Translations under genes and position numbers: made by a program
The notes under the pieces: generated by a model
The model's input: only the letters and a program-made list of their open reading frames with translations
Database searches by the model: none
What the model was told of the DNA's origin: nothing
Part shown: piece after piece, positions 1 through 64,000 of the stretch
Layout: each line of letters opens with the position of its first letter
Position numbering within the stretch: the first letter of the stretch is position 1
Origin: Rebecca billardiae RCC1528
Taxonomy: Eukaryota; Protista; Haptophyta
Reading direction: 5' to 3'
Length of the DNA stretch: 64,000 nt
Assembly (NCBI GenBank): GCA_965240325.2
Contig: OZ251239.1
Coordinates: forward strand, 1,054,001-1,118,000

Positions 1-1916
1 AGCGGCGGCGCCGCGCCACCAGGGACACCTGGCGAGGGCGCGCGCAGCGGAGCGCCGCCGTCGGCGCGCGCGCCGGTGGCGGCCGCGGCGTCGACGGCGG
101 CCGCGTGCGGCGACGCGCCCCTGCGCCGGTCGCCCGTCGGGTCGGAGCGGCGCCTGCGCGAGACGTACGCGCCGCCCATCAGAATCACCGCCTGCGTGCG
201 CGAGTAGAACAGCTCGGTGTGCTCCCGGATGAACGAGGCGGGCGCAGTCATGCACGCCGTGATGACGAGACGGAGGCCCGTGATCGGAGCTTCTCTGTAG
301 AGCGCATGCAGAAGGTCCTCGCCCATCACGTCGTCGTCGTCGTCGTCGTCGTCCGACTCGCTGCCGGAGCTGGCAAGCAGCTCGTCGTCGCCGTCGTCGC
401 GCTGCGCGCGCGCGCCCGCCGCGCCCTCGCCGCCGCCGCCGCCGCCGCCACCGCCGCCGCCACACTCCGAGTCAGGCGCGCCGTCGGCTGGCGGCACCAC
501 CGTGACAGCGGGCGGCGCGCCGCGCGCGCCGCGCGGCTCGGCCGCCTCGTGCGGCCCCGCGCCGCTCGGCACGGTCGCCACGGCCATCGCGGCCGCGGCG
601 GCGATGCCCGAGGCGCCGGCGCTGCTCAGCCGAGACCGGTGCTCCGGGGACATGCCGAAGCGCGGCGAGGACGAGAGCGAGCGCACGATGGCGGCATTCT
701 GATTGATGCGAGCCGTGCGGGGGCTGGGCGTACGCGCCTCGCGCGCGCTCGCGGTGGGCACGCGCATCAGCGACGACGGCGCAGCCGGCGGCGGCGGCAG
801 GTGCGGCGCGGACGCCGCGGCGGGCATCTTGGACCCCGCGGGGCCGGAGGTGGGCGCCGTCGGCTGGCACGACTGAGGCGGCGGCGTGCACTGCGCGCGC
901 GCGGCGGCGGCCGCGTCGGCCGGCGGCGGCGGCGGCGGCGCGTCGCTGTTGGAGCCGCGCGCGCCCGCCGCGGCCGAGCCGGACACCGCCTCCTCCTCCG
1001 GCAGGTTGCCGAGAGCGGAGCCGGTCGAGCGGCGCGAGCCGCGCGTCGCGGGCTTGGGCGTGTGCACGCCCACGCGGATGTGCCCGAGCCCGAGCGCCTT
1101 GAGCATCTCCCGGACTCGCAGGACTTGGTCACGGAGCTGGCGGCGCGAGGCGCGGTCAAGCCTCCCCGGAAGCGGGCAGATCACAATGCCGAGCACGGTG
1201 AGCACGCCGAGCTCGACGAGCGCGCGCATCATCACCAGCGCGAGCTGGTCGTCCGTCGTGTTGTCCCACCGCACCTGCGTGAGGATCACCACCTTCACCG
1301 CGATCTGCGTGCGGCAGTCCGCCCACACTCCGGAAGTGTACGCTTCCTCCAGGAACCGGACCAGCGCGGGTGGGTCCTGCACCCCGTGGAGCTGCTCGGT
1401 GAGGCCGATGATGAGGTGCTCCACCATCGACGGCACGCCCAGCCTGCCCGCCGCGCGCGGCACCACGGCCTCGGACTCCCGCCCGCGGCTCCCGCCGCCG
1501 CCGCCGCCGCCGGGCATCGCGTCGGCGAGCTTCGACGCGACTTCGTCAAACGCAAGCTGCACGGCGCGCTGGAGCGCGGGAGAGTTGTCCGTTGACGCGC
1601 GGCGCAGCCCGGGGAGCGCGGGCCGCTCCGCCTCCGCGTCGTGCGCCGCCGCGCCGGGCAAGGCCACCTCGGCACCGGGCTCCCAGACCGACACCTCCTC
1701 GCTCACGTCTGCGAGCGATCGCTCGGGCGGCTCGCTCCGCGCTCGCGAGGACGCGCGCCCGATCGGCACTGGCAACAGGTCTTGCTCGGCGGTTCGCGAG
1801 CGCGGTGACGTCTCCGCAGCCGCGGGCGCGGCGCCCGCGCTCGCCGCCGCGGAGTTCCAGAGTGGCAGCACCGACTGCGGGATTAGCTCCTTCACAGCCT
1901 CAAGCAGCGAGCGAGA

Positions 1917-1948
<32 letters not shown>

Positions 1949-3572
1949 TGTCGCTGCTGTGCGCCCACGCGGCGTCGCGTGCCGGCCCGTGGCCGTTCGC
2001 GCCGCCCCCGCCGCCCAGCGCGGCACTCGCGCCCGCCGCGACGGCCGCGGCGGCGGCAGCCGCCGCGCTCGCGCCCGCCGTGCCGCCCACCGTGCCCGCG
2101 CCGCCAGCAGCACCGCCCAGCCCAGCGCCCGCCTGCCCGCCCGCGCCGAGCGCCTCTCGCGTAGGCAGCGCGGGCGACGTTCGGTTCCACACACCGTACC
2201 GGCCGAGCCGGCCGATGTGGAGGCGTGGCGAGGCGGAGGCCGGGCTGGCGGAAGGGCTGCCGCACGACGCGCTGCTCGCGCGGCGCTCGCGCTCGCCCGC
2301 CGCCGCGTCCGCGCGCACCGCCGCGTCCGCCACGATCCCCACCTTGATCGGACAGAAGAAGCGCGCGCGGAGAGACGGCACGGCCGCGAGCAGCGCGATC
2401 GAATCGTACATCGCAAACGTGGTCACGAGATCCCAGACTGAGTCGGTGTCGGAGCGGTCGGTCTCGACGGCGTCGCAGAAGCGGCGGAGGAACCACGCGC
2501 GGTCGCACCGGTCGGGCAGCCCCTCGCGCGCCTCCGAGCCCGACGGCGCGCACGCGCGCCGCCAGAGCGACTCGATCGACATGCGCTGCGCGTTGCGCAG
2601 CCGGCAGCCGATGATCGAGCCGGCGTCGGCCATGTCGTCGTAGATGTGGCGCGGCACGGAGCACTTGTACCCGCTCCAGCGCGAGACGATCACGAGGCGC
2701 ACGCCGAGCTCCTGGCACCGCCGGTAGAAGTACGCGCTCGACGCGCGGTCGAACTCGTTGTTGTGCGCGGTGTCCGGCTCAATGAAGGGCTCACGCCGCG
2801 CCGCGCCGCCCGCCTGCAGCCGGCCGCGGCCGCGCGGCGAGTTGTACGGCTGCGCGCCGCCCATCACGACGACCTCCTTGACCTTGGCGACGAAGAGCTT
2901 CTCGTTGTCGCGCAGGAAGAGCGCAATGTCCTTGAGCGACGAGATCAGCAGCACGGTGAGCGAGCACGCCGCCGCGGCTTCGAAAGTCCGGAGCAGCAGC
3001 AGCCGCCCGGGCTCGAGCAGGAACGAGCGCATGCCGAGCGCGGAGGCGGTGTACGGCGCGTGCTCGGTGAAGGCGTCCTCGCCGTGCGAGCCGCCGTCCG
3101 TCCCGATCCCCACGGGGATCGAGTGCATGTGCAGCACGTCGAGCGTGCCGCGCACGAGCCGCGCGCGCGCAAACGCGGGCGTGAGGTTCGCGACGACCGC
3201 GCGGCACTCGACGAGGCCGAGGCGGGAGAGGTGCGAGAGGAGGACGAGCGCCATCTCGTCGTCGAGGTCCTGTCCGGCGTCACTGATCATCACCAGCGGC
3301 ACCGGCGGCTCGTTCTCGCCCGACTGCGCCGAGGCAGGATCGAGCGACGAGCTGCCGCCGTGCTCGCCGGTGCGCGCGCGCGCGGCGTCACTCTCGGCCA
3401 AGCTGCTGCGCCTGTCCCCCCCGCCCCGCGCCGCGCCGCGCGAGAGGCGGCGCCCGATCAGAATGCCGACGAGCACGCCGATCGACGCCGGCAATGCGAG
3501 CCCGCGCAGGGCTCGCGCTATTCCCGACGACACCGTGGGCATCGTCGCGGCCGCTGGGGTGCGAGCCAGCAT
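1..3572 (-). CDS. Large protein with two inosine/uridine-preferring nucleoside hydrolase-like domains, N-terminal hydrophobic segment and low-complexity inserts; 3' end runs off the window
   Basis: Manual translation of the minus frame from ATG 3572 (or 3542) stays open toward position 1, so it is absent from the ORF track. Motifs: PLVMISDAGQDLDDEMAL, IPVGIG, KVKEVVVMGGA, EPDTAHNNEFD, MYDSIALLAA. Second copy: NTTDDQLALVMM..HIRVGV..QAVILMGGA. Confidence 0.8.
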
Positions 3573-3837
3573 CTCGCGAGCCCTCGAGCACAGGATGCGC
3601 CTCGCCGAGGCGCTGTTGCAAGCCGCGTATTCATCACCTTACCCGGCCTGTGCAACAGCGTATGAACAGGCGGGTAGGCACGTTGCCACTGCACATAATG
3701 GGAGATTTTGCATGCCCCCATATTCTGTCATATCATTCCGGCCAACCCGCTCCGCTCAGCAGATATTACGAGAGGAGAAGAAAAGTCGACGGACGACCGG
3801 GGCGACGGGCCGACGGCAAAGAGCACAACTCTATCAT

Positions 3838-5553
3838 AGATACTGAGCTGTGTGAACCTCTCAATAAATGCATATCTATCCTACTCTATCTACAAGACAG
3901 TATCAACACAGTACAGGTCGCTGCTTCGTTTTTCGGACTGCTTCGTTTTTCGGACCCGGGCGATGGCGACAGTGGCTCGCTCATCGGCGGGTGCGTGGCG
4001 GGCGCGCCGCGGCAGGGCTGAGCAGCCTGTCGGCGCGTGGGGTGACGTGCCCGTCAGTATACGTCACCAGTCGGGTCGCGGTGCCTGCTGGCATCGTCCT
4101 CGGCCGCTAGCAGCTCAGGCGCTGTGCTGATCGGTACGCCCGCGCTGACGCTGTGCGCGCCGGCCGGCGGCCCAGCGCAAGCGCCTCGATGAAGGCGGCT
4201 AAGGGCGTCAAGCCGTACTCGCTTGAGGCGAAAGCGGAGACCTACAAGATATAGTGCGCGGTAGTTGCGCAGAAGGCGGCTGCCATGCGCTGGTGTTGGG
4301 GCGCGCGGCTGCGTGCTCGGCCGACGACAACGAGCCCTCTGGCGCGCTCGCAGCATCGAAGTTGAGTGTGTTCACAGCCACGCCGGCGGGGATGCGCTGG
4401 AAGATTGCTCCAGCCTTCCGCGCCAACGTTGCGCTTGCCAAGCAGTAGTCGGCACGCCAGGCCGCCAAGCTCGCGCGCCTGCGTGAGCAGCACGAGGCCG
4501 AACTTGATGACGTGCGCTAGGCTGAGGTGGTGAGGTTCGACGCGGCTGAGCTCGCCGACCAGCTCGGTATCCTTCCTGTGCCCGCCGTAGAGGTCGCCGC
4601 GCCGAAGCCGGACAACGTGCGGCTCAATGATGGCCAGAATGACTCGTGGTCGTTGCGGGAATTCAACCAGAAGAAGGCCGCGCGAACTGCGCAGAAGGAG
4701 GCGGAGGCAGCGCGTGCGCGTGCTGGCCCACGGTCCGAATGTTCACCCGGTCGACGTCGACGGCGAACGCCGGACGGTGCCCGCGGCGCAGGGTCTGGAG
4801 ACTCTAACATCGACAGTGGCCTAGTGAGCATGCTTACCTGCCCCTGGGGTTGGCTGCTACACTCACGTGATGTCTGGAATGTATGATGCCGTCAGCCCGA
4901 CTCGAATGGCCTACCAGGCCGCAGCTGCTAGCAGACTCCGCGTGCGTGCTGAGAGCATGCGGTCCGAAAGTGGTCGACGGTGCCCGCGGCGGCGCAGCCG
5001 CAGCTGCCGCCTGGGGCTGGCGCGGAAGCTGAGTGAGCATGTTCGTCCGTTCCTGAGGTGGTCTACTGCATGTATGTAGTGTCTAGAATGCATGATGCCG
5101 TTAGCCCGACTCACACGGCTCACCAGGCAGCGGCTCTGACTCGGCGCGCGCGCTGAGAGCCCGCGGGTCCGAAAGTTGAAGCATGCCGTCGGCGGCCCCG
5201 TCGTGGACCTCGTGGCGTCCGTGGGGCACATGGTAGTGGAACAAAGTCGTCTAAATGGTACATAGCCGCTGTGTTGTACCTCAGGCACACCCTGGGGGTG
5301 CCGCCAGACGCGATCTCGAGCGCCGCAGACCCCCGGGGGCGCCGCCGCCATCGTGCACAAAAAGTGAACAGCAATCGGGTCCGAAAGTTGAAGCAGCGAC
5401 CTGTAGTAGCAGATCTTCCGGCTTTGTCAAGTTCTGCTCGCGTCCACGTTGAACGCCCACGAGTCCCACTACCACCTGGCCGGTTGAGCCCCGAGCTCCG
5501 CGCCGCGTCGCCAGAGAATCCGACGCGGAGGGGAATGCAACGGCTCAGGATCT
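3838..5553. mobile_element. Decayed non-autonomous TIR DNA transposon with 3-bp CAT target duplication
   Basis: AGATACTGAGCTGT (3838) and ACGGCTCAGGATCT (5540-5553) are inverted at 12/14 positions, with CAT directly outside both ends. Internal GGTCCGAA(A/T)G motif at 4732, 4961, 5166 and 5378, with inverted TTTTCGGAC copies near 3930-3955. Confidence 0.5.
4189..4886 (+). pseudogene. Disrupted ORF of unknown function (coiled-coil-like) inside the decayed element
   Basis: Protein-like reading MKAAKGVKPYSLEAKAETYKI*...ALAKQ*SARQAAKLARLREQHEAELDDVR*AEVVRFDAAELADQLG, with TAG stops at 4252, 4446 and 4518 and one frameshift. Confidence 0.5.
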
Positions 5554-5797
5554 CATTCAGCCAGGCGGTCCGCGACTCACTCGAGTGACTCTGACCCCCG
5601 TCGGTTCAGACTTCGACGTGGCCGTCTGTCTAGCGTCTGGGCTCTGGCACGCGCAGACGCGGTGCCCGCGGGGCCGCGGGCGCGGCCCGTCACTTCATTC
5701 GGCGGCTGGCCAGATGGCAGACGACTGCCGTCTGCGCGCCTGTGCGGACGCCGAGCTGTCACACGGGCTCGCCACGGCCTCGGGGCGGCCCAGCCCC

Positions 5798-6438
5798 TCA
5801 GTTCATCAGGTCGTAGTCGTCCAGCTTGTCGTTGTACCGCATCACGTGCCGCTTGATCTTGGACGTGTCGACCCACGTGATCAGGTCCTCAAACTGGCGC
5901 GTGACGAGGTAGGCTGGGTCGGTGACCGTCTCCGGGCCGATGCGGATGTGCCCCTGCTCGACAAGCGTGACCGCCTCCTTGAGCGTCTCCGCGTACCGCA
6001 AGCGCACCAGCACAACCGGGAGCCGCCGCCGGCAGAACGCCGATGCCGCGAGCCTGTCGCACGACTCGAGCTTCTTCTCGTGGATCACGCCGATGCCGTG
6101 TAGCTTGTCGAGCAGCCGCTCGGTGGTCTCGACGCGGAAGGGGTCGGCGGGGTCGAGCTCTTTCAAGCGCGAGACGATCTGCGCCCAAGAGGAGTGCAGG
6201 GGATGGGACGGCGCGTTGGCGGGCCCGCCAGTGGGGCGGCGGCGGGCGCGGCCAACGCGAGCGCGCGCACCTTTGTGACCGCGCCGCATAACCTGTTGTA
6301 CTTGTGGTAGTCCTCGCGCTTCTGGATGTGGTACCTGCGCAGGATCTTCACCTCGCGCACGTTGTCATCGGACTTCCATTGCAAGAAGTCCGCCTTCTTG
6401 AGGAGCGTGCGCTCGTGGTACTTCAGCGAGCGCACCAT
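5798..6438 (-). CDS. IMP3: U3 snoRNP protein IMP3 (S4 domain); exons 6438-6271 and 6178-5798
   Basis: [34 protein letters not shown]; [43 protein letters not shown] 92-nt GT..AG intron (6270-6179) restores the frame. Confidence 0.97.
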
Positions 6439-6622
6439 CGCCCACGCGATCGCGCGATTTTCCGGCCACGTCCGGCGGGCGGCGACACGTCGTCACATTT
6501 CCGATTTTCCGGCCTGCGCCTCTGCGGCGAATAAAATGCGGCTCAAGCCGTAGACACCCGCGTGAGTGAGTTGAGACTTGAGAGTGCGTGGTCGCGAGCG
6601 ACCGCCGCAGCACGAAAAGCAC

Positions 6623-6784
6623 ATGGGTGACGCCGTCGCAGGCGCAGTGCTGCCGCTGAGCGCGACAGACTTCGTGGTCTTCGTCCTGGCGATCGCCACG
6701 TTCGTGTTCGCCTCACGCTCGTTCATCCACATCCTCCGAGGCGGCGGCTCGCACTCGCCGCACAAGCGGCCGAAGCACGAGTAA
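6623..6784 (+). CDS. Putative 53-aa single-TM small protein or uORF upstream of PEX12
   Basis: MGDAVAGAVLPLSATDFVVFVLAIATFVFASRSFIHILRGGGSHSPHKRPKHE; gene-like C/G-ending codons and one hydrophobic helix. Confidence 0.45.
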   Translation: MGDAVAGAVLPLSATDFVVFVLAIATFVFASRSFIHILRGGGSHSPHKRPKHE

Positions 6785-6829
6785 GCGCGGGCGCGCACGC
6801 GCGCGCGCGCGCAACAGCCGTGAGACGCC

Positions 6830-8116
6830 ATGTCGGCGGGCCTGCACAACCCCCTGCAGCTGCACGCGCCCGGCCATGCGCCTACCCTGATCGAGATGCT
6901 TGCGATCGAGCGGCTGATGCCGCAGCTGCGCGAAGCGCTCCAGTACACGCTCGCCGTCGTCGCGGCGCGCCACCCGCGCCTGCTCCGCGCTCACGCGTAC
7001 TCGGACGAGTTGTGGGCGTTGTGCCTGCTGGTGCTCGAGGCGCACTGCCTGCGCACGGCGGACGCGTCGTTCGCCGAGAGCTTCTACGGCATCCGCCGCG
7101 CCCGGCGCGACCGGCACGGCCGCACCTCGCGCCTGACCGCGCACCAGCGCGCGCTCTCCCTGCTCGCCCTCGTCGCCCTCCCGTACGCGCGCGCCAAGGC
7201 GGCCGCGCTGCACCGCGAGGCGATGGGCGCGCGGCGCGGCGCCGTGCTCGCGCGCGCGGCGGCGCGCGCGCCGCCGACGCTACCGCCGACGCCGGCTGCG
7301 GCGCGAGGGGCGCGGGCCTCCGCGCCGCAGCCGCAGGCCCGTGCCACCGCCGTCGCTGCCACGCCGGCCGCGGCGCCGCTCGGGGCGCGCGCGCGCGTTG
7401 ACGCTGCTCGGACGGCCGCGGCCGCCGCGCTCGCGCGAGCGGCGCGCCACGTGTCGCGCGTGGTGCGCATGTGCGTGGTGGGCGCGTACCCGCTCTTCGA
7501 CACGGCGGCCGAGGCCGAGCGCTTCGGCTGGCAGCTCGCCCACGCCTTTGGCGCCACGCCCCACTGGTCGACTCTACTATTCTGTGCTCGCGTTGCGTAC
7601 GTGCGGCGTGCGCCCGACGACGAGATCTCCGCCGAGGCGACGGCGGCGGCTGGGGCGATGGCGGCGGCGCTGCGCGAGGTGCGCGGGCTCGCGCGCGCCG
7701 GGGCGGCGCAGCACGCGCCCGCCCTCGCGCGCGCGCTCGGCCGCGTCCTGCGCCTCTCGGGCGCCATTGCGCTCGACCACGCGCGGCACGGGCTGATCAT
7801 TCTCATCGTGGCCATCAAGATCCTGCACTGGTGGTACTCGCCCGAGGCCGTGGCCGCGAAGCCGCCGGCGCCGCCGCTGCCGCCGCCGCCGCCGCTGCCG
7901 CCGGCGCCCGGCGCGCGCGCGCTCCCCGCGGAGAAGCACGTCTGCCCGCTCTGCCGCATGCCGCGCGTGAACGCGACGCTCGCGCCCTCCGGTTACGTCT
8001 TCTGTTACCGCTGCATCTTCGACGCGCTCGAGCGGGACGGGCGCTGCCCGGTGACGCGCATGCCCGCGGAGGTCGAGGCGCTGCGCAAGCTGTACGAGCC
8101 GGCGGGCGACGCGTGA
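6830..8116 (+). CDS. PEX12: Peroxin 12 (Pex2/Pex12 N-terminal region plus C-terminal RING)
   Basis: PTLIEMLA..L..ALQY, DASFAESFYGIRR, KILHWWYS, CPLCRMPRVNATLAPSGYVFCYRCI..GRCPVT..LRKLY. Confidence 0.95.
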   Translation: MSAGLHNPLQLHAPGHAPTLIEMLAIERLMPQLREALQYTLAVVAARHPRLLRAHAYSDELWALCLLVLEAHCLRTADASFAESFYGIRRARRDRHGRTSRLTAHQRALSLLALVALPYARAKAAALHREAMGARRGAVLARAAARAPPTLPPTPAAARGARASAPQPQARATAVAATPAAAPLGARARVDAARTAAAAALARAARHVSRVVRMCVVGAYPLFDTAAEAERFGWQLAHAFGATPHWSTLLFCARVAYVRRAPDDEISAEATAAAGAMAAALREVRGLARAGAAQHAPALARALGRVLRLSGAIALDHARHGLIILIVAIKILHWWYSPEAVAAKPPAPPLPPPPPLPPAPGARALPAEKHVCPLCRMPRVNATLAPSGYVFCYRCIFDALERDGRCPVTRMPAEVEALRKLYEPAGDA

Positions 8117-8387
8117 GGGCGCAGCGGCCCGTCCAGCGTCGGCCGTGTGCACCGCCCAGCGCAGTCGTCGGGAGGGTGACGACTGCCGCAGTCGTCACCC
8201 TCATGAGCTGTCTTGATACTCAACTCGGTGGCCACCTGCTTGAGAGCTGGCCACGGCGGAATGAGTGGTGACGAAATAATAAAAACACGACATCCCGCCT
8301 CGGCTGACGTCCACGATGGGCGCCTTCGAGAAGCCTCCGCTCCGGCCTATCCACCGGCGCGCCGCGTCGGTCCATCCCGCGGCCGCG

Positions 8388-9248
8388 ATGGTGGCGTCAC
8401 GGCTTGTCGCGCTCACTCTGGCCGCTAGCGCGAGTGGCGGCTCACCCGCGATGCTGCGGAGTGCGTTCGGAGCCCGATCGCTCGCGCTCCGTCCTCTCTC
8501 CCTGCGCGGCGGCCGGAGCGCCGCCCCGCCCACCATGTCGACTGCGCACGAGGCGCCGGCGTTGGAGTTCTACACAAACGACATGTGCCCGTACGCGCAG
8601 CGCGTGTGGATCGTGCTGGAGGAGCTCGGCGTGCCGTACAACAAGACACTCATCGACCTGCGCGACAAGCCTGCGTGGTACGTGCAGTCCGTCAACCCGC
8701 GCGGGAAGGTGCCTGCGATCCGTGATCTGTCCGATGGCACGGTGGTGGTCGAGTCGCTCGTGGCGAACGAGTACCTGGTCGAGCGCTTCGGCGAGCAGCA
8801 CGAGTCGTCGCTCATGCCGAGCCAGGCCGAGCCCAGGGCGCGCGTGCGCCTGTGGAACGCCCACCTGGACTCCGTCCTCGCGCCCGCGCAGTTCACGCTG
8901 CTGATGAATCGCGACGCGGAGACCGAGGAGCAGAAGCTGGCAGCGCTGCACGCCGCGCTCGACGTGTACGAGCGCGAGCTGGTCGGGCCGTACCTCGTCG
9001 GCGAGATGTTCACGCTCGCCGACGCCGCGGCGCTGCCCTTCTTCGAGCGGCTCACCGTCTCGCTCCGCCACTTCAAGGGGCTCGAGCCGATCGACGCGCA
9101 GCGGTACCCGCGGCTCACGCGCTACCTTGAGACGGCGATGGCGCGGCCGAGCTTCCTGGCGACCAAGCGCGACGAGGCCGACCTGATCCGCGTGTACCAG
9201 GCGTTCGTGAGCACCGACTACAAGTTTGGCGGGCTGAATCGCGCCTAG
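8388..9248 (+). CDS. Glutathione S-transferase, Cys-type (omega/lambda-like), with bipartite presequence
   Basis: MCPYAQRVWI, INPxGKVP-like VNPRGKVPAI, ESLVANEYL, FTLADAAALPFFER; hydrophobic N-terminus from ATG 8388. Confidence 0.9.
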   Translation: MVASRLVALTLAASASGGSPAMLRSAFGARSLALRPLSLRGGRSAAPPTMSTAHEAPALEFYTNDMCPYAQRVWIVLEELGVPYNKTLIDLRDKPAWYVQSVNPRGKVPAIRDLSDGTVVVESLVANEYLVERFGEQHESSLMPSQAEPRARVRLWNAHLDSVLAPAQFTLLMNRDAETEEQKLAALHAALDVYERELVGPYLVGEMFTLADAAALPFFERLTVSLRHFKGLEPIDAQRYPRLTRYLETAMARPSFLATKRDEADLIRVYQAFVSTDYKFGGLNRA

Positions 9249-9689
9249 CCGCGGCCAGCGGCCGACGGGCCGCGCTGGCCGCAGCGAGTGCTTGCGGAAC
9301 CGGAGCCACGGCGATGGCATCAGCATTGACAATGCCAGTGTCGCCGTATGTCGTTGCCCGCGCTGGCACCGCGCCACGGCGGCTGGCTCGGGCATGGCGG
9401 GCATCGTCGGCTCGTGTCGTCACTCAGGCTTCAGCAGCTGCTCTCGCGCGGTGATAATATATATATATATGACGATTTATGAGAGTAGTTGAGCAGATTT
9501 GACTTTTGAGAGTATACAGTCAATTATTAATGATAAAATCTCCGCAGCCAGGCCTGGGTCAACCGGTTGACCCCTGGCTGATGCCGCCCAGCAGGCGGGC
9601 CAGGGCGCCCGAGGGCGGCATGCGCATCGGTCGGCATGAGCCATGACACTGCGCCTCGGCTAGCATAGCGCAGCAGCTGCTCATGCGAG

Positions 9690-10571
9690 TCATGCGCCAC
9701 GCGCGCGCACCACCTGCTCCCACGCAGCCTTGGCGGCGGTGTGTTCGGGGGTGCCCACTGGGTGGTCGAGCACAAGGCCACACGACTGCATCAGGCTGTA
9801 CACCATGGTGGGGCCGACGAACTTAAAGCCGCGCTTCTTCAGCGCGGCGCTCAGCCGCTCAGCGACGGGCGTGACGGTGGGTAGATCGCGCGGGTCCGTC
9901 ACCGTCGTCACGACCGGCGCGTGGCCAACGTGTGACCACAGGAAATCATCCAGCGCGGATGCGCAGTGGCTGTTGGTAAGGCTCCACTCGGAGCGCAGGG
10001 CCTGCACCGCGCGCGCGTTGGAGATGACCGACTCGATCTTGCCGCGGTGGCGCACGATCGCGCCGGCGCCGGTCTTGCTGCTCGCGAGCAGGGCGTCCAC
10101 CTCCGCCGCACCCATCGCCGCGCACGCGTCGACATCGAATCGGTGAAAGGCCGCTCGATAGGCCTCGCGCTTTTTCAGTATGGTTGCCCAGGAGAGACCC
10201 GCCTGCGCGCCCTCGAGGCAGAGCTTCTCGAAGAGCGGGGTCTCGCCGAGCTTGGGGAAACCCCACTCCGTGCGCATGTACTGGCGATACTCTTCGTCCA
10301 CGCCACTCATGAGGCTGTCGAACCAGGCGCCGTCCGCGGCGGCGGCATCCGCCGCGCGCGGCGACGCGCCGTCCGCGGCGGCGGCATCCGCCGCGCGCGG
10401 CCGCTTGTTGGGCCTTGCGCCGGACTGTGGCTTGGGCGGAGGCGCCACCAACTTGACGGGCGCGCTGGCAGGCACGCCTCGCGCAGCTCGCGCACGCGTC
10501 GACGGTCGCATCTGCATCGCTCGTGTGCTCGCAAGGATTGCCAGGGTCAAGCGCACGGCCACGCCCACCAT
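9690..10571 (-). CDS. tag: DNA-3-methyladenine glycosylase I (Tag family) with N-terminal presequence
   Basis: EWG, LFEKLCLEGAQAGLSWATILKKRE, IVRHRGKIESVISNA, LKKRGFKFVGPT..SLMQSCG..DH. Confidence 0.93.
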   Translation of the reverse strand: MVGVAVRLTLAILASTRAMQMRPSTRARAARGVPASAPVKLVAPPPKPQSGARPNKRPRAADAAAADGASPRAADAAAADGAWFDSLMSGVDEEYRQYMRTEWGFPKLGETPLFEKLCLEGAQAGLSWATILKKREAYRAAFHRFDVDACAAMGAAEVDALLASSKTGAGAIVRHRGKIESVISNARAVQALRSEWSLTNSHCASALDDFLWSHVGHAPVVTTVTDPRDLPTVTPVAERLSAALKKRGFKFVGPTMVYSLMQSCGLVLDHPVGTPEHTAAKAAWEQVVRARGA

Positions 10572-10749
10572 GTGCGTGTTTGGTTCCCCCCGCTTCGCGG
10601 ACGGCTGCCCCGGGAAATCCCGGAATCCGGCCCGTCGTTGCTGCCGATGTTCCGAGCCGGACCAGGGCCGGGCGCGACCTTTGATCCACCGAGCCCTCAT
10701 TACGAGCGCCGGCCGAGGATCGAGGCGACGACGGCGCCGCGCTTGGCGG

Positions 10750-12216
10750 ATGCGCTGGGCGGTGCTCCTGGCCACGTCGCGCGCGCTCTCGGCAGCAGCC
10801 ATGACTGCGACGAGCAAAGTAGTCGAGCCGCGCGCGCTGCGCCACGTGGCCTCGGCGGAGGCGCCGCTGCCGTGCGGGCTGCTCGAGCGCGAGCACACGC
10901 TCACCTGCCCGCTCGACTGGACGGCGGCGGCCGGGAGCGGCAGCACGATCGACGTGTACGTGCGCGAGGTCTCGCTGGCGAAGAATGCGGGCAAGGAGCT
11001 CCCGCTCCTGCTCTACCTGCAGGGCGGCCCGGGCTTCGGCTCGCCGCGCCCGACCGCGCCGCCGACCGGCTGGATGAAGAAGGCGCTCGACGACTTTCGA
11101 GTCCTGCTGCTCGACCAGCGCGGCACGGGGCGCAGCACGCCGGTCACGCCGGAGGGCGTGCGCGCCCTCGGCCCGCCCGAGGCACAGGCTGCGTACCTCG
11201 CCTGCCTGCGCGCCGACTCCATCGTCCGCGACTGCGAGGCCGTGCGCGCCGCCGTCGGCGGCGCGAACGCAAAGCTCACCCTCCTCGGCCAATCTTTTGG
11301 CGGCTTCTGCATACTGACGTACCTCAGCCTGTACCCGGGCTCGCTCGAGCGCGCGCTCGTGACCTTCGGGCTCGCGCCCGTCGGCCAGCCCGCGCTCGAG
11401 GTGTACCGCCACACCTTCGAGCGCATGACCGAGCGCAACCGGCGCTTCTACCAGAAGTACCCGGGTGACGTTCGGAAGGTGCGCGCGGTGTTGCGCGCAC
11501 TCGCGGCCGAGCCCGCGCCGATGGCGGGCGGTGGCGTGCTCACGCCGCGGCGGTTTCTGCAGCTCGGGCTGCTGCTCGGCTCGGCGAGCGGCTTCGAGGC
11601 GCTGCACTACCTCCTCGAGGCCCCGTTCGAGGGCGGCCTCGCCGCGCCGGCCGACCCGGCGCGCCCACGCCTCTCAAAGCAGTTTGTGACGGCGTGCGAG
11701 CGGCAGCAGCCGTTCGAGGGCGCGCCCATCTTCTGGATCCTGCACGAGCTGATCTACGCGGACGGCGAGCACCAGCCGACGGCGTGGGCGGCGTCGCGCG
11801 CGCACGCCGAGCTCGCCGGCGGGCCCTTCGACTTTGCCGCCGTGCTTGGCAACGAGGACGAGGACGGCGCGCCCGCCTACTTCTCCGGCGAGATGGTGTA
11901 CCCGTGGATGGCCGAGGACTACGCCGAGCTGCGCGGGCTGGGCGAGGCGGCGGAGCTGCTCGCGAGCAAGCGGGACTGGCCGCGGCTGTACGACGAGTCG
12001 GTGCTGCGCGACACGAAGGTGCCCGTGGCCGCGCTCATCGCGTACGACGACATCTACGTAGAGCGCGCCTACTCTGAGCGCGTCGTGCGGCTGCTCGGCG
12101 AGCGCGCGAGCGTGTGGTGCACCAACGAGTTCGCGCATTCCGGGCTGCGCGACGACCCGAGCGTCTTCACCAAGCTGCTGGAGATGAGCAAGGGCGAGAG
12201 CGCCATCCCCGCCTGA
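10750..12216 (+). CDS. Prolyl aminopeptidase / proline iminopeptidase (peptidase S33)
   Basis: LLYLQGGPGF, LLDQRGTGRSTP, RADSIVRDCE, nucleophile motif GQSFGG, YDDIYV, TNEFAHSGLR. Confidence 0.93.
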   Translation: MRWAVLLATSRALSAAAMTATSKVVEPRALRHVASAEAPLPCGLLEREHTLTCPLDWTAAAGSGSTIDVYVREVSLAKNAGKELPLLLYLQGGPGFGSPRPTAPPTGWMKKALDDFRVLLLDQRGTGRSTPVTPEGVRALGPPEAQAAYLACLRADSIVRDCEAVRAAVGGANAKLTLLGQSFGGFCILTYLSLYPGSLERALVTFGLAPVGQPALEVYRHTFERMTERNRRFYQKYPGDVRKVRAVLRALAAEPAPMAGGGVLTPRRFLQLGLLLGSASGFEALHYLLEAPFEGGLAAPADPARPRLSKQFVTACERQQPFEGAPIFWILHELIYADGEHQPTAWAASRAHAELAGGPFDFAAVLGNEDEDGAPAYFSGEMVYPWMAEDYAELRGLGEAAELLASKRDWPRLYDESVLRDTKVPVAALIAYDDIYVERAYSERVVRLLGERASVWCTNEFAHSGLRDDPSVFTKLLEMSKGESAIPA

Positions 12217-12538
12217 GCGGCGCCTGTTGCCGCATGGCCGCACCGTGTGCGCGCCGCACGTGGCATCGTGGATGCCCTGAGCGGTACGCGCTGTGCTGGG
12301 ACGTGCTCTAAGACGTGTCCTCAGGCGCGCATGCGGCCTGCGGGCGCGTGCTCTGAGGCTGCGCGCGCGGCGCGCGGCCCGCGGGTGGTGCGGCAGCGGG
12401 CATGCTTTTTCAAAAATAAAATCGCCGGCGCGATGCCGATTTTCGCGACGATAGGCTTTTCGCCGCGGTGGAATTCGTCATCAAGGCAAAATACGTGGCG
12501 GCCCAGGGCGCCCGCGCCGCGCGCGTCCCAGCTCGCTG

Positions 12539-13897
12539 ATGAGCCGGCTCGCCATCGCAGCACTGCTGCTGTGGGCCGCATCGAGCGAGCGGGCGGTGGG
12601 CAGGGGAGACAGCCGCCTAGTGAGCGACCGCGCGCTGCAGCCCTTGTCCCTCCGCGGGGGCATCCTCGGCGGCAGGCAGCGCCGCGAGAGGCGAGAGCAG
12701 CGCGCGGCGGAGAAGGAGGCTGAGGCTGCGCTGGATGCCGCCGTCGCTGCAGCGACTCGAGCGGAGCTGACCGGCGCGGAGGCGGAGTCCGCGCCGGAAC
12801 CTAGCGTGGTCGACGAGCCGCCGACCACAGCGAGCGCCGTCGAGCCCGAGCCCGAACCCGAGCCCGCCGCCCCAGCGCCCGCAGGCGGCGAGGGCGGCGG
12901 CTCCGCCGTGGCAGCGGCGCTGCTTGGCGCCGCGATGTCTCAGTCGACGCCGCCGCCGGCAGCGGCGGCTGCGCCGAGCGGGGAGACGGCGGAGGACGAG
13001 GACGACGGCACGCCCCTCGGCGCCGCGCTCGCGCGCCTCCGCGCCTCCGCCGGCCCCGCGTACGGCATGGCGCTGGACACACTCGTGACTGTCGTCTCAA
13101 ACGTGCGCGCGCATCCGGACGAGCGCAAGTTCCGCCGGTTGCGGCTGAACAACGCGCTGATCAAGACGCGGCTGCGCGCGCTGGACGGCGGCGCCGAGTG
13201 CCTCTTCGCCCTCGGCTTCCGCCAGGAGGGCGAGGTCGGCGACGCCGCCGCGTACGTGCTCGACGACGTCGACGAGCCCGCGCTCGCGGCCGCGGCCGAG
13301 CGGCTCGTCAGCGTACGGAGCAAGGCGGTGGTGTCGGAGCAGGCGGCCAAGTCGGCCGCGGCGGGCCTGCTCGACCGCGCGCCGGAGGCGGTGAAGGAGG
13401 CGCTCGCCGCCGACGCCGAGCTGCGCTCGGCGGCCTCCGCCATGGTCGCGCACCCGCTCTTCTCCCACCTGATGGGCGACGCGGGCTTTGCCGAGCGCGC
13501 CACCTTTGCCGCCAACGACCCGCGCGGCCTGCGTGCGCTCGTCGAGGCCTTCAGCACGGGCCGGATCGAGCCGGTGAGCTCGCGCGAGGCGTGGTTCGAC
13601 CTGCTGCTCGACAACAAGTGCGTCGTCGCCCTCTTCTCCGCGAAGTGGTGCGGGCCGTGCAAGCTGCTCCGGCCCATCGTCGCGCACCTCTCGCAGGTGC
13701 CCTCGCTCTCAAAGCTCAAGTTTGTGCACGTCGATGGCGACGAGCTGCCCGTGGTCGCGCAGGAGGCGCACGTGAGCGCGTACCCGACCGTGAAGCTCTT
13801 CGTCGACTGCCGCGAGCAGGAGACCGTCGTCGGCGGCGACGTGCAGAAGCTCGTGCGCGTGCTCGAAGCGGCGGCGAGCTCGGCCTACAGCCGCTGA
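12539..13897 (+). CDS. PUB-domain plus thioredoxin protein with signal peptide (sPUB-like)
   Basis: PUB: TLVTVVSNVRAHPDERKFRRLRLNN..GGAECLFALGF. Thioredoxin: FSAKWCGPCK..VSAYPT. N-terminal MSRLAIAALLLWAASS. Confidence 0.88.
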   Translation: MSRLAIAALLLWAASSERAVGRGDSRLVSDRALQPLSLRGGILGGRQRRERREQRAAEKEAEAALDAAVAAATRAELTGAEAESAPEPSVVDEPPTTASAVEPEPEPEPAAPAPAGGEGGGSAVAAALLGAAMSQSTPPPAAAAAPSGETAEDEDDGTPLGAALARLRASAGPAYGMALDTLVTVVSNVRAHPDERKFRRLRLNNALIKTRLRALDGGAECLFALGFRQEGEVGDAAAYVLDDVDEPALAAAAERLVSVRSKAVVSEQAAKSAAAGLLDRAPEAVKEALAADAELRSAASAMVAHPLFSHLMGDAGFAERATFAANDPRGLRALVEAFSTGRIEPVSSREAWFDLLLDNKCVVALFSAKWCGPCKLLRPIVAHLSQVPSLSKLKFVHVDGDELPVVAQEAHVSAYPTVKLFVDCREQETVVGGDVQKLVRVLEAAASSAYSR

Positions 13898-14338
13898 GCC
13901 TGACTGATGAGTCGATGTCCGGGCGATTCGCACAGTATACGTCAGCCACAGCTCAGTGTCTCACTGGACCATGGTCCATGCGCGCATCACGTACTGACGA
14001 CATCGTCAGGCCATATATAGCTAGTTATCGTGCGCGCGCTGATGATTATTAATGTATACGACTGACTTATGGGCGACTTGTGTCTTGTGATCGGTCCCGC
14101 GCGTGTTGTCGCGCCGCGCCCGCTCGCCGCTGCCCGCGCCAGGCCGCGGAATATACGGCGGCGGAACCGGCGGTCCGGCCTCCGGGACCGGGACTGGGTC
14201 ACGTACTACGTATAGTTCCGATGAACTGAATAGTGAATTGACGGATGCGGTCGTCCGATGATGCGGCCTGATATGCGGCACCCCAGGCGCGGCCCGTCCA
14301 GGCGACAAGCTGCGCGCGATCACGCGCATCGGCGCGAG

Positions 14339-15619
14339 CTAGAGCATCCGCACGCCCTTGCGCTGGAGCGAGCTGGCCAGCACGGGCAGGCTCGCGAGCT
14401 TGAGCACGGTCCCCGCCGCGGCGAGCGCAGCGAGGATGCCCAGCCCCGCGTGCGACTGCGCCGTGCGCCACTCGGACGGCTGTGCGAGCGCGAAGACAGT
14501 CACGCCCACCTCGACCACGCTGAGCCAGAGCGCGGAGAAGACGACGGTGGTGACGCGCTCGCCCTCCGTCGCGACGGGCACGATCGACGTGAAGAGCGCG
14601 GCGAAGAGGGCGATGCACCCGCCCTCGCGCGGCTCGCCTGGCTCGCGCGCGCGGCGCGTGACTATGCGCACGGCGGTGACACCGATCACCGTCATCATCA
14701 CCACGGGCACGAGCAGGTCGCCGAAGGCGCGGGAGCAGAGCGCGACGGCGAGGGCGCGCGAGAGCATGCCGCCGAACACGTGCGAGAAGCTCGCGGTCGC
14801 GTCGAGCGTGCTCGTCGGCGCCGCCTCGCCGAGCAGCTCGGCGCGCGCCACCTCAGGTCCCATTCGAACCAGCCGCTCGCCGAGCGTGCTCGAGATGGAG
14901 AGGAGGGAGCACGCGAGCGAGGTGAGGCTGAGCCACGGGGCGCGCACGGCGGCGGTGGAGAGCAGCATGTACAGCTGCACGTACGTCTGCGGGCACGCCT
15001 CGAGCAGCGCCTCCGTCGCGCGCGGCGCCTCCACGTCGCTGCGCTTGAGCGCGCCTTGCCGCCGCAGCGCCAGATATGGCCCTCTGAGCTGAAGCACGCT
15101 CGAGAGGATGTACGCCGGCTCGCGGTAGTCCGCGTCGGTGGCGGCAAGCACGACGTCCCAGAGGGTGGCGTTCGCCACGATCAGTAAGCTCACCAGGCCC
15201 ACGCTCACGCGGCCGGCGTGCATCCACACGAGCGCGAGCGCGATGTCTGACCACGCATCCAGCGTCGGCAGCGCGGCGCACACGTACAGCCAGCCTCGCC
15301 GCGGCCACTGCAGGTGGCTGCGCCAGAGGTAGATGGCCACGGCGATGGCGGCGATGGCGGCCGCCGCAATCGCCACGCTCGCCGGCAGGTTCGGTTCCAT
15401 CGGCGCACCGGGCTCGGGGAGAGGGAGCGTGGACGCGCTGCTGCGATTGCTCTCGACAAAGTCGCCGGTGACGGGCTGCTGCAGCGTGCTGTTCGAGGCG
15501 TTGGATTGCCCCGCGTCGGTGCCATTGATCGCGAGGTCTGCGGGCGCGATTCCGGCGCACACCCCGTGCAGAAGGAGCGCGGCGAGCGCTGCCGGCCGCG
15601 CCATCAGCCGCCGCGCCAT
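14339..15619 (-). CDS. XK-related membrane protein (putative scramblase family) with signal peptide
   Basis: TLDAWSDI and EALLEACPQTYVQLY match XK-family motifs; multiple hydrophobic segments. The true start is probably ATG 15619 inside the long ORF. Confidence 0.75.
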   Translation of the reverse strand: MARRLMARPAALAALLLHGVCAGIAPADLAINGTDAGQSNASNSTLQQPVTGDFVESNRSSASTLPLPEPGAPMEPNLPASVAIAAAAIAAIAVAIYLWRSHLQWPRRGWLYVCAALPTLDAWSDIALALVWMHAGRVSVGLVSLLIVANATLWDVVLAATDADYREPAYILSSVLQLRGPYLALRRQGALKRSDVEAPRATEALLEACPQTYVQLYMLLSTAAVRAPWLSLTSLACSLLSISSTLGERLVRMGPEVARAELLGEAAPTSTLDATASFSHVFGGMLSRALAVALCSRAFGDLLVPVVMMTVIGVTAVRIVTRRAREPGEPREGGCIALFAALFTSIVPVATEGERVTTVVFSALWLSVVEVGVTVFALAQPSEWRTAQSHAGLGILAALAAAGTVLKLASLPVLASSLQRKGVRML

Positions 15620-15822
15620 TGGTGGAAGTTGGACGGCACGACTCAGCAAGGAAACTGCCCACGCAGCGGCTCCCGCGTGCTTCGTTCGAAGCGCGCGAAT
15701 CAGCGGCGGGCAAAGCGGCGCGCCCTTTTTTAACATGATATTCACGACGCAATATAATTGCCAATTTGCTGAATACAAGTTTGCATGCGCGCACCGCGCG
15801 CGCGGGCGCCGCAGAGTCTGGC

Positions 15823-17370
15823 TCAGTGCAGATCGTTGGCCGACACGGGCGGGGCATCGTGGAAGGGCTGCTCCCCGGGCGCGTCCGTCGCCCGCCGCTC
15901 GGCCAGCCGCTCGGCCGCCTGCTGCCGCTGGATCTGCTCGAGCGCGAGCCCCGTGAACCGGTTGACGTACGGCGGCAGGTTGGTGCAGAACGCCCAGTTG
16001 AACGTGACGTATGGGAGCAGCACGGCGGTGCAGAACGTGCAGACCACCACCACCACGCGCCACTGCCCGTGCTCGTCCTTGAAGTGGTGCTCGTCCTTCA
16101 CCCACTGACGAAACTGCGGGTTGAGGAAGAAGACGGCCGTCCAGAAGATGCAGCGCCACATGAGCGCCTGCAGGAGCCGCACAAAATACACGCCGCCGTG
16201 GTTGGGGGTCACGGTGTGCCCGTCGTCCGCGCTGCCGTAGATCCGCGCGTCCGCCGCCACGCGGATCGCCGCCTGCCGCCGGTCGTACGCGACCACCCAC
16301 ATCGCGCCGAGCGCCAGCAGCGTCGCGCTCTCGAAGAAGGCGTCAACTGCCATGTCCTCCGCCCCCAGGTAGAGGCACGCCGCCTCGAGCAGCGCGACGC
16401 CGATCACCGTTAGCCAGGTCTGCCACTTGAAGTCGACGAGCTCCTCCAGCTGCGTGGAGAGGCAGATCGCGAGGTAATCCGCGAACGGGAAGCGCTCGTC
16501 CAGCGGCTGCTGCCCCGCGAGCGAGTGTGCGGACGGGTCCGCGTCCGCGCGCGAGCAGCAGCCTGGGCTCATCAGGTCTGCGACGGGGCGGCGCGAGAGC
16601 TGCAGCGCGTTGACCCAGTGGATGAAGTACCACTTGACGTTGTCGAAGCGGCGCGGGTCCGAAAGCGGCAGCTGCAGCCGCTGCCACCGGCTCACCTCCC
16701 CCTTCGCGTTCGGCTCCCGCTCCCAGCGCGTGTGCCGCTCGCACGCCGTGCGCACGTACGCAATATAGATCGCCATCAGAAAGAAGTAGAGGAGCATCGA
16801 GATGAAGATCTGCATGTGCACGTCCTCCACCACGTGCAGGAGCGCGTACCCGTCCGGCGGGTAGTGGAACGGCTTCCGGCGCAAGCGCGAGCCATCGTCG
16901 CCCTCGGACATGACGCAGGCTGGCGCCGCCGCCGCGAGCTGCCTGCCTGCCCAGCTGAGCAGCAGCCGGTGGTGGAGCGCCGCGCCGGCGCCAGGAGGCG
17001 CACTGGGCGGCGGCGGCGCCGCAGACGAGGAGGCGAGCTCGGAGTACTCGACGTGTGCGCACGGCTCCGGGCCGTCCGGCAGCCAGCTGACGATGGCGCT
17101 GAAGCCGCCGCTGCGATTGATCACCCAGACGCAGAACGCGACGAAGCCAAGCACCATGAGCTCCATCGACATGCGGTTGAACAGCCGGCCGAAGAAGGTG
17201 GAGATGTCGGTAGGCAGCGGTTCGCCGTGGTGCGACCGGAAGAGCCGGCCCCGGAGCCAGTGCATGATCGTGTCGAAGGCGAGCGCGACGGAGCAGATCA
17301 CCGCCGCGACGATGCTCTGGAAGAAGCGGTACTCCTCGTACGTCGAGCTCCAGTCCCCCTCCTTGCCCAT
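15823..17370 (-). CDS. MLO: MLO-family multi-pass membrane protein
   Basis: MELMVLGFVAF, LHVVEDVHMQIFI, RWE, FPFADYL..LEELVDFKWQTW correspond to MLO conserved blocks; start ATG 17370. Confidence 0.75.
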   Translation of the reverse strand: MGKEGDWSSTYEEYRFFQSIVAAVICSVALAFDTIMHWLRGRLFRSHHGEPLPTDISTFFGRLFNRMSMELMVLGFVAFCVWVINRSGGFSAIVSWLPDGPEPCAHVEYSELASSSAAPPPPSAPPGAGAALHHRLLLSWAGRQLAAAAPACVMSEGDDGSRLRRKPFHYPPDGYALLHVVEDVHMQIFISMLLYFFLMAIYIAYVRTACERHTRWEREPNAKGEVSRWQRLQLPLSDPRRFDNVKWYFIHWVNALQLSRRPVADLMSPGCCSRADADPSAHSLAGQQPLDERFPFADYLAICLSTQLEELVDFKWQTWLTVIGVALLEAACLYLGAEDMAVDAFFESATLLALGAMWVVAYDRRQAAIRVAADARIYGSADDGHTVTPNHGGVYFVRLLQALMWRCIFWTAVFFLNPQFRQWVKDEHHFKDEHGQWRVVVVVCTFCTAVLLPYVTFNWAFCTNLPPYVNRFTGLALEQIQRQQAAERLAERRATDAPGEQPFHDAPPVSANDLH

Positions 17371-17671
17371 CTTGGCGTGCGTCGCGCCGACGACGCAGGT
17401 CGCGCAGTCGCGCAGCCGCAAAAGCGAGTCGCGGTCACTCGCGGTGAGCCGAGATACCACACGCCCGGCCGGGGGCCGCGGAGGCGGCTGCGGCGGTGGG
17501 CACTCTTCAGTCAGCCCGACGATGACCGCCGACGCAGTTGTAGAAGAGACTAAAAAAGACAGTACTGTAAGAGTAGCAGTACCCCCATAAGTTAGATCAT
17601 AGATGTCTGCGACTGTTGACGTTACAGTATGGTCACTGAAGGCGGCGAGGCGGACGAGCCGACTGGCGCAA

Positions 17672-18730
17672 TCAGCTGCCCGCGTGGAAGTCCGCGAGGA
17701 TGCGCGCCGCCTCGTCCGGCCGCTCGAGGTGCGGCACGTGCCCGCAGTTGTCCAGCAGCTCGAGGCGCGCGCCGCCGAGCAGCTCTGACACGCGCGGCGC
17801 CGTCTCGTCTGGGGGCACGATGCCGTCGTCCTTGCCCCACATGAGCAGCACCTCGCGGCGGCGCGCCGCGTCGGCGGCCTCGGCGCGCGTGAGCAGCGGC
17901 AGCTGCGACGAGATCGCGATCCCGCCGGACAGCATGTACTCCACGTTCCCATCCAGCCAGCGCGGCAGCTCCACCGGCAGTCGGCCCACCTCCAGCGCGT
18001 CGGTTGTGGCGAACAGCTCCGCGTCTGAGTAGGACATCTTGTTCGCGATCGAGCGGAGCCAGCGGCTGCCGAGGACGCGCACGCCGGCGGAGGCGAGCGG
18101 GCGGGGCAACGAGGACATCGCGCCCGTCCCGTCCACGAGCACCTGCGGGTCGAGCAGCGCGAGGCGCTCGACGGCGTCTGGCGCGTCGAGAGTGAGACCG
18201 GCGGCAAACGCGGCGCCGAGCGACGTGCCGACGAGCGTGACGGGCGCGTCGACGGCCTGGCGCCAGAACTCGTAGAGGTGGCGGCGCTTCGCCTCGGACG
18301 AGAAGTCGCGCACGCGGTCGCGCGACGTGAAGCCCCAGCCCAGAATATCGACGGCGATGACGTCGTGGCCGAGTGCCTCCAGCTCCGGGACGAGCCGCCG
18401 CCACTCGAGGGAGGAGGAGTCGAAGCCGTGGAGGAGGAGGATGGGCGGCGCGTCGGAGGGGCGGGCGGACGCGTCCGTGCGGTAGTACACCGTGCGCACC
18501 GGGCCGTCCGCGATCGCGCCGTCGAGCCGCACGTCGAACGTGCGCAGCTTGCGCGCCATGTCGCGCGCGCGCTGCTCCTCGATCGACTCGATGGCGGGCG
18601 GCATCCACTCGGGCCACGCGCCGGAGACGGCGGCGCTGGCGACCGGGGCGCATCGCGCGGGTACGCGTGTCCGCAGCGGCCCCGGCGTCGCGCCGTGCGC
18701 GACGGCCGTGATGAGCGCGAGCAGCAGCAT
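17672..18730 (-). CDS. Alpha/beta hydrolase with bipartite presequence
   Basis: LLLHGFDSSSLEWRR, DILGWGF, GTSLG, WGKDDGI, CGHVPHLERP. Confidence 0.9.
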   Translation of the reverse strand: MLLLALITAVAHGATPGPLRTRVPARCAPVASAAVSGAWPEWMPPAIESIEEQRARDMARKLRTFDVRLDGAIADGPVRTVYYRTDASARPSDAPPILLLHGFDSSSLEWRRLVPELEALGHDVIAVDILGWGFTSRDRVRDFSSEAKRRHLYEFWRQAVDAPVTLVGTSLGAAFAAGLTLDAPDAVERLALLDPQVLVDGTGAMSSLPRPLASAGVRVLGSRWLRSIANKMSYSDAELFATTDALEVGRLPVELPRWLDGNVEYMLSGGIAISSQLPLLTRAEAADAARRREVLLMWGKDDGIVPPDETAPRVSELLGGARLELLDNCGHVPHLERPDEAARILADFHAGS

Positions 18731-18923
18731 GGCACGCGCGCACATCAAGTCCGCGCGCTGCATCGTGAGTGCGCTTCGAGCGGATGCAAGGCCAAGGACG
18801 CGTGGTCCGGATCAAGGTCAAAGATGTCGAACGACCCGGACGCTTGCTTTCAACTGCCGCCGTGCGCGCGCTGCACGCCACCCACCGGCTGTGCGGGGAA
18901 GACGACGGGAGGGAGCTTGCTCG

Positions 18924-21900
18924 ATGGCCGCCACAAAGCAAGCGGAGCACAAGCAGTACCTGCAGCTCCTCGCCGAGCGGAACACACTGCGCAAGCGCAT
19001 CCAGGTGCGAGCCCACCCCCTTCCCCGCGCCGACGGGGCGGACGCGCGCGAGCGCCCAGCGAGCGCGCGGATGCTTGGCGCAGCGCCCCAGGCCAACCGC
19101 CGCGGTGCGATCGCGCCGCGCCGCTCTGCGCGCGCAGGAGCGCGCGGGGAAGGAGCAGAACGAGCTCAAGGAGCGCGAGGCGGGCTTTGACATCTACGTG
19201 AGCGGCGCCAACGCTGAGCGTGCACAGCGCAAGGAGCTCGCGCGCGCTCAGCCGCGCGCGCGCGCGGCTGCCGCCGCCGCGGCGGCGACTGGCGGCACCG
19301 CCGGCGCGGGCGCAGGCCCGACGGCGAGCCGCACGGAGAGCGGCGCCGCCGATCAGCTGGACGCCGCCGACGACGCCGCCGCCGGCTCCGCCTCACGCCC
19401 GCGCCGCGGCTGGCAGCAGGGCTCGGTATCCATCCTAGCAGACGGCGGCGCAAAGGTGCGCCTTCGCCCCACGGGCGGTCCGGGCGGCGGACCGGCGGCG
19501 GGCGGCGGCGGCGGCGCGGAGCTCAGCTTCAGCTCCGCCGAGGTCGACCTGCTGCGCACCAGCCTGCAGGGCGCGCTGCCGAGGGCGCCGCCCGGTGCCG
19601 CGGCCGCGGCGCCCGCCGGCGCGCCTGCGGCCGGCGGCGCAAGACTGCAAGGGCGGCCTGCCGCGGCGGCACACGCGGCATCCGGCGCGGCGGACGACGA
19701 GATCCCGGAGGTGCTCGACGACGACGCCGAGCCCGCCTCGCCCCCGCCCGCCGCGCCACGTGCCCCGCGCGCCGGCGCGCGGTTGGGCGGAGCCGCTGCG
19801 ATGGGGAGCGATCTCGACGGCGAGATTGCGGAGGAGCTGGGCTCGTCTGATAACGAGCACACGGACGAGGAGAGTGGCGCGACGTCCGCCGCGTCGCAGC
19901 CCGCGCCGCCGCCGCCGCCGCGCCCGAGCGCCGTGCCGCCGCTGCCGCTCGGCAGCGGCGGCGCGGCCGGCCTCGCTCCGGCGCGCGGCGGCAGCGGCGG
20001 GAGTGGCGGCGCAGCGAGCGCTCGCGTCGTGCGGAACGTGAGCGCGCTCTCGGCGCGGCGGCGGCCGAGCTCGGGCGCGGCGACGCGCGGCGACGCGGGC
20101 GCCGCCGCGGTTGGCGGCACGGCGAGCGCCGCCGCCCTCGCCGCCCTCGCCGCCGAGAACGACCGGATCCGGGCGGCGGCCGCGCCCGGCCACGCGGCGC
20201 CCGGGCGTGGGCCGTCGCCGTCGGCGTCGGCTGCGCCGTCGCCTGGGCCTCCGCGCGCGCACGGCGTGGTGCCCGCGGTAGCGCCGGCCGGCCGGCCGCC
20301 GAGCGCGTCGAGCCGCCCGTCGAGCGGCGCGCGCCTCCCGCCCTCGGCCGTGACGCCGCGCGCGCTCGGCGGCGCGTCCGCTCGACCGGCGGCGCCGGCG
20401 CCGACGGCGGCGGGTGCCAATGCGCAGCCGCCGTCGGCGCGCGCGCCGGGCGTGACGGATGTGTGGGCACCGGCGGCGGGGTCGGCGGCGAGGGCCTCGC
20501 CGCCGCCCTCTGGCCTCGGCGCTCCCGCTGCCCCTGACGCGGGTGCCCCGCCCGGCCCAGCCGAAGGCGGAGGCGGCGCCGCGGCGGCTCGGACGCAGCC
20601 GTCGCAGCCGGCGGCAGCCTCGGCGCAACCTGCCCGGTCCGAAGCCGCGGACGATGCGGAGGCGGGCGCGCCCGCGCCCGCCGGCGGCGTTCTCCTCGAG
20701 CGCGTGCTGCGGCTGCCGCCCTCGCAGCAGCGCTCGCTGCTCGAGCTGCTCGACAAGATCGACAGCGCGCAGCAGACGGGTGCCGACCTGCGCGAACTGT
20801 GGGAGGCGGTGGGCGGCGGCGGCGGGGCGGGCGGCGGCGGCGCGGACGGCGCTGAGACTGAGCCCGCCTCCGCCGAGCCGCCCGCCCGCCCGGCCGCGAG
20901 CCCGTCCTCGCTGCTGAGCGCCGCGGCCGCGGAGGCCGCGCTGGTGGAGACGGACCAGGGCGAGGCGGGCCCGGCGCTCTGCGTGCGCCTGCTCGCGAAC
21001 TGGGGGCACCCGCACCACATCGGATTGTGCGGCCTCGAGCTGCTGGACGCGGACGGAGCCGTGTTGCTCGACGCGCCGCTGTCTGCAGGGCTGCTCACCG
21101 CCGAGCTGCGCGAGCGATCTGGGCGCGAGATCTCGCTGGTCTACTCGACCGAGCTGGGCGGCGGCGGCGTGGCGGCGGGCGGCGCGGCGGGCGGCGCGGG
21201 CTCGCTGGGCGGGCTCGGCGCGCTGCTTGACGGTGTTACGCGCACGGCGCACCCGTTGCATATGCTGGCGGTCGCGCTGCCGCCGCGCCCGGCCGTGCTC
21301 GAGCTGCTCGTCGCGCCCACGCCCGCGGGCGCCGCGCAGCTCGGCAACAAGCGCGTCTGCGGCCTCCGCATTTTCAACTACAACCGGCCTGGGCGCGACG
21401 GCTCGAAAGGCGTGCGCTTCGCCGAGCTTCTGTGTGGGTCGGTGGTGTTGTGGGCGGGGGAGCTTCGTAAGGGCGCGGGCGACGGCGGGTCGGACGCGCA
21501 CGCCACCACCATCACCTGGCAAGCGTCGATGGGCAGCGAGGGCGCGGCGGCGGCGAGCGGCGTGGCCGCAGCCGCCGCCGCCGCTGCGCAGGCCGATGCG
21601 GCGGCCGGCAAGACGGCCGAGGGCGGCGCGGCTGGCGTGGCGACGGCGGCTGCGCCCGCGGCCGCGCCGCACGCCGCGCGCCCTCGCCCGAGGCCGCAGC
21701 CCTCGCCGCCGCTTCGGCCCGCGGCGGCCGGCGCGCCCGCCGCGGCCGTGCAGCCGAGCCCGCGGCGCGCCCTCGCTGCCGTCTCCCAGCCCGAGCCCAC
21801 GGTCGCAGTGGCGCGCGGCGCGGCGGCGCCGCCGCCGCCGCGCGAGATGCGCGCGCCGCCGCTGCCCGCTGTCAAGCCCGCCGCCGCCGCCGAGCCTGCC

Positions 21901-24900
21901 CCCGCCGCGCCCGCGTCGGCGGCGGGCGCGGCGGCAGCCGCGGACGGCGGCGCGGACGGCGCCGGGCGCGCGCGCTGGCTCCCGGGCTGGCTTCAGAATG
22001 CCGCGCGCGCGCAGCCGCCCGCTGCGCCGCCCGGCGGCGCCCCGAGCGCCATCCCGCGCGCCGGCGGGCTGCAGCCGTCCGGCGCGGCGCCGCGCTCTGC
22101 TCGGCGGCTGCTCGGAGGCGGCACCGTCACGCCGGTGGAGACGCCTCGCGCCGCGGCGCTCGGCGCGGGCCCGCCACTGCCGGCGCTGAGCATGGCCGCG
22201 ACCGAGGCCGCCGCCGCGGCCGCCACCGCCGCCGAGCCGGCCGCCGTCGACGCCGCGGCCGAGCGCGCGCCCGCCGCGTCGCAGGAGCCGCTGCCCCTTG
22301 TGCGCACTCTGGTGCTAGCTCTCGCGTCCAACTGGGGCGACCGCCGGCGCATCGCCCTCGACGGGCTTCAGCTCTGGGACGGGTCGGGCGACAGTCTGGG
22401 CGTGCGTGCCGTGCGCGCGCTCGAGCTCGGACCCGCCGACTCGGACGGCGCCGCCGACGCCGAGGGCGGCGGCGCTCTCCTAGGGCCCCTGGGTGAGGAG
22501 GCAGCGGAGGACAAGGCCCTCGCTGCGCGGCTCATGCGCGCGCGCGCCGGGGCGTCCGCAGCCGCGCCGCTCCCGCCGGTCGAGCCCAGCGCTTCGCTCG
22601 ACTCGAGCGTCGCATCCGCCGACCTCGGTGCGTCGGGCGCGCTCGGCGGCGGCGGCGGCGGCAGCGGCTGGGTGTCGGCGTTCGAGGCGGGCTCGACGGT
22701 GCACCTGCTGCTCGTGCTTGAGCGCGAGGCGCGGCTCGGCGCGCTGCGCGTGTGGAACGCCAACCACTCACGCGTGCACGCCACGCGCGGCGCGAGGGCC
22801 GTGGAGGTGCTCGCAGGCGGCAGGCTCGCGTGGAGTGGCGAGCTTGCAAAGGCGCCGGGCGAGGCGGCCGCGGCGGCGCGCGCCGCGACGACGATTGTCT
22901 TCGAGCCCTCGGCGGAGCTGCACGCGGCGCTGGCGCGCGCGGACGCGGAGGCGGAGGCGGAGGCGGCCGAGGCTCTCGCGGCAGAGAAGGCGCTCCGATC
23001 GTCCATCTCGCTGCTGCGCGCGGGCGCGGGCGGCGGCCGGCCTCGCACGGGCGATGCGGCGCGCGCGGCCGCGGCCGCGGCCGGCGCGGCGGCGCAGCCG
23101 CCGCCGCAGCCGCCGCCGCAGGGCGCGAGCGCAGCCGCGGCGGCGCCTGCGTCGTCGAGCGCGCGCGAGACTGCTCTGCACGAGCCATCCGCCGCGCACG
23201 ACTCGCCGCCGCGCGCGGCCGCCGCAGGCGCGTTCGTGCCGCGGCTCCCGGCTTCGCCCTCGCCGCCGTGGCAGCCGCCGAGCGCGGCCGCGCTCGCCTC
23301 GCCCAAGCGCGGCGCGGTGCGCGCGGCTGACGAGGGCGGCGTGGCGCCACCCGTCGACGGCGCGACGGCCGGCGCCGAGGCGGCGGCGCGCCCGCGCGCC
23401 GCCGCCGCGGAGCAGCCTACCGCCGCCGCCGCGGCCGCGCAGTCCGTCGCCGCCGCCGCCGCCGCGCAGTCGGCCGCAGAGGCAGAGGCTGATGAGATTG
23501 GCGAGCTGCTCGCCGACGCGGAGCGCGCGCTGGAGGAGGAGAAAGAGGCCGCCGGCGTGCGCACGGACGGGCCGGCGGCGCCGCGCGCACGGGGCCACGC
23601 CGCGCGCTCCACCGACGCGGCCGCGTCGCCGCGCCGCGCGCCGCCCGACGCTTCCTCGCCCGTCGACGCGTCGGCCGCGGGCGCCGCCGCCTCGGCTGCG
23701 GAGCGCGCGCCGGCGACGCGGATCGGTGCGGCCGGCATGCCGGAGGCTGCGGTGGGCGGCTGGCCCGTCGCGCGGCACGTCTCGATCCGGATCCTCTCGA
23801 CGTGGGGCGCGCGCGACTATGTCGGACTCTGCGCCCTGCAGCTGCTCGGCGCAGACGGCTCCCCCATCCCGCTGCGCTCCGAGCAGGCGGTCGTTCGCGC
23901 GCCGCGCGGCGCGCTGGAGGGCGACGGGCGGACGCCCGCGCGGCTCGTGGCGGGGCACACGCTCACGTGCGCGCGCGAGCACGCGTGGCTGCACCCGTAC
24001 GACGAGCAGCAGCCGCCCACGCTCGAGCTCACGCTCGACGCGGCCACGCCGATCCGCGCGCTCCGCGCGTGGAATTATAACACCGCGGTCGACGACAGCT
24101 GGCGTGGCTGCGCGCGCTTTGAACTCCGGTTGGACGGCGCGCGCGCGCGGCCGGCGCGCGGCGCGCCCGCGTGCTTCGCCAAGGCGCCGGGGCACGCCGA
24201 GTACGACCACGGGCAGACGATCGAGCTGGCGTGGTCGCACGGCGCGGCCGACGACGACGAGCCCCCGCTCTCGCGGCCGCACGCGCTTCTGCCGACCGCG
24301 GCCGCTGCCAAGCAGGACTGGCTGACGCTCTGCGGCCCGTGCGCGCGCATCTGGCGGCTCGAGATTTTGTCGACGTGGGGCGACCCGCACTACGTCGGGC
24401 TGGACGGGCTCGAGCTGTACGGCATGGACGGCGCGCGGCTCGAGCTGCCGCGCGCGAAGCACGCCGCCGGGCTGCGCGTGTTCGGCCGCCCGGACTCGAT
24501 CAACGGCGTCGACGGCGCGAGCGGCGACCCGCGCGTCGCGCGCAACGTTCTCGCCGCGGCCGACCGGCCCGACGGCACGCGCGCCGAGGGCGACTCGTGG
24601 CTCGCGCCGTGGGACGAGGGTTCGCGCGCGACGCTCACGCTGGTGTTCGAGCAGCCCACCGCGCTCGCCGTCCTCCGGCTGCGCAACTACTCCAAGACGG
24701 CACGGCGCGGCGCGCAGGACGTCGAGCTGTATGCCGACGATCGCATCGTGTATCGCGGCGTGCTGCGGCGCGCGGCGGGCGGCGGGCGCGCGCGCTGGCA
24801 GTCCGTGCTCTTCACCGACGCCGCGGCGCACATCGACACGTACGCGCCGGAGGTGTACCGGGCGCACGAGGAGGGGGAGCCCATGCTGCTCGTCAACGAG

Positions 24901-25032
24901 GGGCGCGTGATGAGCGGGGAGCACGTCGTGAAGGCGGAGAAGCAGCGCGCCGCGAGCGCGCGCGCGGCGGCGCGCAACGGCGGCGCGGCAGCAGTCCCGA
25001 GGCCGACGACAGCCGTCACGCCGCGCGGCTGA
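18924..25032 (+). CDS. KATNIP: Katanin-interacting protein (KIAA0556/KATNIP, DUF4457 repeats); exons 18924-19004 and 19138-25032
   Basis: N-terminal YLQLLAERN..EAGFDIYVSGAN; four domains with (S/A)(N/T)WG..xGL motifs (NWGHPHHIGL, NWGDRRRIAL, TWGARDYVGL, TWGDPHYVGL) and downstream RIFNYN/WNAN/WNYN/RNYSKT. GT..AG intron 19005-19137. Confidence 0.85.
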
Positions 25033-25294
25033 GCGCATATGTGTCGTCGAATATTTCCTGCTAGTTAATCCTCATCGCGATCGCATGTGTATCGTGTCGG
25101 CGTCGCGTACCCGGTCAGCCGCAGCATATGAGCATCTGCTGAGACCGCGTTGTTACCGAAATTGATGTGTCACCTGGGCCCCGGTGGCCGGTCCAAATCT
25201 GCTGCTCAAGCTTGCCACTGGACAGCTGGCAGTGCCGCGACCACCCTTCACCTTGGTGCCGCTCTGTCGGTTTGCGGCTTTGGCTTTACCATCA

Positions 25295-25357
25295 TATTCG
25301 CGGTTTGTACACGGGTCCGGATGACAAACCGCGAATACAATCGACAAACCGCGAATA
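25295..25357. promoter_or_regulatory. Three copies of ACAAACCGCGAATA (one inverted, two direct) upstream of the FkbM gene
   Basis: TATTCGCGGTTTGT at 25295; ACAAACCGCGAATA at 25324 and 25344. Confidence 0.4.
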
Positions 25358-25375
25358 CGGTCCGGATGCACATCC

Positions 25376-26422
25376 ATGGATCATCATCGGCGCTCAACGA
25401 TGGCGAGGCCGCCGCGCGGGACACACCGCTACGAAATCAGCAGCAGCTCGACGGCCGTGGTCGTCGCGGCGCTGCTGTGCCCCGCGGCGCGGGTCGTGCT
25501 TGCCTTTCGCCTGCCAGCCGAGCTCGAAGCGGCGGTGGACCTGCCCTCCGGCTTTGACGGTGCCAACTGGTGGCGAGCCAACCGCATGCGGCCTGACCCG
25601 GACCCGAGCGCATGGCACGAGCGCTGGCGGAAGAGTGGTCTTGTCCGGGATCGCCTTGGCGGCACGACCGACTGCGAGGCCCGCGACGCGGCCGTGGTCG
25701 CGTTCTGCAACCGGACCCACGGCGTGGCCATGGAGCTCGGCGGCCTGGACGGCATGCGCTTCTCCGAGACGCTCAAGCTCAGCCGCGTCGTGCCTGGCCT
25801 CAAGCGCGTCATCGTCGAGGGCAACCCGATGCATCGCGAGCGGCGGCGGACGAAGGCGCCCGACGTCGTGGGCGTGCAGGCGGCCATCTGCGACTCGTCC
25901 TCCACCTACTTGCACTTCATGCACGGCAGGCTCGCCGAGGTGTCGGGCATTGCCGAGTTCCTCCCGCCGCGACTTCTCGGAAAGTACCACACGCCGCTGC
26001 AGAAAGACCTGAAGCGGGCGCACGGCGACTGGGCCGGGGTGGAGTGGAGCCGGTTCAACCACACGCGGGTGCTGTGCACGCCGCTGCAGCGCCTGCTGGA
26101 CGCGCTCGAGCTCACGCACGTCGACTTCTTCCTGCTGGACACTGAGGGCGCCGAGCTGAACGTGCTGCGCTCGGTCGACTTTGCCAAGGTCACCTTCGGC
26201 GTCCTCAGCGTGGAGACGAAGCACGACGCGTCGCTCGCGTCGCTGCGGTTCGTGAGGGACGTGCAGCGCTACGTGGACAAGGCGTCGGGCGGCGCGTACC
26301 GCACACTCTTCAACGAGCGGGGGCGGAACGTGTGGTTTGTCCACCGCGACTTCAAGCTGAGCGAGTGTCTGCACCTGATGACGGAATACAGGAGGAGGCA
26401 GCTGCGGAGTCTCCGAGGGTGA
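25376..26422 (+). CDS. FkbM-family (Methyltransf_21) SAM-dependent methyltransferase
   Basis: MELGGLDG, VIVEGNP, VQAAIC, VDFFLLDTEGAELNVLRSVDF..SVE. Confidence 0.85.
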   Translation: MDHHRRSTMARPPRGTHRYEISSSSTAVVVAALLCPAARVVLAFRLPAELEAAVDLPSGFDGANWWRANRMRPDPDPSAWHERWRKSGLVRDRLGGTTDCEARDAAVVAFCNRTHGVAMELGGLDGMRFSETLKLSRVVPGLKRVIVEGNPMHRERRRTKAPDVVGVQAAICDSSSTYLHFMHGRLAEVSGIAEFLPPRLLGKYHTPLQKDLKRAHGDWAGVEWSRFNHTRVLCTPLQRLLDALELTHVDFFLLDTEGAELNVLRSVDFAKVTFGVLSVETKHDASLASLRFVRDVQRYVDKASGGAYRTLFNERGRNVWFVHRDFKLSECLHLMTEYRRRQLRSLRG

Positions 26423-26742
26423 CGCTGTCACACCCCGCGATCGTGGCGGACGGTTGCCGGCGGCAGGCGGTCGCGTGGTCGTTCGGGCGACGCGCCGACG
26501 CTCACGTCCGACGGCGCTGCGGCGCATCGACGCAGTGCGCCCGTCAAACCGTCGATCGAGACGATCGACGATCGACGATCGACGAGCCTTCGCGCGCGTG
26601 TTCCATCAGCGCAGGCTGTCGCAAAATAAAGGGTCGCGCGCATCAATTCACGTCTGCCGCCGCAGTGCCGCGCGAAAAGCTCGCTCGCGCCCGAATGCTG
26701 CGCCAGCGGGAGGAATGGCGGCGGCGCGACCTGCATGATGCG

Positions 26743-28884
26743 ATGGGTGCGACCACGAACCCAACGGGTGGTGGCGGTGGGAGCGGTAATGTGTCCTTGC
26801 TTCTCGCGCTGATCGCGTCGCTCGTCATCCTCGCGGTGCAGGTGCTGCTGTCTGGCCCCGCGCACGGCAACGCCGAGCCACGCGCGGCCACACCGACCGC
26901 CGCGGCTGCAGTCAGGCCGCGCTCGCGCAACGCGCCGCCGTCCATCGCGGCCGTGCTGCCGTGCACGGTGCACGACGTGGACTGGCTGCACGCCAAGCTG
27001 CTCTCCTGCGCGCGCACGCTCGACGCGCGCAGCGTACGCCTCGTGCTCGTCGTCCTCCCGCCACCGGACGTCGCGCCCGTCCAGGGCAAGCTGCGGCGCG
27101 CGGGCGTTCAGATCCCTCCGCACTGGGTGTTCGTGGGCGAGGACGAGGTGGTGCCCGACCTGTGGCGCAACGGCACGCGCGTCGAGGTGCCCGGCTGGAA
27201 CCTCCAGCAGGCGATCAAGCTCCTCGCGCACCGCCACCCGCTGATCGCGCGCGCCGAGCCGCCGATGCGCGCGCTACTGACACTCGACTCAGATGTTCTC
27301 TGCTCGCACGCGTGGGCGCGGAGCGCGGAGCAGCCGCCGCGCGGGCGCGTGGCGGTCGGGGCCGAGTCGGCGCGCTCGCTCGAGGACGCGTTCGTCCTCG
27401 CCGACGGCCGGCTGCGCACGTGCATCGAGCACCTCAGCGGCTGGTTCGGCGCCCGGCACCTCTCGCGCACCGCGCACACGTTCGGGTACTCCCTGTGGGT
27501 GCGCGCGTCGTCGGCGACTCGGCCGTTTCAGATCACGCACGCGATGGGCTGGACGCCGCAGCTGATGTCGCTGCCCGCCCTCGCGCGCGTCGAGGCCGAG
27601 CTCCACCGCCAGGCCGCGCGCATCGGCCTGCTCGAGCGCTCGGCCTCGCTCTCAGCCGCGCGGCCGGCCGCGGTCCGAGCGGCGCCGCCGCTTCCCGGAA
27701 CTCGCCGGGAAGACGAGATCGGACCGAGGGCACCGGACAGCTGGCCGGCGCAGACGCACGCGCTGTACGCGCTGCTCGCGTCGAACGACATGTGGACGGA
27801 GTACTTCTCGTACTTCCTCGCCCTCGACGCGCTCGGCGCGTGGGGCGCGTACCACTCGGACCTCTGCCCCGGCAGCAAGCTCGAGCCCGCCACCGGCCGA
27901 TGCCGAGACGCGCTCAACGCGACTCGCTGGCAGGAGCGAGCAGGACTCATCGGACTCGCCGAGGGGTCAGCGCCGGTGAGCGCGCTCCCGCGCGGCGCGG
28001 CGCTGCCCGCGCCGTCGGCGGGCGTGTCCGGCTGCCTCAAGGTGCGCGCGGACTGCGATCTCGAGGTGCTCCTCGAGCTCGAGCGCGCCATCGTCCCGTT
28101 CGTAACAGTCAACGACCACAAGGTCAAAGGGCGGCGCGCGCTCGAGCTCGCGCGCGCGCACGTCGCGGAGGTGGAGGGGCAGGAGGCGGCGGCGGCGCGT
28201 GCCGAGCGGGGCGCGACGCGGCCGCAGCCGCGCGCGTACCAGTCCGGCCGCGCGCACGCGCGCGCGTGCTGCGAGGCGTGCACGCCCGTCGTGCAGCTCG
28301 CGGACGCGCCGAGCGCAGAAGCCGGCAGCCGCTCGGTCGATGCGCCGGGCGCCGCGGCCGCAGCGGCCGCAGCAGCAGCGGCCGACCGCACGGGGGCCGC
28401 GTGCAAGTGGACCAAGGTGAGCTGCGGGCCGGACTCGCGCTTCGGCATGTTCACGGTGCAGCCCGAGTCGGTCCGCCCGGGCTGGGCAGCCGCGGCCACC
28501 GCGCGCGCGTTCGTGCCGCGCGCGCTCGGCGTGGGGATTCTTGTGCTCTTCGGCGCGAGCGTCGCGCTCGGCGCAGCGTTGTCGTGCGCGCGCGCTCGCT
28601 CGGCGGCGGCTCGGCCGGAGCCGCCGCTTGGGTCGCTTTTCGGCGGCGGCTCGTCAGGCGCGCACGGGCACGCGGGCGGCGGCGGGGGCGCGCTGCTGCC
28701 CTTCGAATCGCGCCGAGGCAGCTGCGTGCGCCCGCGCGGCCGCACGATGACGGCCGAGTTTGCCGAGCTGCTCGCTGGCGTGAACGAGCTGACGGCGGCC
28801 GAGAGCGCGGCAGCCGCGGCCGCATCTCAGGCGGCAACGGTGTCGTCAGTCTCAGAGAGCTCAGCAGAAGGTCTCGTGCGCTGA
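26743..28884 (+). CDS. Membrane-anchored glycosyltransferase-like protein (DUF6492-like)
   Basis: N-terminal TM (LLLALIASLVILAVQVLL), GWNLQQAIKL, DxD motif LTLDSD, WTPQLM, WTEYFSYF, second TM near the C-terminus. Start 26695 or 26743. Confidence 0.65.
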   Translation: MGATTNPTGGGGGSGNVSLLLALIASLVILAVQVLLSGPAHGNAEPRAATPTAAAAVRPRSRNAPPSIAAVLPCTVHDVDWLHAKLLSCARTLDARSVRLVLVVLPPPDVAPVQGKLRRAGVQIPPHWVFVGEDEVVPDLWRNGTRVEVPGWNLQQAIKLLAHRHPLIARAEPPMRALLTLDSDVLCSHAWARSAEQPPRGRVAVGAESARSLEDAFVLADGRLRTCIEHLSGWFGARHLSRTAHTFGYSLWVRASSATRPFQITHAMGWTPQLMSLPALARVEAELHRQAARIGLLERSASLSAARPAAVRAAPPLPGTRREDEIGPRAPDSWPAQTHALYALLASNDMWTEYFSYFLALDALGAWGAYHSDLCPGSKLEPATGRCRDALNATRWQERAGLIGLAEGSAPVSALPRGAALPAPSAGVSGCLKVRADCDLEVLLELERAIVPFVTVNDHKVKGRRALELARAHVAEVEGQEAAAARAERGATRPQPRAYQSGRAHARACCEACTPVVQLADAPSAEAGSRSVDAPGAAAAAAAAAAADRTGAACKWTKVSCGPDSRFGMFTVQPESVRPGWAAAATARAFVPRALGVGILVLFGASVALGAALSCARARSAAARPEPPLGSLFGGGSSGAHGHAGGGGGALLPFESRRGSCVRPRGRTMTAEFAELLAGVNELTAAESAAAAAASQAATVSSVSESSAEGLVR

Positions 28885-29774
28885 TGATGATGAATTCGGA
28901 GGCATGATGCGCGATGGCAACGTATAAGGCTCAATGCTTAGGACCGCCACTCGGCCTTCTTCTAATAAAGCCGCTTATATTCGGGTGCCGGGCCGCACCG
29001 CCGGACTGACTTTAGCTAAGACTGGCTTTAGTATACTTTTAAATACAGCAACCTGCGCTGCGGGCAGTGCATATATATATATGTACACAGACGAATCATC
29101 ATCTTAGGACGCACGACTACGAAGTGACGACGATGACCTCCACCTGGGCGCCCTGATGGCTGATCGTCCGTGACCGTGTCGTATTGTGGCTTGCATGCAG
29201 GTCGCCGCCAGTCGAGTACTGACAACGCACCGCTGAGAGTGAGACACGTCACAATCGTCACATGCGCCCGCCGCCTGGGGACGCGACCTCTCTGCTCTCG
29301 AACGGTTGTAGCCGCTTGATGAGCCCAACGCAATGGCCGCCAAAGAGCGCGCACGCCCGACAGATGCCAGACGCTGCAGCGGGCAGGCGAGCGCCGCTGA
29401 TCGGTACAGCTCAGCAGCCGGGGGCGTGGCCGAACGCTGCGACGGCCGTCGATTCCCACGCCGAATGTGCGCGGCGGAACCACCCTTGGCGGAACGTGCT
29501 CTCGACGCGCTCATACAAGTATGCTCGAGCGACTGCCTGGTGGTCCCGCTGAGGCCTGCCCCGGGCCCCCGGCACCGATGGTCGGGACGGCCATCGTGGC
29601 TTTCGTGCGGGCAACTCCGCCGGAGCGCCATCACGCCGAACACTCAGCTGACTCAGCTGCGTCTGACGGAGGCAGCGGACGGCGGCCTCGCCTCGAAGGC
29701 CAAGCAGTACTTCACTTCCCTTTCGTCGAGTGGGTTGGCATACGCTGGAACGCTGCGTGACTGATCGCGTGAGG

Positions 29775-31607
29775 ATGCCCCACACGTGCGGTCGAGCCGG
29801 CTGTGACAAGGTGCCGTCCTTCGGCATGCCGGGTGACACACGTGCTAGCCGCTGCGCCACGCACAAGCTGGCCGGCATGGCGGACGTGAGGAGCCCCAGG
29901 TGCGAGCATGCCGGCTGTGACAAGGTGCCGTCCTTTGGCATGCCGGGCGACACACGTGCCAGCCGCTGCGCCACGCACAAGCTGGCCGGCATGGTGGACG
30001 TGAAGAGCCGCAAGTGTGAGCATGGCGGCTGTGACAAGCGGCCGCATTTTGGCATGCCGGGTGAGAAACATGCCAGCCGCTGCGCCACGCACAAGCTGGC
30101 CGGCATGGTGGACGTGAAGAGCCGCAAGTGTGAGCATGGCGGCTGTGACAAGCGGCCGCATTTTGGCATGCCGGGTGAGAAACGTGCCAGCCGCTGCGCC
30201 ACACACAAGCTGGCTGGCATGGTGGACGTGAAGAACCGCAGCTGCGAGCATGGCGGCTGTGACACGCAGCCGAACTTTGGCATGGCGGGCGACACACGCC
30301 CCAGCCGCTGCGCCACGCACAAGTTGGGCGGCATGGTTAACGTGGTCGACCGCAGGTGCGAGCATGCCGGCTGTGACAAGGTGCCGTACTTTGGCATGCC
30401 GGGCGACAAACGTGCCAGCCGCTGCGCCACGCACAAGCTGGCCGGCATGATGGACGTGAAGAGCCGCAGGTGCGAGCATGCCGGCTGTGACAAGCAGCCG
30501 TCCTTTGGCATGCCTGGTGACACACGTGCTAGCCGCTGCGCCACGCACAAGCTGGCTGGCATGGTCGATTTGAAGAGTCGCAGGTGCGAGCATGCCGGCT
30601 GTGACAAGCAGCCGTCCTACGGCATGCCGGGCGACACACATGCCAGCCGCTGCGCCACACACAAGTTGGGCGGCATGGTTAACGTGGTCAAGCGCAGGTG
30701 CGAGCATGCCGGCTGTGACAAGCGGCCGAACTTTTCCATGCCCGGCGACACACGCCCCAGCCGCTGCGCCACGCACAAGCTGGGCGGCATGGTTAACGTG
30801 GTCGACCGCAGGTGTGAACATGCCGGCTGTGACAAGCGGCCGAACTTTTCCATGCCTGGTGACACACGTCTCAGTCACTGTGCCGCGCACAAGCTGGCCG
30901 GCATGCTCAGCTATCGCGCCATGCGCAAGCGCAAGCGGGCTGCAGCTCCTGAGCCTGAGCAGGGCGGCAGCGCAAAGCGCCAGCGCGTGCAGAGCAACAG
31001 TGGCAGTACGGCTGCAGCAGCTGCCGCTGCTGCCGGCTTGCAGCCGCACCTACAGCCACCGAGGGCCACTGCTCGCGCCGAGGCTCGCCCTCCGCGTCGC
31101 CCTGATGCCGCGAGCGGCAGTAGCCCGCACAGCCGCGGCGATGTGCCGGGCAAGCGCGCGGGGCCGAGCAGGGCGCATGCAGCGCGCACACAGCCCGCCC
31201 TAAGCACTGCCCCGCCCGCTGACGGGCCAGGCGGCAGTGGCAGCGGGGAGCATGCTGCAGATGCCCCGCTGCTCGGCCGGCTGGTCGCGCCCGCCGCGGA
31301 CACGCGGCACGCCGACGCTGCCGCCGAGCTCGCTGCCGAGCGCACCGCCACCGAGCGCATGCGCGCCGAGCTCGTGCACACGCGCATGCGGCTGCGTCTC
31401 GCCGAGCAGGCGGCCGACCCGTCGCACCTGCGCGTGCTGCGCTTGGTCATGGAGGGCGAGGGCGAGCCCGTGAGCGCACCACCGGCCGGAGGCCCACGCT
31501 CCAGTCCCGCGGCACGAGATGAGTCTGCTGAGCACCATGCTACGCTGCAGTACCTGCGCGAGCTCGAGGCGCGGGTGCGTGCGCCAGTCAGCACGCCGTC
31601 GCGATAA
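29775..31607 (+). CDS. EsV-1-7 cysteine-rich repeat protein: 10 x 38-aa C-x4-C-x16-C-x2-H repeats, NLS and coiled-coil tail
   Basis: CEHAGCDKxPxFGMPGDTRASRCATHKLAGMVDV repeats match the EsV-1-7 family; followed by RKRKR..AKRQR. Confidence 0.92.
   Translation: MPHTCGRAGCDKVPSFGMPGDTRASRCATHKLAGMADVRSPRCEHAGCDKVPSFGMPGDTRASRCATHKLAGMVDVKSRKCEHGGCDKRPHFGMPGEKHASRCATHKLAGMVDVKSRKCEHGGCDKRPHFGMPGEKRASRCATHKLAGMVDVKNRSCEHGGCDTQPNFGMAGDTRPSRCATHKLGGMVNVVDRRCEHAGCDKVPYFGMPGDKRASRCATHKLAGMMDVKSRRCEHAGCDKQPSFGMPGDTRASRCATHKLAGMVDLKSRRCEHAGCDKQPSYGMPGDTHASRCATHKLGGMVNVVKRRCEHAGCDKRPNFSMPGDTRPSRCATHKLGGMVNVVDRRCEHAGCDKRPNFSMPGDTRLSHCAAHKLAGMLSYRAMRKRKRAAAPEPEQGGSAKRQRVQSNSGSTAAAAAAAAGLQPHLQPPRATARAEARPPRRPDAASGSSPHSRGDVPGKRAGPSRAHAARTQPALSTAPPADGPGGSGSGEHAADAPLLGRLVAPAADTRHADAAAELAAERTATERMRAELVHTRMRLRLAEQAADPSHLRVLRLVMEGEGEPVSAPPAGGPRSSPAARDESAEHHATLQYLRELEARVRAPVSTPSR
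29787..30914 (+). repeat. Coding tandem array of 114-bp units (10 copies, last truncated)
   Basis: GGCTGTGAC and GCCGCTGCGCCAC(G/A)CACAAG recur every 114 nt. Confidence 0.95.
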
Positions 31608-32061
31608 GCTACTGTGTAAGCAGCATGAGCATCGCCTCGTCGCGTCAGAATCAGCGCAGTCGTCATCATATCATCAATCATCATCATCGATTCCATATAT
31701 ATATATATACCGGTCATCATCATCGTCAATCCGCCGCCCGGTCGTCAGCAGCACGACGCATTCATCGTCATCGTCGTCGATCGATGATCATCATCATCAT
31801 CGATCATCGTCAGCATCATCGATATACCTGCCGTCGTGCATGCGATGCCGATGCATGGCGATGTGAGTCGTCGCCGCGCGCAGCAGCCTGCGCGCTGAGC
31901 CCTCGCGCCGGGTCAGCTCCGCCGAGTGCCACGATGATGCCGTGTAGCGATACGATTCGCGCGGCATTTAACTCACATGCGCGCACACGCGGCGCACTGG
32001 CGGCCATATCTGACGACGCCAGTCCAGCTCGGCACGGCAGCGATCGGCCCCGCCACCGTGG

Positions 32062-35000
32062 TCACGCCCCGAGGGCGCTCTGGATCGCAGGCACGCCCGA
32101 GCTGATGAGCGCATCGATCTGCTCGGCGATGCTCTTCTGCGCGTCGCGGCTGCAGCGCTCGAGGGCGTCCGTGAGCCGCCGTTGCAGCTGGCGCGCGCGG
32201 CGGTGGCAGGCGCGCGGCGGGCGCACAGACAGACGGCAGACAAGGCACAGCACCGCACACCAGGCAGGGCGCGATGCGCGTGAGTGGGTTAGCGGAGGCG
32301 TACCGCGCGCGCCGCACGCGCGCGCTACGCGGCGCAGTGCGGCGCAGCCGGTGCGTGCTCTCACCTGCCGCACCTCACTGTCGTAGTCGGACACCAGCTG
32401 GCGCACGCGCGCGCGGTGCACCTCTGCCTGCCGCGCCTGCGCGTGCGCGCGCGCGCGGGCGGGCGGGCGCGCGGCGGGTGCGCGCGTGTGGGCACGCGGG
32501 CCGCCGCGCGTGCGCGCGCGAGGGCAGGTGTGGCGCGCGGCTGCGTGCGCGCTCGCGCGCCGTGCGCGTTCCGCGCGCGCGCGCGCGCACCTCGATCTCG
32601 CGCGCCCTGAGGTGCACGAGCTGCGTGACGGCCTCGGCAGAGACGCCGCCGCCGCCGTCGCCGAGCGCGGCGTGCACTCGCCTCGTCAGCTCGTCGTGCG
32701 CAGCGGCGGGCGGCGGGTGCACGCCGGGCCCCCCGCCAGGCCAGGGCGCGCCGCCGCCCCGAGCGGTGCCGGGAACACCGGCGCCGACGCCGCCGACGAC
32801 CTCGGCACCGACCGAGCCGAACTCTCGATCCTCGGCGAAGCGCGCGGCGACGTCGTCCGCGAAGCGCGCCGACAGATGGCGGTTCACGAGAGGCGTCAAC
32901 CCGGGCGCGTGGCGGCGCTCATGTTCGGCCGGCGCTGCATCGATGGCCGCCGGCGGCGGCGGCGGGATGATGGGTGATGCAGCCTCGGGCTCGTGCAGCC
33001 GATCCCATCGCGCTGTCCCGCCGCCGCCGCCGCCGTGCGCCTCGGCCTCGAACGTGCCGCCGCCGCCTGCACCGCCGCCCGCGCCCGCCGCCGTCGCCAC
33101 GCCGTGCGGCGGCTGCGGCTGCGCACCGCGCGCGTGCTCGTGGCTTCGACCCGGGCTCGGCGGTCTGATCTCGGACGGCGAGGGCGGCGGAGTGGACTCC
33201 GTCTCGGGCCACGCAGCGCGTGCGTCCGCGCCGCCCGCCCACCCCTGCCCGGACCCCGCCAGCTGCGGCACGGCGCCGCCCGCGCCGCCGAGCGCCAGCT
33301 CCGCCCCCGCTCCGCCGCCCTCAACGACAATCTGAGTCACGTGCGAGTCTGGCCAGTGGCGCGGCTGCAGGTCCGGCGGCGGCGGCGGCGGGCGCTGCGA
33401 GACGTAGACTTCGATGTCACCCGGGAAGGAGTTGAGCCGCCAGCGCTCACCCGCGTCGTCGCCGCCCTCCTCGCCGCTGCCGCCACCGCGGCCGGCTTGG
33501 AGCCGTTGCCGGAACGCCGCGCGATCCTGCCGCGCCGCCTCTCGGAGCGCGTGAGACGCGGCGCGCGCGCGCTGGAGCGCTTCGGAGGGGCCTGCGCGCT
33601 CATCAGCGGAGCGCGCTTGCGGCTCGGCCGAGCGCGAGCGCGCCGGCTGCGCGCGCGCGCGCGCGGCCGCGGGGCTCGGCCACCCGTCGTCCCACCTGTG
33701 CCCGCCACCGCCGGCTCGGCCGTGGGCCGGGCTGCGCGGCGCGCGGCCGCGCGCACCACCCCCAGCGCTGGCACCGGGGTCACGGCTGCCCGCGCCAGCG
33801 CGCGCCCGCGGCCGCGCGCCGAGCTGCCCAGTCGCGCGTGGCGCGCAGTGCGTTCGGCGCGAGCGCGGCGCGTGGCGGCGCAGCACGCCGATGTCGGCCT
33901 CGTCGCCGTCGTCGCTCGCGCCGCGCTCCCACGCGCCGAACCGGTCATCTGCACTCGAGGCGGCCGCGCGCCGGCGGCCGCCCGCGCGCGCCGAGGGCTT
34001 GGAGGCGGGCCGGGCGCGGGCGTCTGCGGCGCCACCGCCGCGCTCCAGCGGGTTGGTCGCGGCGCGCGGCGCGCGCGCGAGGCGCGGCCTGGAGCGCTCG
34101 GCCGCGGCGGGCGACCACCACTCGAACGGGTCGAACTCGTCATCAGGATGCGCGGGCGGCGGCGTGGGCGCCCACGGCAGCTCGCGCGACTCCGCCAAAA
34201 CGCGCGGCGGCGGCGTCGGCGAGCGCGGCGCGCCGCCCGTTCTGTTCAACACACCGGTGCCGCCTCCGTCCTCGCGCATGCTGCGCGTCCGTCGGTGCTC
34301 GCGCCGCGCGGTCGGGCCCGGCGCCGAGGCTCCGAGCGCGGGCGGCACCGGGCTCGACGCGCGCGGCCTCGCCACCAGACCCCCGTACAGCGCCGCCACC
34401 TCAGCCACCGCCTCGGAAACAAAGGCTGCGGTCGTCGCTGCCGGCTGCGACGCGCCGCCGGCAGACGCCGGCGGCTGGCGCGCGCCGGCCAGCATGCCCA
34501 GGGTGTAGCACACCCACTCGCTGAGCTCGGCGACGAAGGCGCGGGAGTAGAGCGCGCGCACGTGCCCTTCGAGCGCGTCGGCGCCGCCGCCACCGTCCGT
34601 CGCCGCCACCACCGCCGCGCTGGTGAGCGTGTCGGCGACGGCCCGGAGTGCGTGCACGGCGGCGCGCTCGGTGGTGGCAGTTGGCGGGGGCGTGCCGCCG
34701 AGCGCGAGGAGCGCGAGCCGCACCGTGTCGCGCAGCTCGTGCTCCGCGCACCGCGCGCCCGCCGTGTCGATGCAGCGCAGCAGGGGCAGGAACGCCTCGC
34801 ACAGCGGCGCGGCGCCGTGCGCGTCGGCCGCGCCGAGCTCGGCCGTCAGGACACCGACGAGCGCCAAGCGCGCGTCGGCGACAGAGAGCGAGGGGACGTC
34901 GGTGAGCGCGCGGTGCAGCGCGAGCAGCACAGACGCGCGGGCCGCGGACCCGGCCGGCGCGACGCCGAGCTGCGCGAGCAGCGGCTCCACGAGCAGCTCG

Positions 35001-35320
35001 CCCACGGCGCGCGCATCGACAGCGTGCTTAGCGAGGGAGCCCAACATGCGCAGGATGTCGTCGCGCATCTCGCGCTCGGTGTCGAGCTGCCGCGCGATGG
35101 CGCGGACGAGCGAGGCCATCCGCCGCTGTAGCGCGTGGCCGTGCAGGATCGCCGCGTACGAAACCAGCCGACAGCGCTCGCGGCACACCTCGGCGCCATG
35201 GCCGGTGATCTCGCGGACGAGATCGTCGATCACCTCCGGGATCTCGTCACTGGCGAGCGAGTCGATGCGCGCGCGCTGCGCGTCGAGACGGAGCGGGTCG
35301 TTCGATGGCGCCTCGGGCAT
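32062..35320 (-). CDS. Multi-exon protein of unknown function: N-terminal HEAT/ARM-like helices, disordered middle, C-terminal coiled coil
   Basis: Long ORF from ATG 35320 to a GT donor at 32590; short exon ..AEVHRARVRQLVSDYDSE; last exon LQRRLTDALE..SALGA with stop at 32062. Exon borders approximate. Confidence 0.65.
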
Positions 35321-35522
35321 GAGGGCCCTGCCGCTGCGCTTGCGCTCCCGCCGCCGCCGCGGCCCGGCGCTCGCGCTGCTCGGCCAACGTCGAGTCGTCG
35401 ACGCTCAAGCTGGCCCGCTTCCAGCTTTGAGAGAGCACAGCACTCCTGCCTGCCCGAGCTGGCCGGTGGCGATCCGGGCGGCTCGCTCGCCTGCGCAGCA
35501 CCCGGACTCTTCCTTTGCAAGG

Positions 35523-38267
35523 ATGCAGGCCGAGATGATGGCGGCGCCCATCGCGGACCCTCTTCAAGAAGGTGAAGAGGCTGCTGCCCCGGCCGCAGCC
35601 GGCGAGGAGGAAGCCCCGGCCGCGATCAGCAATGAGGCGGCTGCCCCGGCCGACGTGCCCTCGGCTGAAGACGAGACGCCCGCCCCGGCCACTGCCGTCG
35701 CCGATCCGCCGGCCGCCGATCCGCCGGCCGCCGATGGCGTGGATCAGGCACCGTCGATGCAGCTTCTGATCTCCCCGCCCGAGGTGGACGTGCCGGACGA
35801 CGAGGCCGGCGCGCCCGGGGCGGCGATCGAGGACGCGCCCGGCACCGTCGAGGAGCGCGAGGCCATGGCGGAGTGGTGCCGCGAGCACATCCGCCAAGTG
35901 TTTGCGAACAAGGGCAACGTCGACCGCAAGTCCACAGACCTTCTCTGCAAGCAGCTCTCGCACAAGTTCGCGCGCGTCGCCGTCGCGCACGAGCTCAACA
36001 TGATGCGCAGCAAGGTGCGCGCGCGCGCCGCGCGCGTCGAAGCCGCCCCCAGCCGCACGGCTCACGAGCGAGCGTGCTGCCCGCTCGTCGCGCCCGCGCG
36101 CGCGCGCGCGCTCGCGCGCGCCGCGCAGCACGCGCTCAATCGGGACGAGCGCTCGTTCGGTGTGCTGTGCACGATCGTCGACACGGCGACGCGGTGCTGC
36201 CACGTCTCGCGGGACTACGAGTCCGCGAGCGCCTTCCTCAACCTCGCCTCCACCTTCTACAAGAAGGGCGGAGGTCCGGATGCACACCCGGACTTTTTGA
36301 CGTCGCGGATGACGTGCGGCGAGGAGCTCCGCGATTCGTCAGAGTTCTGGGAGCAGACGTTCTACGCGTCGCTCGAGGTGGCGCTGGCGAACTGCAGGCG
36401 GCCGTTCCAGGCGCACGCGTCCGGCGCGCGCGCGCGCACGCCCAGCGCCGCCAGCCGGCCGAGCGGCGCGTCGCCCGTGCGGCCGCCGCTCGCGAGGGCC
36501 CCGGCGGGCGCGCCGGCCGCGGTGGGCGCGCCGGCCGCGGCGGGCGCGCCGGCCGCGGCCGCGGCGGAGGGCGTGGCGCAGCCATCGGCGAGCCCGGCGG
36601 CCGACGCGCCCGCCGCGAGCGCGACGCTCGGCTCCGAGCGCTCGAGCCACGCGCTGCTCGAGCGGCTCGGCGCCGACACCGACAACAGCAGCGCGGGCGG
36701 CGCGCCTCTCTCGCCCTCACCCTCGACTGCTTCCCTGCTACTGCAGCAGACGCCGGAGGGGGCGGCCGACGCGAGCCGGTGGCGCGAGCTGGCGGAGGAG
36801 CAGCGCACGGAGGCGCTCACGGCGGAGCAGTCCGTCGTCTTCGGCCAGCTCGGCTTCTTCGTGTACACCATGCTCTCCCTCGGCGTCGCCGTCGAGCGCG
36901 GGCGCGAGTTTGTGCGCACGATGTGCGTGATGAATAATCTGCTGCCTGAGTATACTGTGCTGCTGCTCGACGTGATGGATCAGTACCCGTCCGCGTCGGC
37001 GGCGGCGGCGGCGGCGAGCGCGGCCGTGGCGGCGGTGGGCTCGAATCAGCCCTCGCTCCTCGAGCCCCCGTCCGCGCAGCGCGCCGAGGGCAGCCCGGCC
37101 GGGAGCGCGAGCGCGAGCGCGCGCGCGCCGGCGGCCGCGCCCTCGCCGGCGCGGACGCCTGGCGCGCGCGGCGGCACGTTCGGCCGCTGGACCAAGTCTC
37201 TGATCACCGCGCCGCTCGAGCCGGACGAGGCGGAGCACGTGGAGAAGCTCCTGAGCGGCGCATCCCTCCGCATGTCCGCCTTCGCCTCGCGCACGCGCAA
37301 GCTCGTCGACACCGCCTCGCGCGCGCCGTCGCGCGTGCTCGACCGCACGGTTGACCGCCTCAGCTCCGCTTCGCAAGCGCACGCGGCGCGGTCCATGTCT
37401 GCCAAACTGTACAAGGTCGGGCTGGCGCGGTACAAGGCGGGGTGCTACGCGGAGGCGGAGGAGCTCTTCCGCTCGGCGCTGCGCATCAACGAGCGAGAGA
37501 TGGAGCCCATGTCGGAGGTGCGCCGCGGCCCTGCGACGCTGTGGCCCCCGGCGCGCGCGCGCGCGGGGCGGAGTCAGCACGAGGAGGCTGCGCGGGGTCT
37601 CATCCACGCAGCGCGGCGCACCGCGCGCGGCCGCACGCGCACTGGGCCGACCCGCGCGTGGACTGACGCGCGCGTGCCGTGCTGCTCCCCACCCGCTACC
37701 CCCCCGCCCTGCGCCACCCGCAGGAGCTCGGCGTCAACCTGAACAACCTCGCAGCCACGCTGGAGAAGCAGGAGAAGTTCGAAGAGGCCTACACCCTCTG
37801 CAAGCGCGCGCACGCAATTTTCGTGCAGTCCAACGGTGCGCGCGGCGCGGCGCGGCCGCGGCCGGGCTGGCGTCGTGCGCGCGCAAGCAAGCAAGCAACG
37901 CCTGCGGTCGGGAGGCGCGCGTGCGATGACGCCCGGCGTACCGCGCCCCCCGCGCGCAGGCGCCGATCACCCGCGCACGCAGCACGTCGCCTCGAAGCTG
38001 CACGAGATCAGAGCAGCCATCAAGTCTGCCGGCGGCGCAAGCGCCGCTGCCGATCTCGGCGGCGTCGGCGAAGCCGACCCGTCAGACCTGTCCGTCCACC
38101 TGATGCCGCCCGGCACCTTCCTGGGCGACCACTCCCTGCAGCAGACGGGCGTCGAGTCGTACCTCGCCGACGCGATGCGCGGGCTGCTGGACGAGTTCCC
38201 CTCCGCGGGAGAGATGTGGGTGCCGAGTCACACGGACGGGATGCAGCCGCCGCGCGCGTTCATATAG
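35523..38267 (+). CDS. Protein with SBF2/MADD-like helical region and kinesin-light-chain-type TPRs; introns 36015-36128, 37518-37723, 37836-37959
   Basis: FLNLASTFYK, FWEQTF, EQSVVFGQLGFFVYTMLSLGV; YAEAEELFRSALRINE, LNNLAATLEKQEKFEEAY; splicing restores GADHPRT. Confidence 0.7.
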
Positions 38268-38847
38268 CGCGAGCTACTGTCCTTATCGTCCCCTGACGAG
38301 AAGGTTACATCCGCACACCTACTAGACGCTGATAGTAACACCTAGTACGACGCGGAGGATAATCAGATTCGTCACTGGAGACAACGAAACATCCGAAGGC
38401 CTCAAACCACACACACACAAATATATATATAATTTAATGTCAAAATATATAGAACACAAAATTAAAAACCAAAATAAAATTCATGCACCATTTACGCATG
38501 CCAACGGCATCATGATCATTTTTATTACTATCTAAATTTTGTTTTGATAGTAACATTGTTATTACTAACTAGTATAATGACGTTGTTACTGCTATAGTTA
38601 GTAGCATTGGTAGCTATCTCGGTAGTGACACTGTCACTACTAAGCTAGATCTATACTTCAATCTATACTTGCTATAATACTATACTTCAATCCCGGTCAG
38701 TCATCTCAGACATTGATAGATAGATATCCGACTCGAGTCGTCTCGGCGTCTGTCATTCTCTTGAAAGTTATTCTGGCGTCCGCCGGAACAGTCATCAGCA
38801 TAGTCTAGCTGCTCTCTCTCTCTGTCTCTAGCTAAGCTGCTACTAGA

Positions 38848-38896
38848 ATCATTATCATCATCATCATCCATCATCATCATCATCATCATCATCATC
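38848..38896. repeat. (ATC)n microsatellite, imperfect
   Basis: ATCATTATCATCATCATCATCCATCATC... run. Confidence 0.85.
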
Positions 38897-39000
38897 GTCG
38901 TCGTCTGAATAGTAAAGCTTGTTACAAAGTACGACTACTAAATATACTAACTTTAGCGTGTATCTGTGAAGTCCTGTCTAACTACCCGTTCGACCGCCTA

Positions 39001-39340
39001 TGCCCTATCCGGACGGGGCATCGAGCTCGAGCCAGGCCCGCATCCAGACCTGCGTGTAAAGTTGCAAAGTGTAAAGTAGGTCCGGGAGCCCAGCCGGACT
39101 TGTCCGGCCAGTCCGACCGGACGCGTGCCAGCTGCCACCGGGCCCGGCACTCTCCGGCGCCTCCGCCCGGCGCCGGCCGGTCGCCGGGGCGCCGCGGCCG
39201 AGAGGCAGTGCAAAGTTGTAAAGTGTAAATTACATCCGGGAGCCAGGCCGGACCTATCCGGACAGCCGTCCGGCCACGCACGCGTGCGGGCTGTGCCGAC
39301 GCGCCGCGCCGGCCGGCTGCCGGGCGCACGAGGGCGTGTA
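39001..39340 (-). repeat. Left subterminal repeats: inverted, degenerate copies of the 200-bp unit, continuing at 44076-44190
   Basis: TGTAAAGTTGCAAAGTGTAAAGTAGGTCCGGGAG at 39055 and a second box at 39209 are reverse complements of the 46331-47310 boxes. Confidence 0.85.
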
Positions 39341-39342
39341 TA

Positions 39343-40150
39343 GTACCCCTCAGGTTTAAGCGTTCGCTTCGCTGGCTACGTGATTGCACGCCCGCTCACG
39401 CCGTGACGAGCGCACCATGGCGGCTCTCTCGCTTGTGGCGCACGGTCGGGGAGCACCCGCGTCTGCGCAGACACACGGCTCGCCCGCAAGTGTGCTGTGT
39501 CGCGCACGCGCGCGCTCGCGCGGCCGGCCATCGCGCACAGACCTGACTGGTCTCACATGCACCAGCATGGTCGTGCACGCACAGCGCCGCTCCGCGCACG
39601 CAATAAATTCGAGCGTGGTGCGCATGCACGTACACTCTGTGTCCCTGGTCCACACACAGCGTGTGAGCTCGTGCTTTGACCACGTGCAGGCGCACCACAG
39701 ACTTTCGCGCAGCTGCCGCGCCGGGCCGTGCCAGCGGCTCGACAGGCTCAGCTCGTGGGCAGCGCTCGCTCGATTGCATGCTCCTGCCGCGCAGGGTGCC
39801 CAGCTTGCTGCGCTCGGTGTGTACTGGCGCGCTCGGACGGCACCCCGCGTACGCCTCGGGCCACGCGTGGGAGCCTAGCTCCACGCACGGAGGACTCGCA
39901 GGCGCAGGCCGGCGGCTGCCTCACACGGCTTGGTCGGGAGGCCGCCGCGCGGCTACCGTCGAGCTCGCCGATCGGCTGCACCTACTTTCAGCGCACGCTA
40001 CCGCCGCCTCGCGCACGACACGGCAAGGTTGAACACGTGACTGTGGGCGGGCATCAGCCCCAAGTACGCAGCCATCAGCACCACGGCCTTCACCTTCAGC
40101 GCCGACGATAGAGCCGCCGCTTGATTTTATCGCTTAAACTTGAGGGCCAC
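39343..40150. mobile_element. 808-bp MITE-like element, copy 1 (20-bp imperfect TIR, flanked by TA)
   Basis: GTACCCCTCAGGTTTAAGCG..CGCTTAAACTTGAGGGCCAC (17/20 inverted), TA on both sides; matches copy 2 at offset 3923. Confidence 0.85.
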
Positions 40151-40470
40151 TAAGTCGGAGGCTGCTGAAAACCCGCGTGAGACGTGAGCATCATCGTAGG
40201 AGGTGTCGACGAAGATTCACTCTGACGCGCGCAGTCCGTTTCGACTCTGGCTGGCGCGCGCGCTATATGGCTAGGACGGATCGTGCCGGAGCGCTCGGAG
40301 TAGCCGGCTTCTCCCCGTTGCACGAGACTGTGCTGCTCCATTGGCAACATGACTGGGTTGTCATTCGTAAGCGTCAGTCAGGGACGTGACATGTGATGAC
40401 CATGGCCTAGGCCACTGAGACCGCAAGATCAAATCAGCCACAGGAGTTGTGACCTCGAGCGCGAGCGCGC

Positions 40471-42480
40471 GCGCTCGGCACGCCCCCCGCGCGTGTACCG
40501 CATGCCCGAGCCCGCCCTTCAGATGCGCACGGCGCGCGCGCCGACTCGGCGCTTCTCGCTGGCTCTAGCCGCAGCCGCACCTCTCCGTAGCCGTTGGTCG
40601 TGACACACCCAGCTCAGCTTGGTCAGATTCGAGCTCGAGCTCTCGCGCGCGCGACAGTAGAGGCGGGCCGCCGGTGCCATGTGTACGCTCATCGGGGCCG
40701 TACCTGGCGCTGCGCGCCGCGCCGGCGCGCGCGCGTGTGCGCACGCGCCGCAGCAGCCGTGTCGTTGCTTGAGCCGTGAGGCGCCGGCTGATCGGCAGGT
40801 CGGGAGGTCGTGAGATCTGAGCTGAGCCGAAACTCCGGCCGTGGCGGCGGCGCAGGATGAGCGCCGAGCGCGCGCGCGCGCCCTCGCGCTCGGCACGCCC
40901 CCCGCGCGTGTACCGCGTGCCCGAGCCCGCCCTTCAGATGCGCATGGCGCGCGCGCCGACTCGGCGCTTCTCGCTGGCTCTACCCGCAGCTCTCCGTAGC
41001 CGTTGGCCGTGACACACCCAGCTCAGCTTGGTCAGATTCGAGCTCGAGCTCTCGCGCGCACGACGGTAGAGGCGGGCCGCCGGTGCCATGTGTACGCTCA
41101 CCGGGGCCGTACCTGGCGCTGCGCGCCGCGCCGGCGCGCGCGCGTGTGCGCACGCGCCGCAGCAGCCGTGTCGTTGCTTGAGCCGTGAGGCGCCGGCTGA
41201 TCGGCAGGTCGGGAGGTCGTGAGATCTGAGCTGAGCCGAAACTCCGGCCGTGGCGGCGGCGCAGGATGAGCGCCGAGCGCGCGCGCGCGCCCTCGCGCTC
41301 GGCACGCCCCCCGCGCGTGTACCGCGTGCCCGAGCCCGCCCTTCAGATGCGCATGGCGCGCGCGCCGACTCGGCGCTTCTCGCTGGCTCTACCCGCAGCT
41401 CTCCGTAGCCGTTGGCCGTGACACACCCAGCTCAGCTTGGTCAGATTCGAGCTCGAGCTCTCGCGCGCACGACGGTAGAGGCGGGCCGCCGGTGCCATGT
41501 GTACGCTCACCGGGGCCGTACCTGGCGCTGCGCGCCGCGCCGGCGCGCCAGCTTGCGCGCACGCGCCGCAGCAGCCGTGTTGTTGCCTGAGCCGTGAGGT
41601 GCCGGCTGATCGGCAGGTCGGGAGGTCGTGAGATCTGAGCTGAGCCGAAACTCCGGCCGTGGCGGCGGCGCAGGAGGAGCGCCGAGCGCGCGCGCGCGCC
41701 CTCGCGCTCGGCACGCCCCCCGCGCGTGTACCGCGTGCCCGAGCCCGCCCTTCAGATGCGCACGGCGCGCGCGCCGACTCGGCGCTTCTCGCTGGCTCTA
41801 GCCGCAGCCGCAGCTCTCCGTAGCCGTTGGCCGTGACACACCCAGCTCAGCTTGGTCAGATTCGAGCTCGAGCTCTCGCGCGCGCGACAGTAGAGGCGGG
41901 CCGCCGGTGCCATGTATACGCTCACTGGGGCCGTACCTGGCACTGCGCGCCGCGCCGGCGCGCCAGCTTGCGCGCACGCGCCGCAGCAGCCGTGTTGTTG
42001 CCTGAGCCGTGAGGCGCCGGCTGATCGGCAGGTCGGGAGGTCGTGAGATCTGAGCTGAGCCGAAACTCCGGCCGTGGCGGCGGCGCAGGAGGAGCGCCGA
42101 GCGCGCGCGCGCGCCCTCGCGCTCGGCACGCCCCCCGCACGTGTACCGCGTGCCCGAGCCCGCCCTTCAGATGCGCACGGCGCGCGCGCCGACTCGGCGC
42201 TTCTCGCTGGCTCTAGCCGCAGCCGCACCTCTCCGTAGCCGTTGGCCGTGACACACCCAGCTCAGCTTGGTCAGATTCGAGCTCGAGCTCTCGCGCGCGC
42301 GACAGTAGAGGCGGGCCGCCGGTGCCATGTATACGCTCACTGGGGCCGTACCTGGCACTGCGCGCCGCGCCGGCGCGCCAGCTTGCGCGCACGCGCCGCA
42401 GCAGCCGTGTTGTTGCCTGAGCCGTGAGGCGCCGGCTGATCGGCAGGTCGTGAGGTCGTGTGAGCTGAGCTGAGCCAAAC
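40471..42480. repeat. Tandem array of about 5 units of 409-415 bp
   Basis: Equivalent positions at 40519, 40934, 41343, 41752 and 42167; units near-identical. Confidence 0.95.
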
Positions 42481-43265
42481 CTCTGGCCATGGTGGTGGCG
42501 CGCGGGCAGCTGTGACCTCAAGTGCGGGCGTGCACGCGCGTCGCACAGCCCTGCATCGACGTTACCGGCATCTGGCTCGGTGAAGTCCGGCCCAAACATA
42601 TGAGCCCCAGCACCATCTCAATGGCTTGGCCGAGCCCGTCGTTCACGGAGAGGTCGTGGCGATCATAGGTCGCTGCCATCGCAGTCTTCGATACGCGCTG
42701 ACCCTTCCTGTATGCCACGGCTAAGCTCAAGTTGGCCATGATCGTCGGCGCCGCTGCTCGCTGTGCGCATGGTCGCACCGTGGGGCTCTCGGCCGCCGGC
42801 GGCGGTCGCCCTGCAGCCATGCACAAGCTGCTTGCCGATTGGTCGGTTACAAGAATCTACTTTTGAATCGCAGCCATCATCCGTCCAAGAGCTCCGGCGA
42901 CGGCCGCGTGCGGCGCGGTGGCGGCCGCCTGGGCGACACAGCGCGCGCAGCACCCGGCGTTAGAGCGCAATCGACGCATACAACCTCAAAGAGACAGCGC
43001 TAGTGGGTCGTACTATCGTGGTTTGCAGCCCTTCTCTCCATGCTCTGCGCATTGCCACCGCCGCGCGCCGCAACGCTTAAGCATCAGCGAGCTCTCGCAA
43101 ATCACTACGCGCATGGTCTCCTCCTCGCCCACCAGGGCCGAATGATCGGAGGTCGCGCTGTGGTGGAATACCAACCTAAATATTGTCGTGCGCGTGGTGC
43201 AGCCCGGGCGCCTCAGCGCACCCCTGGCACCAGCGCACTATTTACCTCTCTTTTATTACCACTTA

Positions 43266-44073
43266 GTACCCCTCAGGTTTAAGCGTTCGCTTCGCTGGCT
43301 ACGTGATTGCACGCCCGCTCACGCCGTGACGAGCGCACCATGGCGGCTCTCTCGCTTGTGGCGCACGGTCGGGGAGCACCCGCGTCTGCGCAGACACACG
43401 GCTCGCCCGCAAGTGTGCTGTGTCGCGCACGCGCGCGCTCGCGCGGCCGGCCATCGCGCACAGACCTGACTGGTCTCACATGCACCAGCATGGTCGTGCA
43501 CGCACAGCGCCGCTCCGCGCACGCAATAAATTCGAGCGTGGTGCGCATGCACGTACACTCTGTGTCCCTGGTCCACACACAGCGTGTGAGCTCGTGCTTT
43601 GACCACGTGCAGGCGCACCACAGACTTTCGCGCAGCTGCCGCGCCGGGCCGTGCCAGCGGCTCGACAGGCTCAGCTCGTGGGCAGCGCTCGCTCGATTGC
43701 ATGCTCCTGCCGCGCAGGGTGCCCAGCTTGCTGCGCTCGGTGTGTACTGGCGCGCTCGGACGGCACCCCGCGTACGCCTCGGGCCACGCGTGGGAGCCTA
43801 GCTCCACGCACGGAGGACTCGCAGGCGCAGGCCGGCGGCTGCCTCACACGGCTTGGTCGGGAGGCCGCCGCGCGGCTACCGTCGAGCTCGCCGATCGGCT
43901 GCACCTACTTTCAGCGCACGCTACCGCCGCCTCGCGCACGACACGGCAAGGTTGAACACGTGACTGTGGGCGGGCATCAGCCCCAAGTACGCAGCCATCA
44001 GCACCACGGCCTTCACCTTCAGCGCCGACGATAGAGCCGCCGCTTGATTTTATCGCTTAAACTTGAGGGCCAC
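43266..44073. mobile_element. 808-bp MITE-like element, copy 2 (direct orientation)
   Basis: Same termini as copy 1; all ORF-track translations inside the two copies are identical. Confidence 0.85.
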
Positions 44074-44587
44074 TATATGACAGTGTGAAAAAGTAAATCC
44101 GGGCGCCTCCGGACGGGGCATCGCGCGCCGCGCAAGCTGCTTGGCCCAGCAACCCCCCGTAAAAGTTGTAAAGTGTAAGTAAGTCCGGGGCTTTCGCGGG
44201 TCCAATCCGGGATCCCGCAGCCCGAGCGGCGGCGCGATGTTCGCCGCCATGGTCGATGGTGTTCGCAAGCACGTTCAGAAGCCGCCCGCCCTCGACGACG
44301 CGATCTGCACGTGCGCGCGTTGGTCAGAGCACACGCGTGACGTGGGTGAGTCGGGGGACTACCCACTACGAAGCAAAGTAGAGCGTGAAGCAAGGTAGAG
44401 TGTGTTTCCGCGTGCGCGCTCGGGCAGCTCTGCTGTGACCCCTCGGCCACGTCGTGATGTGTGCGTCCGCGCGCACGGCCACGCCAGCGTGGCCAGTGCG
44501 CTTCCTCTTCAACGACACCAACGAGCTCGCCCTGGCGCACAACGTTGGCAGCAGCGCCGTGACTACACGGCTGCTGGTGGTGCGCGT

Positions 44588-45125
44588 GTCCGGTTGGCCA
44601 CACCCTCGTGACTCTGCGGCTGCGCGCAGAAGCAGCGCCACCGGCGTGCTGCTGCCTGCCGGCATGCTGGTGGCGCCCGCGCCCGCGCCGCCGCCGCCAT
44701 TTTGTGACCGTCCCACAGTGCGCCCCGCTGCATGCGCCTTGTGGCGCGCGTCCGGTTGGCCACAGCCTCGTGACTCTGCGGCTCTGCGGCTGCGCGCACA
44801 AGCAGCGCCACCGGCGTGCTGCCGCTGCCGGCATGCTGATGGCGCCCGCGCCCGCGCCGCCGCCGCCATTTTGTGACCTTCCCGCGCCGTGCGCCCCGCT
44901 GCATGCGCCGTCTGGGGCGCGTCCGGCTGACCGCAGCCTCGTGACTCTGCGGCTGCGCGCGCAAGCATCGCCACTGGCGTGCTGCCGCTGCTCGCATGCT
45001 GATGGCGCCCGCGCCCGCGCCGCCGCCGCCATTTTGTGACCTTCCCGCGCGGTGCGCCCCGCTGCATGCGCCGTCTGGGGCGCGTCCAGTTAGCCACAGC
45101 CTCGTGACTCTGCGTCTCTGCGGCT
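44588..45125. repeat. Tandem repeat of 162-171 bp, about 3.2 copies
   Basis: Unit starts at 44588, 44750, 44921 and 45084; each full unit has CTCGTGACTCTGCG and GCCGCCATTTTGTGACC. Confidence 0.9.
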
Positions 45126-46321
45126 GCACGCGCATCTACCGCGGCGGGCTGCGCCTGCTGTTCACGGCCAAGGCGGACGGCGAACCCCGTACATCCCCGC
45201 CGCGGTCGTTGCCACCGCCGGCGACGGCGTCGTGCGCTGCGAGTGGCTTGCGCGCCTGCCCGCGTGGCACGCCCTCCGCACCCGCACTGTGCCCGCGGCT
45301 TGGCCCACACGCGTGCACAACGAGGCGGTCGAATGGGCAGCGCGTGCGTAGACGGCACCTGCGCCGTCGGGTCAGCGCCGCCCGTGCGCCGGGCGTGCGC
45401 ACCTTCCCGCCTCGCCAGCTGGCGCGCGAACCGCCCTCGCCGCGTGGCTAAACGAGCAGCTCGGCTCGCGCGGCGCGGGCGAGCCGATCAGTGCGCGCCC
45501 GGCGGCGCCGGGCGCTGGCCGCCGATTACGCGCGTGTACGCGGGGCGCTCGCCGGGTCTACTCGCGACGTGCTCGACGGCGAGTCGATGGTGTGACTACA
45601 AGCGCAGTGAGCACTGGCGGCGGATTGTCTTCTACTTCGCCAAGCTAGACGGCATCGACCTCTGCTGCGTGGACGACGCGTGTGTCCACGCGCACGGCCG
45701 CGCAGGCGCAGCTGCCGTGCGCCTTCGTGGCTTCCTTTTGACGGTGCCGACGGGCTCGCCCCCTCACCACGCGTGGCCTGCGCGGCCGTGCAGCGCGGGC
45801 ACGGTGGCTCGCGCGGCAAGGCGCCGGTTGCGCGCTCGCAGCAGTTTGCAGCCCTCCGGCGCGCGGCGTTTGCTGCAGCGCCGTGACCACGCGGCTGTGG
45901 GCCGCGCCACTGGTGCTGCTGGCCGCCGCGGCCATGCCGCCGCCGCCATGATACGACCTTTTCGCGCTGTGCGCCCCGCTACACACAGCGTGCGTGGACG
46001 ACCGCGCTGCGCCTCGCGCCAAATGGCGCCCAGCAATACGGATGCGCACTGCACACTGCGTGCAGCGGGTTGAACGGCCCTGGCTGTGGCGTGCAACGTG
46101 CGCCGTAGAGGCGTGACTCGCCAGCCCGCGGCGGGCGTAGCGCGCGCACGCACGGGCGAGCAGCACTACTGCGTGTTGCTCAGCCGCGCCCGCGCCGCGC
46201 CATCGGTAGGTGGTGGCGCCCTCGACCGGTATCGAATCGCCCTCCCTCACCTACCTCCCTCGCCCGGGCGGGTCGATCGCGGGCGCCGGCATCGCGATCA
46301 AATCGCGTCCGGCCGCGTCGT

Positions 46322-47312
46322 CCCGCCCGGACCTACTTTACACTTTACAACTTTACAGGCCCTCTCGCGCCCGCGGCCCGGCGGCGGCGCGGCGGCCGGC
46401 GGGCCAGCATGCGTCCGGTCGGACTGGCCGGACATGTCCGGCTGGGCTCCCGGACCTACTTTACACTTTACAACTTTACACGCCGGGCTGGGTGCTGGCC
46501 TGGCTCGTGCTCGATGCCCCGTCCGGACGTGCGCTCCCGGACCTACTTTACACTTTATACAACTTTACAGGCCCTCTCGCGCCCGCGGCCGGCCGGCCGG
46601 CGGCGCGGCGGCCAGCATGCGTCCGGTCGGACTGGCCGGACATGTCCGGCTGGGCTCCCGGACCTACTTTACACTTTACAACTTTACACGCCGGGCTGGG
46701 TGCTGGCCTGGCTCGTGCTCGATGCCCCGTCCGGACGTGCGCTCCCGGACTTACTTTACACTTTACAACTTTACAGGCCCTCTCGCGCCCGCGGCCGGCG
46801 GCGCGGCGGCCAGCACGCGTCCGGTCGGACTGGCCGGACATGTCCGGCTGGGCTCCCGGACCTACTTTACACTTTACAACTTTACACGCCGGGCTGGGTG
46901 CTGGCCTGGCTCGTGCTCGATGCCCCGTCCGGATCTGCGCTCCCGGACCTACTTTACACTTTACAACTTTACAGGCCCTCTCGCCCCCGCGGCCGGCGGC
47001 GCGGCGGCCAGCATGCGTCCGGTCGGACTGGCCGGACATGTCCGGCTGGGCTCCCGGACCTACTTTACACTTTACAACTTTACACGCCGCGGGCTGGGTG
47101 CTGGCCTGGCTCATGGTCGATGCCCCGTCCGGACGTGCGCTCCCGGACTTACTTTACACTTTACAACTTTACAGGCCCTCTCGCGCCCGCGGCCGGCGGC
47201 GCGGCGGCCAGCATGCGTCCGGTCGGACTGGCCGGACATGTCCGGCTGGGCTCCCGGACCTACTTTACACTTTACAACTTTACACGCCGGGCTGGGTGCT
47301 GGCCTGGCTCAT
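46322..47312 (+). repeat. Right subterminal array: five units of about 200 bp, each with two AT-rich ACTTTACA-triplet boxes
   Basis: AC(C/T)TACTTTACACTTTACAACTTTACA at 46331, 46454, 46541, 46662, 46749, 46860, 46947, 47058, 47147 and 47258, with two alternating linkers. Confidence 0.95.
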
Positions 47313-48190
47313 GGTCGCGCCAGCCAGATCAGTCGCGCGCGCGCGGCGGCACTGCGCGCGCGCGGGGCGCGCGTGCCTTTCCTAGAAACTTCCGCAGAGC
47401 CGCGAGAAGGTTACACTTTACATAGTGACAGGGCTGGACCAGGCTTACTAGTTACACATAGGAGACCACGACGTTACATATAGGAGGCATAGGCTACATT
47501 TCTACTATACGGCTTTTCTGGGGGGTGTAACCTTCTCGTGACAGGACCACCACCGCTACTGTCAGTATAGCTACAGGTTTATTCAATAATTGCTCGGACT
47601 ACCGACGATCAGGTCGGAGATCCGCGGGTCCGCAAGACTTGGAGCCTGCTGCTGCCCGAGGTCGGGCAACGTTCTGTGAGAGTGCTAGGCTAAGAGTGGC
47701 ACCTGACGCCAGTCCGCGATTATCAACGGAGTCCGTGACGGTGCCGTGCCGATTCTAGTCACCGCCGTCACTAGTCAGACGGTCAATCCCGGATTCCGGG
47801 CGCCCGCGCACCCGCATCAGCCTTGCTCTGTCGTCGTCGCTCGTGCCGACCGACTGATGCGACGTGCCCAGTGTGCAAATTTTATGATGGTGCGCACGTG
47901 GAGTCGCACCGAAACGCATGCGCACTCGCGGGTGACACTGCCCGCCCAGGACCAGATCCAGGCCCGATTGCGGTGCGCGCGCACGGTCGGCCAGCTGTAC
48001 ATCTGTGGCGCCAGGCAGGCCGCCCGTGACAGGTATCCACGACGAGGTTACCGGCCGCAGTGCCTGGCGCCGTGCGCGCAGCTGCCGTCAATCATGGCAG
48101 TAGCTCCATCGCTGGGGTTGTCGGTCTTATTCAGGTGCATCTAATCTCCCGTAACGGTCGAGCACCCCTCGCTAGGCGAGGGGTGCGGCG

Positions 48191-48770
48191 GAAACGACAG
48201 TGGAAACCCGGGGACTTTGTCCCCGCGCCCCTATCGCGGGCTCTGGCGCGCGAACGCTTTGTCACTACTGGCTCCCCGAGGTGGAGAGCGGCGCTCCGTG
48301 CACCAACAAAGACATCCCCAGCCGCATGTTGCCACTCGACACCTCGTCTCGCCTCGCGCGGAGCCAACTTGTCGTGTGCGGGAGCCACCCGTAGCACACT
48401 GGGCCGTGTAGCGACGCGCGTGGCGGGTCAACAGTGCATCGCGAAGGCGTCGCACGCGCAATCCGTTGAGTACATACTCATGTCTGTCCCATGGCACGTC
48501 GTGCGCCGCCGTGTGCGCCGAGGCACTCCCGACTCGCGACGCGCCGCGTGCAGCACACAGCCTGTGCTTCGGGTAGCTCCCGCACACCACAAGTTGGCTC
48601 CGCGCGAGGCGAGACGAGGTGTCGAGTGGCAACATGCGGCTGGGGATGTCTTTGTTGGTGCACGGAGCGCCGCTCTCCACCTCGGGGATCCAGTAGTGAC
48701 AAAGCGTTCGCGCGCCAGAGCCCGCGATAGGGGCGCGGGGACAAAGTCCCCGGGTTTCCACTGTTGTTTC
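48191..48770. mobile_element. Foldback element / long inverted repeat (208-bp arms, 164-bp loop)
   Basis: 48191-48398 is the reverse complement of 48563-48770 with about 5 mismatches; no TSD recognised. Confidence 0.8.
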
Positions 48771-48914
48771 TGTTGGCGGTGTCGCAGAGCGACCCGCCGG
48801 CCGTTACAGGGCCATTAGAAGGCGGTGGGTCTTATTGGTTGAGCGCGCGCGGAAATGTCCGGCCGCCCGGGTCCCGGGTGCCGAGAGACACACTGCGCGA
48901 AAAGACGACGAGCG

Positions 48915-50317
48915 ATGGCGACCAGCCCGGCTGATGAGGCGGCCGTCCTCGCCGAGCACGTGCTCAAGTTGAGCGTTCCCACCGCGCTCTCGGCACTCGC
49001 GCTCCTCGCGATCGTCTCACTGTGCGTGGTGTATACCATCCTCTCGCTCCGGCGCGAGAAGGCCAAGGCCGAGCAGGCCGCGCAGCGCGCCAACCAGGCG
49101 CTGCATGAGGCGCGCGCGCGCATCAGCCAGCTCGGCCTCGACCTGATGGCGGTCCGCAACTCGCTGATGCACTCGCCCGAGAGCGTGGAGAACGGACGCC
49201 GCTTCAAGGCGCGCTGGAGCGACGTCTTCGTCACCACCTACCCCAAGTGCGGCACGACCTGGATGCAGCAGATCGTGCAGGCGTTGCGCTCGGGCGGCTC
49301 GCTCGAGTTCGGCGAGATCTGCGAGGTGATGCCGTGGGACATCGTCGCGCAGGACTGCGCGCAGTCGCTCGACGCGGAGCAGCCGTGGTTCCCCCGCGCG
49401 TTCAAGTCGCACGAGTCCGCCGAGACCATCGCGCCCGGCGGCCGTTACATCTACGTGCTCCGTGACCCGTGTGACGCGCTCGTCTCGTTCTGGCGGTTTC
49501 TCCCCGGGTACATGGGGCTGCGGCCGTCGGACATCAAGCTGGAGGACTTCACCGACGCGGTGCGCGGCGGTTTTGCGCCGCGCGTGCACGGCGCGCGCGG
49601 GCCGACCCGCCCGTGCGCGGGAGAGCCAGAGGGCCTCGCGACCAGCTGAGCGAGGCCGCGCGTCCACCGCGCCTGCCCCGCGCGACGCGCGTGCGCACGT
49701 GTGCATGCGCGTGCGGCCGGCCGGCTTCGCGCCTGCTGCGCGGCGCCATGCAGATCTTCGCCGGCGTGAGCAAGTCGGGCACCATCTGGAACCACCTGCT
49801 CGGCTGGTGGCACCGCCGCCACGAGCCGGACGTCCTCTTCGTCTTCTACGAGGACCTCCTGGAGGACCTGCACGGCCAGGTGCGGCGCGTGGCTGACTTC
49901 TTGTGTGTCGGGAAGAGCGGCGGCGGCGGCAGCCCGGCGGGCCCGGGCTTGCGAGGCGGCGGCGGCAGCCCGAGCACGGGGGTCCTCGGCGTCGAGCGCG
50001 AGACGCTGGTGCGCATCGCGACGAAGCAGTCGCTGCACGCGTTCATGTCCGCGCCCGAGCACGCGCACCACTTTGACGACCACTTCGTGCGCGGGAGGCT
50101 CGCCGTGCGCATGCGCCTGCCAGCAGACAGCGAGCTCGACGCCCGCGCGAGCAAGGTGCGCCAAGGTGGTGGGCGCTCGGGCTACGGGCTCCCGCCGGCG
50201 ATTCAAGCCAAGCTCGACGCCGAGTGGGTGCGCATCGTAGAGGCGGCCACTGGCATCCGATGCTACGCCGAGATGCGCGAGATCGCGCACAGGGAGGCGG
50301 CGATGATGAACAGATGA
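48915..50317 (+). CDS. Sulfotransferase (Sulfotransfer_1) with N-terminal TM; intron 49560-49753
   Basis: 5'-PSB DVFVTTYPKCGTTW, RAFKSH, 3'-PB YVLRDPCDALVSFW, WNHLLGWW, FYEDL, KVRQG. Confidence 0.92.
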
Positions 50318-51012
50318 TGGCCGCCAGTGCCAGTGTCAGAGTGGTAGTGACAGACCTGTGACCTGTCTGGTCACTGGTGGGCGGCGGCGGACGGCGCGGC
50401 GGGACTCGTCAGGGCGGAGTTGATAATTAAATGGCGCGCGTGACGATGATGATGATGAGTGACAGACAGTATCGGACTCACCCGAGTCCCGACGCCGTGA
50501 CTACAGTCTACTGACTACTCCGCAGTCCGCTCGGACCGCTGTCCGTCCGCATTCGCAATGCCCGCCGCCGATTGCGCTGGCCTGCGGCTGCGCACCGTGC
50601 GGCCCGTGGCCGTGGGTTAGCCGTGGGACTGTCGGGCACCGTGGGTCAGCTGCCACCCACTCTGGAGTGCACTGCCAGTGCCCGAGCCCGAGTGCAGCAG
50701 ACCCGCCCTGCGGGCGCGGTGCGCGGTCGGACTCGGATGCGGGCGATGCGGCCGGCGCAGAGTACGGCGTTACTTAGTACTTACCGAATCGTGAGTCTCG
50801 TCAGCCGCGTTGTACCAGGCCGCCGGACCCGCCGGAGGACCTACTGCTGCTTTATAGACAGCTTGACGATCTCCCGGGCCGGCCGGCGGCCCCCGGCATG
50901 GCCTGACGCCGGTGACACCGTAACAGGTATCGGACAGACTCACGCCCACGGACACGGAGTCACGGTCTCGGCGTGCTGACATCCGATATGAGTCGGATGC
51001 CAAGCAGTGTCA

Positions 51013-51966
51013 TCAGCCGTGTGTGCGCGGCGCCCACGGCCACGACAGGGCCCCATGAGCACCCGGCACGATGGTGCCCGCGGGCACGACGCGCTTCGGC
51101 GGCGTGCTCTGGCGCCCAGAGATGCGCGCGCGCGCCTGCTCCGCATTCTCCATTCGGCGCACGGCGCGGCCCCAGAGCGAGCGGTCGACTGCGTAGGATT
51201 TGCCGTGCCACTTGGGGTCGCGGCACAGGACGAGGTGCGGCCCGATGAGCAGGCCAGCGAGCGCACCGCCGACCAGGCCGCCGGCGTGGCCGGCGTTGTC
51301 CACGCCCGAGCCGGGGATCAGCCCCGTCGCGAGGTTGAGCGCCATCACCTGCAGCAGCGAGCTGACGGCGGCGGCGGCGCGCTCGCCCAACACGGCCTCG
51401 TTGGAGGCCAGGAAGGCTCCATACGCGCCGACGAGGCCGAAGATGGCGCCGGAGGCGCCGACGCTGCGGGCCGCGATGTTGTACTTGAACGATGCGGCCG
51501 TACCGATGGCGCCCGAGACGAGGTAGGTCGTGAGGAACCGCGCCGTGCCAAACGAGCGCTCGACAGCCGGGCCAATGTTCTGCAGAGAATAGCTGTTCAC
51601 CATCAGGTGGCCGATGCTGCCGTGCAGGAAGACCGGCGTGAGAAGGCGCGGCCAGTCGTACAGCCGAAAGGCGCGCGCGGGCTTGCAGCCCATCGCGGTG
51701 AGCCTCCCCTGCGTGGCGAGCTGCATCACGTACATGAGCGCGTTCGCGCCGATGAGCGCGGACGTGCTGCCAACCTCGCGCTGGAATCGGAACGGGCGCT
51801 CGCCGGGCTGCAGCTGCGCGGGGCGGTTGAACTCCAGCAGCTCGTCGACTTTGCGCCGATCGCGTGCACGCGCGCCGCCCCGCACGTCAGGCCTCGCGCC
51901 CAGCGCAAGCGGGGCGGCGAGCGCAGCCGTCAAGGCGAGGACAGCGAAACGCGCCGACGAAGACAT
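51013..51966 (-). CDS. Rhomboid intramembrane serine protease with signal peptide
   Basis: WPRLLTPVFLHGSIGHLMVN, catalytic GASG, DNAGHAGG; start ATG 51966. Confidence 0.92.
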   Translation of the reverse strand: MSSSARFAVLALTAALAAPLALGARPDVRGGARARDRRKVDELLEFNRPAQLQPGERPFRFQREVGSTSALIGANALMYVMQLATQGRLTAMGCKPARAFRLYDWPRLLTPVFLHGSIGHLMVNSYSLQNIGPAVERSFGTARFLTTYLVSGAIGTAASFKYNIAARSVGASGAIFGLVGAYGAFLASNEAVLGERAAAAVSSLLQVMALNLATGLIPGSGVDNAGHAGGLVGGALAGLLIGPHLVLCRDPKWHGKSYAVDRSLWGRAVRRMENAEQARARISGRQSTPPKRVVPAGTIVPGAHGALSWPWAPRTHG

Positions 51967-52653
51967 CGCGTCGGCCGTCCAAGGGCCTTCGCGGCCGCCC
52001 GTCGTCGGCCTCGCCTGCTGTTTCGTGTGGAGTGGCCGAAACAAAATGCTTGGCGCAACATCGACCTGCTGCTGCCAATAAGTGTCCCCTGCTGCTGCAC
52101 CTGCTTGTGACTCGGTGAGCAATGGACACCTCCCTGGGCTTGCCGCTTGGGCTGGCAGACCTTCCGCTGACTGCGTTCCGCCTTGCGGGAGGCACTGTCC
52201 GTGTCGGATCATGAGCGTCGCACGACTTATTAATGACGACGACGAACAATATCACTATGGCGCTCAAGTTCGCGCGCGCGCTGCCAGTCTCACAGCCAGT
52301 GCCATGATTCATGAATATTCATGAACTCGCCCGTCCTGCATTCATGATACTCACCGGTGCCCTGGGGCACCGGCGCAACCCGCATCCAACACTCCGCATA
52401 TCGCAGACACGACATATCCACCCGCGCTTGCACACGCACGCCCCCCCCCGCCTGCTTGCTGACCATGAAAGGACTGGCCCGGTGCGGACGCCAAGCGCAT
52501 GCTCATCCCGACACGACGGCGAACACCTGCGGTGTGCCTGTGCGGAGGCACTGGGGAGCGACACGCGGAGTGTGGGCCGCCCTCCTTCCTGAGCAGCGCC
52601 CGGCCCTCAGGTGGAGACCGCGCCCGTCCCGGCCTCCTCGCGGCGGCCGCGAG

Positions 52654-52681
52654 CCCCCCCCCCCCCCCCCCCCCCCCCCCC
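52654..52681. repeat. Poly-C tract (28 nt)
   Basis: Uninterrupted C run. Confidence 0.9.
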
Positions 52682-52915
52682 TTTTCCCCATCCTGCCCGT
52701 TTCGCGACAAACCCCTCTCCCCCCGAAACGCACGACGGGCCGCCGTGGTCCGGGGGACCGACCGGCGGGGCCACTCCGGACCTGGGTTTTGAAATTTGAT
52801 TTCAACCCCGCGCGCCGAAATGCCTTTGGCACCAGCACCGACCTCGCTCGCACCGCAGTGCTTCCGCACCCGCCCCCCGGCCCTCCGCAGCCCCGCGCCC
52901 GCCACACCGGCCACC

Positions 52916-54019
52916 ATGCCCCCTTACCAGCACGGCTTTTTCCGCGACCGTCTCAACAGCAGGAGCGCCTTGACCTTCTTCCCCTCTTCCAACAACTTCG
53001 AGCGCGGGCTGCAGGTGGAACGGCCGAGCACCCCCATCGCCAGGCGGGATGCGGGCCAGCAGATGTGCACGACGATGATCAAGCTGAGCGCGCGCTGCCT
53101 GAGCGACGTGGCGCCCAACTCGCAAGGCGGGCGACTGCTCGCAGGACTCACCCAGGACCCCAAAGGCAATAAGCACGTTTTCTCCTTCACCGGCTCGGTG
53201 CTCGAGAACATGACCATCTGCCGCCGCCTGGCCACCAGCCTGTGCATGCCGAACATTCTCACGGCGTGCACCACGGAGCTCACGCAGGAGATGCTCGCGC
53301 TGTCGGCGGCCGACCTCGCAACCCAGGCGAAGGACGTGTCCCTCACGCTCCCGGTTAGCCCCACGATGACGCTCGTGCAGTTTCACAGGGCCCTCTACGA
53401 GCAGATCGTGCCCGACATCAACAAGTACGTGACCAACGGTGAGCACGTCGAGACCAACATCTACTCCGGCGGTGTGAACCTGATCTTCCTCCGCCTGCGT
53501 TTCATGCCCATCGACCCCGAGCACCCCATCTTCTTCGCGCCGCTCAAGCCGAGCCGCCGCATCGCCGGCGCCGCCCGCGTCCCACACAACCTGTGGGGCG
53601 TGCCGCCCGCGCCGCCTGTGCCGCCCGCGCCGCCCGCCGCTGCGCGCCGCCCTGCTCCTCAGCCGGCCGACCAACAGGCGGCGGACCCCGCCGGCCCGGA
53701 GGCGGAGGAGCCCGAGGGGGAGGGTTCGGACGATGCCATCCCGCCACCCCAGCCGCCAACCGCGGCCGCGCCGTCGGACGGGCCCGAGGTGCAACAGGCC
53801 AGGCCGGCGCTCGGGGAGTCCAACTACCGCCTGGTCCTGCCCCCCGGCGCCGCGGCAGCCGGCAAGCGCGCGGCGACCGAGCCGTCCACGCCGGCGGAGG
53901 AGGATGGGCCCTCCTCCGCTGGCGGGAGCGACGCCAAGCCGGCCAAGCAGGCTCGCACCGCGTCCCTCGGCGACCCCCCCCGTGACCTGGCTGCCGCCGT
54001 GCCGCAGTCGCTGGCGTAG
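52916..54019 (+). CDS. Orphan protein: globular N-terminal region of about 220 aa plus Pro/Ala-rich tail
   Basis: GCCACCATG start context, C-ending codon bias, complex non-repetitive N-terminal sequence; no family recognised. Confidence 0.6.
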   Translation: MPPYQHGFFRDRLNSRSALTFFPSSNNFERGLQVERPSTPIARRDAGQQMCTTMIKLSARCLSDVAPNSQGGRLLAGLTQDPKGNKHVFSFTGSVLENMTICRRLATSLCMPNILTACTTELTQEMLALSAADLATQAKDVSLTLPVSPTMTLVQFHRALYEQIVPDINKYVTNGEHVETNIYSGGVNLIFLRLRFMPIDPEHPIFFAPLKPSRRIAGAARVPHNLWGVPPAPPVPPAPPAAARRPAPQPADQQAADPAGPEAEEPEGEGSDDAIPPPQPPTAAAPSDGPEVQQARPALGESNYRLVLPPGAAAAGKRAATEPSTPAEEDGPSSAGGSDAKPAKQARTASLGDPPRDLAAAVPQSLA

Positions 54020-54072
54020 AGCCGCGCGCGGCGCTGGCGCGCCAGACGCGCCCGGTTGGGCAGCGCAGGCAC

Positions 54073-54200
54073 CCTCAGCGGCCAGGACGACGACTTCCTC
54101 AACGGCAAGGGCGACGACTTCCTCTGCGGCCAGGGCGACGACTTCCTCAACGGCAAGGACGACGACTTCCTCAACGGCAAGGGCGACTACTCCCTCAACT
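54073..54200 (+). repeat. 24-bp minisatellite (GACGACTTCCTCAACGGCAAGG(G/A)C), about 5 copies
   Basis: Directly visible period-24 repeat after the orphan ORF stop. Confidence 0.9.
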
Positions 54201-54741
54201 CGGCAAGGCCACTAGGCCGCGCACACCGGCCCGGGCGACCACATCCACTACCTGCACTACGGCATCAACTTGAACAGCCTCGGACGACGACGACGCGGGC
54301 AACTACATGATGACCAAGGCCGACGACGACTGCAAAACAGCGGCATCCCCGGGCGCCTACTACCTCAGTGACCGTGTGATCAGCATCGGTTACGACGACT
54401 CCCTCACCCGCGGCCAACGCGCTCCGACATCCTCCATTAACTCCATTCAGTACTTCGACAGACGAATCAGGAGAGCTGCGCCCTCGTGCCTGTGTCTTTA
54501 AATCATAGAATTACTAGAAGTTGATCAGACTTCAGCAGAGTTCAGCACTTAGTGGCTAGCAAAGCACGTCGGAACTTGGAGCCCTTATTATTATTAGCAG
54601 CAGCAGAGTCGCTCGAGCGACCGGCGTCGGCGACGTGCCGCGCCACCAGCGGCATAATAAATCGTATCATAATCGTCGTGAATAACGACAGTTAACGTCG
54701 GTCGCTGCATGACTCAGACGAACGAAACGATGCCACGACCG

Positions 54742-55668
54742 TCACGACGGTGACGAGGTGTCTTCCTCGGCGATCTTCGTGAGGTTGAGATTGTGCGCAA
54801 AGATCACGACTGGCTGGTCAGGCCGCTCCTGGAAGTATAACGCGTCCTGCTGCATCGAGTCGAGATAGACCGCCGTGAGCACGTTCGCGCGCACGGTTGA
54901 CGCGTCGACTCGCCTGAACGTCGTGTAGTGGCCGTACTCTCCGGACACCTGCCGCACCACGCCCTCGGTGGACGAGCCGCCGAAGGTGACCTGGCGCAGG
55001 TGCTCGGAGCACACGAACGTGTCGCCGTCCGCGCGCTCGCCCTCGCGCGCGTTGAAGAAGAGCTCGATGCGCTCCGCGTTGCGCGCCTTGCCCGGTAGGA
55101 ACACGATCGAGAGACGGTTCGGATTCTGCGCGGGCGTGTAGAGGATGCGGTCGACGACGCGCTTCTCGACGCCGCCGTCGATGGCGGAGCGCAGGTTAAA
55201 GGGCTTGTCCTCGACGATCATGCCGTCCGCCCGGCGCGCGTACCTCGCGCGGTACTCGCATGGGGTCTTGCCCACGTCGGGGAAGGCTGCAATGCTCAGA
55301 ACCTGAAACCCGGGAATGGTGGCCTCCTGCAGAAGCCTCTCGCGCGAGATCTTCTTTGAGGGGAAGAGGTAGCCGCCGAAGGTCGATCGTACAGACCACG
55401 TGCCCTCGAGCCAGTCGGGATGCAGCGTCTCGCCTGGCGGGATGTTCAAGATGGGCTTGGTCAGCAGCTCAGGCTGCCGGCGCGAGAGGCGCTCGCTGAG
55501 CGGCAGGCCGGCCAGGGGCAGCGTAGCGGCGGGCGCGGCGAGCGGGAGCGCGGTGAGCGGAAGAGCAATCGCAGCCCTCCGCGGGAGGTCAGCAAGAACA
55601 ACGCGCGAGGCTGACGTCGTGGGGTGAAGCCCGTGACTGCAGATGATTGCGGCGATGACGGCCGCCAT
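54742..55668 (-). CDS. DUF6816-like plastid protein, probably thylakoid lumen
   Basis: Signal peptide, twin-arginine segment PRRAAIALPLTALPLAAPAA, then PDWLEGTW, DKPFN, NPNRL, FVCSEHLRQV. Confidence 0.7.
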   Translation of the reverse strand: MAAVIAAIICSHGLHPTTSASRVVLADLPRRAAIALPLTALPLAAPAATLPLAGLPLSERLSRRQPELLTKPILNIPPGETLHPDWLEGTWSVRSTFGGYLFPSKKISRERLLQEATIPGFQVLSIAAFPDVGKTPCEYRARYARRADGMIVEDKPFNLRSAIDGGVEKRVVDRILYTPAQNPNRLSIVFLPGKARNAERIELFFNAREGERADGDTFVCSEHLRQVTFGGSSTEGVVRQVSGEYGHYTTFRRVDASTVRANVLTAVYLDSMQQDALYFQERPDQPVVIFAHNLNLTKIAEEDTSSPS

Positions 55669-55758
55669 CGCAGCAGACGTTGATTGGACCCCGACACCAG
55701 AACTTCCCAGAAGCTGCGCACGCGCCGCGCGGCGCGCCACTCGCTTGATACCCGCAAG

Positions 55759-56217
55759 ATGGCGGCTGGCGCGGCGCTGCAGCGAATCTTTGCTGCTGCT
55801 GGGCGTCATCGGCTGTGCGTGCCCAGTCATGTGCGTGGCGTGGCGGGCCGTGCGGTACCGATGGCCCTCCTATCGCCGCACATGACCACAGGCACACTGA
55901 CGAAGTGGTACGTCGAGGTCGGTTCTCACGTCGCGGTCGGCGACCTATTGTACGACGTGCGCGTGGACAAGCTCACAGAGGACGGCGGCGCGGTCGAGAT
56001 GGAAGTCGAGGCTCACGAGGACGTCTTCGTCAAGGAGCTGGTCGTCGCTGAGGGCCAGCAGGCGAGGCCAAACGAGACCATTGCCCTGGTCGTCGAGGAG
56101 GCTGACGACCTCAGCGCCGATCGCGTCGAGGTTTCAGAAGCCCAGTTTATGTGGCAGGGGTACACCAAGAGACAAGCCGATGCATCAGGCATGTGCGGCC
56201 GCGGCGCGAGAGAGTAG
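55759..56217 (+). CDS. Stand-alone lipoyl/biotinyl-attachment-domain protein with basic presequence
   Basis: MALLSPHMTTGTLTKW..G..VAVGDLL..V.VDK..MEVEAHED resembles the E2 lipoyl domain. Confidence 0.8.
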   Translation: MAAGAALQRIFAAAGRHRLCVPSHVRGVAGRAVPMALLSPHMTTGTLTKWYVEVGSHVAVGDLLYDVRVDKLTEDGGAVEMEVEAHEDVFVKELVVAEGQQARPNETIALVVEEADDLSADRVEVSEAQFMWQGYTKRQADASGMCGRGARE

Positions 56218-56774
56218 GCAGCGACAACAGATGATTGCGCACGCGTGATATCGGGCCCGCCGCCGCGCCGTAGGCGGCACGAGACGAGCGCCGTGGCCGC
56301 CGCCGCGTGCTGGCCGGCTCGCAGTCTCGGATGGACCTGTGGATGGCCACGCTGCCGCCGCGCCGCGCCGCCGCCGGTCTGCGGTCATCCGAGACGGGCG
56401 AGCTAGGCGATGCCACTCGTATCTGACTTCTGAGGCCGTGCCGTCTGCTACCGAGGCTAAGCGGCCGCCGCGGCGGCGGCGCACGACGATGAGGGGGCAA
56501 CAGCGGTGCCACTACTAGTGTCCGCCGCGTCGCCGTCAGCCGCGTGGCGCGCACGTGACGTACGTGTGGGACCCGCACACCGCACGTCGGTCATCGGAAT
56601 CCTGACCGTTGACAGTACTACGTAGAGTAGACGCGCGCGTCACTTCTAGCAGTGACTGCTACTGCTACTGCTCGGGCTGTGAATCAGCCCGCTGTGAGTG
56701 TGAAGTGTGCCAATGGCAATGGGCCAGCGGCCAGAGTGGCGGATGAGTCCGGATGACTGTCGTCGGACAGTATA

Positions 56775-56779
<5 letters not shown>

Positions 56780-56807
<28 letters not shown>
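56780..56807. repeat. (TA)14 microsatellite
   Basis: Direct reading. Confidence 0.9.
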
Positions 56808-57184
56808 GGTTCCTGACTACATCATCACTTTGCTGATGACTTATCCGTCCGTTATCGCACACTGTTCGCACAGTTCGCACACGCGACCCGCGGCCGCGCG
56901 TCCCCTGCGACCCACGCGTACGCACGGTTAGTTGTAGTATTGGCAGGCCTCACCCATTGCCTGCTGGCTGCTGCGCTGCGGCTCCACGTCACGTCCTCGG
57001 GCGTCACTAATAGCCGCAATGCATGGACCACCATCGCGCAGGCGCCGCCACTCGGCGTGCAATGCCCAGCGACATCATCGGCGCTGGCAGCCGTTGATGT
57101 AACTTGATTGATTGAGGTGTCAATCCCAAAGCTCGCCCTGCACGGCTGGGCTCCCCAAGGTGCATGGGCCTGACGCGCGGCGGC

Positions 57185-57853
57185 TCAGCCGCTCTCGTCG
57201 TCACCGTCTCCCCAGTCAAAGTCGAGCTCATCGTCGTCATTGCGCTCGCCCTCGTCGTCCGCGGCGCCAGCGGGCTGCTGCTGGTCGCTGAGCGTGTCGA
57301 TCAGCGCCATCACGCGCACCGGTCCAGAGATGTCGACAGTGGTGAAGTGCAGGTCGGGGATGCGCTTCATGTGCGTGAGCCGCTGGGCGAGCTCGAAACG
57401 CACGGACTTGCGGTTGTCCTCCAGCCATCTGATCGCGCGGATCGTGTCGAGCTTCTCGCCGTACGTCGACACGCGCACGTTGGCGGAGCGCAGGTCATCC
57501 GTGACCGCCACATCGACGACCGAGATCATTTGGCGAAGGTCCTCCTTGAGGGTGTTACGCTGCTGGTGCACGACGCCGCGCTGAATCACGTCAGAGAGCT
57601 CCGCACGAACCACCTGGCCCACCCGCTGGCTACGCTGGAAGCCATGGTTGGACGATCGCCGACTGCGCGCGCCAGCGGCCATGTGCGCGCTCGCGTCGCG
57701 CAGCGCTCGTGCCGCGCAGCGGCCAGAGTGTGCTGCCACCACGTGCCCGGGCCCCGAAGATGCGCCGGGAGTCCACCCGTGCGCGCCTGCGAGCGCGAGC
57801 GCGAGCACGAGCAGCGGCCACGCTCGCGTCGCGAGCACTCCCCTCGGAGCCAT
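57185..57853 (-). CDS. rbfA: Plastid ribosome-binding factor A
   Basis: RSQRVGQVVRAELSDVI, ISVVDVAVTDDLRSANVRVS, LAQRLTHMKRIPDLHF; signal peptide ending AHG-W. Confidence 0.92.
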   Translation of the reverse strand: MAPRGVLATRAWPLLVLALALAGAHGWTPGASSGPGHVVAAHSGRCAARALRDASAHMAAGARSRRSSNHGFQRSQRVGQVVRAELSDVIQRGVVHQQRNTLKEDLRQMISVVDVAVTDDLRSANVRVSTYGEKLDTIRAIRWLEDNRKSVRFELAQRLTHMKRIPDLHFTTVDISGPVRVMALIDTLSDQQQPAGAADDEGERNDDDELDFDWGDGDDESG

Positions 57854-58161
57854 GCCGCTGCGAACGGGGCCGTCCATATGGAGTCGTCGCCCTCGTACCC
57901 GCGCACGCCTGCGAAGGCACCACGACGGAAAGGCCTCAAAGGCGTGCTCAAGAAGTACGAATGTCCGGGCGCGTGGCCACCCGGACAAGTATGTCTCGAA
58001 GGCTTCCGAGTTCCGAACCGCTCCCGGGCACGCACGCACGCACGCAGTGTCGCGCGCGAGGCCGAAAGCCGCGTGGCCGTCCAGACCGCCATCGCGAAGC
58101 CAGTCATCAATCGGACGGCGCACGTCGCCTCTCCGGACGCCTCGGCTCGTGGCGCTGAGCG

Positions 58162-60045
58162 ATGATGCTGTCGCTCGCGATCGGTCTGCTCGCGTCTGGC
58201 TATGTCGCCCGCCCGGCACCACCCACCGCCCCTCGCCTCGCCCGCGCCACACGAGCGTCGGCGCTCGTGCAGATGTCTAAGACCGTCGACTTTGACGACG
58301 ACAGCCGCGAGAAGCTGATGCGCGGCATCGACGCGGTTGCGAATGCGGTGAAGGTGACGCTCGGTCCGAAGGGGCGCAACGTCGTCCTCGAGCGCGCGTA
58401 CGGCGCGCCCGAGATCGTCAACGACGGCGTCACGATCGCGCGCGACATCGAGCTGGAGAACCCGCAGGAGAACGTCGGCGTCAAGCTGCTCGTCGAGGTG
58501 GCGTCGAAGACGGACCTGAAGGCGGGCGACGGCACGACGACGTCGACGGTGCTGGCGCAGGCCATGGTGCGCGAGGGCCTCAAGTCCGTCGCGGCGGGCG
58601 CCTCGCCCGTCTCGCTGCAGCGCGGCATCATGAAGGCCGCAAAGGCGCTCGTCAAGGAGATCAACGCGCTGTCAAAGCCGATCGCGGGCAACGAGGACCT
58701 GCGCTCGATCGCGACGATCTCGACGAACTCGGTGGAGATGGGGCGGATCATCTCGACCGCGTTCGAGAAGGTCGGCGCGCTCGGCTCGACCACCGTCGAG
58801 GACGGCCAGGTCCTCACCGACGAGATCGACTTCACGGAGGGGATGGAGATCGACCGTGGCTACTCGTCGCCCTACTTCGTCAAGAACCAGGAGTCGCAGT
58901 CGGCGCAGCTGAACAAGCCGCGGGTGCTGATCACGGACCGGAAGCTGACGAACATGAACGAGATGGTCACCCTCCTCGAGGCCATCGTCAAGCTCAAGCA
59001 GCCCCTCGTCATCATCGCCGAGGACGTGACGGGCGAGGCGCTGTCGTCCCTCGTCCTGAACAAGATGCGCGGCGTGCTCGACGTGGTCTCGGTCAAGGCG
59101 CCCGGGTTCGGCGACCGGCGGCGCGCGTACATGGAGGACATCGCGGTGCTCACCGGCGCGACGTTCGTCACCGAGCAGCTGGGCGTGACGATGGAGCAGG
59201 TCACGCCCGAGATGCTCGGCCTCGCCGAGCGCGTCGTCGTCGGCAAGGAGGTGACGACCATCATCTCGACCGGCGAGCACTCGGAGGCGGTCGCGCAGCG
59301 CATCAAGCTGATCCAGGCGCAGATGGCGGAGACGGACAACCAGTTCGACCTCGAGAAGGGCGAGGAGCGCATCGCCAAGCTGGGCGGCGCGATCGCGCGC
59401 ATCAAGGTGCGCTTGATGCGCGCCCGCGCGCTGCCCGCCGCGCAGCGCGCCCTCGCCCCTCGCATCCCGCCCTCGCCGCGCTCACCACGCGCGCGCGCTC
59501 GCCGCCGCCACGGCCGCGCACCCGCCGCCGCCGCCGCGCAGGTGGGCGCCGCGACTGAGACCGAGCTCAAGGACAAGAAGCTCCGGTACGAGGACGCGCT
59601 CAACTCGGTGAAGTGCGCCCTCGAGGCCGGCGTCGTCGCCGGCGGCGGCGCGACGCTCGCTTACCTTGCAGGTCAGCAGCAGCGCATCATCGACTCGATC
59701 ACGTTTGCGGACGAGGATGAGGTGAGGGGGGCTGAGATTGTGTTCCGCGCCATCACGGCGCCGATCCAGCAGATCGCCGTGAACGCGGGCGTCGACGGCG
59801 CCGTCGTGCTGGAGAACGTGAAGGAGGGTGAGTACGGGTATGGGTACAACGCGGCGACCGACACGTACGAGGACCTCATCGACGCGGGCGTGCTCGACCC
59901 CGCGAAGGTGACGTGCTGGGGCGTGGAGAACAGCGCATCGATCGCCGGCTCCATCTTGACGACGAACGTCCTCATCTGCGAGATCCCGGAGAAGGAGGAC
60001 GTGGATGCAGGCTTGGCGGGGGCCGGCATGGAGGGCATGTACTAA
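58162..60045 (+). CDS. CPN60: Plastid chaperonin 60 (GroEL family); in-frame intron 59407-59541
   Basis: AVKVTLGPKGRNVV, GDGTTT, KAPGFGDRR, IK|VGAATETELKDKKLRYEDALN, DPAKV; signal peptide ending ASG-Y. Confidence 0.97.
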   Translation: MMLSLAIGLLASGYVARPAPPTAPRLARATRASALVQMSKTVDFDDDSREKLMRGIDAVANAVKVTLGPKGRNVVLERAYGAPEIVNDGVTIARDIELENPQENVGVKLLVEVASKTDLKAGDGTTTSTVLAQAMVREGLKSVAAGASPVSLQRGIMKAAKALVKEINALSKPIAGNEDLRSIATISTNSVEMGRIISTAFEKVGALGSTTVEDGQVLTDEIDFTEGMEIDRGYSSPYFVKNQESQSAQLNKPRVLITDRKLTNMNEMVTLLEAIVKLKQPLVIIAEDVTGEALSSLVLNKMRGVLDVVSVKAPGFGDRRRAYMEDIAVLTGATFVTEQLGVTMEQVTPEMLGLAERVVVGKEVTTIISTGEHSEAVAQRIKLIQAQMAETDNQFDLEKGEERIAKLGGAIARIKVRLMRARALPAAQRALAPRIPPSPRSPRARARRRHGRAPAAAAAQVGAATETELKDKKLRYEDALNSVKCALEAGVVAGGGATLAYLAGQQQRIIDSITFADEDEVRGAEIVFRAITAPIQQIAVNAGVDGAVVLENVKEGEYGYGYNAATDTYEDLIDAGVLDPAKVTCWGVENSASIAGSILTTNVLICEIPEKEDVDAGLAGAGMEGMY

Positions 60046-60575
60046 GCAGCTGGCACGGTTCGGCCGAGCGCAGCGCGAGCGAGACCCCGCTGGCTCGCGC
60101 GGGGGGCGCTGGTCCGAGCCGCCGTCGCAACGGGCTGCCGGCAGCGGCGATCTGCGCTGTCGTTCTGCTCCCAAGCATCGCTGACCTGACCGGGTCGCGC
60201 GCGCGGCGCAGCCAGCAGTCAGCGTGCACTCGGACCTCGCAGTCTGAAGTCGGAACCGCGCCGGCGATCATCGATCATGCCGCATCAGACATCAGGTCCT
60301 CTCGCAGGCTTCACTGGAGAGTGGAGTTCACATCTGGCGGATCACATATACATTGCGTGAGTGTGCGCCGCCCTGTCTGAGACATGACGATGAGCAATAG
60401 AGAGAGAGAGAGAGGCAGAGAGCACTACTGAGCTCGCGGGCTCGGTCGATCGACGGTCGTCACGGCGTCCCAGACAGGTTAGCTACCGCTTGGGCCCCGG
60501 CCTGTTGGCTGTGGAGTGTGGTCGTCCCTGTCACTGTGGCTGCTGGCGGGCTGCTGGCTGCTGTCGGTCGTTGAC

Positions 60576-61685
60576 TCACAGCACCTTCAACTGCGCATGC
60601 TCGTAGCCGAAGTAGCCCTTGTTGCGATCGAACAGCTCCACCAGCGCCTGGATGTACTTGCCGTGGTACTCGTCCAGCTGCTGCGGCGTCGGCTCGGCGA
60701 TTTTGGGCAGGAGCATCGGCTTGCCCACCACAAAGTAGAGCCCGAGGTCCCTCCGCGGCAGCGGCGGGAAGAACCAGCGGCCGAGCGGCATGATGGCGGG
60801 CACGTTGAAGTCGGCGAGCCACGTGCGGAGCGAGGTGAAGCCCTGCGGGTTGTAGTACGTGTCCGCCTCGCCGAACACGTAGCACGGGTACAGCGCGTAC
60901 CCGTACCGCAGCGCCAGCTTGACGAATCCCTTCTTCTTCTTGATGTACGCGACATGCCGGCCGCGGCAGCTCACGGCCGCCTCGTGGAAGCCGCCGGGGA
61001 TGAGCCCGAGCGCCTCGCCGCGGTCCATGAGCGTGATCATGCCCTTGCGGTCGGCCGGCCACGTCGAGCGCACGGGGTCGACGATGAAGTGCCGGAAGAG
61101 CGGCGAGTCGCACAGCAGCCGCACCGCCAGCCCCTGCTGCGGCAGCGGGCGAGGCATCCACTCGCGCCCAAATCGGATCGGGTTGCGCAGGTGGTTGGCG
61201 GCCATGAACCAGGAGAACATGCCGTGCGGGTGGTACGCCCAGACGCCGGTGGGGAGGTCCTTTGAGAGCGCGAACTCGTAGCACGTGTGCGCCCCGTGCT
61301 CGTAGTAGTCGCCGCTGTCGACGAGCAGCTGCTGCACCCACTGCATGTATGGCAGGCGCAGCCCGACGTGCGGCAGCGCGCAGAACACCATGGCCCCGCC
61401 GATCACGGCGGTGGCGAGCGGCAGCGACGAGCCGAGCGCGAGGTAGATGAGGTACCACACCGCCGCGGTCGTGGGCAGCGCGATCACGAGCTGAGGCGTC
61501 GACGGCCTCGGCTGCATCACGTTGAACACGTTCAGCAGCAGCCCGACCTGCCAGCACGTGATCACGAAGAGGTGGGAGATGACGCCTTTGATGTAGCCTC
61601 GCCACGTCCCATGGTGCGGCCCCGGACCGCGGTATGTCGGGAAGATCTTCGACAAGTCGCGACCCCCGTGCGATGCGCCGCCCAT
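60576..61685 (-). CDS. DGAT2: Diacylglycerol/monoacylglycerol acyltransferase, DGAT2 family
   Basis: YHPHG, IPGGFHEA, KKGFVKLALRYG..P.YVFGE, VVGKP, YIQALVELF; start ATG 61685. Confidence 0.9.
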   Translation of the reverse strand: MGGASHGGRDLSKIFPTYRGPGPHHGTWRGYIKGVISHLFVITCWQVGLLLNVFNVMQPRPSTPQLVIALPTTAAVWYLIYLALGSSLPLATAVIGGAMVFCALPHVGLRLPYMQWVQQLLVDSGDYYEHGAHTCYEFALSKDLPTGVWAYHPHGMFSWFMAANHLRNPIRFGREWMPRPLPQQGLAVRLLCDSPLFRHFIVDPVRSTWPADRKGMITLMDRGEALGLIPGGFHEAAVSCRGRHVAYIKKKKGFVKLALRYGYALYPCYVFGEADTYYNPQGFTSLRTWLADFNVPAIMPLGRWFFPPLPRRDLGLYFVVGKPMLLPKIAEPTPQQLDEYHGKYIQALVELFDRNKGYFGYEHAQLKVL

Positions 61686-61764
61686 GGCGAGCGGCGACGG
61701 CGAGCGAAGTGGCCGTGCCGGGTGGTGGCGAGCGGCCTTGATGAGGAAAGAGCCGGAGTGCTGA

Positions 61765-62877
61765 GCCAAGGGAGTCAAGGGTGCCCGCGCCCCAGTGGCG
61801 CGCTCGCCGGATGTGAGGATACACCTTTTTGCCCGCGGCCTGCGGCGGGCGGCGGCGAGGGCGTGCTCCGCTGGCGGGGCGAGCGCACGGGGCACGGCGC
61901 TGCGGGCGCGGATGTGCCCGCGAAGCCGGCGCGTGCAGACGGGCTGTTGCGGGAGAGTATTCGGCGCCCTCCTGCGCCGCGCGACTTGCGCCACGCCTCT
62001 TTCGCCTCGGCTCAGAGCAGCGCGCACGCACGCGCCGCCTCAAGGCCAGCCTTGCCGCGCCGCAGCCGGCCGCGCGCGCGCCGTGCGCGGCGCGGTCGGG
62101 AAGGAACGGGCGCTGCTGCCGGGCGAGATGGCAAAGGCATATGCGCACGCCATGCCGCCCCGCGGCGCCTAAATGAGCGTGTCGTCGGTCTGTTTGCATG
62201 CCTCTTCGACTTGTCACAAATGGTGTGCACGGCTGCGCGGTCGTGACCCTTGTTGGGACGATCATTGAGACACAGAATAGTGCCAGACGGGCACGCGGGC
62301 TACTCTTACATGCATGTTCATCACCGCGTGTTCATGTAGAAGTGCTGGGTGCGACGCTTTCCTCGCGCTGATGCTCTTTCATCATCTTCTGCGAGCTCAG
62401 GTCTGGCTTCGTGCACGACAAGTGATCAGCACTCGTCAACAGCTGTGCGGATCCGTTCTCGTGCTCTTTCGCGGCGCCGCGGGGCGGCATGGCGTGCGCA
62501 CATGCGTTTGCCATCTCGCCCGGCAGCAGCGCCCGTTCCTTCCCGACCGCGCCGCGCACGGCGCGCGCGCGGCCGGCTGCGGCGCGGCAAGGCTGGCCTT
62601 GAGGCGGCGCGAGCGTGCGCGCTGCTCTGAGCCGAGGCGAAAGAGGCGTGGCGCAAGTCGCGCGGCGCAGGAGGGCGCCGAATACTCTCCCGCAACAGCC
62701 CGTCTGCACGCGCCGGCTTCGCGGGCACATCCGCGCCCGCAGCGCCGTGCCCCGTGCGCTCGCCCCGCCAGCGGAGCACGCCCTCGCCGCCGCCCGCCGC
62801 AGGCCGCGGGCAAAAAGGTGTATCCCAACATCCGCCGAGCGCGCCACTGGGGCGCGGGCACCCTTGACTCCCTTGGC
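61765..62877. mobile_element. 1113-bp foldback MITE with 405-bp TIRs and TGA target duplication (PIF/Harbinger-like target)
   Basis: 61765-62169 is inverted at 62473-62877; TGA at 61762-61764 and 62878-62880; reconstructed empty site GCTGAGC. Confidence 0.88.
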
Positions 62878-62975
62878 TGAGCGGATTCTGTGGGCTGTGG
62901 CGCTGGTGCGCAGGCACCGGACTTCGTCAGACTGCCGACCGGGTGAGCGCGCGCCGCGCGCGGTAAGTTCTTGAC

Positions 62976-63030
62976 TTTTCCCGCGCTCGCCGCTCTCCAA
63001 GCTCTCGCACGCCGCCGCCGCGCGGGAAAA
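62976..63030. promoter_or_regulatory. Inverted pair of E2F-type sites
   Basis: TTTTCCCGCGC (62976) and GCGCGGGAAAA (63020) match TTTSSCGC. Confidence 0.45.
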
Positions 63031-63093
63031 CGCCACTCAAGGTCTGCTGTGCACCGAGCGCGAGGGCCGCGGCGCCGAACGAGGACAAGCGCG

Positions 63094-64000
63094 ATGCCGG
63101 TGGACCTCGGCCGCCCGCCCCTGCACCCGTCCACCCGCGAGCAGCTGCACGCGATGCGCGCCCGCGCGTCCGGCCGCGCGGCCGAGGCCAGCACGCCGCA
63201 CGTGGCCTCGGAAGCTCTGCTCCTGCTCAGCGGTGGCGGCTCGGCGCACGACGATGAGCCCAGCCGCGGGGCGCAGACTCTGACCGACCGCGCGCCGGCA
63301 GCAGCACGGCGATGGTGCGCACTCACTGCGGTTGGATGCCACCGCGCTGCCGAGCTCGGCATGAGCGGCGCCGAGTGCGCGCGCCTATACGAGTCGATCG
63401 CCATCCTTCGTGAGTTTGAACAGCACCACGACTTCGACGCAGCTGCGGCGATGAGGCCGAGCCGCAAGCCCGCGCGCAAGGAGAAGCGGCCGGCGGGCGG
63501 TCGGTCTGAGCCGACCTCGAGCGCGCTCCGCCGCGACGACTCGGCGGGGCTGCACGCCACTTCCCTCGGTGGCGCGCTCGCTCCCTCCAACTCGCGCGCG
63601 CTGCATGCGCATGAGCACAGGGCCAAGTGCGGCGATGCCAAGGCGGGCACCTCGTTCGCGGCGGCCGCGCGCTCGGCGAGGCGAAGGCGAGCCAACCCAT
63701 GCGCATCCTCCTCGACCGACCCGACGCTTCCCGCCTCCGACCTGGCCCTCGGCCCATCCGCGGCGGCCGCGCGCGCGCGCTCGACTCGCAGCGTTGGCAC
63801 TTCGACGCGCGACATGATCCCACTGAGCAGCCGCAAGGGCATGTCCACGCGGCACTCGCTAGCGTTCCCAGCGCTGAAGGCGAAGAAGGTGAAGCGCCTC
63901 GACCCGGATCCGAACGCAGGGCCGTCGTGCGCGCCAAGGCCGGCAAAGGCCGCCCGAGGCTTGGGCAGCACGCCCGCGACCATGCTGCCCATGCTGCGCG
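63094..64000 (+). CDS. Hypothetical protein, partial (runs off the window)
   Basis: Open frame from ATG 63094 (MPVDLGRPPLHPSTREQLHAM..LYESIAILREFE); ORF 62436-63992(-) is its antisense shadow. Confidence 0.55.
   Translation, partial: MPVDLGRPPLHPSTREQLHAMRARASGRAAEASTPHVASEALLLLSGGGSAHDDEPSRGAQTLTDRAPAAARRWCALTAVGCHRAAELGMSGAECARLYESIAILREFEQHHDFDAAAAMRPSRKPARKEKRPAGGRSEPTSSALRRDDSAGLHATSLGGALAPSNSRALHAHEHRAKCGDAKAGTSFAAAARSARRRRANPCASSSTDPTLPASDLALGPSAAAARARSTRSVGTSTRDMIPLSSRKGMSTRHSLAFPALKAKKVKRLDPDPNAGPSCAPRPAKAARGLGSTPATMLPMLR

Follow-up and report, generated by a model that had tools for sequence, protein, structure and literature searches.

In the haptophyte Rebecca billardiae, several signal-peptide-bearing proteins of periplastid (SELMA) type carry a short motif resembling the ubiquitin tail, with Leu-Arg-Gly-Gly at its core, at the point where the presequence gives way to the mature protein. 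Comparison across species makes it highly probable that this motif is a functional end-of-presequence element. The best overall explanation, which we favour with modest confidence, is that [RS]-L-R-G-G marks the end of the transit-peptide-like part and would be clipped in the periplastid space; a cleavage site is likewise a somewhat better than even reading of the motif itself, and a cut after Gly-Gly by a deubiquitinase-like enzyme is a more tentative proposal.

The stretch of DNA analysed here (the window; 64,000 nt) spans positions 1,054,001-1,118,000 of OZ251239.1 from R. billardiae RCC1528, and positions below are those of the window. It encodes the three proteins in which the motif was first noticed and two stromal-type controls:

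8388..9249, plus strand: DHAR-like GST gene (translation, Pfam), whose homologues are DHAR-type GSTs
8493..8513, plus strand: PLSLRGG of the GST, aa 36-42, 15 residues N-terminal of the conserved GST core
12539..13897, plus strand: sPUB homologue with signal peptide, presequence, PUB domain and thioredoxin domain (translation, Pfam)
12641..12661, plus strand: PLSLRGG of the sPUB homologue, aa 35-41 (translation)
51013..51966, minus strand: rhomboid protease gene with signal peptide (translation, Pfam)
51874..51888, minus strand: DVRGG of the rhomboid, aa 27-31, about 5 residues past the predicted signal-peptide cut
57185..57853, minus strand: control RbfA, stromal-type presequence AHG/WTPG, without xRGG
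58162..60045, plus strand: control Cpn60, stromal-type presequence ASG/YVAR, without xRGG

Translation reproduced the first-pass annotation's placement of PLSLRGG in the GST and PUB-thioredoxin proteins and of DVRGG in the rhomboid, and agreed with its statement that in Cpn60 and RbfA the signal peptide is followed by an aromatic residue (Y and W, respectively) and xRGG is missing. Pfam confirmed the families of all three motif proteins (GST, PUB plus thioredoxin, rhomboid), of which the rhomboid VRGG is the weakest instance. The GST numbering presumes a start at 8388, consistent with the orthologue P0005, which has ALSLRGG at the equivalent place; an in-frame ATG also lies 24 codons upstream (8316). 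With signal-peptide cuts placed by eye, the estimated +1 residues are Ser (GST), Glu (sPUB) and Ala (rhomboid), as would suit a periplastid presequence, whose +1 residue is neither aromatic nor Leu, and in the LHC, Cpn60 and RbfA proteins of R. billardiae this position is Phe, Tyr or Trp. In Phaeodactylum, sPUB has been shown to reside in the periplastid compartment (PMC3101018).

A degenerate DNA pattern for PLSLRGG matches the window twice, against 0.03 matches expected, and the 72-Mb genome as a whole encodes the heptapeptide no more than three times; the one further copy lies inside a MoeB-like protein, as a rhodanese motif. Two identical heptapeptides 4 kb apart, within a decapeptide (AL[RQ]PLSLRGG) that agrees at 9/10 residues, might be taken to mean that a presequence exon was recently copied between the neighbouring GST and sPUB genes. 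However, the two copies differ in their codons, as had been pointed out from the sequence at the outset: 4/7 codons are different and only 33/63 positions of the surrounding DNA are identical (52%), so the pair is not a recent duplication. Moreover, GST orthologues and sPUB orthologues each already have the motif, and the PLS(R)LRGG consensus also occurs in unlinked genes on other contigs. Exon copying is thus already contradicted by the DNA comparison, and we consider it most improbable.

Further carriers are encoded elsewhere in the genome. They include two signal-peptide copies of Cdc48 (VERLRGG/ADVAVEAEDDEE and LSRLRGG/DDVAST), a signal-peptide Der1 (GRLRGG/RSMEEL), a signal-peptide Hsp70 with three sites (SLLRGG, MRLRGG and RSLRGG/AAKGG, the last of these 18 aa ahead of GIDLG) and an FtsH-like protein (PLSRLRGG/ADG), and in all of these families the LRGG motif is placed where the presequence joins the mature protein. 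RLRGG is found at 5/10 motif sites in this genome, and a simple hydrophobicity rule detects a hydrophobic N-terminal stretch in 10/10 motif cases. For sPUB, Cdc48, Der1 and Hsp70, experiments have placed homologues in the periplastid compartment; the GST, rhomboid and FtsH-like proteins have no homologue so localised. Within R. billardiae, the motif is absent from cytosolic Cdc48 and Hsp70s, four ER-type Hsp70s, Cpn60, RbfA and about ten distinct LHC presequences (ALA/FNGP). A signal-peptide-bearing Ufd1-like protein is also without it, a point against the favoured explanation.

The motif is retained among orthologues. In seven Der1 orthologues from related pavlovophyte algae, one of them Diacronema lutheri, which are 57-73% identical to the R. 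billardiae protein in the alignment, R-x-R-G-G forms the only invariant presequence columns, and three of the orthologues have LRLRGG; a scan of metagenomes with the Der1 alignment gave no matches. For sPUB, a word-indexed homologue search gave three hits (low-complexity words) and an exhaustive one few full-length proteins; the orthologues retain xRGG (P0090, VLLRGG/LFRRRR; L034, RWRGG/ILGLKRRR; P0156, LQLRGG/EGIN). In a set of 44 GST homologues with N-terminal extensions, the presequences (2,606 residues in total) contain RGG 16 times, compared with 1.4 expected from composition, and the mature parts (10,161 residues) contain it 4 times; in 13/15 RGG-carrying homologues it lies 6-21 aa before the core. 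The GST homologue set takes in AT-rich diatom-like sequences. Variants of the motif in GSTs are LKGG, LAGG, LHGG and GMGG. Across variants, Gly-Gly is invariant, P4 is mostly Leu, P3 is Arg but also Lys, Ala, His or Met, and Pro is found at P1' in 0/44 tabulated sites, a pattern of variation that fits LxGG specificity.

Leu, Arg and Gly are frequent in a genome of 70% GC, and LRGG near N-termini could on that account be meaningless. Consistent with this reading, the RLRGG DNA pattern shows no genome-wide excess (652 matches versus 965 for a reversed control), and most of its matches lie in non-coding frames or within a repeat; because most are out of frame, however, this comparison is uninformative. 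Among the first 20 RLRGG sites inspected, 3-4 were in frame, comprising one new presequence case (the FtsH-like protein) and two internal ones. By contrast, shuffled presequences contained [LV]RGG in only 0.5-5% of trials per protein (0.005-0.05), Der1 orthologues keep R-x-R-G-G while the remainder of the presequence diverges, the motif occurs in AT-rich diatom-like and cryptophyte sequences, and it is missing from every stromal and ER control examined. The GC-driven bias that the first-pass annotation had named as a possible undoing of its proposal thus does not account for the motif; an origin by chance or composition is already contradicted, and we give it very little credence.

The comparison also covered the published periplastid reference proteins of PMC12136025 (Appendix S3). 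Within this set the motif is present in Thalassiosira sDer1-1, TrxH, sSec14 and two sCdc48 proteins, and in Guillardia EF-1a, 14-3-3, RRM1, CyP, Ubc8, Cdc48 and UGGt; several other listed periplastid proteins of both species are without it, which again counts against the favoured explanation. Most Guillardia cases read LRLRGG, six residues matching the ubiquitin tail, and in EF-1a (MLRLRGG/GKEKHH) the motif immediately abuts the canonical GKEK N-terminus. Judged by sequence, the motif therefore spans three algal lineages (haptophyte, diatom and cryptophyte). Our search of the open-access literature found no description of it, neither bearing out nor contradicting the first-pass annotation's remark that LRGG-type motifs have been noted in such algae.

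The motif shares identical penta- to heptapeptides with the ubiquitin/NEDD8/ISG15 tail (LRLRGG, LALRGG), namely RLRGG, LRLRGG and, in P0086, VLRLRGG. As in ubiquitin-fusion precursors cut by deubiquitinases, it lies directly before the protein that would be released, and its Gly-Gly is invariant. A genuine case of ubiquitin-fusion processing in the same compartment is the Guillardia periplastid ubiquitin precursor (Ubi; LRVRGG/MQVFVK...LRLRGG/SY), which needs maturing, so that a periplastid protease cutting after LRLRGG must exist. Unlike ubiquitin fusions, the motif proteins, whose cleavage is predicted, have a low-complexity presequence instead of a ubiquitin fold upstream: in the GST, PUB-thioredoxin and rhomboid proteins, Pfam found no ubiquitin domain before the motif, and the upstream 30-60 aa are of low complexity. 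With no beta-grasp ubiquitin fold upstream, they are tail mimics only and not ubiquitin-like proteins. Canonical deubiquitinases require the ubiquitin fold, which speaks against a cut by such an enzyme; for a DUB-fold enzyme, a linear LxGG without the ubiquitin body can suffice, as in coronavirus PLpro and adenain, which are LXGG-specific viral cysteine proteases. These enzymes differ in that they process viral polyproteins, and no such enzyme was identified in the R. billardiae genome.

A peptidase that removes the transit-peptide-like part in the periplastid compartment is so far only postulated (PMC5756292), and a ubiquitin-specific protease would be the leading candidate for this role. Members of the ptDUP (USP7/Ubp15-like) clade with a predicted bipartite signal are found in haptophytes and stramenopiles, and the clade is absent from cryptophytes (PMC12412216), so the Guillardia enzyme must be a different one. 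As a tentative proposal, the presequence peptidase may be ptDUP or a relative, its removal of the presequence amounting to a 'deubiquitination' of an LRLRGG tail mimic that would be a common heritage of all SELMA-bearing red-plastid lineages and may go back to an ancestral cassette in which a signal peptide was fused to ubiquitin; such clipping would also fix periplastid residency, since the segment otherwise open to engagement by the plastid envelope translocon would be gone.

Published N-terminome (TAILS) data contain none of the Thalassiosira periplastid proteins checked. Thalassiosira 24761, a protein with a signal peptide and a non-aromatic +1 residue that is found in the whole-cell fraction only and may not be periplastid, has natural N-termini RGGCKPDLY... 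(aa 57) and GGCK... (aa 58). These place its cut before or inside RGG and not after GG, and the entry therefore counts against a cut after GG. It would suit a different reading, in which the presequence is cut at the motif by a peptidase that has nothing to do with ubiquitin, and the resemblance to the ubiquitin tail arose by coincidence: an M16 enzyme (SPP/MPP-like) might cut at L-R/G-G or R-G/G, or the trypsin-like sTLP-1, a known periplastid protease (PMC3101018), might cut after Arg. The basic residue kept in LKGG variants also speaks for this. So does the pattern of stromal transit-peptide cuts in diatoms, with Leu at -2, hydroxylated residues at -3 to -6, Met, Ala or Ser at +1 and acidic residues downstream (Huesgen 2013, PMC3774753). 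The motif partly resembles this pattern, namely in its Leu, upstream Ser/Thr, downstream acidic residues and location at the presequence/mature junction; a cut at S-L-R/G-G would give Leu at -2 and Ser at -3, although Gly at +1 falls outside the preferred residues. However, the diatom stromal motif contains no Gly-Gly and does not require Arg, and the LHC, Cpn60 and RbfA presequences of R. billardiae are without xRGG. Furthermore, both glycines are invariant whereas the Arg position tolerates Ala, His and Met in the GST variants, the opposite of what is expected if a protease recognised Arg at P1, and six residues equal ubiquitin in most Guillardia cases. Given the doubt about the compartment of 24761 as well, we regard a ubiquitin-unrelated peptidase as unlikely, if the most serious of the alternatives.

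According to the favoured explanation, that of an end-of-presequence element clipped in the periplastid space, the carriers would be proteins that stay in this compartment, among them SELMA components and their chaperones as well as some enzymes. Once the signal peptide had been taken off in the ER, the transit-peptide-like part would carry the protein across SELMA into the periplastid space. There a ubiquitin-specific cysteine protease belonging to the compartment (ptDUP-type or similar) would clip the presequence at the motif, the most plausible bond being the one that follows Gly-Gly, and so set the mature protein free. The motif would thereby name a concrete candidate enzyme class, the ubiquitin-specific proteases of the SELMA system, and connect the processing of presequences with the ubiquitin machinery that gave rise to SELMA.

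The motif carriers share with the known bipartite signal for SELMA import an N-terminal extension and homology to sPUB, sCdc48, sDer1 and sHsp70, and probably also a signal peptide and a non-aromatic +1 residue. The published rule is restricted to the +1 residue, whereas the motif sits at the opposite end of the presequence; scoring by ASAFind 2 takes in just 25 residues, and the best current predictor recovers only 25% of periplastid proteins (PMC12136025). For haptophytes, diatoms and cryptophytes, a conserved LxGG motif at the presequence end would give predictors of the periplastid proteome a second feature that is easy to score, and it would also predict mature N-termini.

The first-pass annotation had proposed a DUB-cleaved maturation or sorting signal for periplastid proteins. 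Its view of a recurrent, conserved and ubiquitin-tail-like presequence feature of such proteins is borne out and the DUB cut is tentative, but the motif is unlikely to be a sorting determinant, because in diatoms it is the first transit-peptide residue (+1) that directs a protein either to the periplastid space or to the stroma (PMC12136025) and some homologues combine an aromatic +1 residue with the motif. This combination occurs in some GST homologues and in Guillardia XP_005822237.1, tentatively a chlorophyll-synthase-like protein, so the motif is not strictly periplastid-specific.

The motif might instead remain uncut and serve recognition or retention, as a ubiquitin-tail mimic that a SELMA or periplastid factor binds so as to retain the protein or pass it on. 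Three copies in Hsp70, 34-52 aa apart, would suit this idea, as would the lack of lysine in all eight R. billardiae presequences examined, where a ubiquitin-like feature might take the place of ubiquitylation, although lysine is scarce in this GC-rich genome anyway. A further parallel is PUBL, an apicoplast import protein of Toxoplasma, whose upstream RGG was termed a 'potential deubiquitinase cleavage motif' and is unprocessed; it differs from the present motif in preceding a ubiquitin-like domain and in being dispensable (PMC5487736). Against retention, the motif is always at the junction with the mature part, its spacing from the signal peptide being variable, in Guillardia EF-1a nothing separates it from the canonical N-terminus, and in diatoms the +1 residue alone toggles periplastid and stromal targeting. 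We consider this reading improbable.

PEXEL in Plasmodium and RxLR in oomycetes are likewise short motifs, lying tens of residues past the signal peptide, processed or possibly so, and tied to onward trafficking. They differ from the LRGG motif in sequence, protease (plasmepsin V) and destination. Unlike them, the LRGG motif lies at a variable distance from the signal peptide, from 5 to about 150 aa, and at a short distance from the mature domain.

Three window proteins carry a ubiquitin-tail-like [LV]RGG motif in their presequences (below, a slash marks a cut or the presequence/mature boundary).

Motif-bearing proteins of the window (translations from predicted gene starts)
8388-9249, + strand: DHAR-like GST, 286 aa; PLSLRGG at residues 36-42
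12539-13897, + strand: PUB+thioredoxin protein, 452 aa; PLSLRGG at residues 35-41
51966-51013, - strand: rhomboid, 317 aa; DVRGG at residues 27-31

These translations bear out the motif positions of the first-pass annotation, as well as its remark that the stromal-type controls Cpn60 (ASG/YVAR) and RbfA (AHG/WTPG) lack xRGG and have an aromatic residue directly after the signal peptide (SP; +1), SPs being judged by eye and by a hydrophobicity rule. The two PLSLRGG copies do use different codons, as it had stated; 4/7 codons differ, and the flanking DNA is identical at 33/63 positions, so that their likeness is at the protein level only. Searched as a degenerate DNA pattern, PLSLRGG has two matches in the window (GC 70.6%) versus 0.03 expected, and the true heptapeptide is found once elsewhere in the 72-Mb genome, inside the rhodanese domain of an unrelated MoeB-like protein. 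By its predicted domains, the PUB+thioredoxin protein matches sPUB in architecture. In Phaeodactylum, sPUB was found to reside in the periplastid compartment (PPC), and a role was proposed for it as cofactor to sCdc48, the ATPase of the PPC import machinery SELMA (PMC3101018). A Pex2/Pex12-family peroxin gene (6830-8113, +) lies directly 5' of the GST. A 1189-aa ORF with a nucleoside-hydrolase domain (9-3575, -) has a hydrophobic N-terminal span followed by RRLSRGAARGG/GDRRSS, which may be a further ARGG-type case or a signal anchor. An alpha/beta-hydrolase (17675-18763, -) combines an SP (AHG/ATPG, non-aromatic +1) with a transit-like stretch lacking xRGG; thus, the motif is not present in every SP- and extension-bearing protein with a non-aromatic +1.

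The genome was searched for Hsp70, CDC48_N, DER1 and UFD1, and the N-termini were then inspected. Both SP-bearing Cdc48 copies contain the motif (...RVLVERLRGG/ADVAVEAEDDEE and ...LGLSRLRGG/DDVASTPAAESLAADDDD), as does one SP-bearing Der1 copy (...ALAGRLRGG/RSMEELTEK, 15 aa upstream of the Der1 core); the inspected N-terminus of the cytosolic Cdc48 has neither SP nor motif. An SP-bearing Hsp70 features a 190-aa extension in which the motif is present three times (SLLRGG, MRLRGG and RSLRGG), the third copy lying 18 aa before GIDLGTTYS. In this periplastid-type Hsp70 (L026:679-2070; contig C31, about 574,000), the LRGGs are spaced by 52 and 34 aa, and the gene contains introns. Extension and motif are both absent from three cytosolic Hsp70s and four SP-bearing ER-type paralogues, and about ten distinct LHC presequences (...SALA/FNGPAMRAP...) lack xRGG. 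The SP-bearing Ufd1-like protein, also without the motif, is an exception among SELMA components; it reads SVAG/FAAAAERDGG/APAL, with an aromatic +1 and xDGG only (L042:1252-1896, -; contig C21, about 1,253,000). The first 20 RLRGG sites of the genome yielded one extra case, an FtsH-like protein (...AAPLSRLRGG/ADGSS, at about residue 45). This AAA protease (L078:769-1515; contig C1, about 546,500), with an SP, PLSRLRGG and a membrane span, is a candidate periplastid-membrane FtsH. The consensus within this genome is (P/A)-L-S-(R)-L-R-G-G, always at the junction of a basic, acid-poor, lysine-free presequence with the mature, often acidic, protein.

The motif is not a product of base composition. 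When each presequence was shuffled with R, G and G kept, [LV]RGG arose in 0.5-5% of trials per protein. RLRGG is not over-represented at the DNA level genome-wide (652 matches versus 965 for the reversed control), and together these results make the signal specific to the presequence protein context. Of these DNA matches, a quarter of the first 20 fall in a dispersed repeat that is at least about 150 nt long, with near-identical copies and lower GC (about 0.68); it reads ...SASPAGPKDSAGGSAPLRPPRLRGGRT in one frame (L088, L090, L094, L095 and L096; contig C1 at 2.44, 3.42, 3.93, 3.96 and 3.97 Mb) and probably represents a small mobile element.

A number of periplastid reference proteins from ASAFind 2.0 Appendix S3 (PMC12136025) carry the motif as well; it is thus common to cryptophytes, diatoms and haptophytes.

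Motifs in cryptophyte and diatom proteins
Guillardia theta EF-1a: ...SMLRLRGG/GKEKHH, abutting the canonical EF-1a N-terminus
Guillardia theta 14-3-3: ALRLRGG/VDGED
Guillardia theta RRM1: PLRLRGG/FRGD
Guillardia theta CyP: ALRLRGG/GLPY
Guillardia theta Ubc8: IPLRGG/ANPT
Guillardia theta Cdc48: CMRLRGG/NVAM
Guillardia theta UGGt: MSLRGG/AGSD
Guillardia theta FBPase- and FBA-like proteins: motif present
Guillardia periplastid ubiquitin precursor: ...LRVRGG/MQVFVK...LRLRGG/SY
Thalassiosira pseudonana sDer1-1: FDLRGG/AKKK
Thalassiosira pseudonana TrxH: LSLRGG/VVHES
Thalassiosira pseudonana sSec14: FQIRGG/SDAV
Thalassiosira pseudonana sCdc48-2: IGRGG/ASDEEE
Thalassiosira pseudonana sCdc48: SARGG/SVEP

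The ASAFind 2.0 paper, whose scoring is limited to 25 residues past the SP cut, does not mention the motif (PMC12136025). Full-text literature searches on RGG, LRGG or RLRGG gave no link to periplastid presequences, except for an unprocessed upstream RGG noted in Toxoplasma PUBL (PMC5487736); subscription papers could hold an earlier mention. The motif, here extended to a haptophyte and pan-lineage in its spread, would represent a variant within the known bipartite-presequence system.

Among seven aligned Der1 orthologues, the sole invariant presequence columns are R63, R65, G66 and G67 (LRLRGG three times, MRVRGG, LRVRGG, RRLRGG and GRLRGG, always followed by [RKS]). The best named relatives of the Der1 copy and the GST are from Diacronema lutheri (67% identity) and Pavlovales sp. 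CCMP2436 (50%), respectively, which indicates a haptophyte close to Pavlovophyceae. Some sPUB orthologues have the motif (VLLRGG/LFRRRR, RWRGG/ILGLKRRR, LQLRGG/EGIN); three more distant ones do not. The presequences of 44 N-extended GST homologues contain 16 RGGs in 2,606 residues (composition predicts 1.4), and their mature parts four in 10,161 residues. The motif lies 6-21 aa upstream of the core in 13/15 carriers, and the homologues include AT-rich, diatom-like sequences (e.g. ...VVSLRGG/YDATIGPDP). Variants comprise LKGG, LAGG, LHGG and GMGG; conservation is highest for GG, followed by Leu at P4, with a tolerant P3 (positions upstream of the putative cut), which amounts to an LxGG pattern.

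The location of the motif at the presequence/mature junction, most strongly in EF-1a, argues for a putative processing site. Given that the motif follows LxGG and is identical to the ubiquitin tail, a candidate is a ubiquitin-specific cysteine protease, which would cut directly after GG. The Guillardia PPC must contain an enzyme that can cleave behind LRLRGG, since the ubiquitin precursor needs maturing there. A USP7-like clade with predicted bipartite signals, ptDUP, is found in haptophytes and stramenopiles but is absent from cryptophytes (PMC12412216), which means that Guillardia would need a different enzyme. A peptidase for the transit-peptide-like part has been postulated, but not yet identified (PMC5756292). 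Two observations count against cleavage behind GG. The motif has no ubiquitin fold upstream of it, and Thalassiosira protein 24761 (SP cut VSA/NTL, non-aromatic +1, 33-aa propeptide before RGG; PMC12136025 Appendix S7, PMC3774753) naturally starts at aa 57 (RGGCKPDLY...) or aa 58 (GGCK...; PMC3774753 supplementary file 5), which places the cut before or inside RGG. It is the only N-terminome entry found for a protein with SP, extension and RGG, is 'whole-cell exclusive' and not established as periplastid, and known Thalassiosira periplastid proteins are absent from the TAILS set. Cleavage by sTLP-1, which is trypsin-like, or by a peptidase of the M16 type is therefore a serious rival to the ubiquitin-specific protease. 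The sorting role that the first-pass annotation had offered as an option fares poorly: In diatoms, one change at +1 sends periplastid proteins to the stroma (PMC12136025), and in some homologues the motif coexists with an aromatic +1.

Up to the motif, 8/8 motif-bearing presequences contain no lysine and 3-24 arginines each (window 8388-8513, 12539-12661 and 51966-51874; L026, L031, L032, L038 and L078, elsewhere in the genome). N-terminal lysines are reportedly required for SELMA import in Phaeodactylum, in which case ubiquitylation in this alga would have to take place elsewhere or in another way.

Follow-up and report, generated by a model that had tools for sequence, protein, structure and literature searches.

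The window (the whole stretch of DNA analyzed, 64,000 nucleotides in length) was subjected to self-comparison, and a protein-less block of ~4.7 kb (39343-44073) was found nested inside another transposon of this very GC-rich alga. The block contained two identical 808-bp modules in direct orientation, 3923 bp apart, and a 3111-bp internal region (cargo or core; 40153-43263) composed mostly of satellite. [quoted passage not shown] With the bounding TAs counted, 39341-40152 and 43264-44075 were identical at 812/812 positions with an offset of 3923, and the identity ended on either side; the preliminary description, which had reported apparently identical TIR elements of this size, orientation, and spacing, was accurate on this point. 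The internal region was organized from left to right as a 306-bp left unique part (40153-40458; unique in the window, with neither a TIR of its own nor a Pfam match), a satellite of 5.0 units of 409-415 bp that were 97% alike in the repeat analysis (40459-42501), and a 762-bp right unique part (42502-43263; unique in the window, with no coding recognized). A single TA joined the left module to the internal region (40151-40152), and another joined the internal region to the right module (43264-43265); the block was bounded by TA flanks representing the target-site duplication, at 39341-39342 (host context TGTA[TA]TATG) and at 44074-44075 (sequence read at the junction). No further copies of module or cargo were present in the 64-kb window.

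The host element was divided by the block into two portions: (i) a left part (38982-39340, alignable to the host array unit), made up of subterminal repeat units with the AAAGTTGTAAAGTGTAAA box and extending up to the insertion site, and (ii) a remainder (44076-47320), in which the interrupted repeat unit continued, together with internal repeats of 163-171 bp and a right-hand array of ~200-bp units. Inverted arms at 39007-39136 matched the host array at 46407-47317. When the block was removed in silico, the rejoined host could be aligned without interruption at the junction to the right-hand host array in reverse complement, and the earlier claim that such removal restores one host repeat unit was borne out. 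Since the flanks rejoined unbroken onto a host repeat unit, the whole block filled one TA site, and the cargo was not host DNA; the block was a clean insertion at a TA inside the host transposon. It was the nesting in a repeat with intact units that allowed the empty site to be reconstructed and the modules and core to be seen as occupying one TA.

The module TIRs were imperfect and 20 bp in length, with 17/20 positions matching (19/22 with TA counted), and the TIR core motif occurred four times in 64 kb, all at the four module ends (0.31 occurrences expected by chance). The outermost TIRs of the block, one at the left end of the left module and the other at the right end of the right module, made up a proper inverted pair. 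The module ends read GT..AC, and TA adjoined each of the five module ends observed, the inner ends and the end at a second locus (see below) among them. TA was present on both outer sides of the block, and a 4-bp TATA duplication was also readable at the outer flanks, at the one site examined. This 4-bp duplication, together with identical 808-bp direct repeats at both ends of a non-coding core, would also be in keeping with an LTR retrotransposon of the non-autonomous LARD/TRIM-like kind, with inverted ends on its LTRs by coincidence, but that reading was barely credible: the modules lacked TG..CA ends, a 20-bp TIR is atypical for an LTR, TA stood at every observed repeat end, and the sequence beside the repeats offered no credible primer-binding site and no credible polypurine tract on either strand. 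The sole TGG-start primer-binding-site candidate, TGGTAATAAAAG, was rejected, as it would require an all-A/T acceptor stem.

The cargo was also considered as an independent TIR element, and this was rejected, as its end alignments scored no better than shuffled sequence. The cargo is thus unlikely to have jumped in alone, because it lacked TIRs, and the resemblance of its ends to the module ends was at shuffle level. The inner flanks, when joined over one TA, formed the palindrome ACTTAAGT, just as the preliminary description had said; such a palindrome has a chance of about 1 in 64 given the central TA, and it was spotted post hoc. A stepwise build-up, in which two modules and the cargo were inserted independently at one TA (for example, a TA-sharing module dimer that later received the cargo), would make this palindrome a plausible TA target context and would leave a single TA at every joint, as nested TA-targeted insertions do. 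It was nevertheless judged quite improbable: it requires three hits on one dinucleotide, a cargo without TIRs or above-chance end similarity has no evident way to insert by itself, and the cargo-module joint was found again at the second locus.

The cargo was searched against Pfam (no match) and a protein atlas (no coding recognized), and Rfam and tRNA scans of it found nothing. Homology searches with the long ORFs of the module detected no relatives in the protein collection, and exact look-ups of the module, cargo, and junction ORFs in protein and contig collections gave no match, nor did an exact look-up of the neighboring sulfotransferase ORF. Metagenome pattern scans with the TIR and with an internal 30-mer likewise gave no match. 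No transposase was found in the 64-kb window, which contained only ordinary genes.

Read evidence was taken from Logan short-read contigs. One contig, located upstream of the block, matched the window at 100% identity over 4573 bp, and public reads of the same strain therefore exist. An independent contig over 40123-40414 carried the left module-cargo joint exactly, with only 30 of its letters lying in the module. A variant contig, which covered the right joint of core and module together with the module end, and not the left half of that copy, matched the block with 6 differences over 1255 bp spanning cargo and module and then ran into 74 letters of unrelated flank; it joined the right unique part of the cargo to the module (5 differences in 443 bp of cargo), and its match to the block stopped exactly at the terminal TA of the module, with the flank reading TA-CCTC. 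The run giving this variant contig contained 0.64 of the sampled words of the stretch and several exact contigs. If this run came from the same strain, the variant contig represents another locus rather than a strain difference, and a second copy of the cargo-module joint is, on these contig matches, located elsewhere in the genome. The preliminary description had named a search for the cargo elsewhere as a check, and the joint was recovered in this way with its match ending exactly at the module end; such a recurrence speaks for joint movement of cargo and module.

The short-read contigs also bore on a possible assembly artefact, namely a repeat-mediated misjoin between a solo module in the host and a module-cargo locus elsewhere. 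No short-read contig spanned the block, none was recovered over 39148-39944 (an interval that takes in the left outer junction), and among the contigs listed none joined the right outer junction to host DNA. Such an artefact was still considered very unlikely, as it needs two symmetrical mis-joins over 812-bp repeats that long reads easily span, both inner junctions were found in independent short-read contigs, and the window was without N.

The block was best explained, with somewhat better than even confidence, as one non-autonomous DNA transposon with the structure LTDR-INT-LTDR that moved whole from its outer ends by a transposase supplied in trans. The two 808-bp modules would be long terminal direct repeats (LTDRs) around a 3.1-kb non-coding internal region. 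The transposase would come from elsewhere, would most likely be of the TA-targeting Tc1/IS630/mariner type (a superfamily placement read from just the TA flanks and the TIRs), and would cut at the outer ends; the whole unit would then be pasted at a TA where the host subterminal repeat is most AT-rich, with the TA duplicated. LTDR-INT-LTDR is a workable eukaryotic design, because the animal transposons KolobokP have it, non-autonomous members, solo LTDRs, and multimers included. The block is probably no one-off accident, judging by analogy with such layouts already published for eukaryotes (KolobokP and maize Ac/Ds).

Recombination offered another way of entry: a solo module was resident at the TA, and a circle of module plus core, popped from another copy or a multimer by inter-module recombination, integrated into it homologously; or else the resident module suffered a break that was repaired with a full copy elsewhere as template. 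This was thought unlikely, if worth serious consideration. The layout seen here, with its TA flanks and directly oriented modules, is exactly what it predicts, and a translocatable-unit model of this kind, also discussed for IS26, is already in print for KolobokP, which has the same architecture. No solo module was found in the 64-kb window, however, a crossover between resident and incoming modules yields identical modules only if they were identical beforehand, and the data give no preference to recombination over transposition of the whole unit. The preliminary description had proposed either composite transposition or circle integration; the composite layout, the foreign nature of the block, and the single TA all stood, but the two routes were not separable, because both predict identical TA flanks, and the event now appears probably not to be a one-off. 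It had also taken a junction TTACCAC-TTAA-GTCGGAG as support for a circle; this part fell away, as that junction would not arise in a circle formed by inter-module recombination and would instead mark a cargo whose two ends had at some time been joined to each other.

The divergence of modules and core was also compared: 0 differences between the two modules were counted over 812 bp, against 1.1% for the core between the loci (p = 0.02), a contrast measured on a contig that may mix copies. Composite cut-and-paste leaves unexplained that the modules are identical while the core differs in this way. Two further models, and one aspect of recombination entry, touched on the same contrast: (i) under recombination entry, concerted evolution of the modules would fit a module less diverged than the core between loci; (ii) the modules might be regenerated at each move via a circle of module plus core, whose entry into a new TA would be replicative or would use targeted recombination, in the manner of an IS26 translocatable unit, an analogy-based proposal that was regarded as rather remote; and (iii) IS26-like transposition of the replicative, cointegrate type, in which one module transposes out of a donor circle, would produce the order target-module-cargo-module-target and would explain perfectly identical modules despite core divergence between loci, but this was held to be highly improbable. 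Against the cointegrate model, eukaryotic TA-targeting transposases are not known to form cointegrates replicatively, the module identity may just reflect youth or gene conversion, and the divergence contrast depends on one possibly mixed contig. If regeneration were true, the block would represent a eukaryotic DNA transposon that resets its long direct repeats to identity, as LTRs do, without reverse transcription.

The single non-autonomous transposon preferred here was compared with four groups of known systems. The arrangement by which composite transposons and macrotransposons are recognized was found in the block, namely two complete end-bearing modules plus intervening DNA in one insertion with a single target duplication. 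As in bacterial composite transposons, IS26 pseudo-compound transposons, and TIME-COMPs, two short mobile modules bracketed cargo that would move with them; TIME-COMPs are additionally bounded by protein-less MITEs mobilized in trans (PMC13367494), as would also apply to the block, and the IS26 translocatable-unit pathway yields identical direct copies. These systems are prokaryotic, however, the modules of classical composites encode transposase, and the cargo is usually a selectable gene rather than satellite. Maize Ac/Ds macrotransposons resembled the block in that the outer ends of two closely linked elements in direct orientation act as one transposon, carrying the intervening DNA and leaving a single target duplication (e.g., PMC9910405 and PMC9339288), but they differed in belonging to the hAT superfamily, in having 8-bp duplications, in carrying resident chromosomal sequence as intervening DNA, and in being rare laboratory or natural events that arise from ordinary linked insertions and make up no standing family. 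The Tc1/IS630/mariner elements and Stowaway-type MITEs shared with the block the TA target, the TA duplication, and short TIRs on a non-coding derivative, but ordinary members have one TIR pair and no long direct terminal repeats.

KolobokP is the closest published architecture, although its defining end features fail in the block. KolobokP elements are composite-like DNA transposons, found in animals only, with the build LTDR-INT-LTDR (Kojima and Bao 2022, PMC9587614). Their LTDRs are non-coding, about 450 or 660 bp in length, and have their own TIRs of 11-18 bp; their ends read 5'-RR..YY-3', and their target-site duplications are 3-5 bp and derived from TTAA targeting (PMC9587614). They encode a Kolobok DDD/E transposase plus a His-Me nuclease, with non-autonomous families lacking both, and solo LTDRs and (LTDR-INT)n multimers have been reported (PMC9587614). 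The block and KolobokP shared the LTDR-INT-LTDR build, non-coding TIR-bearing LTDRs, and one target duplication around the whole unit, but the block displayed four differences: (i) LTDRs of 808 bp, not near 450 or 660 bp; (ii) GT..AC ends and TA flanks, in place of the KolobokP ends and TTAA; (iii) a core that was mostly satellite with no protein, an absence that alone is not decisive, as non-autonomous KolobokP lack proteins too; and (iv) a haptophyte-type alga, not an animal, as host. In 2022, the LTDR build was called unlike any other DNA transposon and known only from animal Kolobok elements (PMC9587614). A TA-flanked, apparently Tc1-like LTDR element in a haptophyte-type alga would show that this design arose more than once, and the block would offer a second system beside KolobokP in which to study the maintenance of such units as intact wholes, the reason for the lasting identity of their repeats, and a possible part played by circles.

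The module-cargo-module block (39343-44073, flanked by TA at 39341-39342 and 44074-44075) was bounded by two direct copies of an 808-bp MITE-like module, left at 39343-40150 and right at 43266-44073. In the self-comparison of the window, 39341-40152 and 43264-44075 (offset 3923) were identical at 812/812 positions, each laid out as TA plus 808 bp plus TA, and the identity stopped at once beyond either end; the two exact 808-bp repeats with TIRs claimed in the preliminary description were thus borne out, TAs included. The module started with GTACCCCTCAGGTTTAAGCG and ended with the reverse complement of GTGGCCCTCAAGTTTAAGCG, giving a 20-bp TIR with three mismatches, the 16-bp core of which was present solely at the four module ends in 64 kb (0.31 chance matches expected); no further copies of module or cargo were found within the 64-kb window. 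A replicative IS26-like cointegrate would explain why the two modules are perfectly identical; it had no other support and was considered very unlikely. An LTR retrotransposon was extremely improbable: TG..CA ends were absent, and neither primer-binding site nor polypurine tract was found on either of the two strands checked. Two short module segments also had matches elsewhere: (i) a same-strain contig matched 43466-43521 over 56 bp alone, with unrelated sequence on either side, and this segment may be common to another repeat family of the genome; and (ii) 39693-39939, in the module interior, was matched with one difference by a 247-bp contig in the 2018 aquatic metagenome run X1, and therefore the alga or the element was present in that environmental sample.

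The cargo (40153-43263; 3111 bp) was composed of a 306-bp left unique part, a satellite made up of 5.0 units, 409-415 bp long and 97% alike (40459-42501), and a 762-bp right unique part. Long ORFs are common in DNA of ~70% G+C, as here; the Pfam search of the block ORFs gave no match even at E = 10, the most protein-like of them had no match in the protein atlas, and neither Rfam families nor tRNAs were found in scans of the block. The terminal 100 bp on either side of the cargo, compared with one another and with the module ends, gave alignment scores of 13-17, no better than those of shuffled sequences (mean 14.1, maximum 22), and the cargo was therefore without ends of its own. Judged from sequence, the outer TIRs of the two modules would be the sole inverted pair able to mobilise the cargo.

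The block interrupted a repeat-laden host transposon (~38.98-47.32 kb) containing 12 copies of the box AAAGTTGTAAAGTGTAAA, those at the left on the + strand and those of the right-hand ~200-bp array on the - strand. The empty site was reconstructed by joining 39150-39342 to 44076-44260. Against the reverse-complemented right-hand array, this product aligned unbroken across the junction, and the interrupted unit was complete but for a few small indels. Module-cargo-module therefore filled one TA, within TGTA[TA]TATG, among the few AT-rich spots of the region, and no cargo was derived from the host; arrival as one block, proposed earlier, was upheld by this restored host repeat unit. Adjoining the host element on the left was an AT-rich island (38400-38960), which contained an (ATC)n microsatellite, in a region otherwise of ~70% G+C. 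For this island, same-strain contigs displayed alternative left flanks, their loose ends lying at positions 38926 and 38945, as well as a TTAA insertion directly following 38951.

Read evidence came from short-read contigs of the two public runs with any of the stretch searched around the block, none of which spanned the block. A contig of Logan run ERR14847148 was 100% identical to the window across 4573 bp, which shows that this strain is represented among public reads. A 292-bp contig exactly matched 40123-40414, crossing the left module/cargo joint with 30 letters in the module; mis-assembly would require two symmetrical false joins over 812-bp repeats and was hardly probable. Another contig covered 42821-44075 (cargo plus the entire right module) with six differences, left the window sequence precisely at the terminal TA of the module, and ran on for 74 letters into sequence absent from the host flank and the whole window. 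The cargo-module joint was therefore multi-copy, ending where a transposon end is expected. The run with this variant contig contained 0.64 of the sampled words of the searched stretch and several exact contigs; if it is of the same strain, the contig represents another locus of this genome rather than a strain difference. Stepwise insertions at a single TA were quite improbable, given that the cargo lacked its own ends and that the same joint was found again at another locus. Of the six differences, the cargo had five in 443 bp and the module one in 812 bp (Fisher p = 0.02), i.e., ~9 times more per base in the core, while the two modules of this locus were identical; as a hint only, this contrast may reflect homogenised modules or a contig mixing copies.

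A TA-targeting transposase, supplied in trans, would have acted on the outer pair of TIRs and inserted the entire 4.7-kb unit into the TA of the host element, and this transposition of the whole unit was favoured with modest confidence. Entry by recombination, in which a module-plus-core circle, or gene conversion from another copy, would have acted on a solo module resident at the TA, was rather unlikely, and it predicted the same anatomy and flanks. Of the composite-transposition or circle interpretation offered at first, the filling of one TA as a unit stood, while the two routes gave the same layout. The palindrome ACTTAAGT, formed by joining the inner flanks over one TA, was confirmed in the sequence; spotted post hoc and with a chance of ~1 in 64 given the TA, it would fit module insertion into a core with once-contiguous ends (tandem array or circle) but decided nothing.

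Elsewhere, the window contained (i) a foldback at 48191-48770 (208-nt arms, 98% complementary, 164 nt spacing) directly upstream of a sulfotransferase-domain ORF (48855-49649); (ii) a foldback at 61760-62882 (410-nt arms, 98% complementary, 303 nt spacing) overlapping the end of a long diacylglycerol acyltransferase-domain ORF (60579-62039, minus strand); and (iii) a tandem array at 29666-30991 of 10 units of 114 bp, 81-92% alike.

The block, with two non-coding direct repeats bearing their own short TIRs, an internal region, and one target duplication around all, shared the published LTDR-INT-LTDR architecture (long terminal direct repeats around an internal region) of KolobokP (PMC9587614). 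Among KolobokP elements are non-autonomous families as well as solo LTDRs and (LTDR-INT)n multimers, and the authors of that study weigh whole-unit transposition and the re-entry, at an LTDR, of a circle carrying one LTDR (PMC9587614), the same two routes as proposed in the preliminary description. Membership in KolobokP was rejected, since end letters (GT..AC versus RR..YY), flanks (TA at 5/5 observed module ends versus a TTAA-derived duplication), and repeat length (808 bp versus ~450 or 660 bp) all differed. The TA flanks and short TIRs point to a putative place in the Tc1/IS630/mariner group; no transposase was found in the 64-kb window, which held ordinary genes only. The 39343-44073 copy contributed a cleanly reconstructed empty site and, through the right cargo-module joint and module end seen at a second locus, evidence that the non-autonomous version is probably present at two loci at least. 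Within a haptophyte-type alga, the block parallels the KolobokP build in a form that is flanked by TA, lacks proteins, and is filled with satellite, and the same working principle is displayed in other systems by maize Ac/Ds macrotransposons and by TIME-COMPs, the bacterial MITE-bounded composites (PMC13367494).
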